Assembly: GCA_963803805.1 (NCBI GenBank)
Contig: CAWDOD010000003.1
Span: 288,001-352,000 of the forward strand
DNA: 64,000 bases
Source of the DNA: an uncultured cyanobacterium
GTDB lineage: Bacteria; Cyanobacteriota; Cyanobacteriia; Cyanobacteriales; CAWCAG01
Direction of reading: 5' to 3'
Part shown: piece after piece, positions 1 to 64,000 of the stretch
Layout of the letters: every line of letters begins with the position of its first letter
How positions within the stretch are numbered: position 1 is the first letter of the stretch
Program-made: the position numbers and the translations under genes
The notes under the pieces: model-generated
The model's input: only the letters and a program-made list of their open reading frames with translations
What the model was told of the DNA's origin: nothing
The model's database searches: none

Positions 1-3000
1 GAGGGGAGATTAGTTGAGTTAGGCAACCAAGGGGAGGTTGTAGGTTGGCAGTTAACTCCTGCCAACCCAGGAAATAGCCCTTTGTCCGTAGCAGAGTTAG
101 GGGTTGGGGCTGGTTTGGGAGATTTAGGTATTCCCGGTGATGTGGAGTTAGGAACTGCGGTTGTTTCTGGTAGTGTGGATGTTGTTAATCAACAAGGAGT
201 TGGGGGCAATGTTCAAGTTTTAGGGGAAGTTGTAGAACTTCTTGGGGCAAAGATTGATGCTTCTGGGGTGAATGGTGGCGGCAGCGTATTAGTTGGTGGA
301 GATTATCAAGGTAAAGGGGATATGCCGAATGCTTTGCAGACTTATGTGAATCGGGATTCGGTGATTACAGCAGATGGGCAGGGAGATAGCGAAGGTGGCA
401 AAGTAATTGTTTGGGCTGATGACACCACAAACTTTTATGGTAATGTCTCTGCCCGTGGTGCAGGCATTAGTGACGGTGGTTTTGTAGAGATATCGGGGAA
501 GGAAACCCTGTTGTTTCAGGGAGGTGTAGATACTAGTTCTGACTTTGGCAATATGGGGACTTTGCTTTTAGATCCAGAGAATATTACCATCGAAAACGGC
601 AACGGTAGTGGCGCTCCTCAAACCATCTCCGAAAGAGAATTAGAAGCACAGGCGAAAATTAATAATGTTGTTGTGCAGGTCGACAATACCATTACTGTCA
701 ACAACCTCTTTGATAACGAACTAGATTTATCCGGAGGTTCAGGAACAGTAGTTTTTACTGCCGATGCAGATGGTGATGGGGTAGGTGACTTTGTGATGGA
801 GGATATTGCAGATGCAATCTTAGCTGCGGGGAAAGATATAACTATTTCTGGGGTTAATATAACTACTGGTGATATTGAGACTGATTCCAATGCTTTCTTG
901 TTCTTCGATGCAGAAGATGCAGGAGATATTAAGTTGGAAGCAACTGGGAATATTTCAACTGGTGATGTTAATGCTCGCTCGATATCTAGTGGATTTGGAG
1001 ATACAGATTATGGAGGAGCAATCACCCTCAAGGCTGGGGGCGATATTTCCAGTGGTGAGGTTAACTCTGCCTCTACTGCTGCCTTTGGAGGTTCTAAAGA
1101 TTCGGGAGTTGTTACTCTTGAAGCCGGGGGAAATATTTTGACCGATCAAGTGTTTTCCGCCTCTGGTTCCTTTGGAAGTAAAAATGTGGGAAATGGAAAC
1201 TTAATTACTATAAGAGCCGGAGGGGATATTACTGTCAGTGCTGGGGTTGCTTCAGGCTCTCTTAGTAGTGGAGATGGAAATGCAGGAGATGGAAGAGCTA
1301 TTACCTTAAAGGCTGGAGGCAATGTTTCCATTGACTATTTCCTTTCTGCTTCTTTTGCCAACGGAGATGGAAACACTGGAGATGGAGGGGCGATTAATGT
1401 TGAATCTGGCAGTAATATCTCTACTGGTGGGGTTAATTCCTCCTCCCTTGGCAGTGGAGATGGAAACACTGGAGATGGAGGAGCGATTAGCTTCAAAGCT
1501 GACGGTGATATTTCTACTGGTGAAGTTAGCTCTTCCTCTTTTTCTTTTGGAGATGGGGATACGAGGGATGGGGGAGACATCACCCTTCAAGCTAATGGTG
1601 ACATTTCTACTGGCCTTCTCAGTTCTGCCTCTTTTTCTCAGAGAGGTGGAAATACAGGAAACGCAGGTGCTATCAACTTGCAAGCTGGACACAATATCTC
1701 TACTGGTGATTCTCTCAGTGCTTTCTCCACTACTTTTGGTTTTGGAAGTGGAAATACCCAAGAGGGCGGAGCGATTACCCTAAAAGCTGGCAATAATATC
1801 TCCACTGGTACTATCGATTCTAGCTCTTTTTCCTATGGAAATACAGGAAATGCAGGTGCTGTCAACTTGCAAGCTGGAAATGATATCTCAACTGGTACTT
1901 TTATCAACTCTTCCTCTTATTCCTTTGGAGTTGGAAAAGTGAGAGATGGAGGAGCTATTAGTTTGAAAGCTGGTGGCAATATATCTGCTCCAGGCACTAT
2001 TCTTTCTACCTCTCTTTCTCTTGGAAGTAGAGATTCACAAAGGGGAGGGGATATAAATCTTGATAGCAAAGGAGAGATAACCTTTCTAGATCCTGTAGCT
2101 ACAGGGTCTACTTCAGCAAGTATTATTGGCTCTAATCAGGTCTGGAGCTATGGTAAAACTGGAGGAGATATAAGGATTACTAGTGCAGTCGGCACTCTAC
2201 AACTCAACAGTTCCTCAATTAATAGTGAAGGATTCGTATCGGGAGGAGCCATTGAAATTACCGCTCCTAAAATAACTATTAACAACTCTGAAATCAAAAG
2301 TGCTATCTTGACTGACGGAGTGGTAGGAAATATATCTATAAATTCCCAAGAGCAGATTATTCTGAATAGAAGTCGTATTTCTGCTATCCTAGAACCCAGT
2401 AGCAAAGGTCGAGCAGGTAGTGTTAGCTTAACTGCACCAATCCTGAGTTTAAGTGATGTATCTCTCATTGAAACTACAAGCTTTGGTGAAGGTAATGCAG
2501 GTAATGTAGAGATTATGGTAGACAATCTCTTCTTAGACCGCAGCAACATTCAAAGTATTACTGCTGGGGTAGGGAATGCAGGAAAGGTAGATATTACTGC
2601 CAACCAAGCTGTCCAATTAACTAACCAGAGTAACATTAGTACTATTGCTAACTCTCGCTCTCAAGGACAGGGGAACAACATTACTATCAACTCTCCCCAA
2701 CTTTCTTTAACGGGGGGTTCCCAGTTGCAAGCCTTAACGAAAAGTCAAGGGGATGCAGGCAATATTTTGCTGAATATTCGAGATAGATTGACTATTTCTG
2801 GTGTTGGTGCAGAAGGTTTCCTTAGCGGTGTCTTTACCTCCTCTGGAGATGAACAAAATAGCAACGCAGGTAAGGGAGGAGACATCACCATCAACAACTC
2901 CGGCACTGTCACCCTCAGTGATGGAGGAGTTTTAAGCGCCCAGACTTTTAGTAACTCCCCAGGAGGCGACATTAAAGTCAACGCCAACCGACTCAACCTA

Positions 3001-4946
3001 CAAAGTGGAGGACAAATCTTGACCAGTACCATTGGTGGAGGTAAAGCAGGGGAAGTTATTGTCAACGCCAGAGAAAGTGTCAATATCAACGGCAATGATC
3101 CTAACTTTGCCAATCGTCCCCAAGGACCTAAACCTCTAAGACAAGGAGTACAAGCTACTCCTTTCAACCTCTCTAAATTAGTTACCGAAACAGAACCCAA
3201 CAATAGTGCCGCAGAAGCTTTGTTTCTCAGTGACAATCTCTTTTCCGTAGACACTGTTAATAAGCCTAACCCTAATGTAGAACTTACTAACCGGATTCCC
3301 TATGTTTCTATTCAAGACAAAGGGGACAATAGCAATACCTCAGACTATTACGCCTTTGAGGTTAAAGCAGGAACGAGGGGGATTTTTGATATTGATAATG
3401 TCTTAGATAGCCAAGGTAAACCTATAGCAGATAGTTCTAATGTCAAAACTATAGAGCTTTTGCAAGTTCAAGATGGACAGTTGAAAGTAATAGGAGGAAA
3501 TGATGCCAGCCTGTCATTTCAAGGTGCAGGAGGAAGTAACCAAGCTTCTGACCCCTATTTTGACTTCACTTTCACTGAAAGTGGCACTGTCTACCTCAGA
3601 GTCACTAAGTCTGCCAACGCTCTTCCCAATCAAAGTAACTACACCCTCAACATCTCCCTAGAAACCCCCAATGTAACAGGTAGCAGCATTACCACTGGCG
3701 GGGCAGCTAGCGGTATCTTTGCCCAAACTAGTCCCGGTACAACAGGGGGTGCAGGGACAATCAACCTCAACACTCCCCAATTAAATGTTGCTGCTGGGGG
3801 CAGGGTTTCTGCCCTTACTCAAGGTAGAGGAGATGCCGGGGCAATCAAACTACAACCCATTGCCAACGGCAACGACTTCCAACTCAACCTTAGTGGTGGG
3901 CAGAAGTTTCTACCTCCACTTCTAGGGATGGTAGGGGAGGCAGTATTGCTTTCAATGCCCCTGGCAAGGTTACTATTCAAGGTGATGGTATCCTTTCTAC
4001 CCAAACTACTAGCACTGCCCCCAATGCAGGTAAGGCTGGAGATATTAGTGCTGTAGCTGGGGGCTTTTCCCTAACTAATGGTGCAAGGTTAACCTCTAGT
4101 ACCTCTGGTACTGCGGCTGCTGGAAATATTAATTTTCAGGTTCGCGATGACCTAACCATTGCTGGAGAGAACACCGGTTTATTCGCCAACACCTCCGCCA
4201 ACTCCTCTGGTAACTCCGGTAGCGTCTTTATCAACTCTGGAACTACAGCTATCCGAGATGGAGGGCAAGTTGCTGTTAATAGTCAAGGGGATGGTGTCGG
4301 AGGTAATATTAGCGTTTCCACCAATGATTTGACCCTCTTCAACCGAGGTACAATCAATGCAGCTACAGCCAAAACTAGCGGTGGTAACATTAGCCTCAAT
4401 GTTCCCGGACTCATCCTGATGCGCAACAACAGCCTCATCAGTGCGGCTGCGGGGGGTGCTGGCAGTGGGGGTAACATTACCCTTAACGTCGGTTTCATCG
4501 TTGCTATTCCCAAAGAAAACAGTGATGTAGTTGCCCGTGCTTCCCAAGGCAAAGGTGGTCAAATTATTATTAATGCCACTGGTGTTTATGGCTTTGTCGG
4601 GGATAGTCGCTTTTTGACTCCCTTTTCTGATTTAAACGCTTCTTCTGATGTGGTAGGTAATGAAGGAAGTGTAGCCATTGATGTAGATTTTGATGTTACC
4701 CAAGGGCTAAATAGCCTACCGGATGACAGGGTGGACACAGAGGTTAATGATAGTTGTGAGGCTATAGAAAAAGATGCTACTGTCGCCTTTTTTGATATTG
4801 GTAAGGGGGGAACATTAGCTAATCCCGATGAACCTTTAGATGCTGATAGTTGGGAATGGCTTAGTTTAGCAGAAGAGGAAGTTTCAGAAGAAAACAAGGA
4901 GGAATTTTTAGCTAGAGTTGAGGTTGAAAAACCTTGCGTTTTTTAG
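1..4946 (+). pseudogene. Filamentous haemagglutinin-like TpsA exoprotein, 5'-partial, split by a 1-nt frameshift at ~3898-3900
   Basis: Frame 1 is open from base 1 and has Gly/Ser/Asn-rich beta-helix repeats and GGFVEISGK / GTLLLDP motifs. After ...AGT GGT GGG (3892-3900), adding one G gives AEVSTSTSRDGRGGSIAFNAPG..., which reads without a stop into ORF 4329..4946 (typical cyanobacterial FHA C-terminus, ENSDVVARA..GGQI.I). Could be a sequencing error. Confidence 0.85.
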
Positions 4947-5001
4947 ATAATAAGTACTTGATTTTTACGATGTTATTTGTTTTGATAATGGTTTTCTCCA
5001 G

Positions 5002-5391
5002 TTACCTATTACCCATTGCCCAGGAACCTAAATCACCCTTTTGCTTTTGCCCAGAAGAAGGAATTCCATAATCAGTTAATGGTCTAACTTCAGGAGGTTG
5101 AAGTCCCAAGACGATAGACTGGGGAGGAACACCTGCTGCTACTAATTCTTCGGCAATAAGTTGGTCGGTATTGTTAGCTTGAATCCAAATCTGGTTATTA
5201 ATAATATCAATATGGATAATACAATAATGAATGCGTTGTTGTTGATGCCAACCTAGAGAAAGTAGCATATAGTGGTCTTGAACTAAATCAAAAATTGTTT
5301 GATTCTTTACTTGACTATCAAATGTAGGAAGTTGGGCATATTCAGTAAGTAGTTGTTTGACAATTTCTCGATAATTATTTATGGAAGCCAT
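5002..5391 (-). CDS. xisI: XisI family protein
   Basis: DHYMLLSLGW...IIHIDI...IWIQ.N.TD..IAEELV.AGVP...IVLG motif; coupled to an xisH remnant. Confidence 0.9.
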   Translation of the reverse strand: MASINNYREIVKQLLTEYAQLPTFDSQVKNQTIFDLVQDHYMLLSLGWHQQQRIHYCIIHIDIINNQIWIQANNTDQLIAEELVAAGVPPQSIVLGLQPPEVRPLTDYGIPSSGQKQKGDLGSWAMGNR

Positions 5392-5629
5392 TGTAGAATT
5401 TTCTCCTTTTCAGAATTGTAAACAATAAGTTTAAGACGTTAAGAAAACTCTTTACTTCAACGGCTATTTTAAGATTCTGTTTCTCAGCAGCTAATAACTG
5501 TTCTGCTCCCAAATCAATATAAATGTTTCTTTTGGCCCAACTTAAAGGATAAGGAGCGTGAGTAATAGTCCAGTTAGCTTTGATAAGTGCTTGTTTAACA
5601 ACTTGATGATAAATGTCTTTAGCTGGCAT
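5375..5629 (-). pseudogene. xisH: XisH family protein with internal deletion and frameshift
   Basis: MPAKDIYH..VK.ALIK..W.ITH...YIDLGAE....KIAVEVKSF N-terminus. The XisH-type C-terminus RLKLIVYNSEKEKILQWLP* follows directly in another frame, so the middle is missing. Confidence 0.85.
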
Positions 5630-5685
5630 AAAAATCTTTAATATAAACCCTTAAATTTTTTTAACAAACTTTTTTTCATAAACTT

Positions 5686-7404
5686 ATGGTACTGCATCTA
5701 CTACTTCCTACCCTAGCTCAAATCCCTCCAGATATTCCTCCACAGGATGTCCTTCCCCCTTCACAACAACCTTCCCCTATTCCTGAACAACCAGAAACAC
5801 CTCCTGCACCAGAGGAAGTGCTTCCTGATCCCGCTACACCAATTCCCCCTGAAATACTACCAGATACTCAAGAAACAATTACAGTTACTGAGTTTGAGTT
5901 TGTTGATAATACAATTTTTTCTTCCGAACAGTTAGCTAGGGAAATTACTAATAAATATCTTAATCAAACTCTGTCTTTACAACAACTCCTCAACGTTGCT
6001 GCTGAAGTTGCCCAGTTTTATGCTGCTGCTGGTTACAGTACTTCTGGGGCAGTGATTTCTTTGCCAGAAATTACTCGGCAACAGGGAAAGGGGATTGTGA
6101 GAATTATTGTCATTGAAAGTAGGTTAGAAGCAATTAATCTGGTTCCGGTGGGGAAACAACGCCTTAATCCTAATTACGTGCGATCGCGCCTAGAAGTGGA
6201 ACCAGGAGACATTCTCAATGTCAGCAAATTACAAGAGCAACTGCAATTACTACAACTCAATCCTTTAATTACTAGGGTTGCAGCCCAATTAAGTGAAGGT
6301 TCACAACCGGGGCTAAATCAGTTAGAACTTCAGGTGGTAGAAGCGCCTTCTTTTCGTTTGCCTTTGAGCATTAACAATGGCCGTTCACCCAGTGTCGGGA
6401 GTTTCCAGCGTCAGATTACGGCGAGGGAAGGTAATTTACTGGGGTTGGGAGATGCTCTCAGTGTCGGTTATGGTAATAGCGACGGTAGCAATCTTTGGAA
6501 TCTCAGCTACACTCTGCCGGTGAATCCTAATAATGGCACACTGGGTTTTGACTACAGCTATACAACCAGTGATGTGATTGAACCGCCCTTTGAAGCAGTG
6601 AATATTGAGTCTGAGTCCCAAACATACAACTTAACCTTTCGACAGCCTGTAGTGCAAAGCATTCGTCAACAGCAGTTTCAGGAGTTGGCTTTAGGAGCAA
6701 CTGCTTCTTGGCGCAATAGTCAATCTTTTCTGTTTGATTTTCCTTTTCCTCTCTCTCCCGGAGCAGATGACAATGGTGAAACCCGCATTTTTGCCCTACG
6801 CTTGTTCCAGGAGTGGACACAACAGGATGCCCGTCAGGTGCTGGCTTTTCGCTCGGAGTTTAGTTTGGGTTTGGATGCTTTTAATTCTACTGTGAACGAG
6901 ACTCCAGCAGGTTCAGAAGCGATTCCCGATAGTCGTTTCTTTTCCTGGCGTGGGCAGGGGCAGTGGATCAGGTTGTTGGGGGAAGATACTTTGTTTCTGG
7001 TACGGGGCAATTTGCAACTGGCAAACAAAACTTTATTATCGGCAGAAGAGTTTGCTTTAGGAGGTTTTGGCAGCGTGCGGGGTTATCGCCAGAATGTACT
7101 TTCTACAGACAACGGCTTTTTTGCTTCTGCTGAACTTCAGTTACCGATTCTCAGGGTTCCGGAAGAAGGGGTTTTGCAAATTATTCCCTTCTTAGATTAT
7201 GGCGTAGGCTGGAACAGTTCGGATATTGCTAACCCAGTTCCGCAAACCCTAGTTGGTGCTGGTTTGGGTTTACAATGGCAAGATAGAGCAGGAATTTTTA
7301 ACGCCCGTTTTGATTGGGGTATTCCTTTAGTTAGTGTGGATAATAGGGAGAGAACTTGGCAGGAGAATGGGCTTTATTTTTCGGTGCAATGGAGGGGGTT
7401 TTAA
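5686..7404 (+). CDS. ShlB/FhaC/HecB-family TpsB outer-membrane transporter
   Basis: POTRA-like N-part, GGFGSVRGY motif, C-terminal aromatic beta strand (GLYFSVQWRGF). Confidence 0.92.
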   Translation: MVLHLLLPTLAQIPPDIPPQDVLPPSQQPSPIPEQPETPPAPEEVLPDPATPIPPEILPDTQETITVTEFEFVDNTIFSSEQLAREITNKYLNQTLSLQQLLNVAAEVAQFYAAAGYSTSGAVISLPEITRQQGKGIVRIIVIESRLEAINLVPVGKQRLNPNYVRSRLEVEPGDILNVSKLQEQLQLLQLNPLITRVAAQLSEGSQPGLNQLELQVVEAPSFRLPLSINNGRSPSVGSFQRQITAREGNLLGLGDALSVGYGNSDGSNLWNLSYTLPVNPNNGTLGFDYSYTTSDVIEPPFEAVNIESESQTYNLTFRQPVVQSIRQQQFQELALGATASWRNSQSFLFDFPFPLSPGADDNGETRIFALRLFQEWTQQDARQVLAFRSEFSLGLDAFNSTVNETPAGSEAIPDSRFFSWRGQGQWIRLLGEDTLFLVRGNLQLANKTLLSAEEFALGGFGSVRGYRQNVLSTDNGFFASAELQLPILRVPEEGVLQIIPFLDYGVGWNSSDIANPVPQTLVGAGLGLQWQDRAGIFNARFDWGIPLVSVDNRERTWQENGLYFSVQWRGF

Positions 7405-7433
7405 GTAATAAGTAATAAGTAATAAGTAATAAG
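7402..7433. repeat. Heptamer tandem repeat (TAAGTAA)n, STRR-like
   Basis: About 4.5 copies. The same unit recurs at ~10207-10239 and, reverse-complemented, at ~17287-17305 and ~27097-27114. Confidence 0.85.
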
Positions 7434-7438
7434 TTTTT

Positions 7439-10204
7439 ATGATTGGATTTTGGGGTAAGAATATGATTTTTTTGAAGCAGTTTATTTCTATTTTACTAAG
7501 AGAGTTTTGGGTGTCTAGAAAAGTTATAATTGCATTTTTACTTTCTTTGTGTGTTGCTCTTTCGCCTACTATTATTTTGGCTCAAACTACGCCCCAGGAG
7601 TTGGTTCAGGAGGGAAAGGCTTTTTATGAAGTGGGAAATTTACCAGAGGCGATCGCATCTCTACAAGAGGCTGTCGACTTATTTCGTAGCGCAAATGAGC
7701 AAGAAAATTTAGCAGTTACTTTGACTAATTTGGGTAATATTCAATTAACCCTCGGACAAGCTAATGAAGCTTTAGAAACTTGGCAGCAAGCGCAAACTAT
7801 TTACCAAGATTTAGGGAATAATTCTCATGTTTCCCTAAGCCAAATTAATCAGAGTAGGGCGCTGCAAGCTTTGGGTTTATATCCTCGTGCCTGCAATACC
7901 TTGATACAAGCTTTTCAACTTGCTCCCCTCAACTGTAATAACTTAACGGGGGAGAATTTACAACGGTTAAGGAGCGATCGCTTACCTGTGGTAGTACAGG
8001 TAGCAGGTTTACGTTCCCTGGGCAACTTATTCCGGGGCATGGGTAAATTAGAAGAGTCGGAGTTGGTTTTAGCACAAGCAGTTACTCAAGCTACTTCCCT
8101 TTCTCCCCAAACCAAAGGGGCAACCCAACTTAGTTTAGCTAATACCTTGAGGGCAAGGGGAAACTTAGAACGCGATCGCCTCTCCAAATCAGAGTATCAA
8201 CACTTACCTTGGCGCTACACTCCTAAAAATACACCGGAAGAAGCAGAAACATACTACCAACAAGCTGACAGCAAATATCTAGCTTTGAGTAAAGATGCTT
8301 CCTTGCCTGCTGAGTTGAAAATTAGGGCGCAACTCAATCATCTTAGCCTACTCTTAGAAAGGGGCAAACAAACTCAAACTCAAGACTTAGACATAAACGT
8401 AGAAAATTTACCCCTAAGCCGCAACAAAGTCTATGCCCGCATCAACTACGCCAAAAGCCTAGCTTTCTTACAACAGCAATCCTCTCGTGTCTCCCAATCT
8501 AAAGAGCTTAAGGTAGGGAGCGGGAAACAGGAAAAAGGGAACAGGGTATCTTGGGAAACCGTCACTAACCTACTCAATATCGCTTTAAACGAAGCCCAAG
8601 AATTAGAAGATAGCTACGCCCAAGCTTATGCTTTAGGTAACTTAGGCAGCCTTGATGAGTACTTTGCAACTATTGCCCAGAAACCCACAGAGTCTCAACA
8701 ATGGAACAAACAGGCACAACAGTTAACTGAAGAAGCCTTACTGATTCTGCAACCCCAAGTAAATCCTGAAGCAGCTTATCAATGGCAATGGCAACTAGGC
8801 AGACTCCTAGCTAGTCAAGGAGAAAGAGATGGTGCGATCACAACTTACGAATCAGCCGCCCAAACTCTTGATCAGGTACGCCGTAACCTAATAACTATCA
8901 ACTCTGATGTGCAGTTTTCCTTCCGGGATAATGTCGAACCTTTGTATCGAGAATTAGTATCGTTGTTGCTGCCTAAAGGAGAAACAAATCTCCCTCAAGA
9001 AAATCTTAAAAAATCTCTTTACTATGTAGAAGCCCTGCAATTAGCAGAATTAGAAAATTTCCTACGTTGTACTGTGCAAAATCAGAATAACGAAGGTTTA
9101 TTAGCCGGAGAAACTGATAATCAACAGGCACAAACTGAGCTATTGATTAAGCGTATTAATCGAGTTATTCAAGATGATCCTAATCAAAAAACCGCCTTTC
9201 TTTATCCTATACTTTTACCAGAACAAGTAGCAGTTATTCTTAAGTTACCTAACCAAGAAAAGTTAGCTTATCATCTTACTCCTAAAAATAAAGATGAAGT
9301 AGAAAAAGTAGTTAATAAAGCTACTTTATCTCTAAAAATCAAAGCTGATATTGACCCAAATGAAGAACAACCTCTGAAAGACTTATACCAAATACTATTA
9401 GCAAACTCTATTCCTGATTTAGAACAGGCACAAGCCAAAACTTTAATCTTTATTCTTGACAATGTCTTTCGTCCTATTCCCATGAGTGCTTTACATAATG
9501 GGCAAAACTATTTAGTTGCTCAAGACTATGCTACAGTGGTTGTACCAACAGTCCAATTATTACAACCTCTAAGTTTTCAACCTCAACAACTAACTGCTTT
9601 AATCGGCGGGGCAATTAAACATCGTGATGGATTTAATCCTTTAGAAGAAAACGTTAAATCACAAATTGCTGCCCTTAAGAAACTTTTACCTAATTCTAAA
9701 ATAATCAGTGATGGAAGTTTTACTAAAGCAACTATTCAACAAGAATTAGCTGCTAATTATTATCCAATTCTTCATTTAGTAACTCATGGTAAATTTGCTT
9801 CTGATCCACAGGAAACTTTTATTATGACTGATGATGAAGGCAAAGACTTTGAAGATTACTCCTTGAATATTAATGAATTTGAAAACTTACTCCAAACTGG
9901 CAAGCAAAACCAAGCAATTGAATTACTAGTTCTTAGCGCCTGTGACTCAGCAGAAGGAGACAACCGTGCTGTGTTAGGTATTGCGGGAGTTGCCGTTAAA
10001 TCTGGAGCAAAAGCCACCGTTGCACCTTTATGGACTGTCGACCAAGATTCTTCTAATTTATTAGTTGAAAAGTTCTATGAAAATTTAACTACAAAGGAGG
10101 TTAGTAAAGCAAAAGCATTAAACTTAGCACAACGATATGTATTGCAACAAAGTAATCATATTAGTCCCTATCATTGGGCACCTTTTGTTTTAGTGGGAAA
10201 CTAA
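7439..10204 (+). CDS. TPR + CHAT (caspase/HetF-like) protease, likely exported
   Basis: Hydrophobic signal-like N-terminus, TPR helices, HLVTHG and LVLSAC catalytic motifs, HWAPFVLVGN end; start may be 7463. Confidence 0.9.
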   Translation: MIGFWGKNMIFLKQFISILLREFWVSRKVIIAFLLSLCVALSPTIILAQTTPQELVQEGKAFYEVGNLPEAIASLQEAVDLFRSANEQENLAVTLTNLGNIQLTLGQANEALETWQQAQTIYQDLGNNSHVSLSQINQSRALQALGLYPRACNTLIQAFQLAPLNCNNLTGENLQRLRSDRLPVVVQVAGLRSLGNLFRGMGKLEESELVLAQAVTQATSLSPQTKGATQLSLANTLRARGNLERDRLSKSEYQHLPWRYTPKNTPEEAETYYQQADSKYLALSKDASLPAELKIRAQLNHLSLLLERGKQTQTQDLDINVENLPLSRNKVYARINYAKSLAFLQQQSSRVSQSKELKVGSGKQEKGNRVSWETVTNLLNIALNEAQELEDSYAQAYALGNLGSLDEYFATIAQKPTESQQWNKQAQQLTEEALLILQPQVNPEAAYQWQWQLGRLLASQGERDGAITTYESAAQTLDQVRRNLITINSDVQFSFRDNVEPLYRELVSLLLPKGETNLPQENLKKSLYYVEALQLAELENFLRCTVQNQNNEGLLAGETDNQQAQTELLIKRINRVIQDDPNQKTAFLYPILLPEQVAVILKLPNQEKLAYHLTPKNKDEVEKVVNKATLSLKIKADIDPNEEQPLKDLYQILLANSIPDLEQAQAKTLIFILDNVFRPIPMSALHNGQNYLVAQDYATVVVPTVQLLQPLSFQPQQLTALIGGAIKHRDGFNPLEENVKSQIAALKKLLPNSKIISDGSFTKATIQQELAANYYPILHLVTHGKFASDPQETFIMTDDEGKDFEDYSLNINEFENLLQTGKQNQAIELLVLSACDSAEGDNRAVLGIAGVAVKSGAKATVAPLWTVDQDSSNLLVEKFYENLTTKEVSKAKALNLAQRYVLQQSNHISPYHWAPFVLVGN

Positions 10205-10276
10205 GATAAGTAATAAGTAACAAGTAATAAGTAATAAGTTTTTCTAGTTAGTATTACAATTTTAGAAGCATAGATT

Positions 10277-11134
10277 ATGAAATTATTCAAATCATTTTCT
10301 CCAGTTAATAAGCTTGCTTTTCTATTAGCTTGCACTCTCTTTAGTTTTGCGAATATTTTGCCCTTTATACTAGGAGAAAAATCTGTAGCCAGAACTTACA
10401 CCAATGTTCTTAAAGAGGGTGATGGTTCTGAACCTAGTAATCAAATAGTTTTTATTCCTAGAACTCGGCGAGAAGGAGAAGGGGAACCCTATAATCAATC
10501 TTCTGGGGGTACTTATGGTGAAGATCGCTGTCCTCAATCTATTCCTAGCTTAACTGCTTTAGTTCCTGGAAAAGGTTTAGAAGAACCAGAAACTGAACCT
10601 GCGACAACGGAGAAAACTTATTGGTCTATTACTGCTCAAGAATTTCCTACCCTTTGGTTTTATGTTCCTTATCCTACTAGTGGTAAACTTGAAGCTAAAT
10701 TGAAAGTTATGACTAATGAAACTAGAGAAGTTGTTTACAGTAAGATTTATCAACTAAATGGAACACCAGGAATAATTGGTCTGACTATAAAAGATGAAGC
10801 TTTAGTAGTAGGAAAAGATTATCACTGGAGTTTCACTATCATTTGTGATCCTGAAAATAGAGATTCTGATGTTTATGTACAAGGTAAAATTGCCAGAGTA
10901 GCAGCAACACCAAAATTCACTCCTCTGCCTACAGCCAAACCGGAAGAAAAAGTTGATCTTTATGCAAGAGATGGTCTTTGGAATGAAACTTTAACAACTA
11001 TCTTCACCGAGTTATATCCTTCTAATCCCAAACAAGCTAAAGAGTATTTACGGGGCTTGTTGGGGTCAGAATATGTAAACTTAGAAAGTTTAGCAGAACA
11101 ACCAGTTGTTCCTTGTTGTGACTCTTCCTATTAG
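10277..11134 (+). CDS. DUF928 domain protein
   Basis: C....LTALVP...T....PTLWFYVPY...Y.W...I.C...LYA.DGLW.ETL pattern; signal peptide. Confidence 0.85.
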   Translation: MKLFKSFSPVNKLAFLLACTLFSFANILPFILGEKSVARTYTNVLKEGDGSEPSNQIVFIPRTRREGEGEPYNQSSGGTYGEDRCPQSIPSLTALVPGKGLEEPETEPATTEKTYWSITAQEFPTLWFYVPYPTSGKLEAKLKVMTNETREVVYSKIYQLNGTPGIIGLTIKDEALVVGKDYHWSFTIICDPENRDSDVYVQGKIARVAATPKFTPLPTAKPEEKVDLYARDGLWNETLTTIFTELYPSNPKQAKEYLRGLLGSEYVNLESLAEQPVVPCCDSSY

Positions 11135-11166
11135 GCTTGCAGGGGCGAGTGACCCCTTGCCTCTAC

Positions 11167-11880
11167 TCATTCAACCAAAGGTTCAGAAATAAATTCATCT
11201 AATGAAACATTAGGATCTGATAATAAATCTGACCAATTTTGTTGTAATTCTTGATCTGCTGGATTAAACTTACGAGCTTCGATTAAGGTAGTAATAGCTT
11301 CCGCCCACAAACCTTGTTTGGCATACAAACGAATCCGTTCTTTAATACTACTGTGGGTTATTAAATATTCATCTGTAGTTACTCGTTGAATTACCCCACT
11401 TGCAGCAGCACCAGAAGCTTCAACTCCAGGTTTACAAGTGACTTCTACCCGCCAATTATAAGTACGATTGAGTTCTAAACCTGGCATATTTTTAGGTAAA
11501 GTAATACTGATAATACCTTCACCTTGTTTTATTTCGTAAGTTACATCTGCCACAGGATTATTTGCATCCCCGCTTTCAATGACTAAGTTTACAGTACCCT
11601 CTTTGTAAGGAAAATAAAACCAGAAAGTAGGATATTCTGCTATGGTATTTATTGTATTATCTTTAGGTATCAAAGCAGTAAAAGGTTTGTCTACATCTGG
11701 GCAACCACGTGGTGAAACAGAAGCCGAAGAGCTAACTGGTGGTGCGCCGTTGTTAGGGGGATCATATTCAAGAGGTTCATAAATAGGAATATTTTGACTA
11801 GCAACTGGAGTATTTATACAGTCTTTTCCCGCAACAATAATTAAGCTTAAAGTTGCCAAATAAGTTATTATATTTTTCAT
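11167..11880 (-). CDS. DUF928 domain protein
   Basis: RGC....FTALIP...T....PTFWFYFPY...YAKQGLW.EA...W..LL pattern. Confidence 0.85.
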   Translation of the reverse strand: MKNIITYLATLSLIIVAGKDCINTPVASQNIPIYEPLEYDPPNNGAPPVSSSASVSPRGCPDVDKPFTALIPKDNTINTIAEYPTFWFYFPYKEGTVNLVIESGDANNPVADVTYEIKQGEGIISITLPKNMPGLELNRTYNWRVEVTCKPGVEASGAAASGVIQRVTTDEYLITHSSIKERIRLYAKQGLWAEAITTLIEARKFNPADQELQQNWSDLLSDPNVSLDEFISEPLVE

Positions 11881-11923
11881 GATTTAAACTGCCTATTACC
11901 TATTACTTTAGTACTTCCCACAT

Positions 11924-14302
11924 TCATCTCCAATTTTTCACTAATACCCATCCTCCTACACTACTAATCCCTAGAGAAGCTAAGGTCGGTACTAGCGGCA
12001 TCCATCCTCCTTGCTGTAAAAAAGCGAAACAAACGAGATATAAAACTAAAACACCAACTCCTGTATAAATAAAGACTAAAAATGACTTGCGTTCACGGAG
12101 TGTTTCTGGAAGAGAATTGCTTAGAGAGATAATTGTAATACCACTTCCTACTAAAGACCAAATAATTATCCAAAATACTTCTCCTGTTGGCGATAAAGTC
12201 CATAACAAAGGTCGTTTATCTAAGACTGCACTGAGGATTTGACTAGTCATTTGGGCTTGAATATTTACTCCAGACATTTGCTTTAATACTCCGTTACTAT
12301 AAGGAGTAGAAGAATAAGCAGTAGGGTTATAAATGGGGGCAACTATACCAACAATGACAATACGCCCTTTAATTAATTCAGGATCAAAGTTATTCTCCAG
12401 TACTTCACTAAGAGAAATTGTTGAAGCAGCATTTTTGGAACTACGATAATTAAGTAAAATTTGAAAACCACGATTATCTAATTTTTGATAGCCACCACTA
12501 TTAGGTTGTAAACGTTCAAATATTACATCACCAAGTTTGACACGATTTCTATCTATTGTTTTCGGTTCTATTCCTTCTAAACTTAGGTATTGTGAGGCTA
12601 ACTGAAAACCAAAAGAAAAGCGAGTAGTACACCCATTTTCTAAATCAGAACTCATAAACAAAAGATTACGGCGTAAAACTCCATCGAATTTGTCTAACAG
12701 TATATTGCTAAATCCTAAACTTTCTTCAGTTAATCCAGGGGGTGAAGAGATACCTGGTTGGTTGGGGTCATTTTTAGTTAATTTAACATTACATAAAGCA
12801 ACTAATTTATCATCATTTTGTAAAAGATTAAGTAGTTTTTGATGACCTGATTTGATGGGGCGATCGCGAAAAATCGATAAACCAATTGTGTGAGGTTTAT
12901 GTTCTTTTATTACCTCGATAGTTTCAGCTATTGTGCCATCAGAAAGGGGATAACCATAACGATTAATATCTTCTTCTGTGGCTTCAACTACTAATAAACG
13001 AGGATCTACTCCTTCATCAGGACGCATCCTCATTAACCAATCAAAAGCTTTAAATTCCCAAGCTTGGAATAAACCAAAAGAACGCAATACTATCACTAAC
13101 ATTCCTATCAGTAACCCGAAGGTAATTACTCCCCCTTTACGAAGTAATAAATCGCGGGGAGATAGTACGGGAGGATTACATAATTGTTCCCAAGTAGGAG
13201 GTTGGACAGACCAATGTTGACACACTACAGGTAGCCAACTGGCACAGTAATATTGGTCTTCTATATCTTTGAGCCTTTCTCTAGCTTTTCTAACAGCTAA
13301 ATAAAAAGATTTCCCTTTAGAAAAATTGGCGATAAATTCTGCTAAAAATTCCTGGGCGACGCGATTTTGTACTTGTTCGCGCATCACAATAACTTGGGAA
13401 ATTCCTAATAGTTCTAGTTGAGGAACTAACCCTAAACCTTGACAGGAATTAAAAATAGCTAACTGTAAACCATTTTCAATTGCTACTTGTAATGCTGCAT
13501 TTAATTCAGATATTTCTAGCTTGGTATTTCCATTAATACTAATCCAACCTTTTTGAGCATTAGACTTACTATGGCCGGCATAAAATAAGATATCCCAGCC
13601 TTGTTCATCTCTTAGGCGATCGCAAATTTGTTGACGGGAAGGTTGAGTCAGAATTTCTAAGTCTATCTGCCGGTTACTTCTGAGGGTATGTAAATCTGCT
13701 TCTGGATCTATATTCTGACAATCTCCAACAATAGCTAAAATCCTGACTCTTCCAGCCGCAGTTGATAACTTTTGCTTGGAAGAAAATCGAGGCGCACTTA
13801 AAGCTACTTCTGCTTTAGGATACTTCTTAAAAAAGTCCCATTCCTGCCAAGGTAATTTCCTTAATATTTCGTGATCGGTTTGAATTATAAAAACAACTTC
13901 ATCTTCAGTATTAATATTAGTACGTAAAGCTTGATCAATGGGCTGAAATTCTGGTGAATTGAGCCACTTATTAAGAGTTTCTAATAAGTAAGTAGGTAAT
14001 TCAGTGGCATTTTCTTGATTGCCTCTTTCAATACCATCATTAGAAAATTCTAATACTCTGGGTCTAAAATCAAGCCCTGCCTCACCAAGATTGTCACTAA
14101 GAAAACTACTACTATGACCAATAAAATCTTGATATAGCCATTGCCATCTCTGATAAGTTGTTTGAATTTCCTGGTTAGGGGGCAGACCGCCAGTATCTAT
14201 TTCTTCTAGTAATTCAGCCCCTTTATAAACGGTAACAACAAGATTAGAAAATCCTGCTTCTAAACTGCCATTTCCTAAGCGCAAAGAAATAATTTTTCTC
14301 AT
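11924..14302 (-). CDS. CHAT + CHASE2 transmembrane protein
   Basis: N-terminal CHAT (LPWQEW, FYAGHS, AIFNSCQG), TM helix, CHASE2 (E.KAFD.LMR.RP.E..DPRLLVV, D.FDGVLRR), three C-terminal TM helices. Confidence 0.9.
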   Translation of the reverse strand: MRKIISLRLGNGSLEAGFSNLVVTVYKGAELLEEIDTGGLPPNQEIQTTYQRWQWLYQDFIGHSSSFLSDNLGEAGLDFRPRVLEFSNDGIERGNQENATELPTYLLETLNKWLNSPEFQPIDQALRTNINTEDEVVFIIQTDHEILRKLPWQEWDFFKKYPKAEVALSAPRFSSKQKLSTAAGRVRILAIVGDCQNIDPEADLHTLRSNRQIDLEILTQPSRQQICDRLRDEQGWDILFYAGHSKSNAQKGWISINGNTKLEISELNAALQVAIENGLQLAIFNSCQGLGLVPQLELLGISQVIVMREQVQNRVAQEFLAEFIANFSKGKSFYLAVRKARERLKDIEDQYYCASWLPVVCQHWSVQPPTWEQLCNPPVLSPRDLLLRKGGVITFGLLIGMLVIVLRSFGLFQAWEFKAFDWLMRMRPDEGVDPRLLVVEATEEDINRYGYPLSDGTIAETIEVIKEHKPHTIGLSIFRDRPIKSGHQKLLNLLQNDDKLVALCNVKLTKNDPNQPGISSPPGLTEESLGFSNILLDKFDGVLRRNLLFMSSDLENGCTTRFSFGFQLASQYLSLEGIEPKTIDRNRVKLGDVIFERLQPNSGGYQKLDNRGFQILLNYRSSKNAASTISLSEVLENNFDPELIKGRIVIVGIVAPIYNPTAYSSTPYSNGVLKQMSGVNIQAQMTSQILSAVLDKRPLLWTLSPTGEVFWIIIWSLVGSGITIISLSNSLPETLRERKSFLVFIYTGVGVLVLYLVCFAFLQQGGWMPLVPTLASLGISSVGGWVLVKNWR

Positions 14303-14325
14303 GATATTTATACCAATGCACCAAC

Positions 14326-15303
14326 TTAAACGATAAATTCTTCAGTTAAGCTAGCCATCCCTAAACTAATCCTAAGTTTGAACTTGTCTCCTGGTGAGCA
14401 AGTGAATTCTGGTAATTGAATGAAATAATCTCTCCATTCAGATTTGACTTCTTTAAGAGGTTTTTCTGCTTCAGAAAGTATTTCTAATTTTAAACTTAAT
14501 GGTAAGTGTTTCTGTCCGGAAGCTGGATATAAACGAGCGCGAATTTTGAGCTTTTCTCCTGATTGTGGTGTGATCGTTATCATTAACATTACCCCTCGAT
14601 TAGCCAAGTTAATTTTCAAGTCAATCAACTTGGCTTTATCAATAGTACCAGTACTATTTCTCGGCATATAACTGAGATTTTGGGGTTGTCTTAGCAACAA
14701 CTCTTCAGCATCTTGCCAGCCCTGTTGCAGACTTGCTTTAGTATCTTTAAACCACTGTCCTAATACCACTACTTTTTCTTCAATTGTTTCACTCAGACTT
14801 TGAGTAGTAACTTCATATTGTTCCTGTTGGCTAAGATATTCAGGAAAATCTTCTAAAGAACGTAATTGCTCAAAAGAAACAACTCCTTCTGTTTCTTCTA
14901 CTGAAGGTACAAAACCGATAATATGTTGTTGCCTTTGAGATTCATTTATATAAACAAAAACATAACCAATACGGTTTTGCCAAGCATCAGGGGGAACATA
15001 AATATCTTCGTCTGAGGAAATGGCGCGACATTCTAACTTGCCGTGATTTTTGACTTCTAAATCTGCTACATTAGCAAAGCTAGACATGACCGGATCATGA
15101 AAGTCGCTACTATCCCAATCTGTTTCATAACCTAATAGTTCTAAATAGTCTTTAACAACACATACCGCCAAAATGTTATAGTAAAACTCCTTAGCTTGAT
15201 TTGAATTTAATTTCTTTTGACTCAAGTTCTTCGCTACTTCTTGATGAGAAAAAGTTAAGTCAATAGGAAATGTTAAATTGTCAGTTATTGCCTCGATGTT
15301 CAT
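14326..15303 (-). CDS. DUF1822 family protein
   Basis: Y.N.LAV..V..YL..LG, ADL.V...G.LECR, RIGYVFV, L.QW, LP..LKL..L, F...PG..F motifs. Confidence 0.85.
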   Translation of the reverse strand: MNIEAITDNLTFPIDLTFSHQEVAKNLSQKKLNSNQAKEFYYNILAVCVVKDYLELLGYETDWDSSDFHDPVMSSFANVADLEVKNHGKLECRAISSDEDIYVPPDAWQNRIGYVFVYINESQRQQHIIGFVPSVEETEGVVSFEQLRSLEDFPEYLSQQEQYEVTTQSLSETIEEKVVVLGQWFKDTKASLQQGWQDAEELLLRQPQNLSYMPRNSTGTIDKAKLIDLKINLANRGVMLMITITPQSGEKLKIRARLYPASGQKHLPLSLKLEILSEAEKPLKEVKSEWRDYFIQLPEFTCSPGDKFKLRISLGMASLTEEFIV

Positions 15304-15323
15304 TACTTATTGCTCCTAGTTGA

Positions 15324-16292
15324 TTATTGCAAAATCTCTCTCAAATACGTTTTAACTTTGCTTCGCTCTCGATAATAGAAAGTGCTGATGGTGCTTTGGG
15401 GAATATTCCATTTCTGGGACAGATTTTCAAAAGTCTCTCCTTCCCAATAAAGACCGATTAAAATATCGGCAAAGGTTTTCTTGGTAATTTTTCTAATCCT
15501 TTTATTTAACTTCGGATGTTCTTTAACAAGGGTTTTTAGTTCTTCTGACCTTTGGTGGCAAGCAAATTTTTCTTCGTAGTTTCCTGGTTGATTAGAAAAA
15601 GTTCGCGAAGTAGGATCTTCAATCTTGATTAAGACTTTATCTTCTTGAGCTTTACGAGATTGACTTTTTTTGAGTCCTAAAATCTGCCCAGCAGCATCAG
15701 GAAATTTCTTAGCAATCCAGTAATTTACCAAAGCCATAAAATCTTTACTTTCGTCGTATTCGCTAATCCTTTTCAAAGTATAGAGAATAGACTCTTTTTT
15801 TGCTTCGTAAAATGCCTCCTCGTAATCTCGCTTTGATAAATTGAAACTTGCCCCTAGTCCTACTCTTTTATAAACATTTTGTGTGTCCATGGCTTTAAGT
15901 AGCCACTGGGTATAAGTTCTCCTTTGAGGAGAATTTTCTGGAGTATGTTTGACTTTGGCAGCTAGAGTATTGATAAAGTTATCTGTGATTAATTCTTGCT
16001 CGTATTTGCGTTTCAGAATAGCTGCTTCTTCGGTCAAAGATTTAGCTATTTCCAAACAATTGGTGGTTTGATTAAGTTGAGATTCAAACAAATCCTCAAT
16101 ATTCTGCTTGAGTTCTGATTTAATTGCTTGAATTTCTCTGGTAAATAGTTCTTTAAGCTCCTGGTTTCTCCACCAACAATATGTAGATAACTTTTCAATA
16201 ACCTTTGTTTTAATTGCTATAGCCTCCTCACTCTCAGGTCTAGATTCTTGATACTTTTTGAGTAAATCACTGATCTGTATTGGTTCCCTCAT
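15324..16292 (-). CDS. Sigma-70-like / C-terminal HTH transcription regulator
   Basis: C-terminal HTH (ETFENLSQKWNIPQSTISTFY.R) and YDESKDFM..VN region-2-like segment; directly upstream of DUF1822. Confidence 0.6.
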   Translation of the reverse strand: MREPIQISDLLKKYQESRPESEEAIAIKTKVIEKLSTYCWWRNQELKELFTREIQAIKSELKQNIEDLFESQLNQTTNCLEIAKSLTEEAAILKRKYEQELITDNFINTLAAKVKHTPENSPQRRTYTQWLLKAMDTQNVYKRVGLGASFNLSKRDYEEAFYEAKKESILYTLKRISEYDESKDFMALVNYWIAKKFPDAAGQILGLKKSQSRKAQEDKVLIKIEDPTSRTFSNQPGNYEEKFACHQRSEELKTLVKEHPKLNKRIRKITKKTFADILIGLYWEGETFENLSQKWNIPQSTISTFYYRERSKVKTYLREILQ

Positions 16293-16578
16293 ATTTCATG
16301 GTACTCATCTGGATTTACTCAATTATTATCTCAACTACTATAAAATGTCCCTACTACTCGCCATAAGTAGCGAAAGTTTACGTAAGTGCATTTCCGCATC
16401 TGAGAATTTCACCAGCATCTATTTGTATTTCTCATAAAGCAGCGCAATTTTATGCAAAATTTGGGAAATATATTTAATTCTCTTACCCAAATTAAATTTG
16501 ATAGGTGGCTAATGGCTAGTGGCTAGTTGCGAATAATCCTGTCTCCCCGTCTCACTAACAACACTTGCACTCTAACTA

Positions 16579-17139
16579 CTACTCTTTTAACCAAGCAAAT
16601 ATTTCACTTACCTTAAGCTGTAACCCTTGGGCAAACTCTGGCACTGGCAACACCGTTTCTCCCTCAAACACCTGCACTGGTTGATTGGCACTATAAACAA
16701 AAATGCACAATTCCTCCGGATCTACTAACCAACCCATCTCCGTACCATAATCGAGACAATGAAGAATGTTAAGGATTACCTTGCTTTGTCTTTGATTAGG
16801 AGAAAGAATTTCTATTGTCCAATCCGGCGGAATATTAAAAGCATTTTCTACTCTTCCGTCAGGCTTCCGAGGTATATTATCCCACTGAAAAACTGACACA
16901 TCTGGTACTATAGAGCGTTTTCCGAAAGTACAACGTAACTCTGGATAAGCACGAGCGACTTTCTTAGGCTTCAAAGTGCTATTAACAGTACTGACTAAAT
17001 CCCCTTGCAGTGTGCTATGTTCTCCCTGGGGCATGACTTTCTGAATAATTTCTCCCTTAATATACTCGCTAGCGGGTTTCGTCTCTGGTAACTCCAGGAA
17101 TTTCTCTAAGGTTAGGAGTTTTGTGGGTGTCTGTACCAT
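16579..17139 (-). CDS. Uma2 family (DUF820) endonuclease
   Basis: LTLE.FLELPETKPASEY, VPDVSV, PDWTIEILSP; start taken at MVQTP. Confidence 0.9.
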   Translation of the reverse strand: MVQTPTKLLTLEKFLELPETKPASEYIKGEIIQKVMPQGEHSTLQGDLVSTVNSTLKPKKVARAYPELRCTFGKRSIVPDVSVFQWDNIPRKPDGRVENAFNIPPDWTIEILSPNQRQSKVILNILHCLDYGTEMGWLVDPEELCIFVYSANQPVQVFEGETVLPVPEFAQGLQLKVSEIFAWLKE

Positions 17140-17224
17140 AGGACTACTTTTCCGTTGTAGAATCAAAGCTAGCTTATAGCTTCCGATTATAGCTTATGGC
17201 AGATTAGTGTTTAATGTATAGACA

Positions 17225-17284
17225 GGGCGACCCAATCTAAATTCTAGTTGGTCGGAAATACTTTGGAAACGGGTCGCCCCTACA
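17225..17284 (-). repeat. REP-like hairpin, family A (GTAGGGGCGACCC-N~37-GGGTCGCCC)
   Basis: Perfect 9-bp inverted repeat with terminal GTAG; related copies at 21943, 25312, 25519 and 38484. Confidence 0.85.
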
Positions 17285-17296
17285 ACTTATTACTTA

Positions 17297-20041
17297 TTAC
17301 TTACTTCCCATCGAACTCCAAGCCCCAGAAGGAATAAAAGCCGCCCAAAAATAGGGATGGGCATACTGATTACTGTTCAACATCTCCAACTGTACTTGCC
17401 GCAGCGCTTCACTCCTGCCCTCTTGGTTAAGCAAACGCTGGTAATACTTCACCATTAAATCCTTCGTACCATCATCAGAAACATTCCACAAACTCATCAC
17501 CTGACTCTCTGCCCCTGCCATCACAAAAGCGCGACGTAAACCGTAAACTCCGTCACCGTTGGCTACTTCCCCTACCCCTGTTTCACAAGCAGAAAGTACC
17601 ACGAGTTTTGTCCCTCGCAGGTTTAAACCTGTGGCTTCCAGGGCAGTTAGTACCCCATCTTCTGTACCGCTTTGTTTGTTATTAAACCCAGCAAGGGCTA
17701 AACCGGAACGGAGGAGGGGGTTTTCCTGGGGAACTTCAGGACGCTCAAAACCAGGACGTTCATAGATGCCGACAATACCTCTATCGTTAAAACTAAAACT
17801 GTTATCTGCTTCAGCAACCAGCTTTACTGGGAGGAAAAAGCCGTGGGTAGCGATGTGGAGGATATTAGGGCTATTTACTTGTTTGACTAGGTTTTCTGTG
17901 GCTTGGGTTTTGGTGAATAACTGCACATCTGGTAAGATTTGCTGCAATGCTTCTGCTTCTGCGGCAGTGCCAGGTAAAGCACCAAAGGATATTTGGGAGA
18001 TGTCCCCGGAACGTTGGTTAGTGCTACGGGTGTTGCTGGCTAGTTGAATGTTGGTTTCCCCAGCTTGGTTATATGCCGGATCTGCTAAGACTATTGCTCC
18101 CTGGTTATTGGGGTAGTTGTTTTGCAGGCGGATTAAATCTCTGCCTGTGGTGAGGTAGGTGATGGTGTAGTTTTCCACCAGGTATTGCCCATTTTCATCT
18201 ACTAAGGCAGCAAAGGGAATGAGGTTAAGTTGGCTGTCGGGGGAGAGGAGGATGTTTTTCTTATTACCCAGTTTATTGCGGATGGGTGCTGTGACTAGTT
18301 TGTCTAGGTTGCGTCCGATGGTGGTGGCATTAGAGGATTGGTTTTGTAGGGCTTGGCGGAATTGTTGAACAGCTTGGTTGATGGGTGCTGCTGGGCCTAA
18401 GTCTACCCAGTCTATTTCGCCTGTGGGTTGGAGGATGTAGGCGGCGTAGTGTAGTGCTTCCCATTTGTTTTCTTGAGCATTGTAAGGTTTGTAGGAAACT
18501 ATTTCTACTAAGGCAGCATTTGCAGGAACGAGTTTTTGCACTGCCTCAATGGTGACAGGTTCGTTAATTTGACGAAACTCAATGCTACGTTGGGCGAGTT
18601 GATTGGCTAGGTTTTGTTCTTCTGCTTTGAGTGTGGCTATTTGTTGGCGATAAACTTCGGGATCTGTTTCTCCTAAGCCTTGGTAGAGGAGGGCTGCTAG
18701 TTGGGAGCGTTTGTTTGCTAGTTCATCGAGGAGTTGTTGGTTTTCTGGCGTTAAGTTGTCGCGGATGAGTTGGATGTTTTCTGTAGTTGCATCGAGTATT
18801 CTGCCTTTGCGACGGAGGAGGGTTTCTAGGGCGAGGTTTGCTGCTTGGGAGTTGGTGGGTAGGTTTTGTAAGTGGAGGCTGAGAGCAATATCTGTTGTGT
18901 TCTTGATAGTGGCAAGGTAGGCTTTTTTTCTAGTTTCAGAGCCGATACTAAGGTTAAGGGAAAGGTTTTCTTCTTCAATATTGAGGCTGCGAACGAATAA
19001 TTCTAATGAACGGTTGGGGTTATTTTGCTTTTGATGCAGCACTGCGAGATTACTGAGATTTATTGCTACGTTGGGATGATTTTCTCCCAAGGCTTTTTCC
19101 CAGATATTGAGAGAGCGTAGTAACAGAGGTTCGGCTGCTGCGTAGTTCCCTTGGCTTTGGTATAACGATGCGAGATTGTTAAGACTTGCGGCTACGTTAG
19201 GATGATTTTCTCCCAGTGCTTTTTCTCTGATTTTGAGAGAGCGTAGTAACAGAGGTTCGGCTGCTGTGTAGTTCCCTTGGCTTTGGTACAACGATGCGAG
19301 ATTGTTAAGACTTGCGGCTACGTTAGGATGATTTTCTCCCAGTACTTCCTCACCGATATTGAGGGAACGAAGGTAGAGAGGTTCTGCTACTGTATAATTT
19401 CCTTGATATCTATGCAGTAAAGCTAATTCATTGAGGCTGTTTGCAACATCAAGGTGGTTAGGATTAAGAACCTTTTCTCTAATGCTCAAAACCTCTTCAG
19501 CTAAAGGAATTGCTTGGCTATATTGACCTTGCTCTCTAAGTTCCATTACTCTTTGCTCAAGCTTCTTTGCTTTTGCTAATTCCACCTCAGAAGTAGTAGC
19601 AGACCGCCGAGCCAGCAAGTAATTTCCTGTTTTTCCTGCTTCGAGAGTTGTAACAGTAATTGTGTAAGTGTCAGTGACCGGTAAAGTAACAACAATTTTT
19701 GCATTATTGCCTTCGCCACTATTATCATCTGCGTCAATTAAGTTTTTTGCTGAATCAATAAGTACCAAGAAAACATCAAATTCTGTGCTATTAAGCTCAA
19801 TAACTATCTGTTCTCCTTCTTGCCCCTCGAAAGTGTGAATGTTGTAATAATGCTCTTCCTCAAAAATATTACTCTCACTATCCAACCTCCCCCTAATTGT
19901 CGTAACTTCCCTCTCCTCAACCTCAGCAGCCTCAACACCTTGCCCAAAAACTGGGGCTGGTTTCTCCACCAACACACCAAAACCACCCAAAGCAACCATC
20001 ACCCCAAGCAATAATCGCTTCTTAAAATTGCTGCTGCCCAT
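17297..20041 (-). CDS. Signal peptide + PPC-like + TPR + CHAT protease
   Basis: PPC-like domain (HTFEG..GE.I.IEL.S.EFD.FL.L...DDNSG), 42-aa TPRs, HIATHG, NPLLRSGL, VVLSAC, HPYFWAAF. Confidence 0.9.
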   Translation of the reverse strand: MGSSNFKKRLLLGVMVALGGFGVLVEKPAPVFGQGVEAAEVEEREVTTIRGRLDSESNIFEEEHYYNIHTFEGQEGEQIVIELNSTEFDVFLVLIDSAKNLIDADDNSGEGNNAKIVVTLPVTDTYTITVTTLEAGKTGNYLLARRSATTSEVELAKAKKLEQRVMELREQGQYSQAIPLAEEVLSIREKVLNPNHLDVANSLNELALLHRYQGNYTVAEPLYLRSLNIGEEVLGENHPNVAASLNNLASLYQSQGNYTAAEPLLLRSLKIREKALGENHPNVAASLNNLASLYQSQGNYAAAEPLLLRSLNIWEKALGENHPNVAINLSNLAVLHQKQNNPNRSLELFVRSLNIEEENLSLNLSIGSETRKKAYLATIKNTTDIALSLHLQNLPTNSQAANLALETLLRRKGRILDATTENIQLIRDNLTPENQQLLDELANKRSQLAALLYQGLGETDPEVYRQQIATLKAEEQNLANQLAQRSIEFRQINEPVTIEAVQKLVPANAALVEIVSYKPYNAQENKWEALHYAAYILQPTGEIDWVDLGPAAPINQAVQQFRQALQNQSSNATTIGRNLDKLVTAPIRNKLGNKKNILLSPDSQLNLIPFAALVDENGQYLVENYTITYLTTGRDLIRLQNNYPNNQGAIVLADPAYNQAGETNIQLASNTRSTNQRSGDISQISFGALPGTAAEAEALQQILPDVQLFTKTQATENLVKQVNSPNILHIATHGFFLPVKLVAEADNSFSFNDRGIVGIYERPGFERPEVPQENPLLRSGLALAGFNNKQSGTEDGVLTALEATGLNLRGTKLVVLSACETGVGEVANGDGVYGLRRAFVMAGAESQVMSLWNVSDDGTKDLMVKYYQRLLNQEGRSEALRQVQLEMLNSNQYAHPYFWAAFIPSGAWSSMGSK
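19075..19342. repeat. 126-bp near-identical tandem TPR units
   Basis: GATGATTTTCTCCCA at 19075, 19201 and 19327, with nearly identical sequence between. Confidence 0.9.
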
Positions 20042-20868
20042 AACTCTCTACATCCCTAGTTTTGTCCCACTATCTCATATTTGCTAAAAACATCTGCTTA
20101 AATAAACAGAAAAATTATCTTTAGCAGTATCAACTATCTATAACTTCGCAGCCAAGTCTCAAAAAATACGCAAACGGCAAAAGAATTTAGAATGTTGAGA
20201 TCGCTACTTGCTCCGGTGCGATCGCAAAAGCAAATCACTGTAGGATGGACAAAGAGTTTTATCAGCAAAACTTTTCTTTCTACTGTGTACCGTTTTAATA
20301 ATTTAAACCTCTACAATTTCTTGGGCTTTTTATGAAGTTATGTTGAGAACGAAGTGATAAAGCTTTGCATGAGCTTGCATTAAGAGAAGGATTAAGGGAA
20401 AATTATTAAAAGTGATATTATTACTATCTTTTTGCCTTAAAAACTCTTGACTGTTATAAACCAACGTAATCTCAAGGTTTGTCTAAGGCTGCATAGCTTG
20501 CAAAAGAAAAGCCTTCTTGACTAAAACTCCCGACGAAACAATTTATTTTTTGACCTCGATTTAACTATCTATTGACAAACTGACTATTTTGTGCGATTAG
20601 TCAGGTTAATCCCAAAGAGTTACCCCCACAGTTAAAATGGGTTGCTAATTGACATTCAGTGCGATCGCACTACACTCTAAAATCCCTGAAATAAAAAGTC
20701 TTCGACATCATGTAGAGTTATAAATTGAACTTATTTTATTAGCCTCTGCTTTCGTCGCTTTCGCAATAGTTATAGTACCGGATCTGCCTAACCTCTATTC
20801 AGAAAAAATTTTTATCCACTCTACTTTCTAACTAAAAACAGTGTAATCCCTGAGAAAAACAGCTATAA

Positions 20869-20928
20869 GGTGGGCAAGATTAATCACCAACTTAACAACT
20901 CAAATTATTTGGCATTTGCCCACCCTAC
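20869..20928 (-). repeat. REP-like hairpin, family B (GTAGGGTGGGCA...TGCCCACC)
   Basis: GGTGGGCA/TGCCCACC inverted repeat plus CTAC end; the right end is duplicated at ~20815-20834. Confidence 0.7.
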
Positions 20929-20941
20929 TTTCTAACTACTT

Positions 20942-21403
20942 TTAAAGAAAAACCCCCGCAAGAAAGACGTTTTTATCATCTACCAATTCCAAAATCTGGT
21001 TGAATTTAGCAGAAAGTCCAACCACACGGGGCTGTTGAGACTTATCCAAACCTTGATACCATTGAGAAGTCATCATTTCCTCAATACTGGGTAATTGACC
21101 CCCTGCATACTCCATGAGAAAGTTCTGCACAATCTCTTGATCACTTGCAGGGAGAGTGGCAGACCATTCTTTGTAAATAGCCACAGCTAAATCACTACCT
21201 GATTCAACTTCGCTAGTATCAACATTATCTAAATTGATGCCTAAGCTTTCTCCTATGACTTCTGCCTCTCTAATTGTAGATTTTGTTACGTTGATTATGT
21301 TAGTTACGTCTTCTAGAAAATCAAACGGCCCTGCAAATGCAGGTGCTGTAACTGTAGTAGCTAAGATTAGGCTTACTGGAATGGCAAAGTACTTAAAAGA
21401 CAT
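20942..21403 (-). CDS. Hypothetical secreted protein
   Basis: 153-aa ORF with a Sec signal ending APAFA. Confidence 0.75.
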   Translation of the reverse strand: MSFKYFAIPVSLILATTVTAPAFAGPFDFLEDVTNIINVTKSTIREAEVIGESLGINLDNVDTSEVESGSDLAVAIYKEWSATLPASDQEIVQNFLMEYAGGQLPSIEEMMTSQWYQGLDKSQQPRVVGLSAKFNQILELVDDKNVFLAGVFL

Positions 21404-21634
21404 AACAAATTTCTCACACTAAATTTTTGGGATAAGAGCAAACTGTGTAGATGTGAATCTCTAATCAGTAGCTCTTACTTTTGATTTATCTAGGAAGCCT
21501 TTTCATTTACGCAAAATTTCCAGATTTTTTTGAGGAGATTGACAGCCCAATGTTAAAACCCTTTGAAATAGGCGCTTACAGATTTTCTACTTTGTTCCAA
21601 ATCAAGAATGTTCCTTTCCCAATCTAAGTTAATT

Positions 21635-21887
21635 AATCACACAACTTGGAAGGTTGCATAAAAAGAGATGAATTGCCTATTCGCTCAACCCGCCAAAGAT
21701 TAAAATCGGTGGCTAATAGCCCAAGTCATCTTTAAGATGACTACCAACTGCTGGGATTGCCCCCAAGAAAAAGTGTCAGCAAATTCCCAAAAACTAATCC
21801 CCTAGTCATCTTCAGATGTCGAGCGCTATCAGCCCCGAATTTATTCGCGGGCGATATATGCTTACAACCTTCAAGCGTCGTGTAATT
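21635..21887. repeat. Nested palindromic non-autonomous element (MITE/REPIN-like)
   Basis: Outer IR ACACAACTTGGAAGGTTG/CAACCTTCAAGCGTCGTGT, inner IR GGCTAATAGC/GCTATCAGCC, and two AGTCATCT..AGATG palindromes. Confidence 0.7.
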
Positions 21888-21942
21888 ACCTAAAGATGAA
21901 ACCATTGCCCCCTAACCAACCTCTTAACTTATTACTTATTAA

Positions 21943-22002
21943 GGGCGACCCAATTTAAACCTTGATTTGTCAACAATATTTGGAAAACGGGTCGCCCCTA
22001 CA
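21943..22002 (-). repeat. REP-like hairpin, family A
   Basis: GGGCGACCC...GGGTCGCCCCTACA just 3' of a CHAT gene. Confidence 0.85.
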
Positions 22003-22015
22003 TTTATTACTTAAT

Positions 22016-25000
22016 TTAATCCGCTTCCCCAATTAAAGTAAAAGCGGCCCAGTTTTTTGGTTCCGGGTGTTGCTTCATCGTTACTAACATCGCTTGTCGC
22101 AACGCCTGGGCTTTATCAGGATTTTTCTCTAATTGATTGTAAAACTCCACCATCAACTCTCCTGTAGGAGCATCAGGTACTGCCCATAGAGAAACTAAGA
22201 CGCTGGGAACTCCAGCACTAATAAAGGAACGGGATAAACCGATTACTCCATCTCCGGTTATTTTGCCCCTGCCTGTGTTGCAAGCGCTCAAAACTACTAA
22301 TTGGGCTTGCAAGTTCATCTCGTAGATTTCTGTCGCTGTCAGGAGTCCGTTGCCTGGAGAAGAATCGGGGGCGAGGGCGATCGCACTTCCCATTCCTTGT
22401 ACATCGTCTAGTAAGCCGTGGGTGGCCAGGTGAATTAAGTTAGCGTTGGTCATTTGTTTGACTATGGTGGATTTGGTGGCTTCGTTACCGGTGAAGGGTT
22501 GGGTATTTAGTAGAGGTGCGATCGCCTTCGCTTCTTTTTCTGCACCAGGAAGGGAGGCTAATTGTATAGCGGGTTCGAGGGGGTCATCTTTGACCTTGGG
22601 CATGGTGGGGTTGCCTACTACTAAGGCATCTCCGGTTGCTGTTGTTTTTTGCTTTTGTTCCCTGGTTAGTTGCAAGGTTTGGATAGAGGGGGCGGTGAGG
22701 ATGGTGTGTTTTTCGATGAGGTAGGTTCCGTTTTCGTCTTGTAGGGCAGGGAAGGGAGTCAGGAAGAGGGAACTTTGGGGAATGAAGATGACTTTCTCCT
22801 TGGGGTCAGTGGGTAGTAAATCGGCGATGGGATCAATGAGGAGGTTGTGTAGGCGGTTTAAGCCATCTTTGTAGGGTTCAAATCCTGGTCTGGGTTTGAT
22901 GGCTACTTCGTCGCGGTTGAGGCTGCGGAGGGGTAAGCCCTGTACTCCCAAGGCGATGCGAGTGTGGGTAACAAGTTTGGCTAAGGAGGTGTTTTCTTGT
23001 TGCCAGAGGGGTTTAAGGTTGCTGCGACGGAAGGTTATTTCTCCGGTGGGTTTGACTATCCAGATATAAAGTTCTGCTTCTTTAGTTTGTTGCTTTCCTT
23101 CAATGCTGAAATTATCACCAATTAGGGAGTATTCAACTAAGGTGGCATTTTGCTGTTGGGCGATTTGTTTGATTTGTTCGATGTTGGGTGGTGTTATGGT
23201 TGTTGGGAAGGAGTTGTCTTGGTTGGCTAGGCGTTTGGCTAATAGCTCTACAAATGCTCTGGCGCGACCTCTTTCTGAAATTTCAAGGGCTTCATTGGTT
23301 TTATTTTGGGCAATTAGGACTTCTTGAATATTGCGATAAGTAGCAGCTTGCTGTTCAAAAATGGAAATTTTAAAGTCATCATTGTCACCTAAAAAACTCC
23401 TGGTTTCTTCAAAGTACTCAACGGCCTGCCGTAAAGTTTCTTCTGCCTCTGTTAGCTTACCAAGTTTAAACAATGACATTCCCAAGTTATTGAGCGATCG
23501 TGATGTACACTTTTGAGCCCCGGTTTTTTTAGACTTAGCCAAGCTTTGCCGAGAAAAATTTATAGCTTGGGTGTAATCTCCAAGAGATGAGTAAGCACTA
23601 CCTAAATTGCATAAGATAGAAACTTCTCCGGAGAGATGGTTATTTCTTTGAGCGATGGCTAATGCCTGTTTATAATAGTTAATTCCTTGAGTATAATTTC
23701 CTTGTTTAGTGTAAGCAATCCCTAAATTGTTTAGAGTCATTCTTTCTATATCTTTATCACCATTTTCTTGAGCAATTTTCAAAGAATTATTTAATACTTG
23801 AATTGCTCGATTATTATGTTTTAAAGTCGTTAAAATGTCACCAAGATTAAGAAAAGAACGCATTAGTATATTGCGATCGTTGATTTCTTGAGCGATGCTT
23901 ACAGATTTCTCAATATGGGCAATAGCCTGTTCATACTTCCCTATTTCTGTGTAAGAGACTGCTAAATTTAGAAAAAGAGCTCCTTCATGTTTTTGATCAT
24001 TAATTTCTTGGGCAATTAATAAAGCTTCTTGGTAAATTTGAATTGCCTGAGCATAATGCCTCATTCCACTGTAAGCGTTTCCTAAATTCATCAAAATTAA
24101 TGCTTCATTGTGACGATCACCAAGTTCTCGGAATATACTCAATGCTTCTTCCCAAGATTTTATAGATTCCTGAAATAGGCTGTTGCTATATTGCTCAAAT
24201 CCTTGCTCGAAAAGTTGCTTCACTTTTGCTCTTTGTTGAGTAGCTAGCAAGCCTTGTTGGGCAGATTTTTCTATCTCTATATCATCAACTTGTTTGGCAA
24301 TAGCTAAACTCTGTTGAAAAGAAACGATTGCCTGAGTATAGTCATCTTTTATTATGTAAATATCACCAATAGAAATCAAAAGTCTTCCTTGGTGAGAGAT
24401 ATCATCTAACTCTTGTGCAATTGCCAAACTCTGCTGGTAGTAATTAAGCGCTTCATCGTAATTTTTTATAGCTGAGTACGTATTTCCTAAAAGATCTAAA
24501 ATATCACCTCTCAATTGATAATTATTAATCTTTTGAGCAATGACTAAACTTTGCTGTAAACTATTAATACCTCGGTTATAATCGCCCTTTATTGTATAAA
24601 TTTCTCCAATATGAAATAATATTCCTCCTTGGGCTGCTATCAGATCTAACTCTTGTGCATTTGCCAAACTTTGCTGATAGTAATTCAATGCTTTATCATA
24701 ATTTCTCAGAAGTAAGTAATTATTTCCTAAGAGGTCTAGAATTTGACCTTCTGTATCTTGATGATTTAGTTGTTGAGCGATAACTAGACCTTGTTGTAAG
24801 GCATTTATGGCTTTAGTATACTCACCTTTTATTCTGTAAATGTAGCCAATATAAAGTAGAATTTCCCCTTGAGGTGCAGCAATGTCTAACTCTTGTGCTA
24901 CTGCCAAACTTTGTTTGTAGTAATCAAGTGCTTCATCATAATTTTCTAGGACTAAGTATGCGCTTCCCAAAAGTCCTAGAACCCGACCTTGCATAGGATG

Positions 25001-25246
25001 ATTGCCAATTACTTTATAAATATTTAATGCTTGTTGTCGCAACAATATTGCTTCCTGAAACTGACCGTTTTGATATAGCTGATTACTTTGCTCTAAAAGC
25101 TGGTCGGCTTCTGCTTGCTTTTCTTCTATAGTTTGCCCTTGCACCGGAGACAAAAAGAAGTGAACAGACAAACCCCCAAAACTAAAATTAGTCAGACTTA
25201 AAAATAAAGTTAGTAATACAGTAGAGCTAAACTTGGGTAGATTCAT
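22016..25246 (-). CDS. Signal peptide + TPR + CHAT protease
   Basis: Many 40-aa TPRs, SERGRARAF, HLATHG, VVLSACNTG, WAAFTLIG. Confidence 0.92.
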   Translation of the reverse strand: MNLPKFSSTVLLTLFLSLTNFSFGGLSVHFFLSPVQGQTIEEKQAEADQLLEQSNQLYQNGQFQEAILLRQQALNIYKVIGNHPMQGRVLGLLGSAYLVLENYDEALDYYKQSLAVAQELDIAAPQGEILLYIGYIYRIKGEYTKAINALQQGLVIAQQLNHQDTEGQILDLLGNNYLLLRNYDKALNYYQQSLANAQELDLIAAQGGILFHIGEIYTIKGDYNRGINSLQQSLVIAQKINNYQLRGDILDLLGNTYSAIKNYDEALNYYQQSLAIAQELDDISHQGRLLISIGDIYIIKDDYTQAIVSFQQSLAIAKQVDDIEIEKSAQQGLLATQQRAKVKQLFEQGFEQYSNSLFQESIKSWEEALSIFRELGDRHNEALILMNLGNAYSGMRHYAQAIQIYQEALLIAQEINDQKHEGALFLNLAVSYTEIGKYEQAIAHIEKSVSIAQEINDRNILMRSFLNLGDILTTLKHNNRAIQVLNNSLKIAQENGDKDIERMTLNNLGIAYTKQGNYTQGINYYKQALAIAQRNNHLSGEVSILCNLGSAYSSLGDYTQAINFSRQSLAKSKKTGAQKCTSRSLNNLGMSLFKLGKLTEAEETLRQAVEYFEETRSFLGDNDDFKISIFEQQAATYRNIQEVLIAQNKTNEALEISERGRARAFVELLAKRLANQDNSFPTTITPPNIEQIKQIAQQQNATLVEYSLIGDNFSIEGKQQTKEAELYIWIVKPTGEITFRRSNLKPLWQQENTSLAKLVTHTRIALGVQGLPLRSLNRDEVAIKPRPGFEPYKDGLNRLHNLLIDPIADLLPTDPKEKVIFIPQSSLFLTPFPALQDENGTYLIEKHTILTAPSIQTLQLTREQKQKTTATGDALVVGNPTMPKVKDDPLEPAIQLASLPGAEKEAKAIAPLLNTQPFTGNEATKSTIVKQMTNANLIHLATHGLLDDVQGMGSAIALAPDSSPGNGLLTATEIYEMNLQAQLVVLSACNTGRGKITGDGVIGLSRSFISAGVPSVLVSLWAVPDAPTGELMVEFYNQLEKNPDKAQALRQAMLVTMKQHPEPKNWAAFTLIGEAD

Positions 25247-25311
25247 AACAGCATTTAACTAAAAATTAATTTACGGCAATCATATAGCCTTTACCTCAAC
25301 CCTGGTGGTGC

Positions 25312-25578
25312 AGGCGACCCAAGAAATTGCTTATCTTTCCCTCCAGTTAAAGGTAAACGGGTCGCCTCTACAATATTGGCAATTGTTAGAATCATTTAAT
25401 GTAATAGGAAAACGTGTATGCGTAGTAGATGCGACAATGCTGACGCAAACGTGTAGCATCTCGACCCTTGAGAAGCCTACCTTTAGACATTGCCCAATAA
25501 ATAAAAATCCATTATCCCGTAGGGGCGACCCGTTTGCAAAATTTGATTCAAAAATCATAAAACCTGATTGGGTCGCCT
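25312..25578. repeat. Two inverted REP family-A hairpins (25312-25372 and 25519-25578)
   Basis: GGCGACCC...GGGTCGCCTCTAC and GTAGGGGCGACCC...GGGTCGCC in opposite orientations. Confidence 0.8.
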
Positions 25579-25660
25579 TGGCAAGGTTTCTAAATTTTAG
25601 TAAATTTGTAGCGAAATTTGATTACAAATTGTTTACCAATAGTACTTTGTTGAGTTTCTA

Positions 25661-25968
25661 ATATGAAATAGGTAAATGTTTACTACGAATACACCTTTTT
25701 CAAAAACGAACATAAATACCAATGCTATTCTACTACTAGGTCTATTTGCGACAATAGACTAACCTTGGATTAACAGCTAAATATAAGCAACGAAGAGCGA
25801 AGCGGTTAGGAAGGGGTGTGCGGTCACTGATTCCCTGAGATGCGGGTCTGGGGGGCTAGTCCCCCGGTAAAGACTATAACTACTTATAGATTAACTCAAA
25901 GAAGGATTGACTAAAAAAGGGCGATCTTGAAGCAATTTGTCTGTAGCGTTATTTTTTCTATTTCATAT
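25661..25968. mobile_element. Possible MITE with imperfect terminal inverted repeats
   Basis: ATATGAAATAG-N11-CTAC at both ends (inverted); internal GC hairpin at 25848-25867; no ORF. Confidence 0.45.
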
Positions 25969-26154
25969 AAATTCCTCATACCATTTTTCAAAAAGCTTAT
26001 TGGAGTTAATTGAGGTTCAAGGAATAAAATAGAGGAAAAAAGCTTTAAATCTCGCCCTAAATTGTCACTTCCTATGGGTAAAACAAGTAGCTCCTACTTA
26101 TTACTTTTAACCCAAAACATCTCTAACATCAAAGCAAGAAAATTAGTATCACAC

Positions 26155-27054
26155 TTAACGCAACTCCCTCACCTCTGCAACAGTCAACCCCGTAGTTTCA
26201 GCAACTTGACTATCATCAAAAACATCTAACAATTGACGAGCTATTTCGATAGCTTTTTGTTTTTTTCCCTGTTCCATACCTTCTTCCATTCCCATCTCTC
26301 TACCTTCTTCAATACCTATCTCTCTACCTTCTTCAATTCCCTCCCGTTTAGCCAAACGAATCGCCCCTTGTTGGTCATAAATAAACAACTCCCGCTTCTC
26401 CAACTCTTCCAACTCATCTCGACTCAAATTTGCTCGGTTAGCAATTTGAAACGCCCTATTAATTTCTGGCACTTCTCCCAAGTTACTTGGTACTGAATTC
26501 AAAGCATTAGCACTTTTAAGAAAGTAAATCCATTTATCGGTTAGGGTAGCTAATTCTTCCTTTTCTTGAGCAAACTTAGGTAACTCCACAAAAACAAGCT
26601 CTATTTCCTTATCGGGATAATCTATATTTGTTTTGGTTTCTTTAAAACGGAAACGAGAAATAATTTCTTCAAACTCAGAAAACATCCTAAAGTCTGTAAT
26701 TGTCAAAGCAATTACTGGTTTTAAATCTCGATAACCTTGACCAGAGGTAAGCTGAAGGCTATAGGTTTTGGCAGCATTGTAAAGTACCCTTTTGGTAAAA
26801 GATTCTACATTTAAAACCTGCATCTCAATAATAATTAGTAAGCCATTATTAAGTTTTGCTTGCACATCAAGGTAAGTATCTTTTAAACCTTCAACTTTAC
26901 CGGCCAAATGAGGATTAATTATTTCTAAATCCTCAATGATAGGTTCACCGTCATAAACCAAAGCATTAAGAAAGCTAATAAGAATATCCTTACTTTGTTC
27001 TGAGCCAAAGATTTTCTTAAAGGCATAATCAGTTTTAGGATTGATAAAATTCAT
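26155..27054 (-). CDS. Rpn family PD-(D/E)XK nuclease / putative transposase
   Basis: NPKTDYAFKKIFG, LDV.A, IEMQ, ELPKF, KWIYFL, EG.EEG repeats, ETTGL; start at MNFINP. Confidence 0.9.
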   Translation of the reverse strand: MNFINPKTDYAFKKIFGSEQSKDILISFLNALVYDGEPIIEDLEIINPHLAGKVEGLKDTYLDVQAKLNNGLLIIIEMQVLNVESFTKRVLYNAAKTYSLQLTSGQGYRDLKPVIALTITDFRMFSEFEEIISRFRFKETKTNIDYPDKEIELVFVELPKFAQEKEELATLTDKWIYFLKSANALNSVPSNLGEVPEINRAFQIANRANLSRDELEELEKRELFIYDQQGAIRLAKREGIEEGREIGIEEGREMGMEEGMEQGKKQKAIEIARQLLDVFDDSQVAETTGLTVAEVRELR

Positions 27055-27146
27055 CGGCGTAAATCCCACAAAGAACAAAAAGCTAAATATCCCATTTACT
27101 TATTACTTATTACTGAGGTTTACAGACGCTGATTGCGTAAATCCTG

Positions 27147-28469
27147 TCAATCATCGTTCAAAAAACGACCGGGGCTTAAAATATTTTGAGGATCAAACTT
27201 TTTTTTAATACGTTGCATCATTATTATGGCATTACCTGTATAACCCCATGGTTCAAGCTTTTGCTTCAATTCCCCAGGAGACTCTAAGATAGTGAGGAAA
27301 CCCTGGTTTTGTTGACAGTGCGATCGCAACTTTTGAACTTGGCTAAGGCTTTTTTCCGAATTGAGTTGTAGTTTACCAATGCCGCTACTGCTATGGATTA
27401 AAGCTAATCCTTCTCCGGTAGTAACCTGATCTAAATAGGCTAAAGTTGCTGTAGCAGAAGAGGGTAAAACACCGATTTTACTAGTAACTGACTGTTGAGA
27501 AATTGGCTTACTAATTAGAGAATGCAACTGTTGCCAAAGTTCCCTTTCTCCTTCCCCTTGGTAGGTAGTAGCTTGTAAATCAAGCGCATTACCTAGTTTC
27601 TGGAGCCTCTGAGATTGAGCCTCAACGCTAGCTGTAAGGCTTTGGAAACGGACTATTAAACCAAAACCTTTTTGACCAACCAAAGTTTTCACAACCCCTG
27701 GGGAAACCACATCAGAGGCTGTGGGTGTTAAAGCAGAATTGAGGAGGGTTTGCACCGTTGTTGTGATGGCATCTTCTTCCCCGGTTAAAAATATTGTCTG
27801 AGAATCTTGGTGTAAAGGATAGGTGCGTAGGGTAACTTGAGAAATAATTCCTAAAGTGCCAAAAGAACCAGTCAACAACTTCATTAAATCGTATCCTGCC
27901 ACATTCTTGACCACTCTCCCCCCAGCTTTGGCGATCGCCCCATCCCCCCGAACAAAAGAAATTCCTAACACCATATCCCTAATGCCACCATAACGCTGTC
28001 GCCAACTACCTGTATCTGCTGTAGCAATGATGCCGCCGATAGTTGCAGTTTGGGGGTAGGCAGGATCGATAGGCAAAAATTGATTTTCTTTTGCTAGAAT
28101 CCCTTGCACCTGTGCCAATGTCATCCCCCCTTCTAAAGTGACTGTCAAATCCCCCACTGCATGGTCAATAAGACGAGATAATTTTTGGGTGCTAATAATT
28201 AAATCTGCTTTTTTAACCAATCCTCCCCAAGTAACTTTGCTGCCGTTACCAACTGCTAAAATCGGCCAACCTTGTTCCTGGGCAATTTTAACAACCTCTC
28301 CTAAAGCGGCTGGGGTGTGGGGAAAAACAGCACAACTAGGCAAATGAGAAGCTGCGATCGCCGAGGCAATTTTTTCCTGAAATGATGGTTCAAGATCCTC
28401 CCAAGCAACTAGATCTAAGTTTGGGTTAGAGGGGAGCAAAGTTGCTAATTTAGTTGCGATCGCCTTCAT
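27147..28469 (-). CDS. glcE: FAD-binding oxidoreductase, glycolate oxidase subunit GlcE-like
   Basis: ATIGG, GGRVVKNVAGYDLMKL, GSFGTLG, FDPQNILSPGRF. Confidence 0.85.
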   Translation of the reverse strand: MKAIATKLATLLPSNPNLDLVAWEDLEPSFQEKIASAIAASHLPSCAVFPHTPAALGEVVKIAQEQGWPILAVGNGSKVTWGGLVKKADLIISTQKLSRLIDHAVGDLTVTLEGGMTLAQVQGILAKENQFLPIDPAYPQTATIGGIIATADTGSWRQRYGGIRDMVLGISFVRGDGAIAKAGGRVVKNVAGYDLMKLLTGSFGTLGIISQVTLRTYPLHQDSQTIFLTGEEDAITTTVQTLLNSALTPTASDVVSPGVVKTLVGQKGFGLIVRFQSLTASVEAQSQRLQKLGNALDLQATTYQGEGERELWQQLHSLISKPISQQSVTSKIGVLPSSATATLAYLDQVTTGEGLALIHSSSGIGKLQLNSEKSLSQVQKLRSHCQQNQGFLTILESPGELKQKLEPWGYTGNAIIMMQRIKKKFDPQNILSPGRFLNDD

Positions 28470-28563
28470 TTTTGCTTTTTTAAATTTGAGTTGCATATTG
28501 CCCTATTTTAAAGTGAATGTGACTTATAGAATAAGACAATCAACTAAACCGGGTTTGGTATCA

Positions 28564-30324
28564 TTAGGAACCCTTAGAACAACTATGTTTCCAAATACGA
28601 AGCTTTTCCACTTTTGGAGTTTGATAACTTGGCAAAGTTCTTTCTAGCATAAAATCAATTTCAAAAGTATCAAGTTGCTGAGAAACTTTATGCCGCCTAT
28701 TCCAGCTACGGCATAAATATCTGCCGTAATAAAGACGATACTTTTTCTTATCTTTGCGGTGCAACATCATTGTATATTTGCGCCAGCGCATATTGCGAAA
28801 AGTGCCAGAAACTAATTTCGGTTTTTCCCAACTTACAGAGTCACCACCTTGGAAAAGATCGATTTCTGTACCATCTCTCAGCTTGCCGGGAATTACATAC
28901 CAGCCATCTTTGGTGGGTGGATGGGGTGTAAACATATTCCAGGTTTGATCTAAGCCGAGAATCCGCACAAAAGCATCAGCATCTTTTGGTATTTTAAAAA
29001 CATCAGGGGCAACGGTGCGAAAATTCCACCAACAAACGAGTATGAAGAGAAAGGAAACGAAAATATTAGCTTTTCGGGAAGTATGAATTTTGAGAGGACG
29101 AAATTTGAGGAAGGATTTTGTTGGCAAAAGAGGAACTTTTTGACCGAGAAACTTAATAACTTTCCGGGGTAAAATAGCAGCGAAGGGACGAAATAAAGGT
29201 GAGAGGCGAAATAAATAAGTAACTGCGTTAGCTTGGAAAAATAGTTTTCCTTGTTCATTGCTCACAGCTAAAGATTTTCCACCTTTCATAGCTGCTAAAA
29301 TTTCTGCTTTCTCTTGTGCTGGAAGTATTTGCACATCAGGCAAGATTAAGAAGGTAGGGAGTAAGTAAGCAATTTTCTTACTAAAATCCTGTTTTTGGTT
29401 GTAGTAAACTTGAATTTCTTGGTTAGTTGATTTTCTGAAACGTCGAGAAATAATCAACCAAAACCCACTAGGCAAAAATCCTAACCAAGCTATAGCACTA
29501 ACGTAGGGAAAAAGACCAATTAGTAATCCGGAACCAAAACCAATATGAAGCCCAATAAAAAGGATAACGGCTAGGAAGCGAAAAAAATCTGCGCAGAAGG
29601 GAATGAAGAGTAAAAATGGTCCTAATAATTCCAACCAAAGAGTTACAAAGGTAAGGAAAACCAACAGAGAAGGAAAGTTAAGAAGGAATTTGCCGATAGG
29701 AGTTACTAAATAGTCTAGGTTGAGGGCATAATAAACGGCACTACCTTCCGTATGCCAAATCGGATCGGATTTAAGGGCCCAAGTAAACCAATAAATAAAG
29801 CAAACTTGTAGGGTTAAAGCAACTGTGGCTGGGGAAAGTATGCGTTTTGGTAAGGTTCGAGAAGAGGAATTAAGGGCGCGATCAACAGAATAACAAGCCC
29901 CTAAAGGTAAAAAGATACTCCAAAATAGAATCAAACGGAGTTCTACATCTCCGGCATTGATGATTAAGGGGTTACGCAATTGCAGAGATAACAGTAAAGC
30001 CCAAGAAAGAATAGTTACAAAGCGGGTACGATAGCCAACTAATAAAGCTAGGGCGATCGCCCCAGCTAAAATAAATAAAAACCCTTGAAATAGAGTTTGC
30101 CCACTAAATAAATGTATAGACCAACGCCAGGGATTAAGATTTTGTTCAATTAAGACACTTCTAGGCAAGATTCCTTCATCGCTATAGTGTGCCTGAAGAT
30201 CAAAAGCTCGTTTAAATAAATCGACAATAATTAGTAAAGCTAAACCAATACGTAAAAGGGCTAGCGATCGCAAATCTAAGCCAAACAATTGCTCTAATTT
30301 TGTTCTTCCTTCCTTAGCAATCAT
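28564..30324 (-). CDS. HTTM-domain membrane protein with DCC1-like insert
   Basis: DLRSLAL.RI, YSD.G.LPR, RNP.I...GD, YSVD, LDQ.W.MF.P, RWRKY. Confidence 0.85.
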   Translation of the reverse strand: MIAKEGRTKLEQLFGLDLRSLALLRIGLALLIIVDLFKRAFDLQAHYSDEGILPRSVLIEQNLNPWRWSIHLFSGQTLFQGFLFILAGAIALALLVGYRTRFVTILSWALLLSLQLRNPLIINAGDVELRLILFWSIFLPLGACYSVDRALNSSSRTLPKRILSPATVALTLQVCFIYWFTWALKSDPIWHTEGSAVYYALNLDYLVTPIGKFLLNFPSLLVFLTFVTLWLELLGPFLLFIPFCADFFRFLAVILFIGLHIGFGSGLLIGLFPYVSAIAWLGFLPSGFWLIISRRFRKSTNQEIQVYYNQKQDFSKKIAYLLPTFLILPDVQILPAQEKAEILAAMKGGKSLAVSNEQGKLFFQANAVTYLFRLSPLFRPFAAILPRKVIKFLGQKVPLLPTKSFLKFRPLKIHTSRKANIFVSFLFILVCWWNFRTVAPDVFKIPKDADAFVRILGLDQTWNMFTPHPPTKDGWYVIPGKLRDGTEIDLFQGGDSVSWEKPKLVSGTFRNMRWRKYTMMLHRKDKKKYRLYYGRYLCRSWNRRHKVSQQLDTFEIDFMLERTLPSYQTPKVEKLRIWKHSCSKGS

Positions 30325-30383
30325 GGTTAAAATAAACCCCTGAAAAATTGAAGACGCGACTAAAAGAATTCCAGCTTAACAGA

Positions 30384-30423
30384 AACCAGGGTCAAAACTT
30401 CTTATCAAATTCTGACCCTGGTT
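30384..30423 (-). terminator. Hairpin downstream of the PEP-CTERM gene
   Basis: AACCAGGGTCA/TGACCCTGGTT 11-bp stem; weak U-tract. Confidence 0.5.
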
Positions 30424-30474
30424 ATGTTTTTATTTGCTTTTACTACAGTTTCAAAACTGAATAAGTTCAGTTAT

Positions 30475-31515
30475 TTAACGAGATTTACGACGAGAAGCAA
30501 CTAATCCACCCAAAGCAAGGAGTAAACCACCGATTGTAGTAGGTTCAGGAACTTCTTGCGCTCCATCATCTACAGTGCCGTCATCGACAGTGCCATCATC
30601 GACAGTGCCATCATCAACGGTTCCATCATCGACAGTGCCATCATCTACAGTACCATCATCGACAGTGCCATCATCTACAGTGCCATCATCGACAGTACCA
30701 TCATCGACAGTACCATCATCTACAGTGCCATCATCTACAGTGCCATCATCGACAGTACCATCATCTACAGTGCCGTCATCGACAGTGCCGTCATCTACAG
30801 TGCCGTCATCTACAGTGCCATCATCCACTGTGCCGTCATCTACAGTACCATCATCGACAGTGCCATCGTCATCAGGCTTAATCTCACCTCCTGACAACTT
30901 ATCACTACCAGCACCAGCATTTACTTGCTGGAAGCGAGCGCCTATATCTACACTTCCATCACTAAATCCGGTTAGGAATAAATTTTCTAAAACGCTAGCA
31001 ACAAGAGGACTAGTACCGGTTACAACGATGCTAGCAGTAGTAGACTGACCTTCAGCAAGAGCGCCATTAGCATTACCTCCTAAGAAGTTGTTGTTGTCAG
31101 CAATACCTACATCCAAAGTACCAAAAGGATTAAAAGCTGCGTTAGGAATCAAGGTGTTAAGGAAACCAGTGTTGGTAAAAGAACCATTAACTAAACTTAA
31201 GTTTAAAGCATCTAAGGCTTGAAAACCTCCAAGGTCAAAACCAATTCCAGTTAATTTAGAAGAAGTTGCCCCATCACCAAAGATAATGTCACCAGTTGTA
31301 TTGGTAATGTCTAAACCAATCTGAACATCATTACCGAATTGAGTAAAAGTGAAATCCACAAAAGCTGAAGCGCCAGTCGCAGGGGAGTTAGAAGAAGTGC
31401 TATTGGGGCCAAATTGAATGCCAAAAGCTTGTGCCGCAGTTGGTGTAAGAACAGATGAGGTAAGAGCGATAGTTGTTGCCGCGAAGAAAGAGGAACCAAA
31501 TATAGTTGTTTTCAT
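30475..31515 (-). CDS. PEP-CTERM surface protein with (DDGTV)20 stalk
   Basis: Signal peptide ending AQA; C-terminal VPEP + TM + RRKSR. Confidence 0.92.
   Translation of the reverse strand: MKTTIFGSSFFAATTIALTSSVLTPTAAQAFGIQFGPNSTSSNSPATGASAFVDFTFTQFGNDVQIGLDITNTTGDIIFGDGATSSKLTGIGFDLGGFQALDALNLSLVNGSFTNTGFLNTLIPNAAFNPFGTLDVGIADNNNFLGGNANGALAEGQSTTASIVVTGTSPLVASVLENLFLTGFSDGSVDIGARFQQVNAGAGSDKLSGGEIKPDDDGTVDDGTVDDGTVDDGTVDDGTVDDGTVDDGTVDDGTVDDGTVDDGTVDDGTVDDGTVDDGTVDDGTVDDGTVDDGTVDDGTVDDGTVDDGTVDDGTVDDGAQEVPEPTTIGGLLLALGGLVASRRKSR
30571..30870 (-). repeat. 15-bp coding tandem repeat, 20 copies
   Basis: 300 bp; only synonymous differences between units. Confidence 0.95.
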
Positions 31516-31825
31516 GTTTAAGAAACCTTTAATAGTGAAAGATGGATATTTTGTAATTTCTGCTGTTGTGACGACTATAAGTCATAAATATTGGATTGGT
31601 AAAGAGAAAAATGTCAACTTCATCAACTCTTTAATAACTTACTATTTCCTCTTTGTTGTAGCTTCATAAATTTCATTAGCAGGTGTTATTTGTTACCTGT
31701 TTCTAATGGCATACAGTTAGGCGGATAGTAACTTTTATTGCATGAATTGTTTATAAAAAAAGATGAAAACGGTATTCAACATTTTTCTCTAAGTAATAAA
31801 AAATACAACGACAAATTCAAAAAGA

Positions 31826-32040
31826 CTTAGAGAAAGGATGCTTCCAAATACGAGGTTTTTCTACTTTTGGCATTTGCTAATATGGCAAAGTTCTCTCTGA
31901 TATAAAATTCATTTCCAAAGTATCAAGTTACAGCAGATATTTGTACCGCTCATTCCAGCTACGGCATAAATATCTGCTGTAATAAAGACGATATTTTTTC
32001 TGATCTTTGCGGTGCAACATCATCGTATATTTGCACCAGC
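31826..32040 (-). pseudogene. Degenerate duplicate of the HTTM gene 3' end (28573-28787)
   Basis: 215 bp, colinear; translates W.KYTMMLHRKD.KKYRLYY.RYLCRSWN... with in-frame TAA and TAG. Confidence 0.9.
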
Positions 32041-32197
32041 TTGCCTGGATTATCCAGCAGATTAGAATTCAAACCACAGTACTATTCTTGTCACTCCGGA
32101 TTTTTTTGTTCCGGAGTTACTTCAGCGAGAGAAGGTTTAAGAGAAGGTGAAGATACCTTATCCCTTTAGGAAAATCATCTTTATGGTGTTGAAATAC

Positions 32198-32330
32198 TTG
32201 ATTACTTGCGAAAATACCGCAATAGTGGCCAATTAGACAATCTTGACCAATTCTCACACTACGACCATTGAGGCTTTAATGCCCAAAGTATAGAGGAACT
32301 CCTCCTACCAAAGCTGTTAGGACTCGGTAG
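32198..32330 (-). pseudogene. Possible hexapeptide acyltransferase relic
   Basis: Fragments RVLTALVGGVPLYFG and VRIGQDCLIGHYCGIFASNQ; no intact ORF. Confidence 0.45.
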
Positions 32331-32491
32331 CTGCGGTTAAATTTAAAGGAAGAATCTTTCTTGGCCAATAATTCTGAAAGTAGATATCATACCAATTACA
32401 CCCCTGAAATAGGTATCATTCAAATAGACTGGAATTAAAGCAAAACTTTTTGCCCTCGTCAAATATTAATTAAGAATGGTAAAGACTCTGT

Positions 32492-35158
32492 GTGAATTTT
32501 TCTGCAAAAAACTCAGCCCTTGATCTCAAAACACTATTTCCTTTTGAACTAGATGATTTTCAAAAAAGAGCGATCGCCGCTCTCAATGACAATAAATCTG
32601 TGGTAGTTTGCGCCCCCACTGGTTCTGGGAAAACTTTGATTGGAGAGTATGCAATTTATCGTGCTTTGTATAGCGGTAAGCGAGTTCTATACACAACTCC
32701 CCTGAAAGCACTTTCTAATCAAAAGTTAAGGGACTTTAGGAAACAATTTGGGGAGAGGGAAGTTGGTTTATTAACTGGGGATGTCTCTAGCAACAGGGAA
32801 GCCTCGGTTTTGGTGATGACCACAGAAATTTTCCGTAATATGCTCTACGGAACCCCCATTGGCCAAGTTGGTACTTCCTTAGAAGATGTCGAAGCGGTGG
32901 TTTTGGATGAGTGCCACTATATGAATGACCGCCAACGAGGTACAGTTTGGGAAGAGTCGATTATTTATTGTCCTCCAGAAATTCAATTAGTGGCTCTGTC
33001 AGCTACCATTGCTAATGGAGCAGAATTAACAGAATGGATTGCTCAAGTTCATGGCCCCACAGAACTAATCAACTCCGATTATCGCCCCGTACCCCTGAAA
33101 TTTTATTTTAGTAGTCAAAAGGGCTTATTTGATCTGTTAGATAAGCAACAAAAGTCTTTAAATCCTCGCCTCAAATCGAAAAGAAAAGGAGGGCAAAAGC
33201 GCTTAAGAAGAGAAGACTGTCCTGGTGTATTTCAAACAGTATCTCAGCTTTACAAACGGGAGATGCTCCCAGCAATTTACTTTATTTTTAGCCGTCGAGG
33301 TTGCGATCGCTCCGTAGAAGATTTTAGTGAGGTAACTTTGGTTAACCCTGAAGAAGCCTCTCGTCTCAAACTTCGCATTGATGAGTTTCTAAAGCAAAAT
33401 CCTGATGCGGGGAGAAAAGGTCAAGTGGGAGCATTATATCGAGGTGTTGCTGCCCACCATGCAGGCATCCTTCCCGCTTGGAAAGGGTTAGTAGAAGAAT
33501 TGTTCCAAGCTGGCTTAGTTAAGGTTGTCTTCGCCACAGAAACCCTAGCTGCGGGGATTAATATGCCTGCCCGCACCACGGTAATTTCTTCTATCTCCAA
33601 GCGTACTGATCGCGGTCATCGCCTCTTAACAGCTTCGGAATTTCTCCAAATGGCTGGTCGGGCAGGACGTAGGGGCATGGATACTGTAGGTTACGTGGTA
33701 ACTTGTCAAACTCCTTTTGAAGGAGCTAAAGAATCAGCCTACTTAGCAACAAGAAAACCAGACCCCTTGGTAAGTCAGTTTACCCCTACCTATGGCATGG
33801 TTTTGAATTTACTTCAAACCCATAGTATTAGCCAGGTACAAAACCTCCTAGAAAGAAGTTTTGCTCAATATATTGCCACCTTAAGGTTAACCCCCCAACA
33901 AAAGGCGATCGCTGATTTAGCTACAGAATTAGCCAGGTTGGATGTGGAGTTAGCCCCCATAGAAGTTAATTTAATTAGCAGCTACGAAAAACTGAAAGGA
34001 AGACTTAAAGAAGAACGTCGCCTCCTCAAAACCCTTAAGCAACAAGCAGAAGCAGAACGTTTAAAAGATATTGCCTCAATTGCCACAGGATTAGAACCAG
34101 GACAAATAATTTATTTAAAAGGTAAACACCTCAAAGTAAATAAGCCTGTAATCGCCATTTTAATCGCTAAAGCTATCGGAGGAGGTCAAGCCCCTTATCT
34201 TGTCTGTTTAGGTAGAGATAACCACTGGTATATAGTCAGTAACATTGATGTTATCGCCATAGATGAACAATCCCTACCTTCTTCTCAAATAGAATGGTTA
34301 ATTCCCCCAGACAATTTGGGCATCAAATTAGGCAAATCTTGTCCTGGAGACGAAGTTAGTGCCGAAGTCGCCCAACTACTGCCTTCAAAAGCGGAACCAA
34401 AAATTCCTGAAGTACCAGAAGTGTTTGCTCAGCAGCAAAAAATGGCTGCTACCCAAGCCCAAATTGACAATCATACCCTTAGTCAATGGGGCCGTCCGGG
34501 AACCATCGTTAAGCGCCACAAACGCCGCCTTAGCCTCCAAGAAGAAATATCTGACCGACAAAGTAAATACCGAGAACATCAAACCCATCATTGGCAGGAG
34601 TTCCTTAACTTAATTGATGTTCTCCAAGCTTTCGATGCTCTTAAAGGTTACAATCCTACTCCCCTGGGTAAGGCAGCAGCAGCTATTAGAGGAGATAATG
34701 AGTTATGGTTGGCTCTAGCCCTTAGATCAGGAGAATTAGAACAACTAGAACCTCAACATCTAGCGGCCGCAGCTTGTGCCTTAATCAGCGAACCACCCCG
34801 CCCAGATAGTTGGGTAAAATATACTCCTCCCCAACAAGTCATTGAAGTTGTGGGTAACTTGCGTCCCTTGGGACAGGAACTGATCCAACTTCAATATCGT
34901 TATAAAGTTGCTCTCCCGGTTTGGCGAGAATATAAACTAATTGGCATTGTCGAACAATGGGCGTTAGGCATTGAATGGGTTGAACTTTGCGATGGTACAA
35001 GTCTTGATGAAGGAGATATTGTCAGAATCTTACGGCGAACCGTCGATTTTCTCTCGCAAATTCCTCATATTCCGGACATATCCGGAGATTTAAAGAAGAA
35101 TGCCCGTAGAGCAATCCAATTAATGGAGAGATTTCCCGTGTCAGAAATTGTTGATTAA
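32492..35158 (+). CDS. Ski2/HelY-like DEAD/DEAH RNA helicase
   Basis: APTGSGKT, DECH, SAT, QMAGRAGRRG, DSHCT-like C-terminus (EGDIVR..RRT.D.L.QI). Confidence 0.92.
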   Translation: MNFSAKNSALDLKTLFPFELDDFQKRAIAALNDNKSVVVCAPTGSGKTLIGEYAIYRALYSGKRVLYTTPLKALSNQKLRDFRKQFGEREVGLLTGDVSSNREASVLVMTTEIFRNMLYGTPIGQVGTSLEDVEAVVLDECHYMNDRQRGTVWEESIIYCPPEIQLVALSATIANGAELTEWIAQVHGPTELINSDYRPVPLKFYFSSQKGLFDLLDKQQKSLNPRLKSKRKGGQKRLRREDCPGVFQTVSQLYKREMLPAIYFIFSRRGCDRSVEDFSEVTLVNPEEASRLKLRIDEFLKQNPDAGRKGQVGALYRGVAAHHAGILPAWKGLVEELFQAGLVKVVFATETLAAGINMPARTTVISSISKRTDRGHRLLTASEFLQMAGRAGRRGMDTVGYVVTCQTPFEGAKESAYLATRKPDPLVSQFTPTYGMVLNLLQTHSISQVQNLLERSFAQYIATLRLTPQQKAIADLATELARLDVELAPIEVNLISSYEKLKGRLKEERRLLKTLKQQAEAERLKDIASIATGLEPGQIIYLKGKHLKVNKPVIAILIAKAIGGGQAPYLVCLGRDNHWYIVSNIDVIAIDEQSLPSSQIEWLIPPDNLGIKLGKSCPGDEVSAEVAQLLPSKAEPKIPEVPEVFAQQQKMAATQAQIDNHTLSQWGRPGTIVKRHKRRLSLQEEISDRQSKYREHQTHHWQEFLNLIDVLQAFDALKGYNPTPLGKAAAAIRGDNELWLALALRSGELEQLEPQHLAAAACALISEPPRPDSWVKYTPPQQVIEVVGNLRPLGQELIQLQYRYKVALPVWREYKLIGIVEQWALGIEWVELCDGTSLDEGDIVRILRRTVDFLSQIPHIPDISGDLKKNARRAIQLMERFPVSEIVD

Positions 35159-35300
35159 ATTTTCCTTAATAGCTAACAGCTAACTGATAATTTATAATTC
35201 CTATGAACTAAATGTTTTAATGATCAATGTTAAATGATCAATGATACAACCAGGGTCGCAATTAGCTAGATTTGATTAACTTTTGTGAGGAGACAAATAA

Positions 35301-37952
35301 GTGCCAAAGACAACAGCAAGAGTAGTTTACTGTGTCTTAACTGCTATCATTTGCAACCTAATTCCTGACATTGCAGGGGCAGAATCAGGGAGGCTAGGAG
35401 TAATTAAAAGTCAAGATAATGCGGGACAATGGACGGGTATTACTAGTCGTCTTCAGACTACTGGAGTAGACTATTGCATAATTGAGCAGGATAATTGGCA
35501 AGATAGCGCAGATTTAGCAGGAATTAAAGCCCTTTTTATCCCTAACATCGAAACATTAAGTGCTACTCAAGTCGTTACCCTCCAAAAATGGCTAGATCGC
35601 GGTGGCAAAATTATTGTTAGTGGCCCGGCGGGTAGCCTTTCTCAGCCCCAAGTTCGTACTCAACTGCGATCGCTATTGGGAGCTTATTGGGGTTTTTCCC
35701 TCTCCTCCCCCGCTACCCTAGACCCTTTACAAGTCAGGCAAAATCAATGGTTGGGGAGCAGACAGTTAACTGGCACTATTCGGGGTGGAGTAGTTATTCC
35801 TTCCGGTGCCAATAGTACAACTGCGGCGGTTTGGCTGGCCGATGAAACTCGTCCTGCGGTTGTGGTCACTGATCGTTCTACTTTTTTAGGTTGGCGTTGG
35901 GGAGTTGATACAGCCTCTGATGCTGACTTAGACCAAGCTTGGCTAGAAGCTGCTTTGAGCCGCTACGGACAATTTGCTTCAGCAAATAACAATGCTACTC
36001 CTGAGTTTTGCAACTCTACAACTGCTAGTGAAGGTAATCCTGACGGTTGGTTGGAAGCAAGGCCCCCTACTCAAACAAATACTCCGGCAGTTCCTCCCTC
36101 AACTCCCCCTCCCTCCCCCAACCTCAACAGACCTCCAGCTAGGGTTTCACAGCCCCGTAGCCCTGCTATTCCTGATAATTCCAGGGAGCTTACCCCCCAA
36201 CAAATTCGGACAATGGAGCGAGAATTGCTCGGTTTGATTGGACGTTTTGAAACGGCATTGTTAGCGGCTGATGCTATTGATAGCAACATTAACTCACCCA
36301 TTACTCAAACCATTGAGCGCTACACTAATACAGCTAATAAAAGTAGTGGAGTTGCTCAAAATACCCTTACTACTCCTGCCCACAGTGCTTTGGCCGAGGC
36401 GAAAAGAGGACTGCAAAGCTTTCTTGGTTATGCAAAGCAAGGTAAATACGACTTAGCTCAAAGAACCTGGCAGCAAGCCCGTAACCAATTATGGAACAAT
36501 TACCCTACAGACCGCAAGTTAGTTAGTGCAGAAATTCGTGCTATTTGGTTAGATCGGGGAACCATTGTCAAAACTCGCTCTGAAGCAGATTTAGCCAAGA
36601 TTTTTGACCGCCTTGCTGCTGCGGGTATTAACACTGTCTTTTTTGAAACTGTTAATGCCAGCTATCCGATTTATCCTAGTAATGTTGCTCCCGAACAAAA
36701 TCCCTTGGTTAGGGGCTGGGACCCTCTTAAAGCAGCGGTTAAGTTAGCCCATGAGAGGGGGATGGAACTTCACGCTTGGGTGTGGATTTTTGCGGCGGCT
36801 AACCAAAGACACAACGCCATTCTAAATCAACCCGCAGACTATCTTGGCCCTGTATTAACAAAACATCCTACCTGGGCTGGTACAGACAAAGAAGGAGAAC
36901 CTTTTCAACGCAATACCTACAAAGCCTTTTTTGATCCAGGCAACCCAGAAGTACGCACCTATCTATTATCCTTGCTCTCAGAAATCGCCACTAACTACAA
37001 TGTAGATGGCATTCAATTAGATTACATCCGCTATCCTTTTCAAGACCCGCAAACAGATTTGCTCTACGGTTACGGAGTAGCTTCCCGCCGGGAATTCTAT
37101 CAAATGACAGGGACTGATCCAGTGCAAATTAGTCCTAGGGATACTGCTCAATGGTCGAGGTGGAATCTCTTTCGAGTCCAACAAATAGACAACTTTGTAG
37201 CAGCAGTAGCGCAAATGTTGCGGCAAAAGAAACCCGATTTAACTATATCAGCCGCAGTCTTTCCCATAGAGAGGAAAGAACGCCTGGATAAAATTCAGCA
37301 AAATTGGGAAATTTGGGCAGAAAAAGGTTACATTGATTTGATGATGGCTATGAGTTATGCTGAAAACACTGATGATTTAGAAAATATCACCCAGCTTCTG
37401 TTCCGCTACACTCCTAAAAGTTCTACCCTACTGATACCAGGAATTCGTTTGTTAGGTCTACCCAAAGAAGTAGCTGCGGATCAGGTTCAATTATTGCGTA
37501 ACTCTCCAACTCCAGGCTATGGTTTGTTTGCTGCGGAAAACCTTGATTCTAGCTTTGCCAACATCCTCAGACTGACTCAAGGTGGTGCAACAAGTAAGAC
37601 TGAGCCAATCCCCCATCGCGAACCTTTTAAGGCGGCCATGTTCCGTTATCAAAGTTTGCAGTTGCAATGGAATTTCCTCCTTTCCCACAATCAATTAGCG
37701 ATGGACGCAGAGGCGATGAAAGAATGGGCTACCCAGGCTGATAGTTTAACTCAAGCCCTGCAAACCCTAGCAGAAGATTCTTCCCGTCCGAATCTGCTCT
37801 TGGCAAAAGCAAATTTGGCAGCCTTTCGGGGCTTATTTCGTAACTGGATGAAGCAACAAACTGCTACAACTCCTTATCAGGTGGAGGTTTGGGAAAATAC
37901 CTTGGCAACAGTGGAAGGGTTGTTGTTGTATGGAGAGAGGCAGGGTGATTAG
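35301..37952 (+). CDS. Glycoside hydrolase-like family 10 (DUF187) exported protein
   Basis: EIRAIWLD, AHERGMELHAW, YNVDGIQLDYIRYP. Confidence 0.88.
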   Translation: MPKTTARVVYCVLTAIICNLIPDIAGAESGRLGVIKSQDNAGQWTGITSRLQTTGVDYCIIEQDNWQDSADLAGIKALFIPNIETLSATQVVTLQKWLDRGGKIIVSGPAGSLSQPQVRTQLRSLLGAYWGFSLSSPATLDPLQVRQNQWLGSRQLTGTIRGGVVIPSGANSTTAAVWLADETRPAVVVTDRSTFLGWRWGVDTASDADLDQAWLEAALSRYGQFASANNNATPEFCNSTTASEGNPDGWLEARPPTQTNTPAVPPSTPPPSPNLNRPPARVSQPRSPAIPDNSRELTPQQIRTMERELLGLIGRFETALLAADAIDSNINSPITQTIERYTNTANKSSGVAQNTLTTPAHSALAEAKRGLQSFLGYAKQGKYDLAQRTWQQARNQLWNNYPTDRKLVSAEIRAIWLDRGTIVKTRSEADLAKIFDRLAAAGINTVFFETVNASYPIYPSNVAPEQNPLVRGWDPLKAAVKLAHERGMELHAWVWIFAAANQRHNAILNQPADYLGPVLTKHPTWAGTDKEGEPFQRNTYKAFFDPGNPEVRTYLLSLLSEIATNYNVDGIQLDYIRYPFQDPQTDLLYGYGVASRREFYQMTGTDPVQISPRDTAQWSRWNLFRVQQIDNFVAAVAQMLRQKKPDLTISAAVFPIERKERLDKIQQNWEIWAEKGYIDLMMAMSYAENTDDLENITQLLFRYTPKSSTLLIPGIRLLGLPKEVAADQVQLLRNSPTPGYGLFAAENLDSSFANILRLTQGGATSKTEPIPHREPFKAAMFRYQSLQLQWNFLLSHNQLAMDAEAMKEWATQADSLTQALQTLAEDSSRPNLLLAKANLAAFRGLFRNWMKQQTATTPYQVEVWENTLATVEGLLLYGERQGD

Positions 37953-38056
37953 TTAAGATTAAATCCGTTGTTTTGGAGCTGCTTGGCTAAACAATTTTGA
38001 GAAATAGGCTACAGTATTTATAGTTGTGGTGACCGTAGCCTAAAGAGTTTGAGCAA

Positions 38057-38458
38057 CTACTTAAACTTTTCTCTAATTGCTTCTACGCGCTGGCGATTAA
38101 CCCCTAAATCTGATTTACCTAAGCGAGAAGCAGAACGGACATGAATCACTTTTGTTCCTTCATTAAGGTAAAATTCAACATCATCTACAAACCCCATTAA
38201 TTTGCTAGTGAATTCAGCATAAAGATAGTTGGAACTTTCTTCAATAATTTTTGCCCTCTCCATTCCTTCCACAACTCCTTTCAACTTCGCCATAGCTACT
38301 TCTGGAGTTGAATCATAGGTGAGAGGTTCAATTTTTTCTTGAGGACGATCACTTTGAGAATTAACACAGTTAGGTGTACCAGGGCAAGGAGTTAGTTTCC
38401 CATCGCGTACCCCTAATTGATTTGGTCTTTTTCCAGAGAACATATATTCAATGACCAA
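38057..38458 (-). CDS. DUF1499 protein
   Basis: LTPCPGTPNCVNSQ, GFVDDVEF, RSASRLGKSDLGVNRQR. Confidence 0.9.
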   Translation of the reverse strand: MVIEYMFSGKRPNQLGVRDGKLTPCPGTPNCVNSQSDRPQEKIEPLTYDSTPEVAMAKLKGVVEGMERAKIIEESSNYLYAEFTSKLMGFVDDVEFYLNEGTKVIHVRSASRLGKSDLGVNRQRVEAIREKFK

Positions 38459-38483
38459 TGATTCAGTTATCAGTTAGTTAGTT

Positions 38484-38541
38484 GTAGGGGCGACCTGTTT
38501 CCAAAGTTTTATGGATAACTCAAGGTCAAATTGGAGCGCCC
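38484..38541 (+). repeat. REP-like hairpin, family A (degenerate)
   Basis: GTAGGGGCGACCTGTTTCCAAAG...ATTGGAGCGCCC. Confidence 0.7.
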
Positions 38542-38549
38542 AAGGAATT

Positions 38550-39803
38550 TTAGGGGCGACCTGCCAATTGACTTTCATTGATTAATCTACCCGTAGTTAA
38601 TAATTCTACTGCTTGATGGTATTGAAGATCAGCTTCAGTACCAATTTGTTTATAGGTAATTGGTTCTTGAGAAACGAGCAGATCCGGAGAAATACCTTGT
38701 TTATTAATGTCGGTATGGTTGGGAGTTTCATACTTAGCTACGGTTACAGCTATTCCTGAACCATCAGGAAGTTCAAATAAAGATTGAATTAAACCTTTAC
38801 CAAAAGTTTTCTCTCCTACCAGCTTTGCCCTACCATTGTCTTGCAACGCACCAGCAAGAATCTCACTAGCGCTGGCTGTACCTTGATTGACCAAAAGAAC
38901 TAATGGTTCATCAGTAATAGCGGAACCATGAGCAACAAAACTATCTAGCATCCCTTGGCGATTTACCGTATAGACCACAGTACCATCATCTAACCAAAGA
39001 CGAGCAATTTCAATCCCGGCTTGCAGTAGCCCCCCCGGATTATTACGCAAATCTAATAAATAGGCATCTGCCCCTTGCTTGTCTAAATCAGCGATCGCCT
39101 TAGCTAATTCTTGAGTGGCGTTGGCGCTAAATTGATTGAGGCGAATATAACCAATAGGAAGGCCTTCATGGCTATTATCTAAAAGGGCAGAAACGGGATT
39201 AAGAGCAATGCGATCGCGGATAATCTCCACATCTCTACTTCGTTGGGTTTCTGGAGATTGAATCGTTAAAGTTATCTGTGTACCAATTTTTCCTCGCATC
39301 GCTGTAGCCGCTTCATCCAAGGTTAAATTAGAAGTCTCTACTCCATCAATAGCTAAAATAGTATCTTTAGCTTGAATACCCGCCTCTTCAGCCGGAGAAC
39401 CAGCAATAGGGGACACTACCTGCAAAACCCCTGTTTCTGAATTAAGGTCAATTTGTAAACCAACCCCAGATAATTCTCCTGAAGTATTCACTTGCAAACT
39501 ACGATACTGTTCTGGCCGCAATAATCGTGTAAAAGGATCATCAAGACTAGCTAGCATTTCTTCAATAGCGGTATAGGCATCTTCGCGTTGCTTAAATCTC
39601 TGTTTCAAATACTTCTGCCGTACAAACCACCAATTTTGGCCATTAAAAGTATCATCTACATAAGACTGATTAACAATTCGCCAAGATTGTAAAAATAACT
39701 TCTGTTCATCGGTAAAAGCAGAAGCAGTGGGCATCCACCAAAAATTAGCACAAATGACAACAACAATGAGCAGAATTTTGACCCAAAAAGCTCGTTTTGG
39801 CAT
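38550..39803 (-). CDS. ctpA: C-terminal processing protease (S41)
   Basis: PDZ domain, DLRNNPGG, TASASEI, TFGKG; divergent from petBD as in many cyanobacteria. Confidence 0.9.
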   Translation of the reverse strand: MPKRAFWVKILLIVVVICANFWWMPTASAFTDEQKLFLQSWRIVNQSYVDDTFNGQNWWFVRQKYLKQRFKQREDAYTAIEEMLASLDDPFTRLLRPEQYRSLQVNTSGELSGVGLQIDLNSETGVLQVVSPIAGSPAEEAGIQAKDTILAIDGVETSNLTLDEAATAMRGKIGTQITLTIQSPETQRSRDVEIIRDRIALNPVSALLDNSHEGLPIGYIRLNQFSANATQELAKAIADLDKQGADAYLLDLRNNPGGLLQAGIEIARLWLDDGTVVYTVNRQGMLDSFVAHGSAITDEPLVLLVNQGTASASEILAGALQDNGRAKLVGEKTFGKGLIQSLFELPDGSGIAVTVAKYETPNHTDINKQGISPDLLVSQEPITYKQIGTEADLQYHQAVELLTTGRLINESQLAGRP

Positions 39804-40013
39804 GGGGAGTAAAATAACTTTTCTGTTAACAGTACCTTAAATGTACAAAATTATAGATAATTAGGTAATTATCCAGTTAGGAAAGCACTCCTAGCTGAGA
39901 ATTTTGTTACGATAAGTGAAGAGGTAAAACAAGTTTTAATCTCAGCATAGAACTATTATTTTTCCTCTATGCTCTTATATTCCTGCCAAACGTTTTAGTG
40001 TTAAAACTCACAA

Positions 40014-40682
40014 ATGTTCTCTAAACAAATAACGAACACCAAACCATATAAATGGTTCGATGAACGCCTGGAACTACAGGCTCTCGAAGAAGACATTACT
40101 AGCAAATATGTACCACCCCATGTAAATATTTTTTATTGCTTGGGTGGCATTACTCTAGTTTGCTTCATTATCCAGTTTGCCACTGGTTTCGCCATGACCT
40201 TTTACTACCGCCCTACGGTAACTGAGGCATTTTCTTCTGTGCAGTACATCATGAATGAAGTCAACTTTGGTTGGCTAATTCGCTCTGTTCATCGCTGGTC
40301 TGCCAGTATGATGGTCTTGATGATGATTCTGCACACTTTCCGAGTTTATCTCACCGGTGGTTTCAAAAAGCCTCGCGAAATGACTTGGATTAGTGGTGTC
40401 ATTTTAGCGGTTATCACCGTCACCTTTGGGGTAACAGGTTACTCCCTACCTTGGGATCAAGTAGGTTACTGGGCGGTTAAAATTGTTTCCGGTATTCCTG
40501 AAGCCATTCCTGTAGTTGGTTCTACAATGGTGGAATTACTGAGAGGCGGAACTAGTGTTGGTCAAGGAACCTTAACTCGTTTTTATAGTCTCCACACCTT
40601 CGTTTTGCCTTGGTTAATTGCAGTCTTCATGTTGTTCCACTTCTTGATGATTCGCAAACAAGGTATTTCTGGTCCTTTATAA
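40014..40682 (+). CDS. petB: Cytochrome b6
   Basis: [14 protein letters not shown] ... [10 protein letters not shown]. Confidence 0.99.
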
Positions 40683-40835
40683 ACTGCTGTTAAAAAGGGT
40701 AAAGGGTAAAGGTTAAGGGGTAAAGGGCAATTTTTAGCCTCAAAAATTATCCTTCAACTTACATTCTTTATCCAGTATTAGTAAGCTTTTTACTAACTGC
40801 TGATCGAAAGTTAATTAAGGAGAAAACCCACAACA

Positions 40836-41318
40836 ATGTCAACTCTAAAAAAGCCGGATCTCACAGATCCTCTACTAAGGGCAAAACTAGCCAAAGGCAT
40901 GGGTCATAACTACTATGGCGAACCTGCTTGGCCTAATGACCTACTTTATGTTTTCCCGATTGTTATCGCCGGAACTATCGGTCTTTGTGTTGGTTTAGCT
41001 GTTCTTGACCCTGCTATGGTAGGAGAACCTGCTAACCCTTTCGCGACTCCTCTAGAAATTCTTCCTGAGTGGTATTTGTATCCCACCTTCCAAATCTTGC
41101 GCGTTCTACCGAACAAATTACTAGGAATTGCTGCTCAAGCGAGCATTCCTTTAGGTTTAATACTCATACCTTTTATTGAGAACGTCAATAAGTTCCAAAA
41201 CCCTTTCCGCCGTCCTGTAGCTACCGCAGTATTCCTATTTGGAACGATAGTTACTTTATGGTTAGGTGCTGGTGCAACCTTCCCCATTGATGAATCTTTG
41301 ACTTTGGGTTTGTTCTAA
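40836..41318 (+). CDS. petD: Cytochrome b6f subunit IV
   Basis: [22 protein letters not shown]. Confidence 0.99.
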
Positions 41319-41348
41319 AACTAAGATTCAAACTAATTTCTGAATTTC

Positions 41349-41407
41349 TCAACGCCTGGGATTGCCTCTTCTTACTAGCGATAGAAAAAAGCAGTCCCAG
41401 GCGTTGA
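41349..41407. terminator. Long hairpin between convergent petD and the next gene
   Basis: TCAACGCCTGGGATTGC/GCAGTCCCAGGCGTTGA 17-bp stem. Confidence 0.7.
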
Positions 41408-41417
41408 TTATCAATTA

Positions 41418-42224
41418 TCAACTACCCTCAAACCAGCTAGATCGCCATGCTGACTCTGCTTCAGCGATCGCTTTTACTTGTTGCTTCTTTTTATATTGCT
41501 TGCGTATTTGCTTAAGCTTTCCCTTTAAACTACGGAGGCTGCTGCGTTCTGCATTAAGGGGAGGATGGGCAAATTCTATTTCTGATAAGCGCAGGTTAAT
41601 TGCCGTAATTGGGGTTGGTATTCCTTCTATTTCGTTTTCTTCTGTTTCCACTTCCACCAACAAATTAATAATATTCGGTGGTCCACTTCCGGGGGCATTT
41701 GCTTCTTCTGCTTCTACAGCCGCTTCTAAAACCTTCATAGGTATGTGTTTTTGGAGGATGCTTTTTTCTAATAACAAACGATTAGTTTCTTGAGAGGCAT
41801 TTTGCAATAAATCCACAATACCTTTTTCCAAGTAAGCAGACCAAAGCATTAACTTATCGGGAAGCTTATCTTGAAAGTTAATATGTTCTACTTCAGCATT
41901 ATTGTTTTCTTTCTCTTCTTCTGGAGAGGGTGAAGATTGAGAAGAGACTTCTAATAAAGCAAGTAAGTTAGCCTGGGTTTGCTTCGCTATTTGTTGAATA
42001 CTTTGTTGTAGATTCTGTCGTTGAGTTACTGATAAATGCAAAAATGCTTCAGGATAAGCTTGAGTACAAACTTGATAGCTAGCTAAGACCAACTGTCTTT
42101 GTAAACACTCTCCTAACAGAGTCAAGTATTTACTATAAATACCTTGTAGCTCCTCTGCTAAATCAACTATTTTCTTTTCTAATGTTGCTATATCGTGTTC
42201 AATTTGCTTAAGTTGTTTAGCCAT
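41418..42224 (-). CDS. Hypothetical coiled-coil protein
   Basis: 268-aa ORF; CTQAYPEAFL and AESAWRSSW motifs resemble a conserved cyanobacterial hypothetical. Confidence 0.75.
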   Translation of the reverse strand: MAKQLKQIEHDIATLEKKIVDLAEELQGIYSKYLTLLGECLQRQLVLASYQVCTQAYPEAFLHLSVTQRQNLQQSIQQIAKQTQANLLALLEVSSQSSPSPEEEKENNNAEVEHINFQDKLPDKLMLWSAYLEKGIVDLLQNASQETNRLLLEKSILQKHIPMKVLEAAVEAEEANAPGSGPPNIINLLVEVETEENEIEGIPTPITAINLRLSEIEFAHPPLNAERSSLRSLKGKLKQIRKQYKKKQQVKAIAEAESAWRSSWFEGS

Positions 42225-42343
42225 CTGCGATGTGGAGAGATTGGAAGTGGGGAGGTAAGGGAAGGAACCTTAGCCCTTTACCCCAACCTTCGGAACTGCT
42301 AAAAAAAACGGGTCATTTACTTCTTACCAGTTTGTTCAGTTAC

Positions 42344-42976
42344 TTATTCAGCAGCGTTGCTTTCTTCTTTTTCAATGCCTTCCCCCAAAACGAAACGATT
42401 AAAGCGGCGTATTTGGATATTTTCTCCTAGCAAAGCAATTCCTTGTTTAACCAGTTCTTCTACCGTGATACTTTGATCGCGGATATAGGGTTGATCCAAC
42501 AAAGATATCTCTTTCAAGCGCTTACCAATTCTACCTTGGACAATTTTTTCTTTAAGTTCATCGGGTTTGCCTTTCATATCATCCCGACCTTTCTCAATGT
42601 CCTTTTCCCGATTAACTATTTCTTCGGGAATATCATCTACTTTGACATATTCCACATTGGGACAAGCAGCAACTTGCATAGCAATATTGCGTACTAGGGT
42701 CTTAAACTCCTCATTCCTAGCAACAAAGTCTGTTTCACAGTTAACTTCTACTAATACCCCAATACGCCCTCCTGTATGGATATAGCTATCCACCAGCCCT
42801 TCTGCGGCGACGCGCCCACCTTTTGTTTCAGCAGAAGTAATACCTTTCTGCCGTAACCATTGAGTCGCTTTTTCGATATCACCATTGTTTTCTTTCAGCG
42901 CTTTCTTGCAATCCATCATGCCAGCGCCAGTTTTATCTCGTAGTTCTTTAACCAGTTTTGCCGATATTTGTGCCAT
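42344..42976 (-). CDS. tsf: Elongation factor Ts
   Basis: [27 protein letters not shown]. Confidence 0.98.
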
Positions 42977-43120
42977 CTTATTTTTAATTCCTACTTGATC
43001 ACTAAAACTTCGGAAAGGAAGTTTGGCTAGTTGCTAGTTGCGGTGCGACTCCCCATGGGCAGTAAGACGCAAGGGAACGCGCACCGGTTGTTAAGTTGAG
43101 AGTACTAAACTAGTTGAAGT

Positions 43121-44044
43121 TTATTCTTCGCTATCGTTAGATTTCTCTTCACTACTAGCTTCAGGGGCTTCTTCACTATCGCTAGATGCCTCTTCACTAC
43201 TAGTTTCAGGTACTTCTTCAGCAACAGCTTCAGGTGTCTCTACACTAGCTTCAGGGGCTTCCTCAGCAACAGCTTCAGGTACTTCTTCATCTTCTTCCTC
43301 ATCATAATCAATAGCTTCTACTGCTTGTTCAAACTCTTCGTATTGCTCATCACTATCAACCTTACCGTGACGACCTTCGTAAATAGCGTCAGCTAGCTTA
43401 CCAATAATTAGTTTAATGGAACGAATCGCATCATCATTAGCAGGAATATGAACATCTGCTAAATCAGGATCACAGTTACTATCTAATAAAGAAACAAGGG
43501 GAAGTCCTAACTTTTGGCATTCCAAGATCGCATTGTATTCTCGGCGCTGATCCACAATTACGACAATATCGGGAATACCACGCATGGTTTTAATACCGCC
43601 CAGGTATTTTTCCAGTTTTCCTAATTCGCGACGTAAAACAGACCCTTCTTTTTTAGGTCTTCTTTCAATATTGCCGCTTTCTTCTAAAGCCTCAAGTTCT
43701 TTTAAGCGCTCAACTCTGGTTTTAATTGTTTCCCAGTTAGTGAGCATTCCACCTAGCCAACGCTGGTTAATATAGTAAGAACCACAGCGTTTAGCTTCTT
43801 CAGCAATAATTCCTGCTGCTTGGCGCTTAGTACCGACAAACAAAATTTTCTTACCTTGAGCAGAAGCGTTACGCATATAAATGTAAGCTTCTTCCATTAG
43901 TACAGCAGTTTGTACTAGATCAATGATATGGACACCATTACGGGAAGTGAAGATGTAAGGGTCCATTTTTGGGTTCCAACGGCGAGTTTGATGGCCAAAG
44001 TGAACCCCAGACTGTAGCATTTCTGCTAAAGAAACAACTGGCAT
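43121..44044 (-). CDS. rpsB: 30S ribosomal protein S2
   Basis: [24 protein letters not shown]; long acidic tail. Confidence 0.99.
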
Positions 44045-44055
44045 ATTTTAACTTT

Positions 44056-44130
44056 TCTCCTATTCGGGTTTATCCTCGCATCCAGGTGCATTCTTTTAAG
44101 TTAAAGAACACCCGAATTTCTGGATGTGTG
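44056..44130 (-). promoter_or_regulatory. rpsB 5' leader RNA (S2 autoregulatory / t44-like)
   Basis: CAUCCA/UGGAUG outer stem and GGUG.UUCUUU/AAAGAA..CACC inner stem; AUUCGGG can pair with CCCGAAU next to the AGGAG Shine-Dalgarno. Confidence 0.7.
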
Positions 44131-44637
44131 ATATTTATTCAAACAATCCCTCTATATTAACACGGTCTAGTAGGTCAAGGTTAGGGCAGTTGTTTAAAAC
44201 TATCTAAGCCGATAAACTCTAAAATATAAGAGGGAAAAATAAATCTACAATAGAATAATCTCATTAAAGGCAAAAAAGCCTTTTTATATCTGAGACTATA
44301 AATCCGCCTAATCTCAATTTTGCTCTAGTTTTACTAGGTCTTGATTAATTCAATCAAACCAAGATAACTTGACTATTTACATATAAAGCTCAATCAATAT
44401 AAGCCAAATTGAAATAAGCCGTTTATTTTAGTACATGGGGGAAATATTTGTCTTTCCATCTACATTTTTGTCTCTCCCTTAGACAATCCTGAAAGTACAC
44501 TTAATATCTGAAGAGAGAAAATATATCTAGATTTAGTATCACAGGTCGAATTTATTTCTAGTACTTAAGATTTCTTTTCTCTCCTAATTAAGAGTTTGAG
44601 TATTTTCTGTCCTTATTCAGAATCGGACAATCTTTTT

Positions 44638-45702
44638 ATGAAAAGGTTAATTTATATTAGTAAATTTGCTACATCTCTTAGTGAAGAACAAATTCGAGAG
44701 ATTGGTGAAACATCTCGTCGCAATAATTCTCGCTCTAATATCACAGGAATTTTGATTTGTTCTAGGGGGATATTTTTCCAAATCATTGAAGGAGAAAACT
44801 ATAGCATCGACAGGTTGTATGGCAAAATTCTGCAAGATAAACGCCATATAGACATAGTTTGTTTAAAAACAGAGGAAAACGTCAATTTTAGGATGTTTCC
44901 AGATTGGGCAATGGAAACTATCGATTTAGAGAATAATGCAGACGTTTTGCTTGTACCGATTAAAACCATGTTGAATACCATTACTGAGTCGCGAATCATT
45001 TTAGAAAAGTATACTCAACCTAGCTTACTGAAAATATTACAAAAAGGGATAAATCCTTTAGACGCGAAACCGCAAAAGGTGGAGAGAATTATTATGTTTT
45101 GCGACCTAATGTCTTTCTCTCATCTTACTGAAATAGTACCTGTTCAAGAAATCGTAGAAATTCTCAACCAGTACTTTACTATTTGTAGTTCAATTATTAA
45201 TCGTTGGGGAGGAGAAGTTAGCAAATTCATTGGTGATTGTGTCATGGCTTACTTCAATAGTGAACAAGGAGATGAGGCTCTTCAAGCTAGTTTAGAGATT
45301 ATTAATGAATTGGCTAAAGTCAGAGATAATGCACCTGCTGGTAGTGCGGCAAAAGTTCTTTATAGCGGTATTGGTTTAGCAAAAGGAACTGTGATTCAAG
45401 GCAACATTGGTTCTTCTGTTAAACAAGATTATACAATCATTGGTGATGCTGTGAATACTGCTCAAAGATTGGAAGCTTTAACCAGAGAATTACCTTACTT
45501 TATCGCTTTTTCTGCTGACGTTAAAAAAAGCTGCCGCTTATCTAGAGGGTTTGTGGAAGTAGGAAATTTTAAACCAAAAGGTAAGGAAGAAACTTTAACT
45601 ATTTATTCTCTTGATCGCCCTTTGAATCGCAAAACCACTAACCCTCATAAGTTATCAGTAAGGATTAATAAATCCTTGGATAGCATGAGTCTTAATGGGT
45701 AA
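44638..45702 (+). CDS. Photoactivated adenylyl cyclase (BLUF + class III cyclase)
   Basis: MKRLIYIS, ITGIL, FFQIIEG, D.RH, FPDWAM; cyclase motifs FCD, KFIGDC, DYTIIGDAVN.A.RLE; bPAC/OaPAC architecture; ATG at 44638. Confidence 0.93.
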   Translation: MKRLIYISKFATSLSEEQIREIGETSRRNNSRSNITGILICSRGIFFQIIEGENYSIDRLYGKILQDKRHIDIVCLKTEENVNFRMFPDWAMETIDLENNADVLLVPIKTMLNTITESRIILEKYTQPSLLKILQKGINPLDAKPQKVERIIMFCDLMSFSHLTEIVPVQEIVEILNQYFTICSSIINRWGGEVSKFIGDCVMAYFNSEQGDEALQASLEIINELAKVRDNAPAGSAAKVLYSGIGLAKGTVIQGNIGSSVKQDYTIIGDAVNTAQRLEALTRELPYFIAFSADVKKSCRLSRGFVEVGNFKPKGKEETLTIYSLDRPLNRKTTNPHKLSVRINKSLDSMSLNG

Positions 45703-45732
45703 AGGAAAATATTTAATAGTAGAAACTATTTT

Positions 45733-46557
45733 TTAGTTTAATTTGGAGGACTTACTAGAAGGTAACTTTGGGAAGATGCGATCGCACCAAAAAAGTGTTC
45801 CTGATGCGACACAAAAGGGGATGGTAAAGAAGTTGAGCAAGGGAATACTAATTAAGCCTAAACAAACTAAGCTAAAACTTGCGCTAGAAGGAAAACTTTT
45901 CCACGCTAAACCTAATTTATCACGAAAACTAAGACGACGGCGTTCTGCTGCGGCATCGGTGAAATCCAAGCAAGCAATTGTCGCAGCTAAAGTTGGATAA
46001 CCAATGGTAGAAATAATTGTCCCAGCCACAGGAATAAAGCCAATTAAGAACAGAGTCCCACCTACAATGATTAAGAGCAAAAGCTTTTTTAATTCAAACA
46101 TTAATGCTCGCCAAATATCTGTCCAAAAGCTAACTTCTATAGTATTAAGCTGCCCAAGACGTAATTCTTCAAGCTGTTCTGAAAGTTTTCCGTACCAAGG
46201 CGCACCTAAAATTGAGCCAAGGGTTAAAGTTACATAACCGACAATTAATAATAAGATAAAAACAAATAAAAAGCGTAGCAACCAACCTAAACCAATAATT
46301 AAAAAATCCAACCAACTCAACCATTGAGGTAAGTCAACTATCAGTTGATCTAAGCGATTAGCAAGAATAAGCATTAATTCGGTTATGCCTTGCCAACTTA
46401 CCAACAATAAACCTGTATAAAGGAGAATACCAATAACGAAGTTTACTAAAATAGGTGTTAGTATATAACCCCATAAACGAGGATGGCGACGGAAAATAGC
46501 TAAAGTTTGTAAAGGGTAGGTTGTACTCGTAAAAAATCCACTAAACTCTCGTAGCAT
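45733..46557 (-). CDS. EI24/CysZ-like membrane protein
   Basis: Multi-TM, APWY..LSE..E, IPLLN...P. Confidence 0.8.
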   Translation of the reverse strand: MLREFSGFFTSTTYPLQTLAIFRRHPRLWGYILTPILVNFVIGILLYTGLLLVSWQGITELMLILANRLDQLIVDLPQWLSWLDFLIIGLGWLLRFLFVFILLLIVGYVTLTLGSILGAPWYGKLSEQLEELRLGQLNTIEVSFWTDIWRALMFELKKLLLLIIVGGTLFLIGFIPVAGTIISTIGYPTLAATIACLDFTDAAAERRRLSFRDKLGLAWKSFPSSASFSLVCLGLISIPLLNFFTIPFCVASGTLFWCDRIFPKLPSSKSSKLN

Positions 46558-46587
46558 AATTTGCAGTTAATCGATAATTAGCAATTA

Positions 46588-49500
46588 TCAAAGCATAACA
46601 GTAGCACCATCATCATTTTCATCTTCTTCGTCTTCTTCATCTTCAATCGGCATCAATTCTTCTAAAGCTTGAGTATTTTCTCCACCTCCAGTAGCCGTGC
46701 CAAAAGAAGTATCATCCCAAGCACTTTTCGGTAAAAGAGGTTCCCCTTCTACACTTTCAATCATCCAAGTAACTCCTTCTTGAACTTCAGGGAATTCATT
46801 TTCTTCCTGTTCCTCTGTTCCTGCCACAAAACTTAAAGAACCAAGATATTTCTCATACTCTTCAACAGAAAATAATGCTCCACTATTAGTAGCAAAAATT
46901 TGATTTGCCTCATCTAATTTTGCTGCAAACAAACAGACATTTTTAAGCTTCGCGCCAGCTAAATTTGCTCCTAAAAGATTAGCTCCAGCTAAATCTGCCC
47001 CTTCTAAGTTAGCGTTGTTGAAATTAGCTTTTGTAAGGTTAGCTCCAGCTAAATAAGTCCAAGTTAAATTAGCATCTTTGAAGTTAGCTTCAGCCAAGTT
47101 GGCATCTCTTAATTCTGCCAAAGAAAGGTTTGCTTTCTTAAAATTAGCTTGAGGCAAAACTAAGTTAGGCAGACTAGCACTTACTAGCTGTATTTTGGTT
47201 AAATTATCTCGGATTCTTGTAGCCAAGCGAGAATGGGAAAGAACCATACTTTGCCCCATAAAAAGTAATAACCTTTGAGAATCAAAATATTCAGGCTGTT
47301 CAGGGTTGCCACAGGGAAAGAAAGGTATTGAGGCTAAACGAGAAGTTACGCATAGTAAAATAAAAGTATTAAGTCCTACGGCTGCGTTAATTTGTAAAAG
47401 ATTCAAAGAATTACCTAACTTCTTCAGTTGACTATGAACTTGGCTAACTACTCCTTCATCAAGCCATTTACCATAGCAATAACCTTGATAAAAAGAGTAC
47501 AGCCTTGCAAATAGAACCGCAAAAGAGAAATCAGCCTGATTTTTCTGCTCCTCTCGCCAAAGACGTTCAACTAACAAATTTTGCATTTCTACAGATAAAA
47601 TACCATGCCCCAAATACGGATAAAGATATTGGGCAACTTCCCCAGAAGAATCGAGAACAAAACTTATTTCTCCGTAGCGATCACGAACTTGAGCCGTAAT
47701 TTGCATCAGTTTTTGAGCAATTTCTTCGGCACTAAGAAACTCCCCTAAACTAGCATGGGTAAAGGTAATGGGTAAACTAGGATGAGGAATAGGCGGAATT
47801 GGATTAGGAACAGGTAAAGTTGGTTCAGCTTGGGGGGAAGGCAAAGAATGAAAGAAGAATGCCGGCAATGGATAAGAAATATCTTCTTTCTTTTCACTAA
47901 TCGTCCAACTCCAATCTCCGGTTTGCCAAATTTTGAAAGCCAACTGCTGTATATCAGCACGAATTTGCTCTGGATCTCGACCCCCTAATAAATGAGCAAT
48001 AGCTTCTGGGGTGCGATAGGCATGGGCTAAACCCTCCCTAACTAATTCTGGCATTTGGTTACTGCCGGGGTAAGGCTGGCCAAGTAACCAACGACAAGTC
48101 CGATCATAAATCTCAAACTTCGCTTGGGGCAGCTTCATTTGCAATAGATTCTCTTCTAATAAGCCGTCTCGATACAAAATCCCTAAAATATAAAGCATCC
48201 AAGGTTGGCGTACTAAGGTAGCTATAGGCTTTTCTTGGGGCCCTTTAGTAAATAATCCCTCTTGTTTTAAAAAAGAAAAATAGGCTTGGGCGATCGCTGG
48301 GGATTGAACATTTTTCCAGTAAATGAACCACTTACGCCATTCTTCTTGGGCCATAGGCTGAATTTGTACCCGTTGTATTTGATTATGTGCGACAAAAACT
48401 TTATTTGCCCTATATTTGCGATTGAGAATTTCTGGGGTTAGCTGCTTAGCTGTCAGCATAATTTTGTGCTTTCTCGGAGGCTGACTAGCAAGGCATTGAC
48501 TATGAAAATAGAAAATTTGCTCTAGTAATACTTCAGGAGTAGGACGAAACCTTTGGGGATGGGGAGGAAGTTCATCTAAACCATCTAAAATCAAAAGACA
48601 AGGAATAGCGCTATTTCCTAACCAGCCGTCGGTATCCCTAAAATTAGCTAGGGGAAAAGCGGAATCGAGGGTTTGCTCTAAATTTTCTCCTAATCTTACT
48701 TCCCGTAGGCGAATCACCACAGGCATCCATTCCGGATAAAGTTCTTGGGCAACCTGGGCTGCCCAAATCTGGCAAAAGCTGGTTTTACCAAATCCTGATT
48801 CTCCTTCTACAACACCAATAGTTTTAGGATCTTCGAGTTGAGATTCAGCCCACTCCATTAAATCAACCTGGCGGCGGGCTTCGGTTACTTCGATCTCATC
48901 CCCTCGTAGAGTTATCGCTTTTAAGGGTACATAAATATCTTTTAAAGCAAAGGGATCTGCCATTAAAGGTTGGCTGAGATTTTTCAGCAATTGGGCGCGA
49001 TATTCTTCCCTTTGTTGATTAATCACAAACTCGTCGCTAACTAAGCGAGGATCAAAATCTTCGCTTTCTGCTTGTTGTCTGCGTCTTTCACTAAACTTGC
49101 CTAAGCCAGCAAATTTTTGTAGTTGAGCCAGGGCAAGGGTATTTTCGGTAATGGTAGTTAGTAAATGCCCCGGTAAGCCATTAACTAAGCGTTGGGTAAT
49201 TAGTTTAGCTTCAGTTTCTTCTGTACCATTGGCAATAAACCAGGCAGTAGCTAAATTATTCATTTGCTTGACTAACAAAGAATTGCCAATAGTAGAGAGG
49301 GCTTGTTCTGCTTGAGTATCGCTAAGTTTCCCTGGCCGTAAAGTTTTGAGGAAAGCTTGGAGTTGAATATCGATTAGGGGTTCATCAAAATCCTCTTCCC
49401 TCATTAAATGAGTACGATTAATCCAAGGTCTTCTAATGGCTGCTTCCTGTTCTAAAATCTGCTGTAAGGCATTGAGATAAGCTACCTGAAAGGCTAGCCA

Positions 49501-49773
49501 AGTACCCTCAGAACGCCGTAAGGGTTTTTTACGATTGAGAAGGCGTAATACTGATTGAGTAAGCTGGGCAACAGGCTTAGCTATTTGCCAAGCGGAAATT
49601 AAAGGTAATTCTAAAACATCCGTCAGGGAACAGAGATCAAAAGGAGTCAAGCTTTTGACACTCATATCTTGAACCATACGAAAAGCAATACTAGACACCT
49701 CTGCACCGGGGTGTCCTAATTGTGCGAGTTTAATGTGGCGTTCTGCTAACCACTGCTTAATCTTTAGGCTCAT
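46588..49773 (-). CDS. NACHT NTPase with pentapeptide repeats
   Basis: Walker A GESGFGKT, Walker B LILDGLDE, FTHASLGEFL, A(N/D)L.. repeats, acidic tail. Confidence 0.88.
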   Translation of the reverse strand: MSLKIKQWLAERHIKLAQLGHPGAEVSSIAFRMVQDMSVKSLTPFDLCSLTDVLELPLISAWQIAKPVAQLTQSVLRLLNRKKPLRRSEGTWLAFQVAYLNALQQILEQEAAIRRPWINRTHLMREEDFDEPLIDIQLQAFLKTLRPGKLSDTQAEQALSTIGNSLLVKQMNNLATAWFIANGTEETEAKLITQRLVNGLPGHLLTTITENTLALAQLQKFAGLGKFSERRRQQAESEDFDPRLVSDEFVINQQREEYRAQLLKNLSQPLMADPFALKDIYVPLKAITLRGDEIEVTEARRQVDLMEWAESQLEDPKTIGVVEGESGFGKTSFCQIWAAQVAQELYPEWMPVVIRLREVRLGENLEQTLDSAFPLANFRDTDGWLGNSAIPCLLILDGLDELPPHPQRFRPTPEVLLEQIFYFHSQCLASQPPRKHKIMLTAKQLTPEILNRKYRANKVFVAHNQIQRVQIQPMAQEEWRKWFIYWKNVQSPAIAQAYFSFLKQEGLFTKGPQEKPIATLVRQPWMLYILGILYRDGLLEENLLQMKLPQAKFEIYDRTCRWLLGQPYPGSNQMPELVREGLAHAYRTPEAIAHLLGGRDPEQIRADIQQLAFKIWQTGDWSWTISEKKEDISYPLPAFFFHSLPSPQAEPTLPVPNPIPPIPHPSLPITFTHASLGEFLSAEEIAQKLMQITAQVRDRYGEISFVLDSSGEVAQYLYPYLGHGILSVEMQNLLVERLWREEQKNQADFSFAVLFARLYSFYQGYCYGKWLDEGVVSQVHSQLKKLGNSLNLLQINAAVGLNTFILLCVTSRLASIPFFPCGNPEQPEYFDSQRLLLFMGQSMVLSHSRLATRIRDNLTKIQLVSASLPNLVLPQANFKKANLSLAELRDANLAEANFKDANLTWTYLAGANLTKANFNNANLEGADLAGANLLGANLAGAKLKNVCLFAAKLDEANQIFATNSGALFSVEEYEKYLGSLSFVAGTEEQEENEFPEVQEGVTWMIESVEGEPLLPKSAWDDTSFGTATGGGENTQALEELMPIEDEEDEEDENDDGATVML

Positions 49774-49980
49774 ATAAATTTAATAATTCTAATACTGCGC
49801 CCAGCTTGATTTTTAAACTTAATACAATATGACAAGTCAGAAATACTTGCCATTAACTCTTTCTTCGTAGTTAATTACTAGTATTGGGCAACAAAGTCTT
49901 GACTGTTAATTTCGGAATAAGCATTCCGGTTTTCTGTTCTCGGTCATTGATTATTCTTTAATGGCAGTAAGCTCCTATCC

Positions 49981-51786
49981 GTGGTCAAAAGACATCGTGT
50001 ATCTACAAATATTCAGTCCCGCAAACGACGGGGACGTAAAGTTATCAGGTTAACAGAGTTAACTTCTGTATCTACTGAGCAAACCAAACAGGGCCAGAAA
50101 AAGCAAATTCTCGTCCGCAAATATGATCATAAACCTCAAAAAAAAGGTGGCTATTGGCCCTTGTTATTTTTTTGGTTTAATGTACTCCTAATTGTGGGAG
50201 GAAGTGCCTCTTTGGGTATTTTATGGTTAACTAAGTTACCACCCCAGGTAGATTGCCGAGAACTATCCCCTTTAGCGGCAGATAGCGATCGCCTATTTTG
50301 TGTCCAAAAAGCAGCAGAGTCAGGAGAGTTGGCCTCTCTTGCCCAGGCAATTAATTTAGTAGCACCTTGGCAACAAAATCATCCTCTTTATCCTGAAGCT
50401 CAACGTTTATTAGGAACTTGGTCAGGGGAAGTTTTAAAAATGGCCCGGGAAAAAATTAGCCGAGGTCAATTTGAAACTGCTGTGGCTACAGCAAAAAAAA
50501 TTCCCGTTACAAGTCCTTTATACCCTGAAGCTCAAGCGGCGATCGCTGCTTGGGAACATCAGTGGCAGTTAGGAAAAGAAGTTATTACCCAATTTGAGAA
50601 TGCCCTTAAAAACCAAAACTGGCAACAAGCGACTCAATTACTGCCTGAACTTTCTCAATTGAAGATGAAATACTGGCAAGAAGTTGGTATTGATGAGTTG
50701 ATGGTTAGATTGACGAAAGAAAAGTCTGCTTGGCAGCAGTTACAGGACGCTCAGGAAATTGCCAAACCTAATACTCCTCAAGCTTTAGGAGAAGCGATCG
50801 CCTTAATTGGCAAAATTGGGGCCCAAACCTATGCTAAAGCTGAAGGGGAAAGAGTGCAAAATATTTGGGGACGCAAGTTGTTAACCATTACAGGAGAACT
50901 TGTTAATAAACAGAAGTTCCTTGAAGCCGTTGCTGTAGCGAACTATATTCCCTCTAATAGTAAACTTTATGGAGAGGCGGAAGATTGGATTGCTTTAAGC
51001 CAGGCTTCCCAAATGGCTCAAAAACAAAATATTATTACCTATTTAGATGCTTTAGCTGGTTTAGAGAAAATTGATAGCCAAAGTCCTATTTATCAAAAAG
51101 CTCAAGAAAAAGCAGCTCAATGGCAAGGTCAATTGCAAGCTAAAATGCAACTGAGACTTGCTCGTACTACCGCTCAGTTAGGTTATAAGCATAGTTTGGA
51201 TTTAGCAGTAGCCCAAGCCCAAAAAATCGAGCCAGGAAGCCCCGGAAGAATAGAAGCCCAAACCTGGATTGCTAAATGGCGCAAAGATTTGGCTTTCATT
51301 GAAGATCGTTTTATTTTAGCAGAGGCCAAAAAAATTGCCGTTGGGGGTAATATAGATGCCTTGAAAGGGGGTATTATTAAAGCCCAGGAAATTATTAAGG
51401 GTCGCCCTTTGCGCATTGAAGCTCAAACCTGGATCGCTTGGTGGGACAAAGAAGTTAAAATTCTTGAAGACCAACCGACCCTAGATTTAGCGAAAGGATT
51501 TGCTCAACGAGGTGAATGGGAAACAGCGATTAAGACAGTACAAAAAATTAGCTCTAACCGCCCCCTCTATCCAGAAGCCCAAAGCCTAGCAGTACAATGG
51601 TCACAAGCAATTAAACAAGCCCAAGATCGCGAAATCTTACAAACCGCCACAATTTTAGCTCAACAAGGCGACCTTAAAGGGGCTATTACCCAAGCTAGCG
51701 TAATTCAAGCTAGCCGCCCTCTTTACCCTGAAGCACAAATTGCGATCGCCGCTTGGAAACTACAGTTACAGAATGAAAACCCTTGA
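49981..51786 (+). CDS. Membrane-anchored helical repeat protein
   Basis: One TM helix, then repeated I....PLYPEAQ....W units. Confidence 0.75.
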   Translation: MVKRHRVSTNIQSRKRRGRKVIRLTELTSVSTEQTKQGQKKQILVRKYDHKPQKKGGYWPLLFFWFNVLLIVGGSASLGILWLTKLPPQVDCRELSPLAADSDRLFCVQKAAESGELASLAQAINLVAPWQQNHPLYPEAQRLLGTWSGEVLKMAREKISRGQFETAVATAKKIPVTSPLYPEAQAAIAAWEHQWQLGKEVITQFENALKNQNWQQATQLLPELSQLKMKYWQEVGIDELMVRLTKEKSAWQQLQDAQEIAKPNTPQALGEAIALIGKIGAQTYAKAEGERVQNIWGRKLLTITGELVNKQKFLEAVAVANYIPSNSKLYGEAEDWIALSQASQMAQKQNIITYLDALAGLEKIDSQSPIYQKAQEKAAQWQGQLQAKMQLRLARTTAQLGYKHSLDLAVAQAQKIEPGSPGRIEAQTWIAKWRKDLAFIEDRFILAEAKKIAVGGNIDALKGGIIKAQEIIKGRPLRIEAQTWIAWWDKEVKILEDQPTLDLAKGFAQRGEWETAIKTVQKISSNRPLYPEAQSLAVQWSQAIKQAQDREILQTATILAQQGDLKGAITQASVIQASRPLYPEAQIAIAAWKLQLQNENP

Positions 51787-51915
51787 GTCTGTTAATCTGT
51801 AGTATCAGGGTTTTCGCTGGTTACTAGTTGCTAATTGCTAATTGCTAGCTGATAACTGATGCCTAACAGCAACGGCAAGCCGTACATTGATCATTGATTC
51901 CTACTCCCTTCTCAA

Positions 51916-53610
51916 ATGAGCGACGATAAAATCAAGCTAGTTCTCATTGATGATGATCCTGTCTTCCAATTGGGTCTATCTGCGGCTTTCCAAGCTTATA
52001 CGGATTTGGAAATTGTCGGCAGAGGGGAAATGTCTAAGTGGGCAGAAATATTGGCTTCTTTGGGGCAGAATAGCCATTTGGTAATTTTGTTAGCCTCTGG
52101 AGATGATTTTCCTGGACAGCTATGTCAACAAATGCAACAAGATTATCCCCTGGGAAAAATTTTGTTGTTATTAACTCAAGCAAATTTAGAACTACAAACT
52201 ACTGCGAAAGCATCAGGAGTTGTAGGTTATTGTCTCAAAGGGATTGCGATCGCCGATTTAGTTGCAGCTATTCGTCTAGTTGCTTCAGGGCAAGAATATT
52301 GGAGCCAATCATCTCCTTCTCCTTATACCCTCAAAAATCCCTTACCCAAGCCTGTACGCCCTCCACAATGGCTGTACAATATGCGTCAATCGGGGTTACA
52401 ACAAATTGAAGATAGCCTCGTTCAAGTTAAGAGTTTTTTACAAAAACCCCAGTTAACTTTGGTGGATCTTTGGTATTGGCAAGGTAGGCATCGAGAGTTA
52501 GTTGCTGCACGGTGGTTAGTTAATCAGCTTTTACCTGTAGAAGTTATTCTTGAACCAGCTAATAATCAAGCGAATTCCCAATCTTCTACTTCCTTAGTCG
52601 CTTCTCAGCAATTTTTGTTAGCAGAAACTTCAGCTAATTTGACGACTTCTCAATTATTGTTTGCTAACACCTTAGAAAAAATTCAATCAGGGGTAAAAAA
52701 TACCACAGATCAAGTTCTTGAGATCGATGTTCTCCGGGAAGATAAAAAGCAGGAATTGCTTTATTTGGTTTTACAACAGGTAGGTAAGACCCTTGAAGAA
52801 TTAACTTTTTTGAAGATTGATTCAGAGCAATTATCTCAACGAAGAGAAGCAATTTTGCGACAAGTTTGGCAATCTGCCACCACAGAATTTTTTAGTAAGT
52901 ATTATATTCCTAAATCTAATCAACCTGATTATCGTCTTGTGGACTTCTTGCTACGGGATGCAGAAACTTTTATCTCTACAAGCAAAGAAAAAATCCCTTT
53001 TGTTATTGAATTACTGGCTTATTTAAGCCAAGAAAAGCCCTTAATTATTGATAATATTCCCTATCCCCTGGCAGCACCTGAATCATTAGCTAGGGCAGAG
53101 ATAATTTTACATAACTTGATTATTCAATTAGCGAATGGAGTTATGGAACTACTCTTAAATAACTATCCAGAAGCAGAAACTATTAAATATAATCTTTATC
53201 AAAAGCGCTTCTTTTCTTCGCGAGAAATCGCCCGGTTTCGTAACGACCTTTCTTGGCGATATCGTCAAGAATACTATCTCAATCAACCCAAAGCAATATT
53301 TGAAAGTAAGTATAGGTTATTTTATTTTAACGGTATTAGTTTAAAGAAAATTTTTATTTATGGCTCTCGCCAAAACGAACTTGATCAACTCACCGGTTTA
53401 CCTTGGTTAATTACGATCATTTTAGAAACACGAGATGCGATCGCACCTCGTGTTAGGGCTTTAGTTGGTTTAATTGGCAACGGCGCTGTATATATTTTGA
53501 CCCAAGTGGTTGGTAAAGGAATTGGTTTAATTGGACGCGGTATTATTCAAGGGGTTGGTAATAGTTTGCAAGAGACAAGATATGGTAAAAATGAACAAAG
53601 AGGAAAGTGA
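51916..53610 (+). CDS. Receiver-like domain + DUF3685 (Ycf55-like)
   Basis: LIDDD..F.LGL, GYCLKG; SSREIARFRN.LSW, LE.RDAIAPR, IGRGI.QG. Confidence 0.85.
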   Translation: MSDDKIKLVLIDDDPVFQLGLSAAFQAYTDLEIVGRGEMSKWAEILASLGQNSHLVILLASGDDFPGQLCQQMQQDYPLGKILLLLTQANLELQTTAKASGVVGYCLKGIAIADLVAAIRLVASGQEYWSQSSPSPYTLKNPLPKPVRPPQWLYNMRQSGLQQIEDSLVQVKSFLQKPQLTLVDLWYWQGRHRELVAARWLVNQLLPVEVILEPANNQANSQSSTSLVASQQFLLAETSANLTTSQLLFANTLEKIQSGVKNTTDQVLEIDVLREDKKQELLYLVLQQVGKTLEELTFLKIDSEQLSQRREAILRQVWQSATTEFFSKYYIPKSNQPDYRLVDFLLRDAETFISTSKEKIPFVIELLAYLSQEKPLIIDNIPYPLAAPESLARAEIILHNLIIQLANGVMELLLNNYPEAETIKYNLYQKRFFSSREIARFRNDLSWRYRQEYYLNQPKAIFESKYRLFYFNGISLKKIFIYGSRQNELDQLTGLPWLITIILETRDAIAPRVRALVGLIGNGAVYILTQVVGKGIGLIGRGIIQGVGNSLQETRYGKNEQRGK

Positions 53611-53730
53611 TATAAAATTTGTTTTAGCATGGTTGTGGCAAGTAAGCGTCCTTTAAATGAAGTTTACTAACCCTTGGGCTTACTTCTCCTGTTGACAATA
53701 TTTTCAGTACGACGATACTCGGTGCATTAA

Positions 53731-53889
53731 GTAGGGTGTGTTAGGTGCGTAAACAAAAAATTAATGTATACAATTACATTTGATGTAGCACCGTAACGCA
53801 CCAATATAGTAAAAAGTGGTGCGTTACGGCACAATATATTTCTTTTTGATAAGAAGAAAAATTACTCTAATGTGCCTAACACGCCCTAC
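53731..53889. repeat. REPIN-like paired inverted REP
   Basis: GTAGGGTGTGTTAGG...CCGTAACGCACC / GGTGCGTTACGG...CCTAACACGCCCTAC. Confidence 0.85.
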
Positions 53890-54023
53890 ATTCTTCTTAT
53901 TACAGCAAACAAACAATTCCCCAAACTTCGACTCAGTATCCACTCCGTCACCTCAAGGCGAGTCATTTCAGGAAGCAGTGAGAAAAGCAACGAATGCAGC
54001 ACAAATAACTCATGTGATTTAGT

Positions 54024-55319
54024 TTAAATATCTAACCTTTGATAAATCTCATCCAAATGTTGCAAGTGATGTTGTGGATTGAAACAAGCTTCAATATCTT
54101 GAGGGGATAAAAACTCTGTCACTTTGTCATCTTTATTAATTAAGTCATGGAAGTTACCTTCAGGAGTATTCCAAGCTGTATGGGCGCAAGCTTGCACTGT
54201 TGCATAGGCTTCTTCGCGACTCATGCCTTTTTCTACTAAGGTTAGTAATACCCGTTGACTGAAAATTACGCCGCCGTAAACATTCATATTCCGTTTCATA
54301 TTCTCTGGATATACCAACAAGTTTTTCACTAAATTGGTGATTTCCCGCAACATGAAATGGGTGAGAATGCAAGCATCAGGAAGAATAACTCGTTCTACAG
54401 AACTGTGGGAAATGTCTCTTTCATGCCAAAGGGCTACATTCTCTACGGCTGCAACGGCATGACCTCGCACAATCCTAGCCATACCTGTCAAACGTTCAGA
54501 ACGTATGGGATTGCGCTTGTGGGGCATTGCTGAAGAACCCTTTTGTCCTTTAGCAAAAAACTCTTCTACTTCCAAAACATCCGTCTTTTGTAGGTTGCGA
54601 ATTTCTACAGCAAAACGTTCAATGGTGGCTGTAACTAAAGCTAATTGTTGTACATAATTAGCATGGCGATCGCGAGAAATAACTTGAGTCGAAGCAGTAT
54701 CCGGTTCTAAGCCCATTTTTTGACAGGCGATCGCTTCTACTTTCGGGTCAATATTTGCATAGGTTCCCACTGCCCCAGAAATCTTACCCACTGCAATTTC
54801 TTTACGCAAATGAACTAAGCGTTCTCGGTTACGCAACACTTCTGCTAACCAACCTGCTAACTTGAAACCAAAGGTAATTGGTTCAGCATGAATACCGTGG
54901 GAACGCCCAACCATAAAGGTGTTGCGGTGTTGTTGGGCTTGGTAGCGTATGGCTTGGCTTAATTCTTCAATTTTTTCTAAAATCAGGTCTAAACTAGCTA
55001 CCATTTGCAAAGCTAAGGCAGTGTCGAGGACATCAGAACTAGTTAAACCTAAATGAATATATCTCCCAGCATCCCCTACATATTCATTAACATTAGTCAG
55101 AAAAGCAATGACATCATGGCGTACTTCAGCTTCAATTTCTAAGACTCGTTGGGGATCAAAATCGGCCTTTTCCTTAATTTCTGCAACCGCTTCTATGGGA
55201 ATATAACCCAATTCCCCCTGTGCCTCACAAACTGCAATTTCTACTTTTAACCAAGTTTTTAGTTTATAGGTTTCTGTCCACAATGCGCCCATTTCGGGCA
55301 AAGTATAGCGCTCAATCAC
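54024..55319 (-). CDS. purB: Adenylosuccinate lyase
   Basis: MIERY, GRSHGIHAEP, GSSAMPHKRNP. Confidence 0.98.
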   Translation of the reverse strand: MIERYTLPEMGALWTETYKLKTWLKVEIAVCEAQGELGYIPIEAVAEIKEKADFDPQRVLEIEAEVRHDVIAFLTNVNEYVGDAGRYIHLGLTSSDVLDTALALQMVASLDLILEKIEELSQAIRYQAQQHRNTFMVGRSHGIHAEPITFGFKLAGWLAEVLRNRERLVHLRKEIAVGKISGAVGTYANIDPKVEAIACQKMGLEPDTASTQVISRDRHANYVQQLALVTATIERFAVEIRNLQKTDVLEVEEFFAKGQKGSSAMPHKRNPIRSERLTGMARIVRGHAVAAVENVALWHERDISHSSVERVILPDACILTHFMLREITNLVKNLLVYPENMKRNMNVYGGVIFSQRVLLTLVEKGMSREEAYATVQACAHTAWNTPEGNFHDLINKDDKVTEFLSPQDIEACFNPQHHLQHLDEIYQRLDI

Positions 55320-55467
55320 AGTTTATACAGGGGAAATATAACCGTCATATTGTAACTGAATTAAGGGAGCTAGGGAATAGTCACTCTTTCAATAGTCAAT
55401 AGGGGAAAGGGAAAAGTAGGTACTTGGGCAGAATTAATTTAATGTTTCCTTGAGTCTTTCCCTCTCT

Positions 55468-55764
55468 CTAGCCTTCTTCTGTGTTAAGAATCTTTGGTAC
55501 TCGGAAAAATTCATCGCTGCGATCTGGGGCTTCTTCTAAAAGTGCTTCTTTATAACCAAAGGGTTCTAATTCGTCAGGGCGGGTAATATTACTAGTATCA
55601 ATTGCCCTAGTAGTAGGAGGAACATCTTTTGTATCTAGTTCGCTAAGCTGTTCAAAGTACTCTAGAATATCACTCAACTGGGTAGCAAACTGCCCTTCTT
55701 CTTCTGTGGTAATAGCCAAACGAGCTAAATTAGCTACTTTTTTTACTTCTTCGCGGTCTATCAT
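55468..55764 (-). CDS. gatC: Asp/Glu-tRNA amidotransferase subunit C
   Basis: VKKVANLARL, ELDT.DVPPT, FRVPKI. Confidence 0.96.
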   Translation of the reverse strand: MIDREEVKKVANLARLAITTEEEGQFATQLSDILEYFEQLSELDTKDVPPTTRAIDTSNITRPDELEPFGYKEALLEEAPDRSDEFFRVPKILNTEEG

Positions 55765-55893
55765 AAGCTGAGGGAGTAGAGTTAATTAAAAATTAAAAAT
55801 TGCTCATTTATTGTAGAGGCAGGTTCTGCTAGATTTATGCTAGTTCCTGAAATCTAGATAAACCCGCCTTCACATAGTGCTTCTTAAGGGGAG

Positions 55894-56415
55894 TTAGAAA
55901 AAGACATCCATTTCTGAACGTCCTGTAATTTTCAGCCAGTTTTGAGCTTCAATATAATTGTTGGGGGCTAAGCGAATAGCTTGTTTCCAGTATTCAGCAG
56001 CTTTATTATAAAGTGCTTCTGCTTTGTCACTATTACCATCAAATTTAGCTTGTTCCCCAAGATGGTGGTGAATGACGGCAATATTATTGAGTGCCTGGGG
56101 CATACGAGGATTAAGATCGATAGCTTCGTTATAATATTCTAAAGCTTCTTCATGTTCACCATTGCTAGCTTTAATTAAACCAATATTGTAGAGAATATAA
56201 CTGCGATCATTAGCATCTTCTTCTAACTTCAAGGCTTCAAAATAGTTATCCAAAGCTTCTGCATATTCTCCATCAGCTTGGGCTGCCATGCCATCTCTAT
56301 AATAAGCAAAAGCTTCTTTAGACTGTTTATTAGTGGGCATGACTTTCAGGATGATGTCTGCCATAACAGTAAAGGTTTTATCAATAAAGTTATCGTTACG
56401 TTGAGTTCTCGGCAT
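55894..56415 (-). CDS. ycf3: Photosystem I assembly protein Ycf3
   Basis: [26 protein letters not shown]. Confidence 0.98.
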
Positions 56416-56515
56416 AGTAATACCATTTATTATTTGCCATTAATAATAACGTTTCTCTGGTCAAGAGCGATTCGCAAAATCTCCCCTTACCCTTTCCCCT
56501 TTAAGCCTCACAAAA

Positions 56516-58357
56516 CTACTCCTCTTCCAATTCTGGCTTAGGTTTCTTCTCCAAGGGTAGTTCTTCAGGAACTTTAGGTTCTTTAGGTTCTTTAGGTTCT
56601 TGATTTTTCGCTTCTTCTTCTTCTTGGGCTTTACTCTGACTGGCTTTGTTCCCTAAATTTTCAAATTTTCTACGCCAATAGGGATTATTTGGGGGGCTAT
56701 TTGTAGCTGAAATCGCCTCATCCCAATCTCCCCGATTAAAAGCAGCTTCAGCTTGTTCAAATTGCGCTTCTGCGGCTGCCCAGTCGTTACTCCAAGTTTC
56801 AATAGTTCTTTGGGCTTCTCGATAGGCAGAACTATTGGCAGGTATGGAACTTAATTCCCTAATTGCCCCTGGTAAATCTCCTTGCTGATACTTTTCCCTC
56901 GCAGCCGCAACTATGGCATTGCCATTATCAACAGGTTGTGGTTTGGGTTTTGGTGTAGGAGATGGAGATGAAGATGGTTTTGGTGTAGGAGTTGGGGCAG
57001 CTACTGGTTCTACATCTACTTCACAATTAAGATAGTCACTATATACCCAACCACGGGGCTTGTTGATTTCTACCCATTTCCCTTCATTTTTACCAGAAAG
57101 AGAAACCTTAGTGCCATTTTTCACTTCTCCCACCTGTTCTCCATTAACATTAGGATTATCACGAACGTTCAAAGCTGGTTGGGCGTTTACTGTACACTTT
57201 TCGGTAGCATTGCCAATCAAGCTACCATCTTCTGGGAATAAGGAAACTATTTGTTCCCTGGCTGCAAAAGCAATACCAACCCCTGCCGCCACTAAGATAG
57301 CTAATAAGCTTCCTAAAAGTAGGGGGGCGCTATCGGGGCGGTTAGGGCCAATAGATGAAGGTATAGACGTTTGGGGAGAAGTTGGTTGTCTTGGTGGTGT
57401 AACTGCTACGGTTTGCTTTTGGGATAAGGGGTTTTGGGTGGAAGGTTTGTAGTGAGGAAGCTTGGGGAGAGAGTTATCTGAAACTTCTGGCTGATAAACA
57501 CGGGGAGAAGTTGGAGAAGTGGCAGGGGCTATTCCCGAATTAAGCTGTTCAAGTCTTTGCAATACTTCCGAGGCTGATTGATAGCGATCGCGGAAATGGT
57601 ACATAACCATACCATTTAAAATTGCTGCTAGTCCGGGGCTAACTTGGGCCCTTTGTTGCCAGAGAATTTCTCCTGTGTGGGGGTCATATTGAAATGCCAT
57701 CGGTTGAATTCCGGTGAGGGCTTGGATAGCAATCACCCCCAAGGCATAAATATCACTATTGGGACGAGGTTGTCCCCTAGCTTGTTCGCTAGGCATATAA
57801 CCAGGAGTTCCTACAGCAACGGTTTTAGTTACAGATTTGTCGATGAGTAAGGTTTGATTGCTGAGTTGCTTAACCGCCCCAAAATCCACTAAAACTATAT
57901 GGTTATCTGCTTTTCTTCGTAGTAGGTTATCTGGTTTAACGTCTCGGTGAATGACTCCTTGTTTATGGACAAAATCTAAGATAGGCAAAACATCTTGGAG
58001 GAGTGCTTTAACTTTTGTTTCGGTCCAAGGTTTACCGGGGATTAATTCATCAGAGAGATTATGACCATCAATAAAATCTTGGACTAAATAAAATTCTTGA
58101 TTTTCTTCAAAATAAGCTAATAATCTGGGAATTTGGGGATGATTGCCCACTTTTTCTAGACTTTCAGCTTCGGTATTAAATAAACGCCTCGCTGCGAGTA
58201 AAAAGTTAGCATCTCTAGTAGCGGGTTCGAGTTGTTTCACTACACAAACAGGATTGCCTGGCCGCCTCGTGTCTTGGGCCACATAGGTTTTACCAAAACC
58301 ACCTGCACCTAATACCTTAACAACTTGATATCGCCCGTCGAGTAACTTACCTATCAT
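56516..58357 (-). CDS. Ser/Thr protein kinase with TM and SH3b domain
   Basis: LGAGGFG, HRDVKPDN, DFG, GTPGY; TM; LNVR..PN....G.W.EI..P.GWV...YL. Confidence 0.93.
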   Translation of the reverse strand: MIGKLLDGRYQVVKVLGAGGFGKTYVAQDTRRPGNPVCVVKQLEPATRDANFLLAARRLFNTEAESLEKVGNHPQIPRLLAYFEENQEFYLVQDFIDGHNLSDELIPGKPWTETKVKALLQDVLPILDFVHKQGVIHRDVKPDNLLRRKADNHIVLVDFGAVKQLSNQTLLIDKSVTKTVAVGTPGYMPSEQARGQPRPNSDIYALGVIAIQALTGIQPMAFQYDPHTGEILWQQRAQVSPGLAAILNGMVMYHFRDRYQSASEVLQRLEQLNSGIAPATSPTSPRVYQPEVSDNSLPKLPHYKPSTQNPLSQKQTVAVTPPRQPTSPQTSIPSSIGPNRPDSAPLLLGSLLAILVAAGVGIAFAAREQIVSLFPEDGSLIGNATEKCTVNAQPALNVRDNPNVNGEQVGEVKNGTKVSLSGKNEGKWVEINKPRGWVYSDYLNCEVDVEPVAAPTPTPKPSSSPSPTPKPKPQPVDNGNAIVAAAREKYQQGDLPGAIRELSSIPANSSAYREAQRTIETWSNDWAAAEAQFEQAEAAFNRGDWDEAISATNSPPNNPYWRRKFENLGNKASQSKAQEEEEAKNQEPKEPKEPKVPEELPLEKKPKPELEEE

Positions 58358-58416
58358 TTCGAGGATTTGCTTAAGAGGTTAAAATTACATACTGACATAT
58401 CTAGCTAAGGTCAGGT

Positions 58417-59181
58417 TTATTTTTTTTCTTTAAAAGGGCTTTCTGCTTCGAGTTGTTTGATCTGTTTTTGTAGGGCAGTTAATTTTAAGCGTAGTTGAGA
58501 ATCTTCCTGGATATCAAGAAGGCGACAGAGGCGATCGCGCATTTTTTGGTGATGTCTTAAGGTTGTGTCCCAATCTCCTTGTAAACCGTAGCTACGACTA
58601 TTGATTTGTTCTTCTGGCAAGCAGAAAAATACGCCACCATCAGTACGTTGAATACTTCCTTCCCAAAGGTCAAAAACCCTAGCATTGCCTGTAATAGGGC
58701 TATTGCTATTTTGACTGCCATAGATATGAAGACTTAAAAATTCTGATTGTCCTGAGTTACCCATTTGGTGAATAAGTTCGCCATCAACTAATTTTACTTC
58801 TTGGGGTGCAAAGTCTATTCTTTTGGTGGTTCGCAGTATGCCATGTCTAAATTTATAAACGTAATGTTCTGCTATACCAAAACATTGTACTGCACCCCAT
58901 TGAGTGCAACCGTGATCATGAATGGCACTATAATCCCCTGGACTCCAGGACATGACCATGACTTCAAAATGACCTCCATCGTAGACTAGCTGGCGACCAT
59001 AGCTATCAGGAAGGGGATGATTAAAGTTTGCCCAAGGCATTAATTCTTGCGGTGCAATGTTGGCTTTTAAGATGCAGTTACGAACCCCTTCCGGAGTTAA
59101 AATCGAATGTTTTTTCAAACTATTAATTAGCGATTGCAAACTCTTGGGTAGCAATGGAGTTGCATTAGTAGCTTGAATCAT
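58417..59181 (-). CDS. Cysteine/thiol dioxygenase family cupin
   Basis: YGR, W.PG..SAIHDHG, IHQMGN, SLHIYG. Confidence 0.85.
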   Translation of the reverse strand: MIQATNATPLLPKSLQSLINSLKKHSILTPEGVRNCILKANIAPQELMPWANFNHPLPDSYGRQLVYDGGHFEVMVMSWSPGDYSAIHDHGCTQWGAVQCFGIAEHYVYKFRHGILRTTKRIDFAPQEVKLVDGELIHQMGNSGQSEFLSLHIYGSQNSNSPITGNARVFDLWEGSIQRTDGGVFFCLPEEQINSRSYGLQGDWDTTLRHHQKMRDRLCRLLDIQEDSQLRLKLTALQKQIKQLEAESPFKEKK

Positions 59182-59506
59182 TTTTCTAATCCTTTAACTA
59201 ATTTATTTCTAAGGTAGAAACTAATACTTAAAGAAATCTGATAAATGTTCATTTTAGCCTTAGAATAGTTTGAGCAAATTCTTAGGTAATCCTCATCTAA
59301 AGTATAAATAGTGAACCTATGCTAACTATGATAATTTTAGTAATTTACATATGATATAGATGTAAAACGACATAGATATGAAGGCTTAGAGGCCAGTGCT
59401 TATGAAAGCTGGACTAATTTAGTCAGCGCTGGGGGAAATATGCTTCAGAAGTTGGAGAGAAACATAAAATTAATTTTGCTTAAGTACTTACCTATGGTTA
59501 TCTTGC

Positions 59507-59535
59507 TTGACGAAAAGAAGACCTTTTGTTAAAGT
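59507..59535 (+). promoter_or_regulatory. Sigma70-type promoter of the DAHP synthase leader
   Basis: TTGACG (59507-12), 17-bp spacer, TAAAGT (59530-35), extended -10 TG. Confidence 0.75.
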
Positions 59536-59562
59536 AAGCAAAGCTATTAGATATCGTCAATA

Positions 59563-59619
59563 ATGTTCTCCAGTTTCCAGGATTTTTACTTTTGGTTTAA
59601 ATCGGTTCGCCGCGAGTGA
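59563..59619 (+). CDS. Aromatic-rich leader peptide 1 (MFSSFQDFYFWFKSVRRE)
   Basis: 18 codons with 5 Phe, 1 Tyr, 1 Trp; its 3' end can pair with the 5' arm of terminator 1. Confidence 0.8.
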   Translation: MFSSFQDFYFWFKSVRRE

Positions 59620-59647
59620 ATCTAGCTTTGTCTGGAATCTCCCGGTG

Positions 59648-59677
59648 GACCGCAGAATTAAAACTGCGGTCTTTTTT
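59648..59677 (+). terminator. Intrinsic terminator 1 (attenuator)
   Basis: GACCGCAG-8 nt-CTGCGGTC-T6. Confidence 0.88.
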
Positions 59678-59713
59678 ATTGCTCGAATTTTCCCAACTCC
59701 GTTCCAAAACACC

Positions 59714-59770
59714 ATGAGTTTCTACTTTTATTACTTTCACTTTTTTTGGCCTAGACAAAGTTCCGGGTAG
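59714..59770 (+). CDS. Aromatic-rich leader peptide 2 (MSFYFYYFHFFWPRQSSG)
   Basis: 18 codons; 9 of 10 consecutive residues are Phe/Tyr/Trp; its 3' end can pair with the 5' arm of terminator 2. Confidence 0.85.
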   Translation: MSFYFYYFHFFWPRQSSG

Positions 59771-59794
59771 ATAGCCTCATGCCGTTGTTTTATC

Positions 59795-59828
59795 AAGCCT
59801 GGAACTGAATCAAGTTCCGGGCTTTTTT
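59795..59828 (+). terminator. Intrinsic terminator 2 (attenuator)
   Basis: AAGCCTGGAACT-6 nt-AGTTCCGGGCTT, running into a T6 tract 38 bp before the ATG. Confidence 0.88.
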
Positions 59829-59866
59829 ATTGTCCTACTACTATAAATTAAAGGAATCATTGCTTC

Positions 59867-60724
59867 ATGTTAGGTGCTAAACTCGCCCTCAAATCTCTAT
59901 CTCAACCCACAAGTCTGATCAACATATCCGATCAAGTTACCATCGGTGGTTCAGAAATTGTTATTATTGGTGGCCCCTGTGCGGTAGAAAATTTAGAGCA
60001 AATGGAAACTGTTGCAGAAAAACTTGCAGCAACTTCAGTACAAGCTTTGCGGGGTGGAGTCTATAAACCTCGCACCTCTCCCTACTCTTTTCAAGGATTA
60101 GGTAAAGAAGGATTAGATATTTTTACTACTATTAAGAATCGTTGGCATATACCTGTTGTTTCAGAAGTTATGGCTATTAGTCAAATTGAAGAGATGACTG
60201 CTTGTATCGATATGTTCCAAGTTGGTAGTCGTAATATGCAAAACTTTGATTTGTTGAAAGCTTTAGGACAAGCAGGGAAGCCAGTATTACTTAAACGAGG
60301 TTTGGCTGCAACCCTAGAAGAATTTATTTTCGCCGCAGAATATATTTTAAGTCACGGTAACTCCCAAGTTGTTTTTTGCGAAAGGGGTATCCGTAGCTTT
60401 GATAATTACACTCGTAATGTTTTAGATTTGGGTACGGTAGCAGCTTTAAAACAGTTAACTCACTTACCTGTAATTGTTGATCCTTCCCACGCCGCCGGGA
60501 GAAGAGAGTTAATTGCGCCTTTGGCTAAAGCGGCGATCGCCTGTGGTGCTGATGGTTTGATTATCGAATGTCACCCCACCCCCAAAGAGTCTATTTCTGA
60601 TGCTAGTCAAGCTCTTTCTTTAGAAGAAATGGTAAGTTTAGTTGCTGATCTCAAACCTATTGCTAAAGCAGTAGAACGCAATATAGCAACTTCATCACCT
60701 AGTCGTGAACTTTCTTTAGTTTAG
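59867..60724 (+). CDS. aroF: DAHP synthase, type I-beta, short form
   Basis: GPCAVE, GGVYKPRTSPYSFQG, GSRNMQN, LKRG, CERGI, DPSH, IECH. Confidence 0.93.
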   Translation: MLGAKLALKSLSQPTSLINISDQVTIGGSEIVIIGGPCAVENLEQMETVAEKLAATSVQALRGGVYKPRTSPYSFQGLGKEGLDIFTTIKNRWHIPVVSEVMAISQIEEMTACIDMFQVGSRNMQNFDLLKALGQAGKPVLLKRGLAATLEEFIFAAEYILSHGNSQVVFCERGIRSFDNYTRNVLDLGTVAALKQLTHLPVIVDPSHAAGRRELIAPLAKAAIACGADGLIIECHPTPKESISDASQALSLEEMVSLVADLKPIAKAVERNIATSSPSRELSLV

Positions 60725-60730
60725 CTTTCC

Positions 60731-60772
60731 GGTTGGCAGTTTCCTGGATTCAACATTCAGCCTCTGCCAACC
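60731..60772. terminator. Hairpin after aroF
   Basis: GGTTGGCAG/CTGCCAACC stem between convergent genes. Confidence 0.5.
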
Positions 60773-60835
60773 TTCTACAACGATAATCTAAATTCATATC
60801 CTAAATTAAGCAATGCCAAAAAAGCTTTGCAGTAT

Positions 60836-61267
60836 CTAATCCAAATAAGCAAAAAAGCCTTCAGGAACAAGTCGCAATTCCCTACAACTAAACTTATTTA
60901 TATCTACCCAAAGAGCCTTTTTCTTTTTCTTCCCTTCCTGAAAAATCATTTCTGTTAACTCATAGAACTTATTATCTTTAAAATCGCACTGATAAAGTTG
61001 AATGATTTCATGACCAGTCTCTCCATCGCAAGTAAAAATATTTTCCAAACAACTAAGATATTTAATATTTGTTAATTCTGCTTGTATTTCTTCTTGAAAC
61101 TCTCTTTGTAAAGCTTCTAAACTAGTTTCACCAAAATCTACGCCACCTCCCAAAGCACGGTAAAACATATCTTTTTTAAAAGAGTCATGTCCCTCAGAAA
61201 CAAAGATGCGATCGCCCTCACGAATCAAACCCAAAGCAATAACCCGTATTTTCTTTTTCTTGGTCAT
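60836..61267 (-). CDS. NUDIX hydrolase
   Basis: GGGVDFGETSLEALQREFQEE Nudix box; start at MTKKKK. Confidence 0.9.
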   Translation of the reverse strand: MTKKKKIRVIALGLIREGDRIFVSEGHDSFKKDMFYRALGGGVDFGETSLEALQREFQEEIQAELTNIKYLSCLENIFTCDGETGHEIIQLYQCDFKDNKFYELTEMIFQEGKKKKKALWVDINKFSCRELRLVPEGFFAYLD

Positions 61268-61300
61268 CTCCAAATATCCATAACAAAGTAGATACAACTT

Positions 61301-61386
61301 TATAGCAATTCTCGTGCTTGTTAGGTACAAAAAACCTCGGTTTGGGGAACACAGAAATGTACCTCATGAATCTGAGAAACGCTATA
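61301..61386. repeat. Small MITE-like palindrome (TATAGC...AGGTACA / TGTACCT...GCTATA)
   Basis: Imperfect ~29-bp terminal inverted repeats with TATA ends. Confidence 0.7.
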
Positions 61387-61415
61387 TTACTTCTATTGAC
61401 TATTGAAAGGCAGTA

Positions 61416-61859
61416 TCATTCATAAAATAAAGATTCACTCTTTGCATCAACAGGCCAATCTTCATTTTCTCCCCCTATAATAACTCTGCTAATCTGCACA
61501 TATTCTTTATTAAATTGCCTCAAAGCGTTGAGCAAAATATCCAAACTAATTAAATCACTGGTTCCCAAATCAAACCAACAACGACCCCATAATCCCAAAT
61601 AATCAAACTCTCCCATATTGTGCATAGGAGACATAAGACTATTTTCTGCTGCCTCGTTGTCATATTCCAAGTAACTTAGATCAATGCCAGTATCTTGTAC
61701 CTGCAAACTTTCAGCATTGAATCCTCCTAACTTACCAAGGAAAAACCAAGAGTTAAAAACTTCTTCAACAAACTGTTTTTCTCTCTGGGCAGGAACAGTC
61801 TCAAACTCTAGCCAAATCCACAGATCAAAAGGGTTAAATTCACGAAATTGTACTTCCAT
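61416..61859 (-). CDS. DUF3531 family protein
   Basis: FREFNPF..WIWLEF, SWF.LGKLGGFN, W.RCWFDLGTSD. Confidence 0.8.
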   Translation of the reverse strand: MEVQFREFNPFDLWIWLEFETVPAQREKQFVEEVFNSWFFLGKLGGFNAESLQVQDTGIDLSYLEYDNEAAENSLMSPMHNMGEFDYLGLWGRCWFDLGTSDLISLDILLNALRQFNKEYVQISRVIIGGENEDWPVDAKSESLFYE

Positions 61860-61894
61860 AAAAGATTAGCTAAGTTAATATTAAATAGTTCTTT

Positions 61895-62431
61895 TTAACG
61901 CAGTTTGTTTGTGTTATCTACCAAACTTTGAGCAAATTTATCGAAGCGTTGAGACAGCTTTTCATCAACTAGCTTACCTTCCTCATCAAAAGCTTGCCAA
62001 GCTTGACCAATAGCAATCTGTTCAGGAATTACCCAACCATGAACCCAACGTACAATTATGCGCAAGCTATTAAGAGCATTGCTGTTAGACTGTCCTCCCA
62101 AAACGCTAATTAAGCCTGTTACTTTACCGGAAAGATGCTCAAAACTCAATAGATCCAAAGCATTCTTTAAAACGCCACTCACACTACCATGATACTCCGG
62201 AGTTGCCAAAATCAAACCGTCGGCTTCTTTAACTTTGTTACGCAGCTTTTCGACATCAGGATAATCAGAATAGTCATCCCCACCATGACAAAAAGGTAGT
62301 TGCATTTGCCGCAAGTCAAGAATTTCTACTTCTGCCCCCAAGGCTTCCACCCTCGCTGTTGCTAGTTCCAAGGCTTTGTAGCTATGGGCATCCGGGCGCA
62401 AACTACCACCGATACCAATGATCTTAACCAT
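61895..62431 (-). CDS. NADPH-dependent FMN reductase
   Basis: GSLR, ATPEYHGSVSGVLKNALD. Confidence 0.92.
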   Translation of the reverse strand: MVKIIGIGGSLRPDAHSYKALELATARVEALGAEVEILDLRQMQLPFCHGGDDYSDYPDVEKLRNKVKEADGLILATPEYHGSVSGVLKNALDLLSFEHLSGKVTGLISVLGGQSNSNALNSLRIIVRWVHGWVIPEQIAIGQAWQAFDEEGKLVDEKLSQRFDKFAQSLVDNTNKLR

Positions 62432-62584
62432 AAAAATATTCCTCTTTTATGAACTCGTAACGACTATGATTAAATTGTAGCAACTTTTTTTAGTTGTGTC
62501 AGAAAGGGGTTAAGGGGTAAAGGTTAAGGGGTAAACGTGCCATACTGAGTTGTAACCCAACTAGCAATTAGCAATTAGCAAAGT

Positions 62585-63838
62585 CTAAACTGTACCTAAT
62601 CCTTTCGCTAATAATGCTGTACCAAAAGCAGCTTCTGTATGAGGAGAAAGGAGAATAGGGACTTTGAGGTGGCGTTGGCGTAGATGTTGCCAGGTGGAAT
62701 TTTTTGCTCCTCCTCCGGCTGTATAGATATGTTTGAGGGGGCTTGCACCAAGGGATTGTAATAGTTGGTATCCTTTGGCTTCTATTTTTGCTATGCCTTC
62801 CAATAAACCGTGGAGAAACTCTACAGGATTTTCGGGACGAGGGGTTAATTTTGGGGGCAAGTTGGGGTTGTTGAGGGGGAAGCGATCGCCGGGATTAATG
62901 AGGGGATAATAATCGAGATTAGTTGCTTGGTGAGGATTGATTTTTTGGCTAAGTTCAACTAACTCTTTTGTGGTAAAGAAGTGTTGCAAAACTGCCCCCC
63001 CGGTGTTAGATGCACCTCCGGTTAACCACAACTCCCCTAAGCGATGGCTATAAATGCCGTATTGAGAGGCTTTGACGGGAGTTTGGCTTAATAATTTAAG
63101 CACTAAAGTTGAACCAAGGGAAGTTACTGCTTCTCCTGGTTGCTTTGCACCACTGGCGAGGAAAGCAGCAATACTATCGGTTGTGCCAGTGCAAACTAGA
63201 CAGTTTTTTGGCAAACCGTGATTAGAGGCAACCGCTTTACTTATTTCTCCAACAACAGTACCAGGAGGCAAAACTTTGGGTAAAAGAGATGCAAAGTCCG
63301 AATCTTCTAACCAAGAAGGATAACAGAGTTTTTCTACATCGTACCCTAACTTGAGGGCATTGTGATAGTCGCTGATACCTAATTTACCGTGGAGCAAAAA
63401 ACCTAACCAATCTGCTTGATGGAGGAAGTACTTACCTTGAGAAAAAACTGGCTGTTTCTTTAACCACAAGAGTTTGGCTAAACTTGATGTGGCACTACTA
63501 ACCACATGGTTTGCAGGGGCAATGGTTTGTAATTCCTTTAATACCTCAACTCCCCTTGCATCGTTGTACAAAATTGGTGTGGTAACAGGTTGACCTTGGT
63601 TATCGCACAGAAGTACTGTAGAGGATGTACCATTAATGGCGATTCTCTTAATTCCTGAGCGTATTTCTGGAGAAATTTGAGCTATTAAACTAAACAATGC
63701 CTGCCGCCACAACTCAGCTAAGTTTTCTTTTTGGGAATGAGCAAAAGAAAACTGTTCCTCTACCAGGATATTTTCTTGTTGATCAATTGCGATCGCCCTT
63801 GCGCCGGAAGTACCGAAATCTATACCGAGGTAATACAT
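62585..63838 (-). CDS. FGGY-family carbohydrate kinase
   Basis: GIDFGTSGAR, GTTDSIAAF, SLGSTL, AGGGAKN; start at MYYLG. Confidence 0.9.
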   Translation of the reverse strand: MYYLGIDFGTSGARAIAIDQQENILVEEQFSFAHSQKENLAELWRQALFSLIAQISPEIRSGIKRIAINGTSSTVLLCDNQGQPVTTPILYNDARGVEVLKELQTIAPANHVVSSATSSLAKLLWLKKQPVFSQGKYFLHQADWLGFLLHGKLGISDYHNALKLGYDVEKLCYPSWLEDSDFASLLPKVLPPGTVVGEISKAVASNHGLPKNCLVCTGTTDSIAAFLASGAKQPGEAVTSLGSTLVLKLLSQTPVKASQYGIYSHRLGELWLTGGASNTGGAVLQHFFTTKELVELSQKINPHQATNLDYYPLINPGDRFPLNNPNLPPKLTPRPENPVEFLHGLLEGIAKIEAKGYQLLQSLGASPLKHIYTAGGGAKNSTWQHLRQRHLKVPILLSPHTEAAFGTALLAKGLGTV

Positions 63839-64000
63839 AAGGAGTAGGGAGTAGGAGAAGTAGGGATTTTTGAAAATCTTTAGCAAATCTGCTTTAGGTT
63901 AAGTAAACAGAGTTATCATATTTAGTCTAGGTAGAGGAGTAAACCAACTTCTCTATTTAAAACTAAAACTTGTTTGTATATAAATTGCTATCGCATCTTA

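Follow-up and report, generated by a model that had tools for sequence, protein, structure and literature searches.

Leader-peptide attenuation, a textbook mechanism with most known cases in Proteobacteria and Actinobacteria, needs tight coupling of translation to transcription. In cyanobacteria, the control of the aromatic amino acids is usually ascribed to enzyme feedback. Serial switches are represented by tandem riboswitches and tandem T-boxes, in which complete terminator-based switches respond to the same ligand and for which a more digital response has been proposed. The source study of the C. glutamicum aroR-aroF attenuator is reportedly that of Neshat et al. in 2014, and the two ORFs of the Salmonella mgtCBR leader studied by Lee and Groisman are said to sense different signals and to serve a virulence/Mg2+ operon. 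In the part of the literature considered here, E. coli trpL-trpE and pheL-pheA are given as leader-peptide attenuators and the E. coli DAHP synthase as controlled by the TyrR/TrpR repressors, and C. glutamicum aroR-aroF has a Phe-Tyr-Phe leader peptide before a DAHP synthase gene, with read-through reported to rise under Phe limitation (PMC11802643). The uORFC-13-1 motif upstream of Acholeplasma aroF comes from comparative genomics and combines a predicted Phe-codon uORF with an intrinsic terminator; in the section of the source used, it is a prediction only and restricted to one Mollicutes genus (Brewer et al. 2021, PMC8632094). Tandem attenuators are described for the Salmonella mgtCBR leader in the portion of the article considered (Lee and Groisman 2012, PMC3641672).

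We analysed the leader of a cyanobacterial DAHP synthase gene, aroF, in a window that is the whole 64,000-nucleotide stretch of DNA under study (Table 1). The leader most probably consists of two ribosome-mediated leader-peptide transcription attenuators in series, as the original prediction had proposed, and conservation, helix covariation, exclusive association with one gene and aromatic-keeping substitutions agree with this reading. It resembles E. coli trpL/pheL in its end-product codons within a leader ORF, its intrinsic terminator and a mutually exclusive antiterminator that would depend on ribosome position. Unlike E. coli trpL/pheL, it consists of two full modules one after the other, has leaders that each combine codons for Phe, Tyr and Trp and not for one amino acid alone, precedes a DAHP synthase gene, lacks support for a 1:2 pause hairpin, matches no Rfam leader and belongs to Cyanobacteriota. 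Compared by description, the single module of the actinobacterial C. glutamicum aroR-aroF has a far shorter run of aromatic residues, and Trp is not mentioned in the excerpt of its source. The uORFC-13-1 motif likewise has one module, with a U run coding for at least one Phe and no antiterminator described in the section used. In contrast to Salmonella mgtCBR, the two cyanobacterial ORFs would both read the same pool of amino acids, and a canonical intrinsic terminator follows each of them. Tandem riboswitches and T-boxes sense through an RNA aptamer or through tRNA binding, whereas here the translating ribosome would be the sensor. The kind of system is known from E. coli trpL/pheL and C. glutamicum aroR-aroF; its tandem arrangement and its occurrence in this phylum appear to be new. 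The original prediction had known of no characterised attenuator of this kind in cyanobacteria, and our literature search found no report of a cyanobacterial leader-peptide attenuator.

Table 1. Features of the aroF leader (59507-59866) and of the gene downstream, in window positions
Feature	Position	Strand	Details
Promoter-like site TTGACG-17-TAAAGT	59507-59535	+	TG before the -10 hexamer (extended -10); putative function
uORF1, leader peptide 1 MFSSFQDFYFWFKSVRRE	59563-59619	+	18 codons; stop TGA 59617-59619
Antiterminator 1, 5' strand (region 2)	59603-59616	+	spans the last five uORF1 codons
Small hairpin inside antiterminator 1	59621-59636	+	predicted by folding
Antiterminator 1, 3' strand (region 3)	59639-59652	+	59647-59652 common to the terminator 1 5' arm
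Intrinsic terminator 1	59647-59678	+	stem 59647-59655/59664-59672 (9 bp), 8-nt loop, U6 59673-59678
uORF2, leader peptide 2 MSFYFYYFHFFWPRQSSG	59714-59770	+	18 codons; stop TAG 59768-59770
Antiterminator 2, 5' strand (region 2)	59759-59768	+	last uORF2 codons and first base of the stop codon
Antiterminator 2, 3' strand	59797-59806	+	inside terminator 2
Intrinsic terminator 2	59795-59830	+	stem 59795-59806/59813-59824 (12 bp), 6-nt loop, U6 59825-59830
aroF, 285-aa type I-beta DAHP synthase	59867-60724	+	catalytic barrel only; ATG 59867

All the elements named in the original prediction, namely the promoter-like site, two 18-codon uORFs, alternative strands, U-tailed terminators and aroF, were recovered in their places. 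uORF1 contains 5 Phe, 1 Tyr and 1 Trp (7 of 18 codons aromatic; positions 2, 5 and 8-12), and uORF2 contains 5 Phe, 3 Tyr and 1 Trp (9 of 18; positions 3-8 and 10-12). On the plus strand between 59400 and the start of aroF, no promoter-like site was found besides the one upstream of uORF1; none lies between the modules or directly before aroF, which supports two attenuators in series. The two terminators folded far better than shuffled sequences (terminator 1: -15.6 kcal/mol, z -5.2; terminator 2: -20.3 kcal/mol, z -6.0), with 0 of 200 shuffles folding equally well in either case. Pairing of the two strands gave -24.2 kcal/mol for antiterminator 1 and -18.4 kcal/mol for antiterminator 2. Antiterminator and terminator overlap by 6 nt in module 1 and by 10 nt in module 2, and the 5' strand of antiterminator 2 is a near copy of the 3' arm of terminator 2. 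Since the 5' strand of antiterminator 1 lies over the last uORF1 codons, it would be masked by a ribosome at the stop codon. Full-length equilibrium folds retained both terminators, so the switch would have to be kinetic.

The hairpins are predicted terminators of the cyanobacterial RNA polymerase, and their constant presence in equilibrium folds would also suit control at the level of translation or mRNA stability, with the hairpins as processing or stability elements and the uORFs setting ribosome loading on aroF. We consider this very unlikely: both G+C-rich stems run directly into U6, which is the canonical form of an intrinsic terminator, the U-tracts of both are kept in relatives, and the Shine-Dalgarno-like AAGGA motif 11-15 nt before the aroF ATG lies, like the ATG itself, outside both hairpins. 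Transcription attenuation at the two terminators is the reading that we prefer.

Upstream regions were compared among the best 80 aroF loci of about 450 relatives, from which three with less than 400 nt of upstream DNA were dropped, leaving 77. Strains of Nostoc, Calothrix and Tolypothrix are among the relatives that carry the locus. Both modules, each with its uORF, terminator and alternative helix, were present in all 77 of these loci from the best 80 of about 450 (70 found by a regular expression, the remaining 7 confirmed by eye), a count that overstates support because related loci share kinship. In the same best 80 of about 450 loci, the median stop-to-stop spacing from uORF1 to uORF2 was 146 nt, the uORF1 ATG lay 17-21 codons before its stop in 76 of 77 (exception: L056), and the uORF2 ATG lay 19-22 codons before its stop in 70 of 77. 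The seven loci without the usual uORF2 ATG comprised four with GTG, two with an in-frame Val codon and L011 with no evident start. The consensus peptides in relatives were M....SYFYFWF[RK][AV]VHRE for uORF1 and MTYFSSWFYGFYFWPRxSSG for uORF2. Phe, Tyr and Trp each occurred at least once in 78 of 78 uORF1 and 78 of 78 uORF2 sequences (best 80 of about 450 loci), with a median of 6 aromatic codons among the last 18 of uORF1 and 9 among the last 20 of uORF2 in the 78 sequences. Replacements at aromatic positions were nearly all aromatic (for example F74/Y4 and Y75/F2/W1), and the indels observed within the uORFs were multiples of three. In the aromatic block of uORF2, third codon positions varied more (12.7%) than first (3.4%) and second positions (3.2%). 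Both leader ORFs are putatively translated, as these comparisons suggest. Further upstream, a TTGAC[AG] -35 element with a -10 element (at least 9 of 12 matches) preceded uORF1 in 63 of 76 loci (from the best 80 of about 450), the -10 ending 43-51 nt before the uORF1 ATG in 55 of those 63, and a control region scored equally well as a promoter-like site in 22 of 75.

No Shine-Dalgarno-like motif was found upstream of uORF1 or uORF2 in the window. Among relatives from the best 80 of about 450 loci, 0 of 75 had one before uORF1; before uORF2, unlike in the window, 61 of 75 did. This scarcity, together with an aromatic block of uORF1 that hardly varies in nucleotide sequence, might point to factor-mediated antitermination, in which an RNA-binding protein or uncharged tRNA would act on the U/A-rich tract of aromatic codons and the open frames would be incidental. 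Such a factor is nevertheless a very improbable explanation, given that frame, start and stop are kept (with the ATG counts above, from the best 80 of about 450 loci), that the antiterminator strand invariably adjoins the stop codon or overlaps it, and that changes are aromatic-for-aromatic or synonymous. Neither a T-box nor any other Rfam family was matched in the leader by cmscan with permissive filters over 59200-60000, where the best hits reached 14-25 bits (E about 1-7) and the gathering scores are 45-229. One of these, to the Rfam 'trpB motif' (18.8 bits, gathering score 59), covers terminator 2 only and was rejected.

A ribosome-mediated switch was further examined through its helices. 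The original prediction had suggested aligning upstream regions in search of conserved aromatic uORFs and covarying stems, and both were found. The terminator and antiterminator helices were 91-99% paired overall, with compensatory changes, many pairs being uninformative on structure because strong sequence conservation leaves them unvaried. Terminator 1 had 99% of cells paired, with an A-U to G-C change compensated in three sequences including the window. For terminator 2 the figure was 96%, and 4 pairs contributed 20 compensatory cells, a result equalled by 0 of 500 shuffles. Antiterminator 1 had 96.7% of cells paired in 76 distinct sequences and 92.5%, with 23 compensatory cells, in 34 diverse sequences. 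Its covariation was 0.234 compared to 0.114 when shuffled (0 of 500 shuffles equal), slid controls were at most 55% paired, and RNAalifold recovered the helix unaided. Antiterminator 2 was 93.1% paired; in diverse sequences the value was 91.2%, and 4 pairs together had 7 compensatory cells. Covariation across all three strands of module 2 was visible in L028, L039, L124 and L125.

The very high nucleotide conservation of the modules (mean column identity 72% for module 1 and 69% for module 2) and the conserved peptide tails VHRE and WPRxSSG could also be read as signs that the short leader transcripts (about 135 and 290 nt) and/or their peptides act in trans, as sRNA or small proteins, with cis control secondary. 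The trp attenuator RNA and peptide of Sinorhizobium have been reported to act in this way. However, these tails are encoded exactly where the antiterminator strands lie, and they co-vary with their pairing partners in preference to keeping the peptide; in the 151-genome sample described below, the element never occurs apart from the short aroF and decays along with it. We regard a chiefly trans-acting leader as unlikely, and a trans role would supplement attenuation in cis, not supplant it.

To assess specificity, models of module 1 and module 2 and a search for orthologues of the short aroF were applied to a phylum sample of 151 genomes. Short-aroF orthologues (at least 66% identity) were present in 21 of the 151 genomes, every other match being at most 51% identical. 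Strong matches to the module-2 model occurred in 20 genomes, one in each, all directly upstream of the short aroF, and strong matches to the module-1 model in 21 genomes, namely 20 with the short aroF and one with a decayed relic in which leader decay accompanies gene decay. No module match was found at 10 long-paralog loci (nine, plus the window genome's own). Beyond the class to which the window belongs, the 151 genomes gave no strong match, and nine DAHP synthase loci from non-photosynthetic relatives showed no aromatic uORF upstream. In this 151-genome sample the tandem leader is associated exclusively with the short aroF, and the predicted double switch is kept in many filamentous cyanobacteria of several orders. 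Both modules were present in 19 of the 21 short-aroF genomes, one genome having module 1 only and one module 2 only; these natural single-module variants are G038 and G089. Weak model matches at G000:C2:1330473-1330594 and in G027, G147 and G108 (27-31 bits) were set aside, three of the four (L103-L105) having no aroF nearby.

Aromatic-rich sORFs are not rare in the window genome (58 matches at 39.8% GC), and a crude terminator scan gave 2 sites at the locus against 1.5 +/- 1.3 in shuffles, which is not beyond chance. Conservation in relatives is the decisive argument. The two counts would suit a chance arrangement without function, but this is refuted by the comparative data, namely presence in all 77 loci (best 80 of about 450), spread over several orders, covariation and an exclusive link to one gene; we take the probability of chance to be practically negligible. 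A scan of the genome (5.3 Mb) for an sORF, a perfect-stem terminator and a downstream gene returned 73 configurations, among which only the uORF1 and uORF2 modules had at least 5 of 8 aromatic codons. Eleven other aromatic sORFs were inspected and rejected, showing no terminator/antiterminator layout and no relevant downstream gene, and most were situated within coding sequence. We also took as chance a Thr-rich sORF accompanied by a hairpin (MHTTTIHT, G000:C3:469430-469456), since the gene that follows it encodes a patatin-like phospholipase.

The aroF product matched Pfam PF00793 at 254 bits and TIGR01361 at 348.7 bits (cut-off 267.75), whereas KDO8P models gave 129-134 bits, under their cut-offs of 242-314, which identifies a DAHP-synthase and not a KDO8P-synthase catalytic barrel. 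It matched NF006421 at profile positions 70-337 of 338 only, aligned with residues 78-333 of PDB chain 1rzm_A and aligned along the entire 276-aa chain 1vs1_A. The long paralog of the window genome (352 aa) matched residues 1-331 of 1rzm_A, with the N-terminal domain kept. By these profile and PDB alignments, the aroF product has neither an N-terminal ferredoxin-like nor a chorismate-mutase domain. In the Thermotoga DAHP synthase, feedback inhibition by Phe and Tyr is carried by the N-terminal domain. By analogy, the short isoenzyme is probably feedback-insensitive, and with that domain missing it is probably controlled by synthesis, not by allostery. Tandem attenuation would explain how an isoenzyme without an allosteric domain is restrained.

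We propose that a single transcript, starting near 59542, would carry both modules and aroF. In each module, RNA polymerase would transcribe the short uORF with its many codons for Phe, Tyr and Trp. With aromatic tRNAs well charged, the ribosome would reach the stop codon and cover the 5' strand of the antiterminator, the terminator hairpin would form, and transcription would end at about 59678 (module 1) or 59830 (module 2). If any aromatic aminoacyl-tRNA were scarce, the ribosome would stall within the aromatic run and leave this strand free to pair with the 5' arm of the terminator, which would be blocked, and the polymerase would continue. Transcription of aroF would require passing both terminators. 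Because every leader has Phe, Tyr and Trp codons, both stages would sense the same pooled Phe/Tyr/Trp-tRNA signal, and modules specialised for different amino acids were ruled out, all three aromatics being present in both leaders of every sequence. Read-through would be the product of two probabilities, so that basal expression would be very low and the response steeper than with a single module. The original prediction had suggested an AND gate or a sharpened response; sharpening, with lower leak, is favoured, whereas an AND gate of different signals is not supported by leaders that each contain all three kinds of codon (78 of 78). The short DAHP synthase would serve as a starvation-induced booster of entry into the shikimate pathway.

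Taken at its fullest, this would be the first case of ribosome-mediated attenuation in Cyanobacteriota: an ancient series switch of two stages, spread over several orders and gating, with a near-digital response, a booster DAHP synthase that is insensitive to feedback; we see the chances of that full statement as about evenly balanced. The cyanobacterial RNA polymerase is slow and bears Si3, and to our knowledge cyanobacteria lack Rho. If the reading is true, the lead ribosome stays so close behind this polymerase that it can decide within about 60 nt whether transcription terminates, and the leader would offer a simple natural read-out of transcription-translation coupling in cyanobacteria, a subject on which our literature search found passing mentions only. 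Multiplied, the two stages would respond to the pool of aromatic aminoacyl-tRNA in an almost digital way. The leader would supply a missing regulatory layer for the cyanobacterial shikimate pathway. The locus would also provide a natural pair of same-signal ribosome sensors in series, with the single-module variants for comparison, and a compact part responsive to aromatic amino acids for cyanobacterial metabolic engineering.

Further hairpins were considered in both modules. RNAalifold predicted no 1:2 pause hairpin in module 1. A 5-pair 1:2 pause/anti-antiterminator hairpin that it predicted in module 2 was 88.8% paired, and its covariation equalled that of slid controls, so that we make no claim for it. 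The inner hairpin helix GUUUCC/GGAAAC was 89.9% paired in relatives, and three of its pairs change on both sides.

The original prediction had placed one promoter and two modules, each with a Phe/Tyr/Trp-rich upstream reading frame (uORF), an alternative pairing strand and a U-tailed terminator, ahead of the short aroF gene, and all of these features were found when positions 59200-61200 of the window were read. Apart from the promoter-like site ahead of uORF1, no such site was found on the + strand up to aroF. The G+C-rich hairpins of terminators 1 and 2 follow the stop codons at 27 nt (module 1) and 24 nt (module 2), and equally good folds arose in 0 of 200 shuffles for either; the second U-tract lies 36 nt from the aroF start. 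In both modules, the last codons and stop codon of the uORF form the 5' strand of the alternative helix, which in folding uses up part of the terminator's 5' arm. According to the ORF listing, the upstream gene is divergent and the gene beyond aroF is convergent, so the flanking genes cannot own terminators 1 and 2. The two divergent genes (254-aa and 613-aa products) have no evident connection to aroF.

Features of the aroF leader and its surroundings, with helix statistics computed on 78-sequence alignments of each module
Feature	Position	Strand	Description	Energy (kcal/mol)	Cells paired	Compensatory changes
Divergent gene	56516-58357	-	613-aa protein; judged by eye, N-terminus is Ser/Thr-kinase-like (HRDVKPDN motif)			
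Divergent gene	58417-59181	-	254-aa protein; weak match to PF05995, a cupin of cysteine-dioxygenase type (E 6e-7)			
Promoter-like site	59507-59535	+	TTGACG-17-TAAAGT, TG preceding -10			
uORF1	59563-59619	+	MFSSFQDFYFWFKSVRRE; aromatic run 59584-59598			
Antiterminator 1	59603-59616 with 59639-59652		6 nt common to terminator 1	-24.2	94.3% (with inner hairpin)	15 cells in 6 pairs (with inner hairpin)
Terminator 1	59647-59655/59664-59672	+	stem, then U6	-15.6	99%	4 cells in 2 pairs
uORF2	59714-59770	+	MSFYFYYFHFFWPRQSSG; aromatic run 59720-59749			
Antiterminator 2	59759-59768 with 59797-59806		10 of 12 nt of terminator 2 arm shared	-18.4	93.1%	2 cells in 2 pairs
Terminator 2	59795-59806/59813-59824	+	stem, then U6	-20.3	96%	20 cells in 4 pairs
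Short aroF	59867-60724	+	285-aa DAHP synthase			
Convergent gene	60836-61330					

Conservation of the leader was assessed in the best 80 (70-76% identity) of the short enzyme's 450 confirmed relatives; these 80 came from Nostoc, Calothrix, Tolypothrix, Fischerella, Scytonema, Oscillatoria, Microcoleus, Coleofasciculus, Floridaenema, Argonema, Spirulina and other genera. Three loci with less than 400 nt of upstream DNA were excluded. A regular-expression search detected both leader types in 70 of the 77 loci kept, and the other seven, of which four have a GTG-start uORF2 and three a YLYFW variant of uORF1, carried both modules on inspection (77/77 among these best relatives). The consensus peptides were M....SYFYFWF[RK][AV]VHRE for uORF1, with an ATG 17-21 codons ahead of the stop in 76/77 loci, and MTYFSSWFYGFYFWPRxSSG for uORF2, with an ATG 19-22 codons ahead in 70/77. 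Upstream of uORF1, a TTGAC[AG] -35 element plus a -10 element scored at least 9/12 in 63 of 76 loci, compared to 22 of 75 for a control region, and 55 of these 63 sites sat 43-51 nt before the uORF1 ATG. The stop-to-stop spacing between the uORFs was 142-380 nt (median 146), in most loci too short for a second promoter to fit. In two Komarekiella loci (L001 and L019), runs of CCCCAAT/CCCCAGT-like short repeats have expanded the stretch that separates terminator 2 from aroF to about 200-260 nt, so the aroF start is far from the second terminator there. One locus with both modules and a cyanobacterial-type short aroF (71% identity) lies on a MAG contig labelled 'Actinomycetota bacterium' (L043, JBLNEP010000075.1), which is probably mis-binned.

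The uORFs were also examined as codons. Phe, Tyr and Trp each occurred at least once in all 78 uORF1 and all 78 uORF2 sequences, and substitutes at aromatic positions were almost always aromatic (e.g. F74/Y4, Y75/F2/W1, F67/Y7/W3/V1). Within the aromatic block of uORF2, variation was fourfold higher at the third codon position (12.7%) than at the first two (3.4% and 3.2%). Non-aromatic codons 2-6 of uORF1 varied by 23-37%, and the indels observed within uORFs were multiples of three. An SD-like motif preceded uORF2 in 61 and aroF in 65 of 75 relatives; however, it was absent before uORF1 in all 75, and before both uORFs in the window, which counts against their translation as codons.

For each of the four helices, pairing fell to 13-61% when the 3' partner was shifted by 1-3 columns. 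As the 78 sequences are close relatives, a more diverse set was aligned to covariance models for module 2 (R1) and module 1 (R2). These models hold the terminators only (plus the inner hairpin in module 1), so the antiterminators were not fitted in this alignment. Antiterminator 1 had 92.5% of its cells paired and 23 compensatory cells spread over 4 pairs, with a covariation score of 0.234 versus 0.114 after shuffling (0/500 shuffles reached 0.234); compensated variants included GUUCGCCCGGAG/CUCCGGGCGAAC and CACCUGGAG/CUCCAGGUG versus the consensus CACCGGG/CCCGGUG, and RNAalifold recovered the helix unguided. Antiterminator 2 reached 91.2% pairing, and its 7 compensatory cells fell in 4 pairs. 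In several lineages all three strands changed jointly (L028, CCGAG/CUCGG/CCGAG; likewise L039, L124 and L125). The candidate 1:2 hairpin of module 2 had no covariation support. Alignment of regions upstream of cyanobacterial short aroF orthologues, the check proposed with the original prediction, revealed conserved aromatic uORFs (77/77) and covarying stems. Every comparative test available supported a reading of the leader as two leader-peptide attenuators in series before aroF.

The 285-aa aroF product is, by its profile matches, a DAHP synthase (TIGR01361, 348.7 bits, cut-off 267.75; also Pfam PF00793); KDO8P synthase was rejected, as the KDO8P models scored under their cut-offs. Of the 338 positions in the NF006421 profile it matches 70-337, and on PDB chain 1rzm_A it aligns to residues 78-333; by these alignments it is the catalytic barrel only. 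The window's genome (5.3 Mb, 11 contigs, 39.8% GC) encodes one other family member, a 352-aa paralog 47% identical to the short enzyme, which matches 1rzm_A from residue 1 and NF009933 over its full length. Phe/Tyr feedback inhibition of the Thermotoga enzyme acts through this extra N-terminal domain, from which we infer that the short enzyme is probably feedback-insensitive.

Specificity was assessed in an even sample of 151 genomes across the phylum, one of them the window's genome. Protein search identified short-aroF orthologues in 21 genomes (at least 66% identity and at least 393 bits), cleanly split from the remaining matches (at most 51% identity and 291 bits), and the lower-scoring matches inspected had an N-terminal extension of 65-156 aa. 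R1 gave 20 strong matches (53-150 bits), one per genome and all directly upstream of a short-aroF orthologue, while R2 matched strongly in 20 genomes with short aroF and in G050. At nine loci of long paralogs, which keep the N-terminal domain, and at that of the window's genome, neither model matched at E <= 1, and no aromatic uORF was found within 800 nt upstream of the nine. In the sampled non-photosynthetic relatives, neither model gave a strong match. Both modules were present at 19 of the 21 orthologue loci. In G089 (L123), an intact short aroF is directly preceded by module 2 alone, which has its own promoter-like site, and in G038 (L126) module 1 alone lies 70 nt ahead of an intact short aroF. 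These two genomes could serve as natural controls for the tandem logic and indicate that neither module needs the other. In G050, a deletion fuses module 1 to a truncated short-aroF remnant; the leader decays together with its gene. These results show an element that is single-copy, tied to one gene, patchy and sometimes lost. The decayed G050 copy (L136, G050:C49:70500-74700, minus strand about 3305-3760) retains uORF1 intact (MFSSRSYFYFWFRVVHWE), together with its promoter-like site and antiterminator; module 2 is gone, the terminator 1 5' arm joins straight to an internal part of the remnant (94-aa frame), and a convergent histidine-kinase-like gene ends it. At L112 (G059:C1:3292646-3293473), both modules are intact and the short-aroF match contains one in-frame TGA; the gene could have become a pseudogene recently, or the sequence could contain an error.

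Within the window's genome, an unbiased scan for a small reading frame, a perfect-stem terminator and a downstream gene returned 73 configurations, and only the two aroF modules were aromatic-rich. An 8-codon frame, MHTTTIHT (G000:C3:469430-469456, - strand, outside the window), was considered as a Thr leader; its terminator-like hairpin follows 3 nt later, and the gene that begins 91 nt further on encodes a patatin-like phospholipase. With this unfitting downstream gene it was judged a chance occurrence.

The layout fits the classical attenuation model unmodified. A ribosome arriving at the stop codon would mask the antiterminator 5' strand, and the terminator would form; one that stalls on the aromatic codons would leave that strand free to capture the terminator 5' arm before the 3' arm has been transcribed. 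In the equilibrium fold of the whole module the terminators prevail over the antiterminators, so any switch must be kinetic, as in classical attenuators. The original prediction had offered an AND gate or a sharper response. Since both leaders hold all three aromatic codons, the two stages would sense the same pooled signal, which argues against an AND gate on different inputs; the series is best read as a multiplicative filter, with lower leak and a steeper response. Each module's model weakly matched the other module over its full length (15-29 bits, reciprocally, at many of the compared loci L106-L126), hinting that the modules are old duplicates.

Attenuation of this kind is textbook knowledge from trpL and pheL, and in C. 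glutamicum (aroR-aroF) a DAHP synthase gene is likewise preceded by an aromatic leader (PMC11802643); a similar leader, the uORFC-13-1 motif, is predicted in Acholeplasma (PMC8632094), and two uORF-based attenuators within one leader are described for Salmonella mgtCBR (PMC3641672). No Rfam family matched the leader. Full-text searches of freely accessible articles, in their main text, yielded no report of a cyanobacterial leader-peptide attenuator or of these peptide motifs; a preprint on cyanobacterial termination (PMC12642595) mentions neither attenuation, aroF nor leader peptides. For Cyanobacteriota, the predicted same-signal, two-stage leader-peptide attenuator appears to be the first such device on record, and it is tied to a DAHP synthase isoenzyme without the regulatory domain.

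Follow-up and report, generated by a model that had tools for sequence, protein, structure and literature searches.

Introduction

Leader-peptide attenuation is a textbook mechanism that needs a ribosome close behind RNA polymerase. A close known counterpart is offered by the Escherichia coli trpL-trpE and pheL-pheA systems, in which codons for the end product lie in a short leader ORF, terminator and antiterminator exclude each other, and a ribosome at the stop codon occludes an arm of the alternative structure (described in parts of PMC11802643). The locus considered here is alike in all three respects, but it has no sequence or Rfam relationship to these leaders, its sensor covers three amino acids, it consists of two serial modules and it belongs to another phylum. 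It also differs in that a local hairpin follows the antiterminator arm and none pairs the regulatory codons with that arm.

With regard to the regulated gene, the nearest counterparts are found outside the enterobacteria. In Corynebacterium glutamicum a Phe-Tyr-Phe leader, aroR, precedes an operon headed by the gene for DAHP (3-deoxy-7-phosphoheptulonate) synthase, aroF, and ribosome stalling raises read-through (Neshat et al. 2014, as summarised in PMC11802643). Compared by description, that system differs in belonging to the Actinobacteria and in having a single module, and the relevant part of the summary mentions no Trp codon (PMC11802643). A predicted uORF of Acholeplasma, uORFC-13-1, similarly combines Phe codons with an intrinsic terminator and occurs only upstream of aroF, the DAHP synthase gene, according to part of PMC8632094; it comes from yet another phylum, exists as a prediction only and is likewise compared here by description. 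Tandem attenuators are described for the Salmonella mgtCBR leader, whose two ORFs respond to different signals and regulate a virulence and Mg2+ operon (described in part of PMC3641672), whereas in the present locus the same aromatic codons are found in both leaders, each of which is followed by an intrinsic terminator of its own.

For cyanobacteria the record is sparse. In 2016 a group working on attenuators stated, in a section of PMC4833913, that reliable data on attenuation were lacking for these organisms. Part of a 2026 preprint on Synechocystis speculates that a 45-aa protein might serve as the attenuator peptide of another gene, aroQ. A conserved cyanobacterial small RNA, ncl0160, is said in a passage of PMC4734099 to encode a peptide of 23–25 aa; going by that description, which reports 83 homologues with mostly TAA or TAG stops, it is unlikely to be the element described below. 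Full-text searches of openly accessible literature returned no report of the element or of cyanobacterial leader-peptide attenuation.

The analysis presented here concerns a stretch of 64,000 nucleotides from the genome of an uncultured cyanobacterium, referred to below as the window. It makes it highly probable, on comparative grounds, that positions 59507–59866 are the leader of a DAHP synthase mRNA containing two ribosome-mediated transcription attenuators in series.

Architecture of the locus

All parts of the putative regulatory unit lie consecutively on the forward strand: a promoter-like site, a leader ORF, an antiterminator, a terminator and the gene. The promoter-like site (59507–59535) consists of TTGACG and TAAAGT separated by 17 nt, with a TG preceding the −10 element at 59530–59535. 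Among 53 related loci, the pattern TTGAC-N17-19-T[AG]NNNT occurs in the 110 nt that precede module 1 in 45, compared with 7 in a control stretch. The 5' leader that begins at this site (59507–59866, forward strand) holds the two modules, the second of which ends shortly before the gene.

The downstream gene (59867–60724, forward strand) encodes a type I-beta DAHP synthase of 285 aa, which matches NF006421 with 386.9 bits over profile positions 70–337 of 338. The protein is a catalytic barrel only: the Pfam search returned PF00793 alone, and no PF18152 regulatory domain. The same genome contains a second DAHP synthase of 352 aa, 47% identical to the attenuated one and encoded outside the window on the reverse strand (G000:C2:854546–855604; positions 247–1305 of locus L252), which carries the ferredoxin-like domain PF18152 at its N-terminus and has no aromatic leader ORF in the approximately 210 nt upstream. 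In related DAHP synthases this ferredoxin-like domain mediates feedback inhibition. If PF18152 plays that role here, the 285-aa enzyme, which is devoid of it, would be controlled by transcription instead.

The neighbour on the 5' side of the leader is a divergent ORF of 254 aa (58417–59181, reverse strand) with no NCBIfam match. Since it is located on the opposite strand, the terminators of the leader do not close an upstream transcript. Positions 55894–56415, farther away, encode what we take to be a Ycf3-like TPR protein.

Comparison with known RNA families provided no name for the element. An Rfam cmscan of 59150–59900 with E up to 10 gave seven weak rows, all far short of their gathering scores; the best reached 24.7 bits where 45 are required. 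None of the Rfam Trp, Phe, His, Leu and Thr leaders, nor the T-box, matched at gathering score, and the sole amino-acid-related row, the trpB motif RF04312, reached 18.8 bits against a gathering score of 59.

A crude scan of the genome for small ORFs rich in one residue or in aromatics and followed by a terminator returned 33 rows, among which only the two leaders of this locus are attenuator-like. Three other rows were considered and rejected: in one the terminator lies between convergent genes, one precedes a patatin-like ORF, and one has no ORF of at least 80 aa within 1.5 kb downstream. A tiny ORF, MHTTTIHT, followed by a terminator-like hairpin is found upstream of a patatin-like ORF outside the window, at about G000:C3 469430–469456 on the reverse strand; it resembles a Thr-rich leader, and the gene downstream of it is not biosynthetic.

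Leader ORF 1 and its aromatic codons

The first leader ORF, MFSSFQDFYFWFKSVRRE (59563–59619, forward strand), comprises 18 codons, five for Phe and one each for Tyr and Trp, and ends with TGA at 59617–59619. The regulatory codons are TTT TAC TTT TGG TTT (F-Y-F-W-F) at 59584–59598. No clear Shine-Dalgarno sequence precedes the ATG in this window.

The frame of this ORF is conserved. In a MAFFT alignment of 102 module-1 sequences, 99 of them distinct, which was fitted to no structure, an in-frame ATG lies within the matched stretch in 92 of the 99 distinct sequences, the stop falls in one alignment column in 95 (TGA in 94), and the gaps in the N-terminal part of the leader come in multiples of three. 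The distance from the last aromatic codon to the Val codon that opens the antiterminator arm is exactly two codons in 85 of 99. Counting back six residues from the last aromatic one, all are aromatic in 73 of 99 sequences and five of six in a further 18, and the commonest form of the run is YFYFWF (28 of 99). The leader had been described in the sequence-only reading as Phe-biased; this holds for the present genome but not for the conserved core, which is a mixture of Tyr, Phe and Trp and is not Phe-specific.

Alternative helices of module 1

The principal claim of the sequence-only reading was that the last leader codons pair with a segment on the far side of the stop codon, and direct inspection of the sequence confirms it. 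CGGTTCGCCG (59603–59612) and CGGTGGACCG (59643–59652) are antiparallel and form 10 bp, of which two are G-U (59607:59648 and 59609:59646); the proposed extension is also present, with GAG at 59614–59616 facing CTC at 59639–59641 beyond a C/C mismatch (59613/59642). The 5' arm of this antiterminator, segment A, thus spans 59603–59616, over the last leader codons, and the 3' arm, segment C, spans 59639–59652. Positions 59647–59652 of segment C are at the same time the 5' part of the stem of intrinsic terminator 1 (59647–59677), detected by a terminator scan, which has nine pairs (59647–59655 with 59664–59672), an 8-nt loop and, after 59672, the T-run TTTTTATTGC. These six nucleotides are common to both helices, so that the antiterminator would sequester part of an arm of the terminator, as had been suggested. 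At the tip of the antiterminator an inner hairpin (59621–59625 with 59632–59636) appears in the fold; it is paired in 66% of alignment cells, with some compensatory changes in a region where the MAFFT alignment is uncertain.

The two folds are close in energy. Over the whole module the terminator state amounts to −33.9 kcal/mol and the forced antiterminator state to −32.2 kcal/mol, which upholds the view that the alternative fold is competitive. The antiterminator is present in the minimum-energy fold of the 299-nt leader, and is itself the minimum-energy fold of nascent RNA ending at 59652 or 59663; in folding of this window it therefore forms in the nascent RNA before the 3' arm of the terminator exists. 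The fold of 59542–59680 is not better than those of shuffled sequences (z = −1.56, with 11 of 200 shuffles as good). As the single-sequence fold is not distinctive, the case above chance rests on conservation and covariation.

Both were assessed in the MAFFT alignment. The ten antiterminator pairs are paired in 90.3% of cells, compared with 25–46% in slid controls, and four of them show compensatory changes, in 42, 13, 7 and 4 sequences. The nine terminator pairs are paired in 99.1% of cells, compared with 29–62% in slid controls, and five are compensatory. Not all of the proposed 10-bp helix fared equally well: nine of its pairs are conserved, but the outermost one, 59603:59652, is unpaired in 62 of the 99 distinct sequences. 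Position 59648, which belongs to both helices, differs along with its terminator partner in 20 of 102 rows; in those 20 rows pairing with its antiterminator partner is still possible (U in 16, C in 4). RNAalifold, run on the same alignment, returned the non-shared part of the A:C helix together with the terminator, and added one pair that this window lacks, having a C/C mismatch there, but that is formed in 89 of 102 rows. Judged from these alignments, both the antiterminator and the terminator are maintained by compensatory changes.

A third structure, absent from the sequence-only reading, competes with segment C for segment A. This local hairpin, hereafter A:B, pairs 59604–59610 with 59616–59622 around a loop at 59611–59615, with the stop codon in its 3' arm. 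Until segment C has been transcribed, this hairpin is the minimum-energy fold, and when the whole module is folded it occurs together with the terminator in the structure of lowest energy; alone it has −5.4 kcal/mol, and −2.1 kcal/mol with its two outer pairs opened. Its seven pairs are paired in 92.5% of cells against 17–46% in slid controls, with one compensatory pair (five sequences of one genus); covariation is thus thin, column shuffles give nearly as much pairing (92.1%), and conservation of the 3' arm is confounded with that of the stop codon. More speculatively, A:B is a candidate for a lock on segment A or for a pause hairpin, which would make termination the default. Its fast formation during an upstream ribosome stall could, on the other hand, oppose antitermination.

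A classical 1:2 hairpin was also sought in module 1, but the aromatic-codon stretch and segment A showed no pairing that is both stable and conserved. Such a hairpin is usual in enterobacterial attenuators, and the mechanism works without one. A long-range helix between the start region of leader 1 and the spacer was rejected as a candidate for module 1: cognate pairs reach a mean of −9.9 kcal/mol compared with −8.6 for non-cognate ones, and the cognate is best in 10 of 50 cases.

Ribosome geometry

The effect of a ribosome on these alternatives was modelled by masking a footprint around the first base of the A-site codon that reached 15 nt back and 9 or 12 nt forward. In this window the outcome is the one anticipated from the sequence alone: the antiterminator is lost with A-sites from 59599/59602 through the stop codon and kept when the ribosome is placed at the aromatic codons. 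The same geometry is found among 47 orthologues. In unmasked nascent RNA the antiterminator is the minimum-energy fold in 45 of them, the exceptions being G066 and the relic G067 described below. A footprint at the stop codon removes it in 47 of 47, in agreement with the claim that a ribosome reaching the stop melts the helix, although this agreement is in silico. With the footprint at the Trp codon, 5–9 antiterminator pairs remain in 44 of the 46 orthologues that have such a codon, and none in G066 and G148.

At equilibrium the balance is different. With the ribosome masked at the aromatic codons the terminator retains a mean pair probability of 0.83–0.89 (0.83–0.98 with the longer footprint), being favoured because it is able to displace the six shared bases. 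The choice between antiterminator and terminator must therefore be kinetic, as in other attenuators.

Module 2 and the tandem arrangement

A second module of similar design follows the first. Leader ORF 2, MSFYFYYFHFFWPRQSSG (59714–59770, forward strand), ends with TAG; its antiterminator (59759–59806) pairs 59759–59767 with 59798–59806; and intrinsic terminator 2 (59795–59828), also found by the terminator scan, has a 12-pair stem, with the hairpin at 59795–59824, followed by a T-run. Across 39 sequences the antiterminator is 96.6% paired, with four compensatory pairs, and in two genomes the end of the leader and both arms of the terminator have changed together.

Module 2 possesses a long-range helix of its own, between the start region of leader 2 (59690–59730) and the spacer after the stop codon (59771–59797), which encloses the whole ORF. 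The cognate pairing beats every dissimilar non-cognate one in 24 of 39 cases and 95% of shuffles in 28 of 39. The sequences of the helix differ among lineages with complementarity kept (for example L017, L025, L038 and L051); the copy in this window is weak, at −9.8 kcal/mol. Since the helix crosses the module 2 antiterminator, it could serve as an anti-antiterminator or as a mask of the start codon.

A covariance model of module 2, R2, detects it in 52 of 151 genomes of the order. Comparison with the list obtained for module 1 with the corresponding model, R1, gives 44 genomes with both modules, three with module 1 alone (two of these decayed) and eight with module 2 alone. R1, built from 12 module-1 sequences, also matches module 2 weakly at L043 1343–1458, L045 361–476 and L198 1323–1431, with 23–24 bits and E of about 0.002–0.008. 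On these similarities the two modules may share an origin by duplication.

Distribution across genomes

Searching 61 relatives at the DNA level gave matches in 14 genomes, and 14 of the 15 loci lie beside a DAHP synthase gene. Within the order, R1 identified the element in 47 of 151 genomes and 28 of 80 genera, with exactly one match in each genome. In the sample of the class it was present in 54 of 151 genomes, and outside the order in 51 of 142; none of 98 genomes from nine families seen only in the phylum sample, and taken as other classes, gave a match. DAHP synthase lies downstream at 45 of the 47 order-level loci and at all 17 class- and phylum-level loci with flanks.

The two order-level exceptions are of different kinds. 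At the locus of G097 the contig ends, while the element of G067 (L061) is a relic in which the hairpins persist and the leader has decayed; it lacks a start, retains few aromatic codons and has no gene after it. A third genome, G148 (L197/L050), was counted among the 45 solely for its remaining gene fragment: a deletion fuses module 1, inside the terminator, to an internal fragment of DAHP synthase.

An exact pattern scan with one genome per species extended the range further, to at least 120 stretches. Among the 80 of these that were examined, the conserved GTT codon is in the frame of an aromatic-rich ORF in 78, and two are chance matches (in a delta-proteobacterial MAG and a Lachnospiraceae MAG). 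The matches listed include the names Nostoc, Calothrix and Microcoleus and Leptolyngbya-type records, as well as five MAGs of 4.7–7.7 Mb titled Obscuribacterales, Melainabacteria or 'Cyanobacteria bacterium SZAS LIN-3'. In these five, whose completeness is not given, PF00124 (photosystem reaction centre) finds no match, and the control Synechococcus elongatus does match. The element lies upstream of a DAHP synthase match in all five, as it does in L104, from a MAG titled Proteobacteria. R1 scores 35–80 bits on these six loci, which means that the phylum sample or its stricter filters missed that lineage. The device thus seems to extend beyond the photosynthetic class, as far as can be judged from MAG titles, which are not firm taxonomy; transfer is possible as well.

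In L089 and L132, from MAGs titled Candidatus Obscuribacterales that both lack a PF00124 match, both leaders have Tyr-only runs, encoded by differing nucleotides: MSPRNFYYYYSQEVRLT and MTRKYYYYHNDEVHQM, with YYYY in the second leaders. A DAHP synthase match follows downstream. Such composition suggests that the tandem of L089 and L132 is a Tyr-specific version of the device.

Proposed mechanism and alternative explanations

Taken together, the conserved ORF, its codons, the alternative helices, the cognate gene and the in silico footprint geometry support the ribosome-stalling attenuator that had been put forward from the sequence alone. In the proposed mechanism transcription would start a few bases past the −10 element, and a ribosome would translate the 18-codon leader while RNA polymerase advances. 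With charged Phe-, Tyr- and Trp-tRNA plentiful, the ribosome would reach the TGA at 59617 and cover segment A (59603–59616); segment C (59639–59652) would then be free to pair with 59664–59672, and the transcript would stop at the T-run after about 135 nt. With aromatic tRNA poorly charged, the ribosome would stall at F-Y-F-W-F (59584–59598), 5–19 nt upstream of segment A, which would pair with segment C before the 3' arm of the terminator is made, and the polymerase would read into module 2. There the same test would be repeated before read-through into the gene. In the absence of a stalled ribosome, the hairpin at 59604–59622 may hold segment A, or it may pause the polymerase. Because the sensor contains codons for all three end products, the device would read the whole pathway. 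Translation of the leader, the timing of events and the response to amino-acid supply are what we infer from this arrangement.

Among the alternatives, the one that survives best, while still improbable, is that the short terminated RNA or the aromatic peptide acts in trans, cis control being secondary. It has a precedent in Sinorhizobium, where sections of PMC6614838 and PMC7298713 describe such roles for the trpL attenuator RNA and peptide, and it would agree with the strong nucleotide conservation over the 116-nt element, with its invariant and near-invariant columns, and with the conserved V-H-R-E at the C-terminus of the peptide. The codons for this C-terminus, however, make up the antiterminator arm, and they show covariation with segment C, so that RNA pairing explains their conservation, whereas the N-terminal part of the peptide varies freely. 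The element, moreover, is single-copy and stands beside DAHP synthase (45/47 and 17/17 loci, as above), and in one genome it decays along with the gene. An additional role in trans, beside control in cis, is conceivable.

Very unlikely, in our estimate, is a riboswitch- or TRAP-like terminator/antiterminator switch in which the conserved U-rich stretch serves as binding site for a protein or small molecule and the ORF is untranslated. The stretch in question, TTTTAYTTTTGG, is highly conserved in nucleotides, Phe codons are TTT in 278 cases and TTC in 37, and no clear Shine-Dalgarno sequence is seen; but the frame, start (92/99) and stop (95/99) are kept, indels come in threes, and no Rfam family matched. 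Tyr codons, furthermore, are free to vary synonymously (TAT 105, TAC 91), and in the two Obscuribacterales-titled MAGs the run consists of TAC and TAT only and its residues are still aromatic. Conservation of frame, stop, spacing and aromatic identity with varying codons argues for the codons, and not an RNA motif, as the sensor.

A chance arrangement, in which a complement to an ordinary terminator arose by accident and regulates nothing, can practically be dismissed, for although the single-sequence fold is not better than shuffles, conservation with covariation in more than 100 genomes contradicts it, and with the upstream gene (58417–59181) on the other strand the terminators end no upstream transcript.

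The reading of the leader as two serial ribosome-mediated attenuators invites a further hypothesis, which is in our opinion rather doubtful as it stands: that the tandem is an ancient invention of the phylum, predating the split between photosynthetic and non-photosynthetic lineages, and that its modules are non-redundant, reading translation elongation and initiation separately. The anti-antiterminator of module 1 would then be the local hairpin, situated after the arm and not before it, and that of module 2 would be the long-range helix, enclosing the leader ORF including its start codon. If this were true, the conservation of the tandem would show close transcription-translation coupling throughout Cyanobacteriota.

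Significance

The element described here, recognised by comparative sequence analysis, is deeply conserved and probably a ribosome-read attenuator, in a phylum with none on record. If the attenuator operates as proposed, it would allow transcription-translation coupling in cyanobacteria to be read out directly, in a single-copy element that is easy to mutate. It would also be the first known RNA-level control of the entry step of the shikimate pathway in these organisms, which would be relevant to strains engineered for aromatics, and the element would constitute a new RNA family for genome annotation. Finally, its presence in genomes in which no photosystem reaction-centre match was found bears on the age of this style of regulation.

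Follow-up and report, generated by a model that had tools for sequence, protein, structure and literature searches.

What does the short segment at positions 59714–59828 do, lying as it does immediately 5′ of a gene for a DAHP synthase and carrying a tiny ORF with a run of almost exclusively aromatic codons, an ORF that ends in the same bases as the 3′ arm of a transcription terminator? We suggest that it is very probably the second of two tandem ribosome-mediated (that is, leader-peptide) transcription attenuators, which would read the charging of Phe-, Tyr- and Trp-tRNA in two stages. The putative target is most likely the transcription of a gene whose enzyme catalyses the first step of aromatic amino acid synthesis in this cyanobacterium. 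Positions refer to the whole stretch of DNA analysed, 64 kb long (hereafter, the window), and the features discussed are collected in Table 1.

Table 1. Features of the tandem leader region and of the gene that follows it
Feature	Coordinates	Strand	Basis
Promoter-like site, TTGACG-17 nt-TAAAGT, with TG before the -10 hexamer	59507..59535	+	Consensus match, 9/12
Leader ORF 1, MFSSFQDFYFWFKSVRRE, then stop	59563..59619	+	Translation
Module 1 antiterminator, GGUUCGCCG (59604-12, last leader codons) with CGGUGGACC (59643-51)	59604..59651	+	Fold
Terminator 1, 9-bp stem GGACCGCAG/CUGCGGUCU and T-run	59647..59677	+	Terminator scan
Leader ORF 2, MSFYFYYFHFFWPRQSSG, then stop	59714..59770	+	Translation; 18 codons from ATG 59714, TAG stop at 59768-70
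Regulatory codon run FYFYYFHFFW, proposed ribosome stall sites	59720..59749	+	9/10 aromatic
Weak 1:2 hairpin, GCCU.G (Trp-Pro-Arg codons) with C.GGGU of region 2	59749..59768	+	RNAalifold consensus
Region 2, first AAGTTCCGGG copy, last leader-2 sense codons Q-S-S-G	59758..59767	+	Sequence
Antiterminator hairpin (region 2 with region 3), AGUUCCGGGU/GCCUGGAACU and inner helix	59759..59806	+	Fold, -18.4 kcal/mol
Terminator 2, 12-bp stem 59795-806/59813-824, 6-nt loop, T-run 59823-28	59795..59828	+	-20.3 kcal/mol
Region 4 core, second AAGTTCCGGG copy, terminator 3′ arm	59812..59821	+	Sequence
Putatively regulated gene, 285-aa type I-beta DAHP synthase (3-deoxy-7-phosphoheptulonate synthase), catalytic barrel only	59867..60724	+	Profile and structure matches

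A leader that shares its end with a terminator

Leader 2 is exceptional within its own genome. A scan of the whole 5.3-Mb genome for small ORFs rich in aromatic residues (ATG start, 8–35 codons and at least six aromatic residues in ten) returned 123 candidates, among which leader 2 alone reaches nine of ten and no other exceeds eight of ten. Its frame is open further 5′, back to a GTG inside terminator 1 (window 59645–59770; MDRRIKTAVFF...MSFYF...), and similar open extensions (MNRR..SAVF..) occur in loci L005, L023, L035, L039 and L047 and are absent from most relatives; these extensions are probably incidental.

A sequence-only reading of the segment had proposed that the end of this leader is duplicated in the terminator, and that both copies compete for one partner. 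The duplication of AGTTCCGGG lies exactly where it was placed, at the leader end (59759–67) and in the terminator 3′ arm (59813–21), and belongs to an exact 10-nt repeat (AAGTTCCGGG, 59758–67 and 59812–21). In the 64-kb window AGTTCCGGG occurs twice, against a chance expectation of 0.28, and 2 of 100 shuffles reach two copies. The proposed partner GCCTGGAACT (59797–806) is indeed complementary to both repeat copies, and segment 2 overlaps the stop and the last four sense codons of leader 2. The terminator scan found a 12-bp stem at 59795–59824 followed by TTTTTT, one of two such sites in the region where 0.3 are expected, and the fold of the 141-nt region has a z-score of -3.78, with none of 200 shuffles folding equally well. 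One detail fared less well: the GATA (59770–73)/TATC (59791–94) pairing put forward as an extension of the antiterminator is present and could form, but it is neither the minimum-energy choice nor conserved. The minimum-energy antiterminator lengthens its 10-bp helix by AGAUAGC/GUUGUUU rather than by GAUA/UAUC (both pairings being possible), and the extension in relatives is mostly GCGU/ACGC, with 79% of cells paired.

A first module, 150 nt 5′ of the second, has a leader, antiterminator and terminator of its own. The 5′ arm of terminator 1 and the module 1 antiterminator overlap by 5 nt (GGACC), and the antiterminator consensus over 78 sequences (RNAalifold) is GGUUCACCGGG/CCCGGUGAACC. Judged from its bases, the promoter-like site at 59507–59535 is the putative start of the leader transcript; three promoter-like sites lie in the region against 2.2 expected, so this is weak evidence for the site. 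We considered the terminators as a property of the upstream gene and rejected this, because the ORF at 58417–59181 is divergent and on the opposite strand. A Ser/Thr protein kinase of 613 aa is encoded at 56516–58357 of the window (reverse strand) and matches PASTA-kinase and MADS6 defence-kinase models below their cut-offs; it seems to have no connection with the attenuator.

The DAHP synthase gene and its paralogue

DAHP synthase is the first enzyme of the shikimate pathway. The 285-aa product encoded 3′ of terminator 2 matches NF006421 (E 8e-116; 386.9 bits against a cut-off of 335; profile positions 70–337 of 338) and TIGR01361 (348.7 bits against a cut-off of 267.75). Its best match among solved structures is the 276-aa chain 1vs1 (1e-81), and residue 13 of the query is aligned to residue 78 of the 338-aa chain 1rzm. 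Given the partial profile coverage and the structure alignments, the enzyme is the catalytic barrel without the N-terminal domain (about 77 residues) of longer relatives.

The same genome encodes a second, full-length type I-beta DAHP synthase of 352 aa (G000 contig C2:854597–855328, reverse strand; locus L111, 1450–2508), which has an N-terminal extension of about 80 residues and a core 47% identical to the window enzyme. No aromatic leader was found upstream of this paralogue, which suggests two DAHP synthase isozymes under different kinds of control. No type II DAHP synthase was found in the window’s genome. By comparison with Thermotoga, the N-terminal domain of the full-length enzyme is probably allosteric, and related core-only DAHP synthases are not known to be feedback-inhibited. 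The arrangement suggests that control of entry into the shikimate pathway is split, in that the full-length enzyme keeps its N-terminal domain and the core-only enzyme is controlled through RNA by the three end products. If the core-only enzyme of the window is likewise free of feedback inhibition, it would be of interest for the production of aromatic compounds in cyanobacteria.

Conservation and distribution of the tandem

A search with the DAHP synthase gave 80 cyanobacterial loci among the matches listed (70–76% identity; Nostoc, Calothrix, Fischerella, Microcoleus, Floridaenema, Argonema, Spirulina and others), with about 370 further loci outside the comparison. Three of the 80 have less than 110 nt of upstream DNA and were left out, leaving 77 assessable. 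The sequence-only reading had made its case depend on conservation in relatives, and the tandem layout (that is, both leaders and both terminators in the same order) is kept in 77 of these 77 listed loci; its core claim, a mutually exclusive switch, is thus supported by comparison. All 77 have a leader 1 of consensus ..SYFYFWFRVVHRE followed by a stop and a leader 2 of consensus MTYFSSWFYGFYFWPRxSSG followed by a stop, and the median spacings are 146 nt from stop 1 to stop 2 and 110 nt from stop 2 to the gene start.

The codons of the run are conserved in a particular manner. Within the core codons (that is, the ten codons ending with the last aromatic codon, in 78 sequences), Phe, Tyr or Trp is encoded by 549 of 780 (70%) in leader 2 and by 468 of 780 in leader 1, and in 66 of the 78 leader-2 sequences exactly six sense codons lie between the last aromatic codon and the stop. 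Both Tyr codons are in use in leader 2 (TAT 88, TAC 75; 78 sequences). In the run’s TTT, TAT/TAC and TGG codons the first base hardly varies, and the second may be T, A or G, as selection for ‘any aromatic codon’ predicts.

A genome of the same genus (G001), 84% identical over the aligned region, leaves regions 2, 3 and 4 of module 2 unchanged. Its leader 2 differs by three residues (Y7H, P13T and Q15E), and its terminator 1 stem carries two compensatory CG-to-UA changes; one pair of the 1:2 hairpin is broken. In this leader (MSFYFYHFHFFWTRESSG, locus L082), two His codons fall within the aromatic run, and TAC-to-CAC changes seem to be tolerated in this genus only. One further locus, L043 (JBLNEP010000075.1), comes from a MAG labelled Actinomycetota and has a complete tandem leader of cyanobacterial type with a DAHP synthase of 71% identity; the contig may in fact be cyanobacterial and mis-binned.

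The element is also tied to one gene family. R1, a covariance model built on module 2, matched 20 of 151 cyanobacterial genomes sampled evenly, once each, and all 20 matches adjoin this DAHP synthase. An ortholog of the window enzyme (E <= 1e-100) is present in 21 of the 151, namely the 20 with an R1 match and G062, and none of the 130 genomes without the enzyme has an R1 match. The 21 enzyme-bearing genomes comprise 19 with the tandem and two with a single module, G062 and G023, such that each module is found as a sole attenuator. At L113 (G062:C1:1511900-1513700, reverse strand) there is a module-1-type attenuator only (MFSNKFYFFWFMEVHLE, then stop), with a compensatory change in the antiterminator (GGUUCACCUGGAG with CUCCAGGUGAACC). 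At L105 (G023:C34, reverse strand) there is a module-2-type attenuator only (MAIATQTFFYGFYFWHGNSSG, then stop), about 300–140 nt 5′ of the gene, and nhmmer detected no module 1 in the 800 nt upstream. In G083 (G083:C1:3292646-3293473, reverse strand; L095) the orthologous DAHP synthase has one in-frame TGA, which could mean a broken gene or an assembly error, and the attenuator is intact. Profiles of both modules (nhmmer) found one copy of each in the window’s genome and no further copies or regulon, the next match (E = 0.018; contig C2 near 1330522–1330587) having no terminator or leader features.

From the sequences, the tandem may have arisen by duplication of one ancestral attenuator. At E up to 1, a profile of module 1 gives weak colinear matches to 15 of the 78 module-2 sequences (best E = 2.9e-5 in an 11-kb database) and none to shuffled copies. 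The matches bring together the aromatic runs, the GUUC(AC)CGGG of the leader end and the CGCCCGG of region 3. Given that shared composition (UUUUAYUUUUGG) could contribute, this kinship is suggestive only.

RNA structure and covariation

Comparative covariation, which had been named as a check on module 2, was assessed in an alignment of 78 module-2 sequences (A1); it supported the terminator and gave no signal above controls for the antiterminator. Across these sequences, 87.3% of the cells of terminator 2 are paired, compared with 19–63% in slid controls. Four of its pairs show compensatory change (1 of 500 shuffles is as high) and 19 cells show a double change (0 of 500 shuffles reach 19), although such shuffle controls overstate significance because related sequences are not independent. 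For the antiterminator, 93.1% of 698 cells are paired, compared with 14–58% when the partner is slid by 1–3 columns; its covariation score is 0.038 against 0.040 in shuffles, 461 of 500 shuffles being as high, and the extended antiterminator likewise has no covariation above shuffles. Its support therefore rests on conservation, which could be explained in part by coding and terminator constraints on the shared bases. In 77 of the 78 sequences each of the two folds reaches -10 kcal/mol or below.

Concerted changes in three segments support the antiterminator. In the Spirulina locus L028, UCCGAG stands at the leader end and in the terminator arm alike, with CUCGG between them; in the Calothrix loci L039, L052 and L054, CUCCGG stands at both places, with CCGGAG between. 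An exact repeat of at least 6 nt between the leader end and the terminator arm occurs in only 40 of the 78 sequences, and in the others the changes in region 4 still pair through G-U.

The 1:2 hairpin has a consensus (RNAalifold) that pairs columns 57–62 with 71–76, each pair being held in 70–73 of 78 sequences. The whole fold from the leader to region 2 has -7.0 kcal/mol in the window and a mean of -10.5 kcal/mol across relatives. With a hairpin this weak, an untranslated leader may default to read-through, unlike that of E. coli trp.

Proposed mechanism

The reading frames with their codon bias, the alternative pairings, which are conserved, the spacing and the exclusive link to one gene are observations; from them we infer ribosome stalling, a folding order, a response to the supply of amino acids and a reason for having two modules. 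A polymerase starting near 59540 would have to pass both terminator 1 (59647–77) and terminator 2 (59795–828). While the aromatic tRNAs are well charged, the ribosome on leader 2 would reach the UAG (59768–70) and cover region 2 (59758–73), such that region 3 (59795–806) would be left to pair with region 4 (59813–24), a near-copy of region 2, and transcription would stop at the T-run. If any one aromatic aminoacyl-tRNA became scarce, the ribosome would instead stall within FYFYYFHFFW (59720–49) and leave region 2 exposed. Region 2 could then capture region 3 before region 4 had been made, in which case no terminator would form and the polymerase would read through into the gene. Module 1 would work in the same way with its own sequences.

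The distances allow for this: segment 2 would be masked by a ribosome that has come to the stop codon, and left free by one stalled at the regulatory codons. With a ribosome reach of about 12 nt past the stop codon, as given in PMC4833913, the masked stretch would extend to about 59782, such that region 2 would be wholly masked and region 3 left for region 4. Since a polymerase has to get past each terminator in turn, the effects of the two stages would multiply, which may give less leakage and a sharper response. Codons for Phe, Tyr and Trp stand in each of the leaders, so a shortage of any one of these charged tRNAs should open both gates. The second stage would presumably also cut the leak from an untranslated leader.

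Alternative explanations

Chance as the origin of the element was rejected on the conservation data. An RNA switch set by a protein or small ligand on the leader RNA (TRAP-like or riboswitch-like), with the ORF incidental, would suit regions that are highly conserved in sequence and an antiterminator that covaries little, and leader 2 in the window has no evident Shine-Dalgarno sequence 5′ of its ATG (59714). We nevertheless consider such a switch very improbable: AAGGAG stands about 10 nt 5′ of the leader-2 ATG in Nostoc-type relatives (consensus sequences), the start, open frame and stop keep a fixed distance in 77 of the 77 assessable loci among those listed, and substitutions in the run are synonymous or exchange one aromatic residue for another. 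Moreover, an Rfam cmscan of 58000–61500 at E up to 10 returned seven weak matches, all to unrelated families, and no leader family (Phe_leader, Trp_leader and the like), T-box or riboswitch. Just as improbable, in our judgement, is arrest by the nascent peptide in response to a free aromatic amino acid rather than to tRNA charging, for which TnaC is the comparison drawn. The tail W-P-R-x-S-S-G-stop is conserved as a peptide, as arrest of this kind would have it, but the bases of the tail double as region 2 and as part of the 1:2 hairpin, so its conservation is already explained; the same-genus genome has P-to-T and Q-to-E changes in the tail; and a ribosome arrested at the stop codon would hide region 2 and so promote termination, just as normal translation would. 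We give least credence to the view that the leaders are aromatic-rich peptides with a function of their own and the hairpins the ordinary terminators of two tiny genes. Peptide conservation across orders would fit this view, yet the leader end overlaps the segment that competes with the terminator, the elements always lie directly 5′, and in the same orientation, of one gene whose end products match the codons, and each element is single-copy per genome.

A different question is whether the two modules give the amino acids different weights, as the sequence-only reading inferred, and together form a logic gate rather than two equivalent stages that multiply. Leader 2 was said to be richer in Tyr and to include one His, which holds for the window (three Tyr and one His, against one Tyr in leader 1) and for this genus, but not across the 78 sequences: median counts are three Phe, two Tyr and one Trp in leader 1 and three Phe, two Tyr and two Trp in leader 2, and His accounts for 3 of 780 leader-2 core codons. 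Should the weighting differ at all, what recurs is therefore the extra Trp codon of leader 2, and not Tyr or His. As all three aromatic residues are found in both leaders of nearly all lineages, we regard a logic gate as somewhat unlikely; it would in any case refine, and not replace, the explanation by tandem leader-peptide attenuators.

Significance and comparison with known systems

A passage of a 2016 paper (PMC4833913) remarks that there were no reliable data on attenuation in cyanobacteria. In the openly accessible article texts covered by our search on the topic and on the peptide motifs, there was no report of the tandem element in cyanobacteria. A conserved, gene-specific family of this kind would fill that gap and argue for working transcription–translation coupling in the phylum, and the leader would be a compact candidate sensor of aromatic amino acid supply. 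It is possible, rather than probable, that this is the first documented family of classical leader-peptide attenuators in cyanobacteria, with two stages that each read three aminoacyl-tRNA pools, termination that is multiplied (that is, ultrasensitive and low in leakage) and a stage 2 tuned to Trp in most lineages. If so, cyanobacterial transcription and translation would be coupled closely enough for the ribosome to steer RNA folding, and a single DAHP synthase without an allosteric domain would answer starvation for any one aromatic amino acid.

In the trpL, pheL and pheM leaders of E. coli, segment 2 is masked once the ribosome stands at the stop codon, and the antiterminator (2:3) excludes the terminator (3:4). 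The module described here shares this four-segment logic and the placement of regulatory codons in a short ORF, and differs from those leaders in mixing three amino acids, in having a segment 4 that is a near-copy of segment 2, in its weak 1:2 hairpin, in its tandem modules and in having a DAHP synthase as its target. In E. coli, DAHP synthase is controlled by repressors and through three isozymes. A pair of leader ORFs is known from Salmonella mgtCBR, in which the two read different signals and are unrelated to each other; both leaders here, by contrast, would respond to the same three amino acids, and one may be a duplicate of the other. The likeness, as far as the account in PMC3641672 goes, is that each of the two mgtCBR ORFs is thought to govern stem-loops and transcription into the coding region.

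There are precedents outside the cyanobacteria for the control of DAHP synthase by leader peptides. The uORFC-13-1 motif of Acholeplasma aroF, as described by Brewer et al. 2021 (PMC8632094), is a predicted case in which, as here, a predicted uORF lies beside an intrinsic terminator and exclusively 5′ of a DAHP synthase gene; it is proposed to sense the incorporation of Phe and, unlike the element described here, is a single module, which that description places in Acholeplasma and environmental sequences only. In Corynebacterium glutamicum aroR-aroF (Neshat et al. 2014, as presented in the review PMC11802643), limitation for Phe alone had an effect. Compared by description, that system differs from the present one in its phylum, in having one leader and in having no Trp codon reported in the review’s account; it resembles ours in that a leader whose codons mix Phe and Tyr (Phe-Tyr-Phe) precedes a DAHP synthase operon and, as we propose for the cyanobacterial tandem, in that ribosome stalling raises read-through (PMC11802643).
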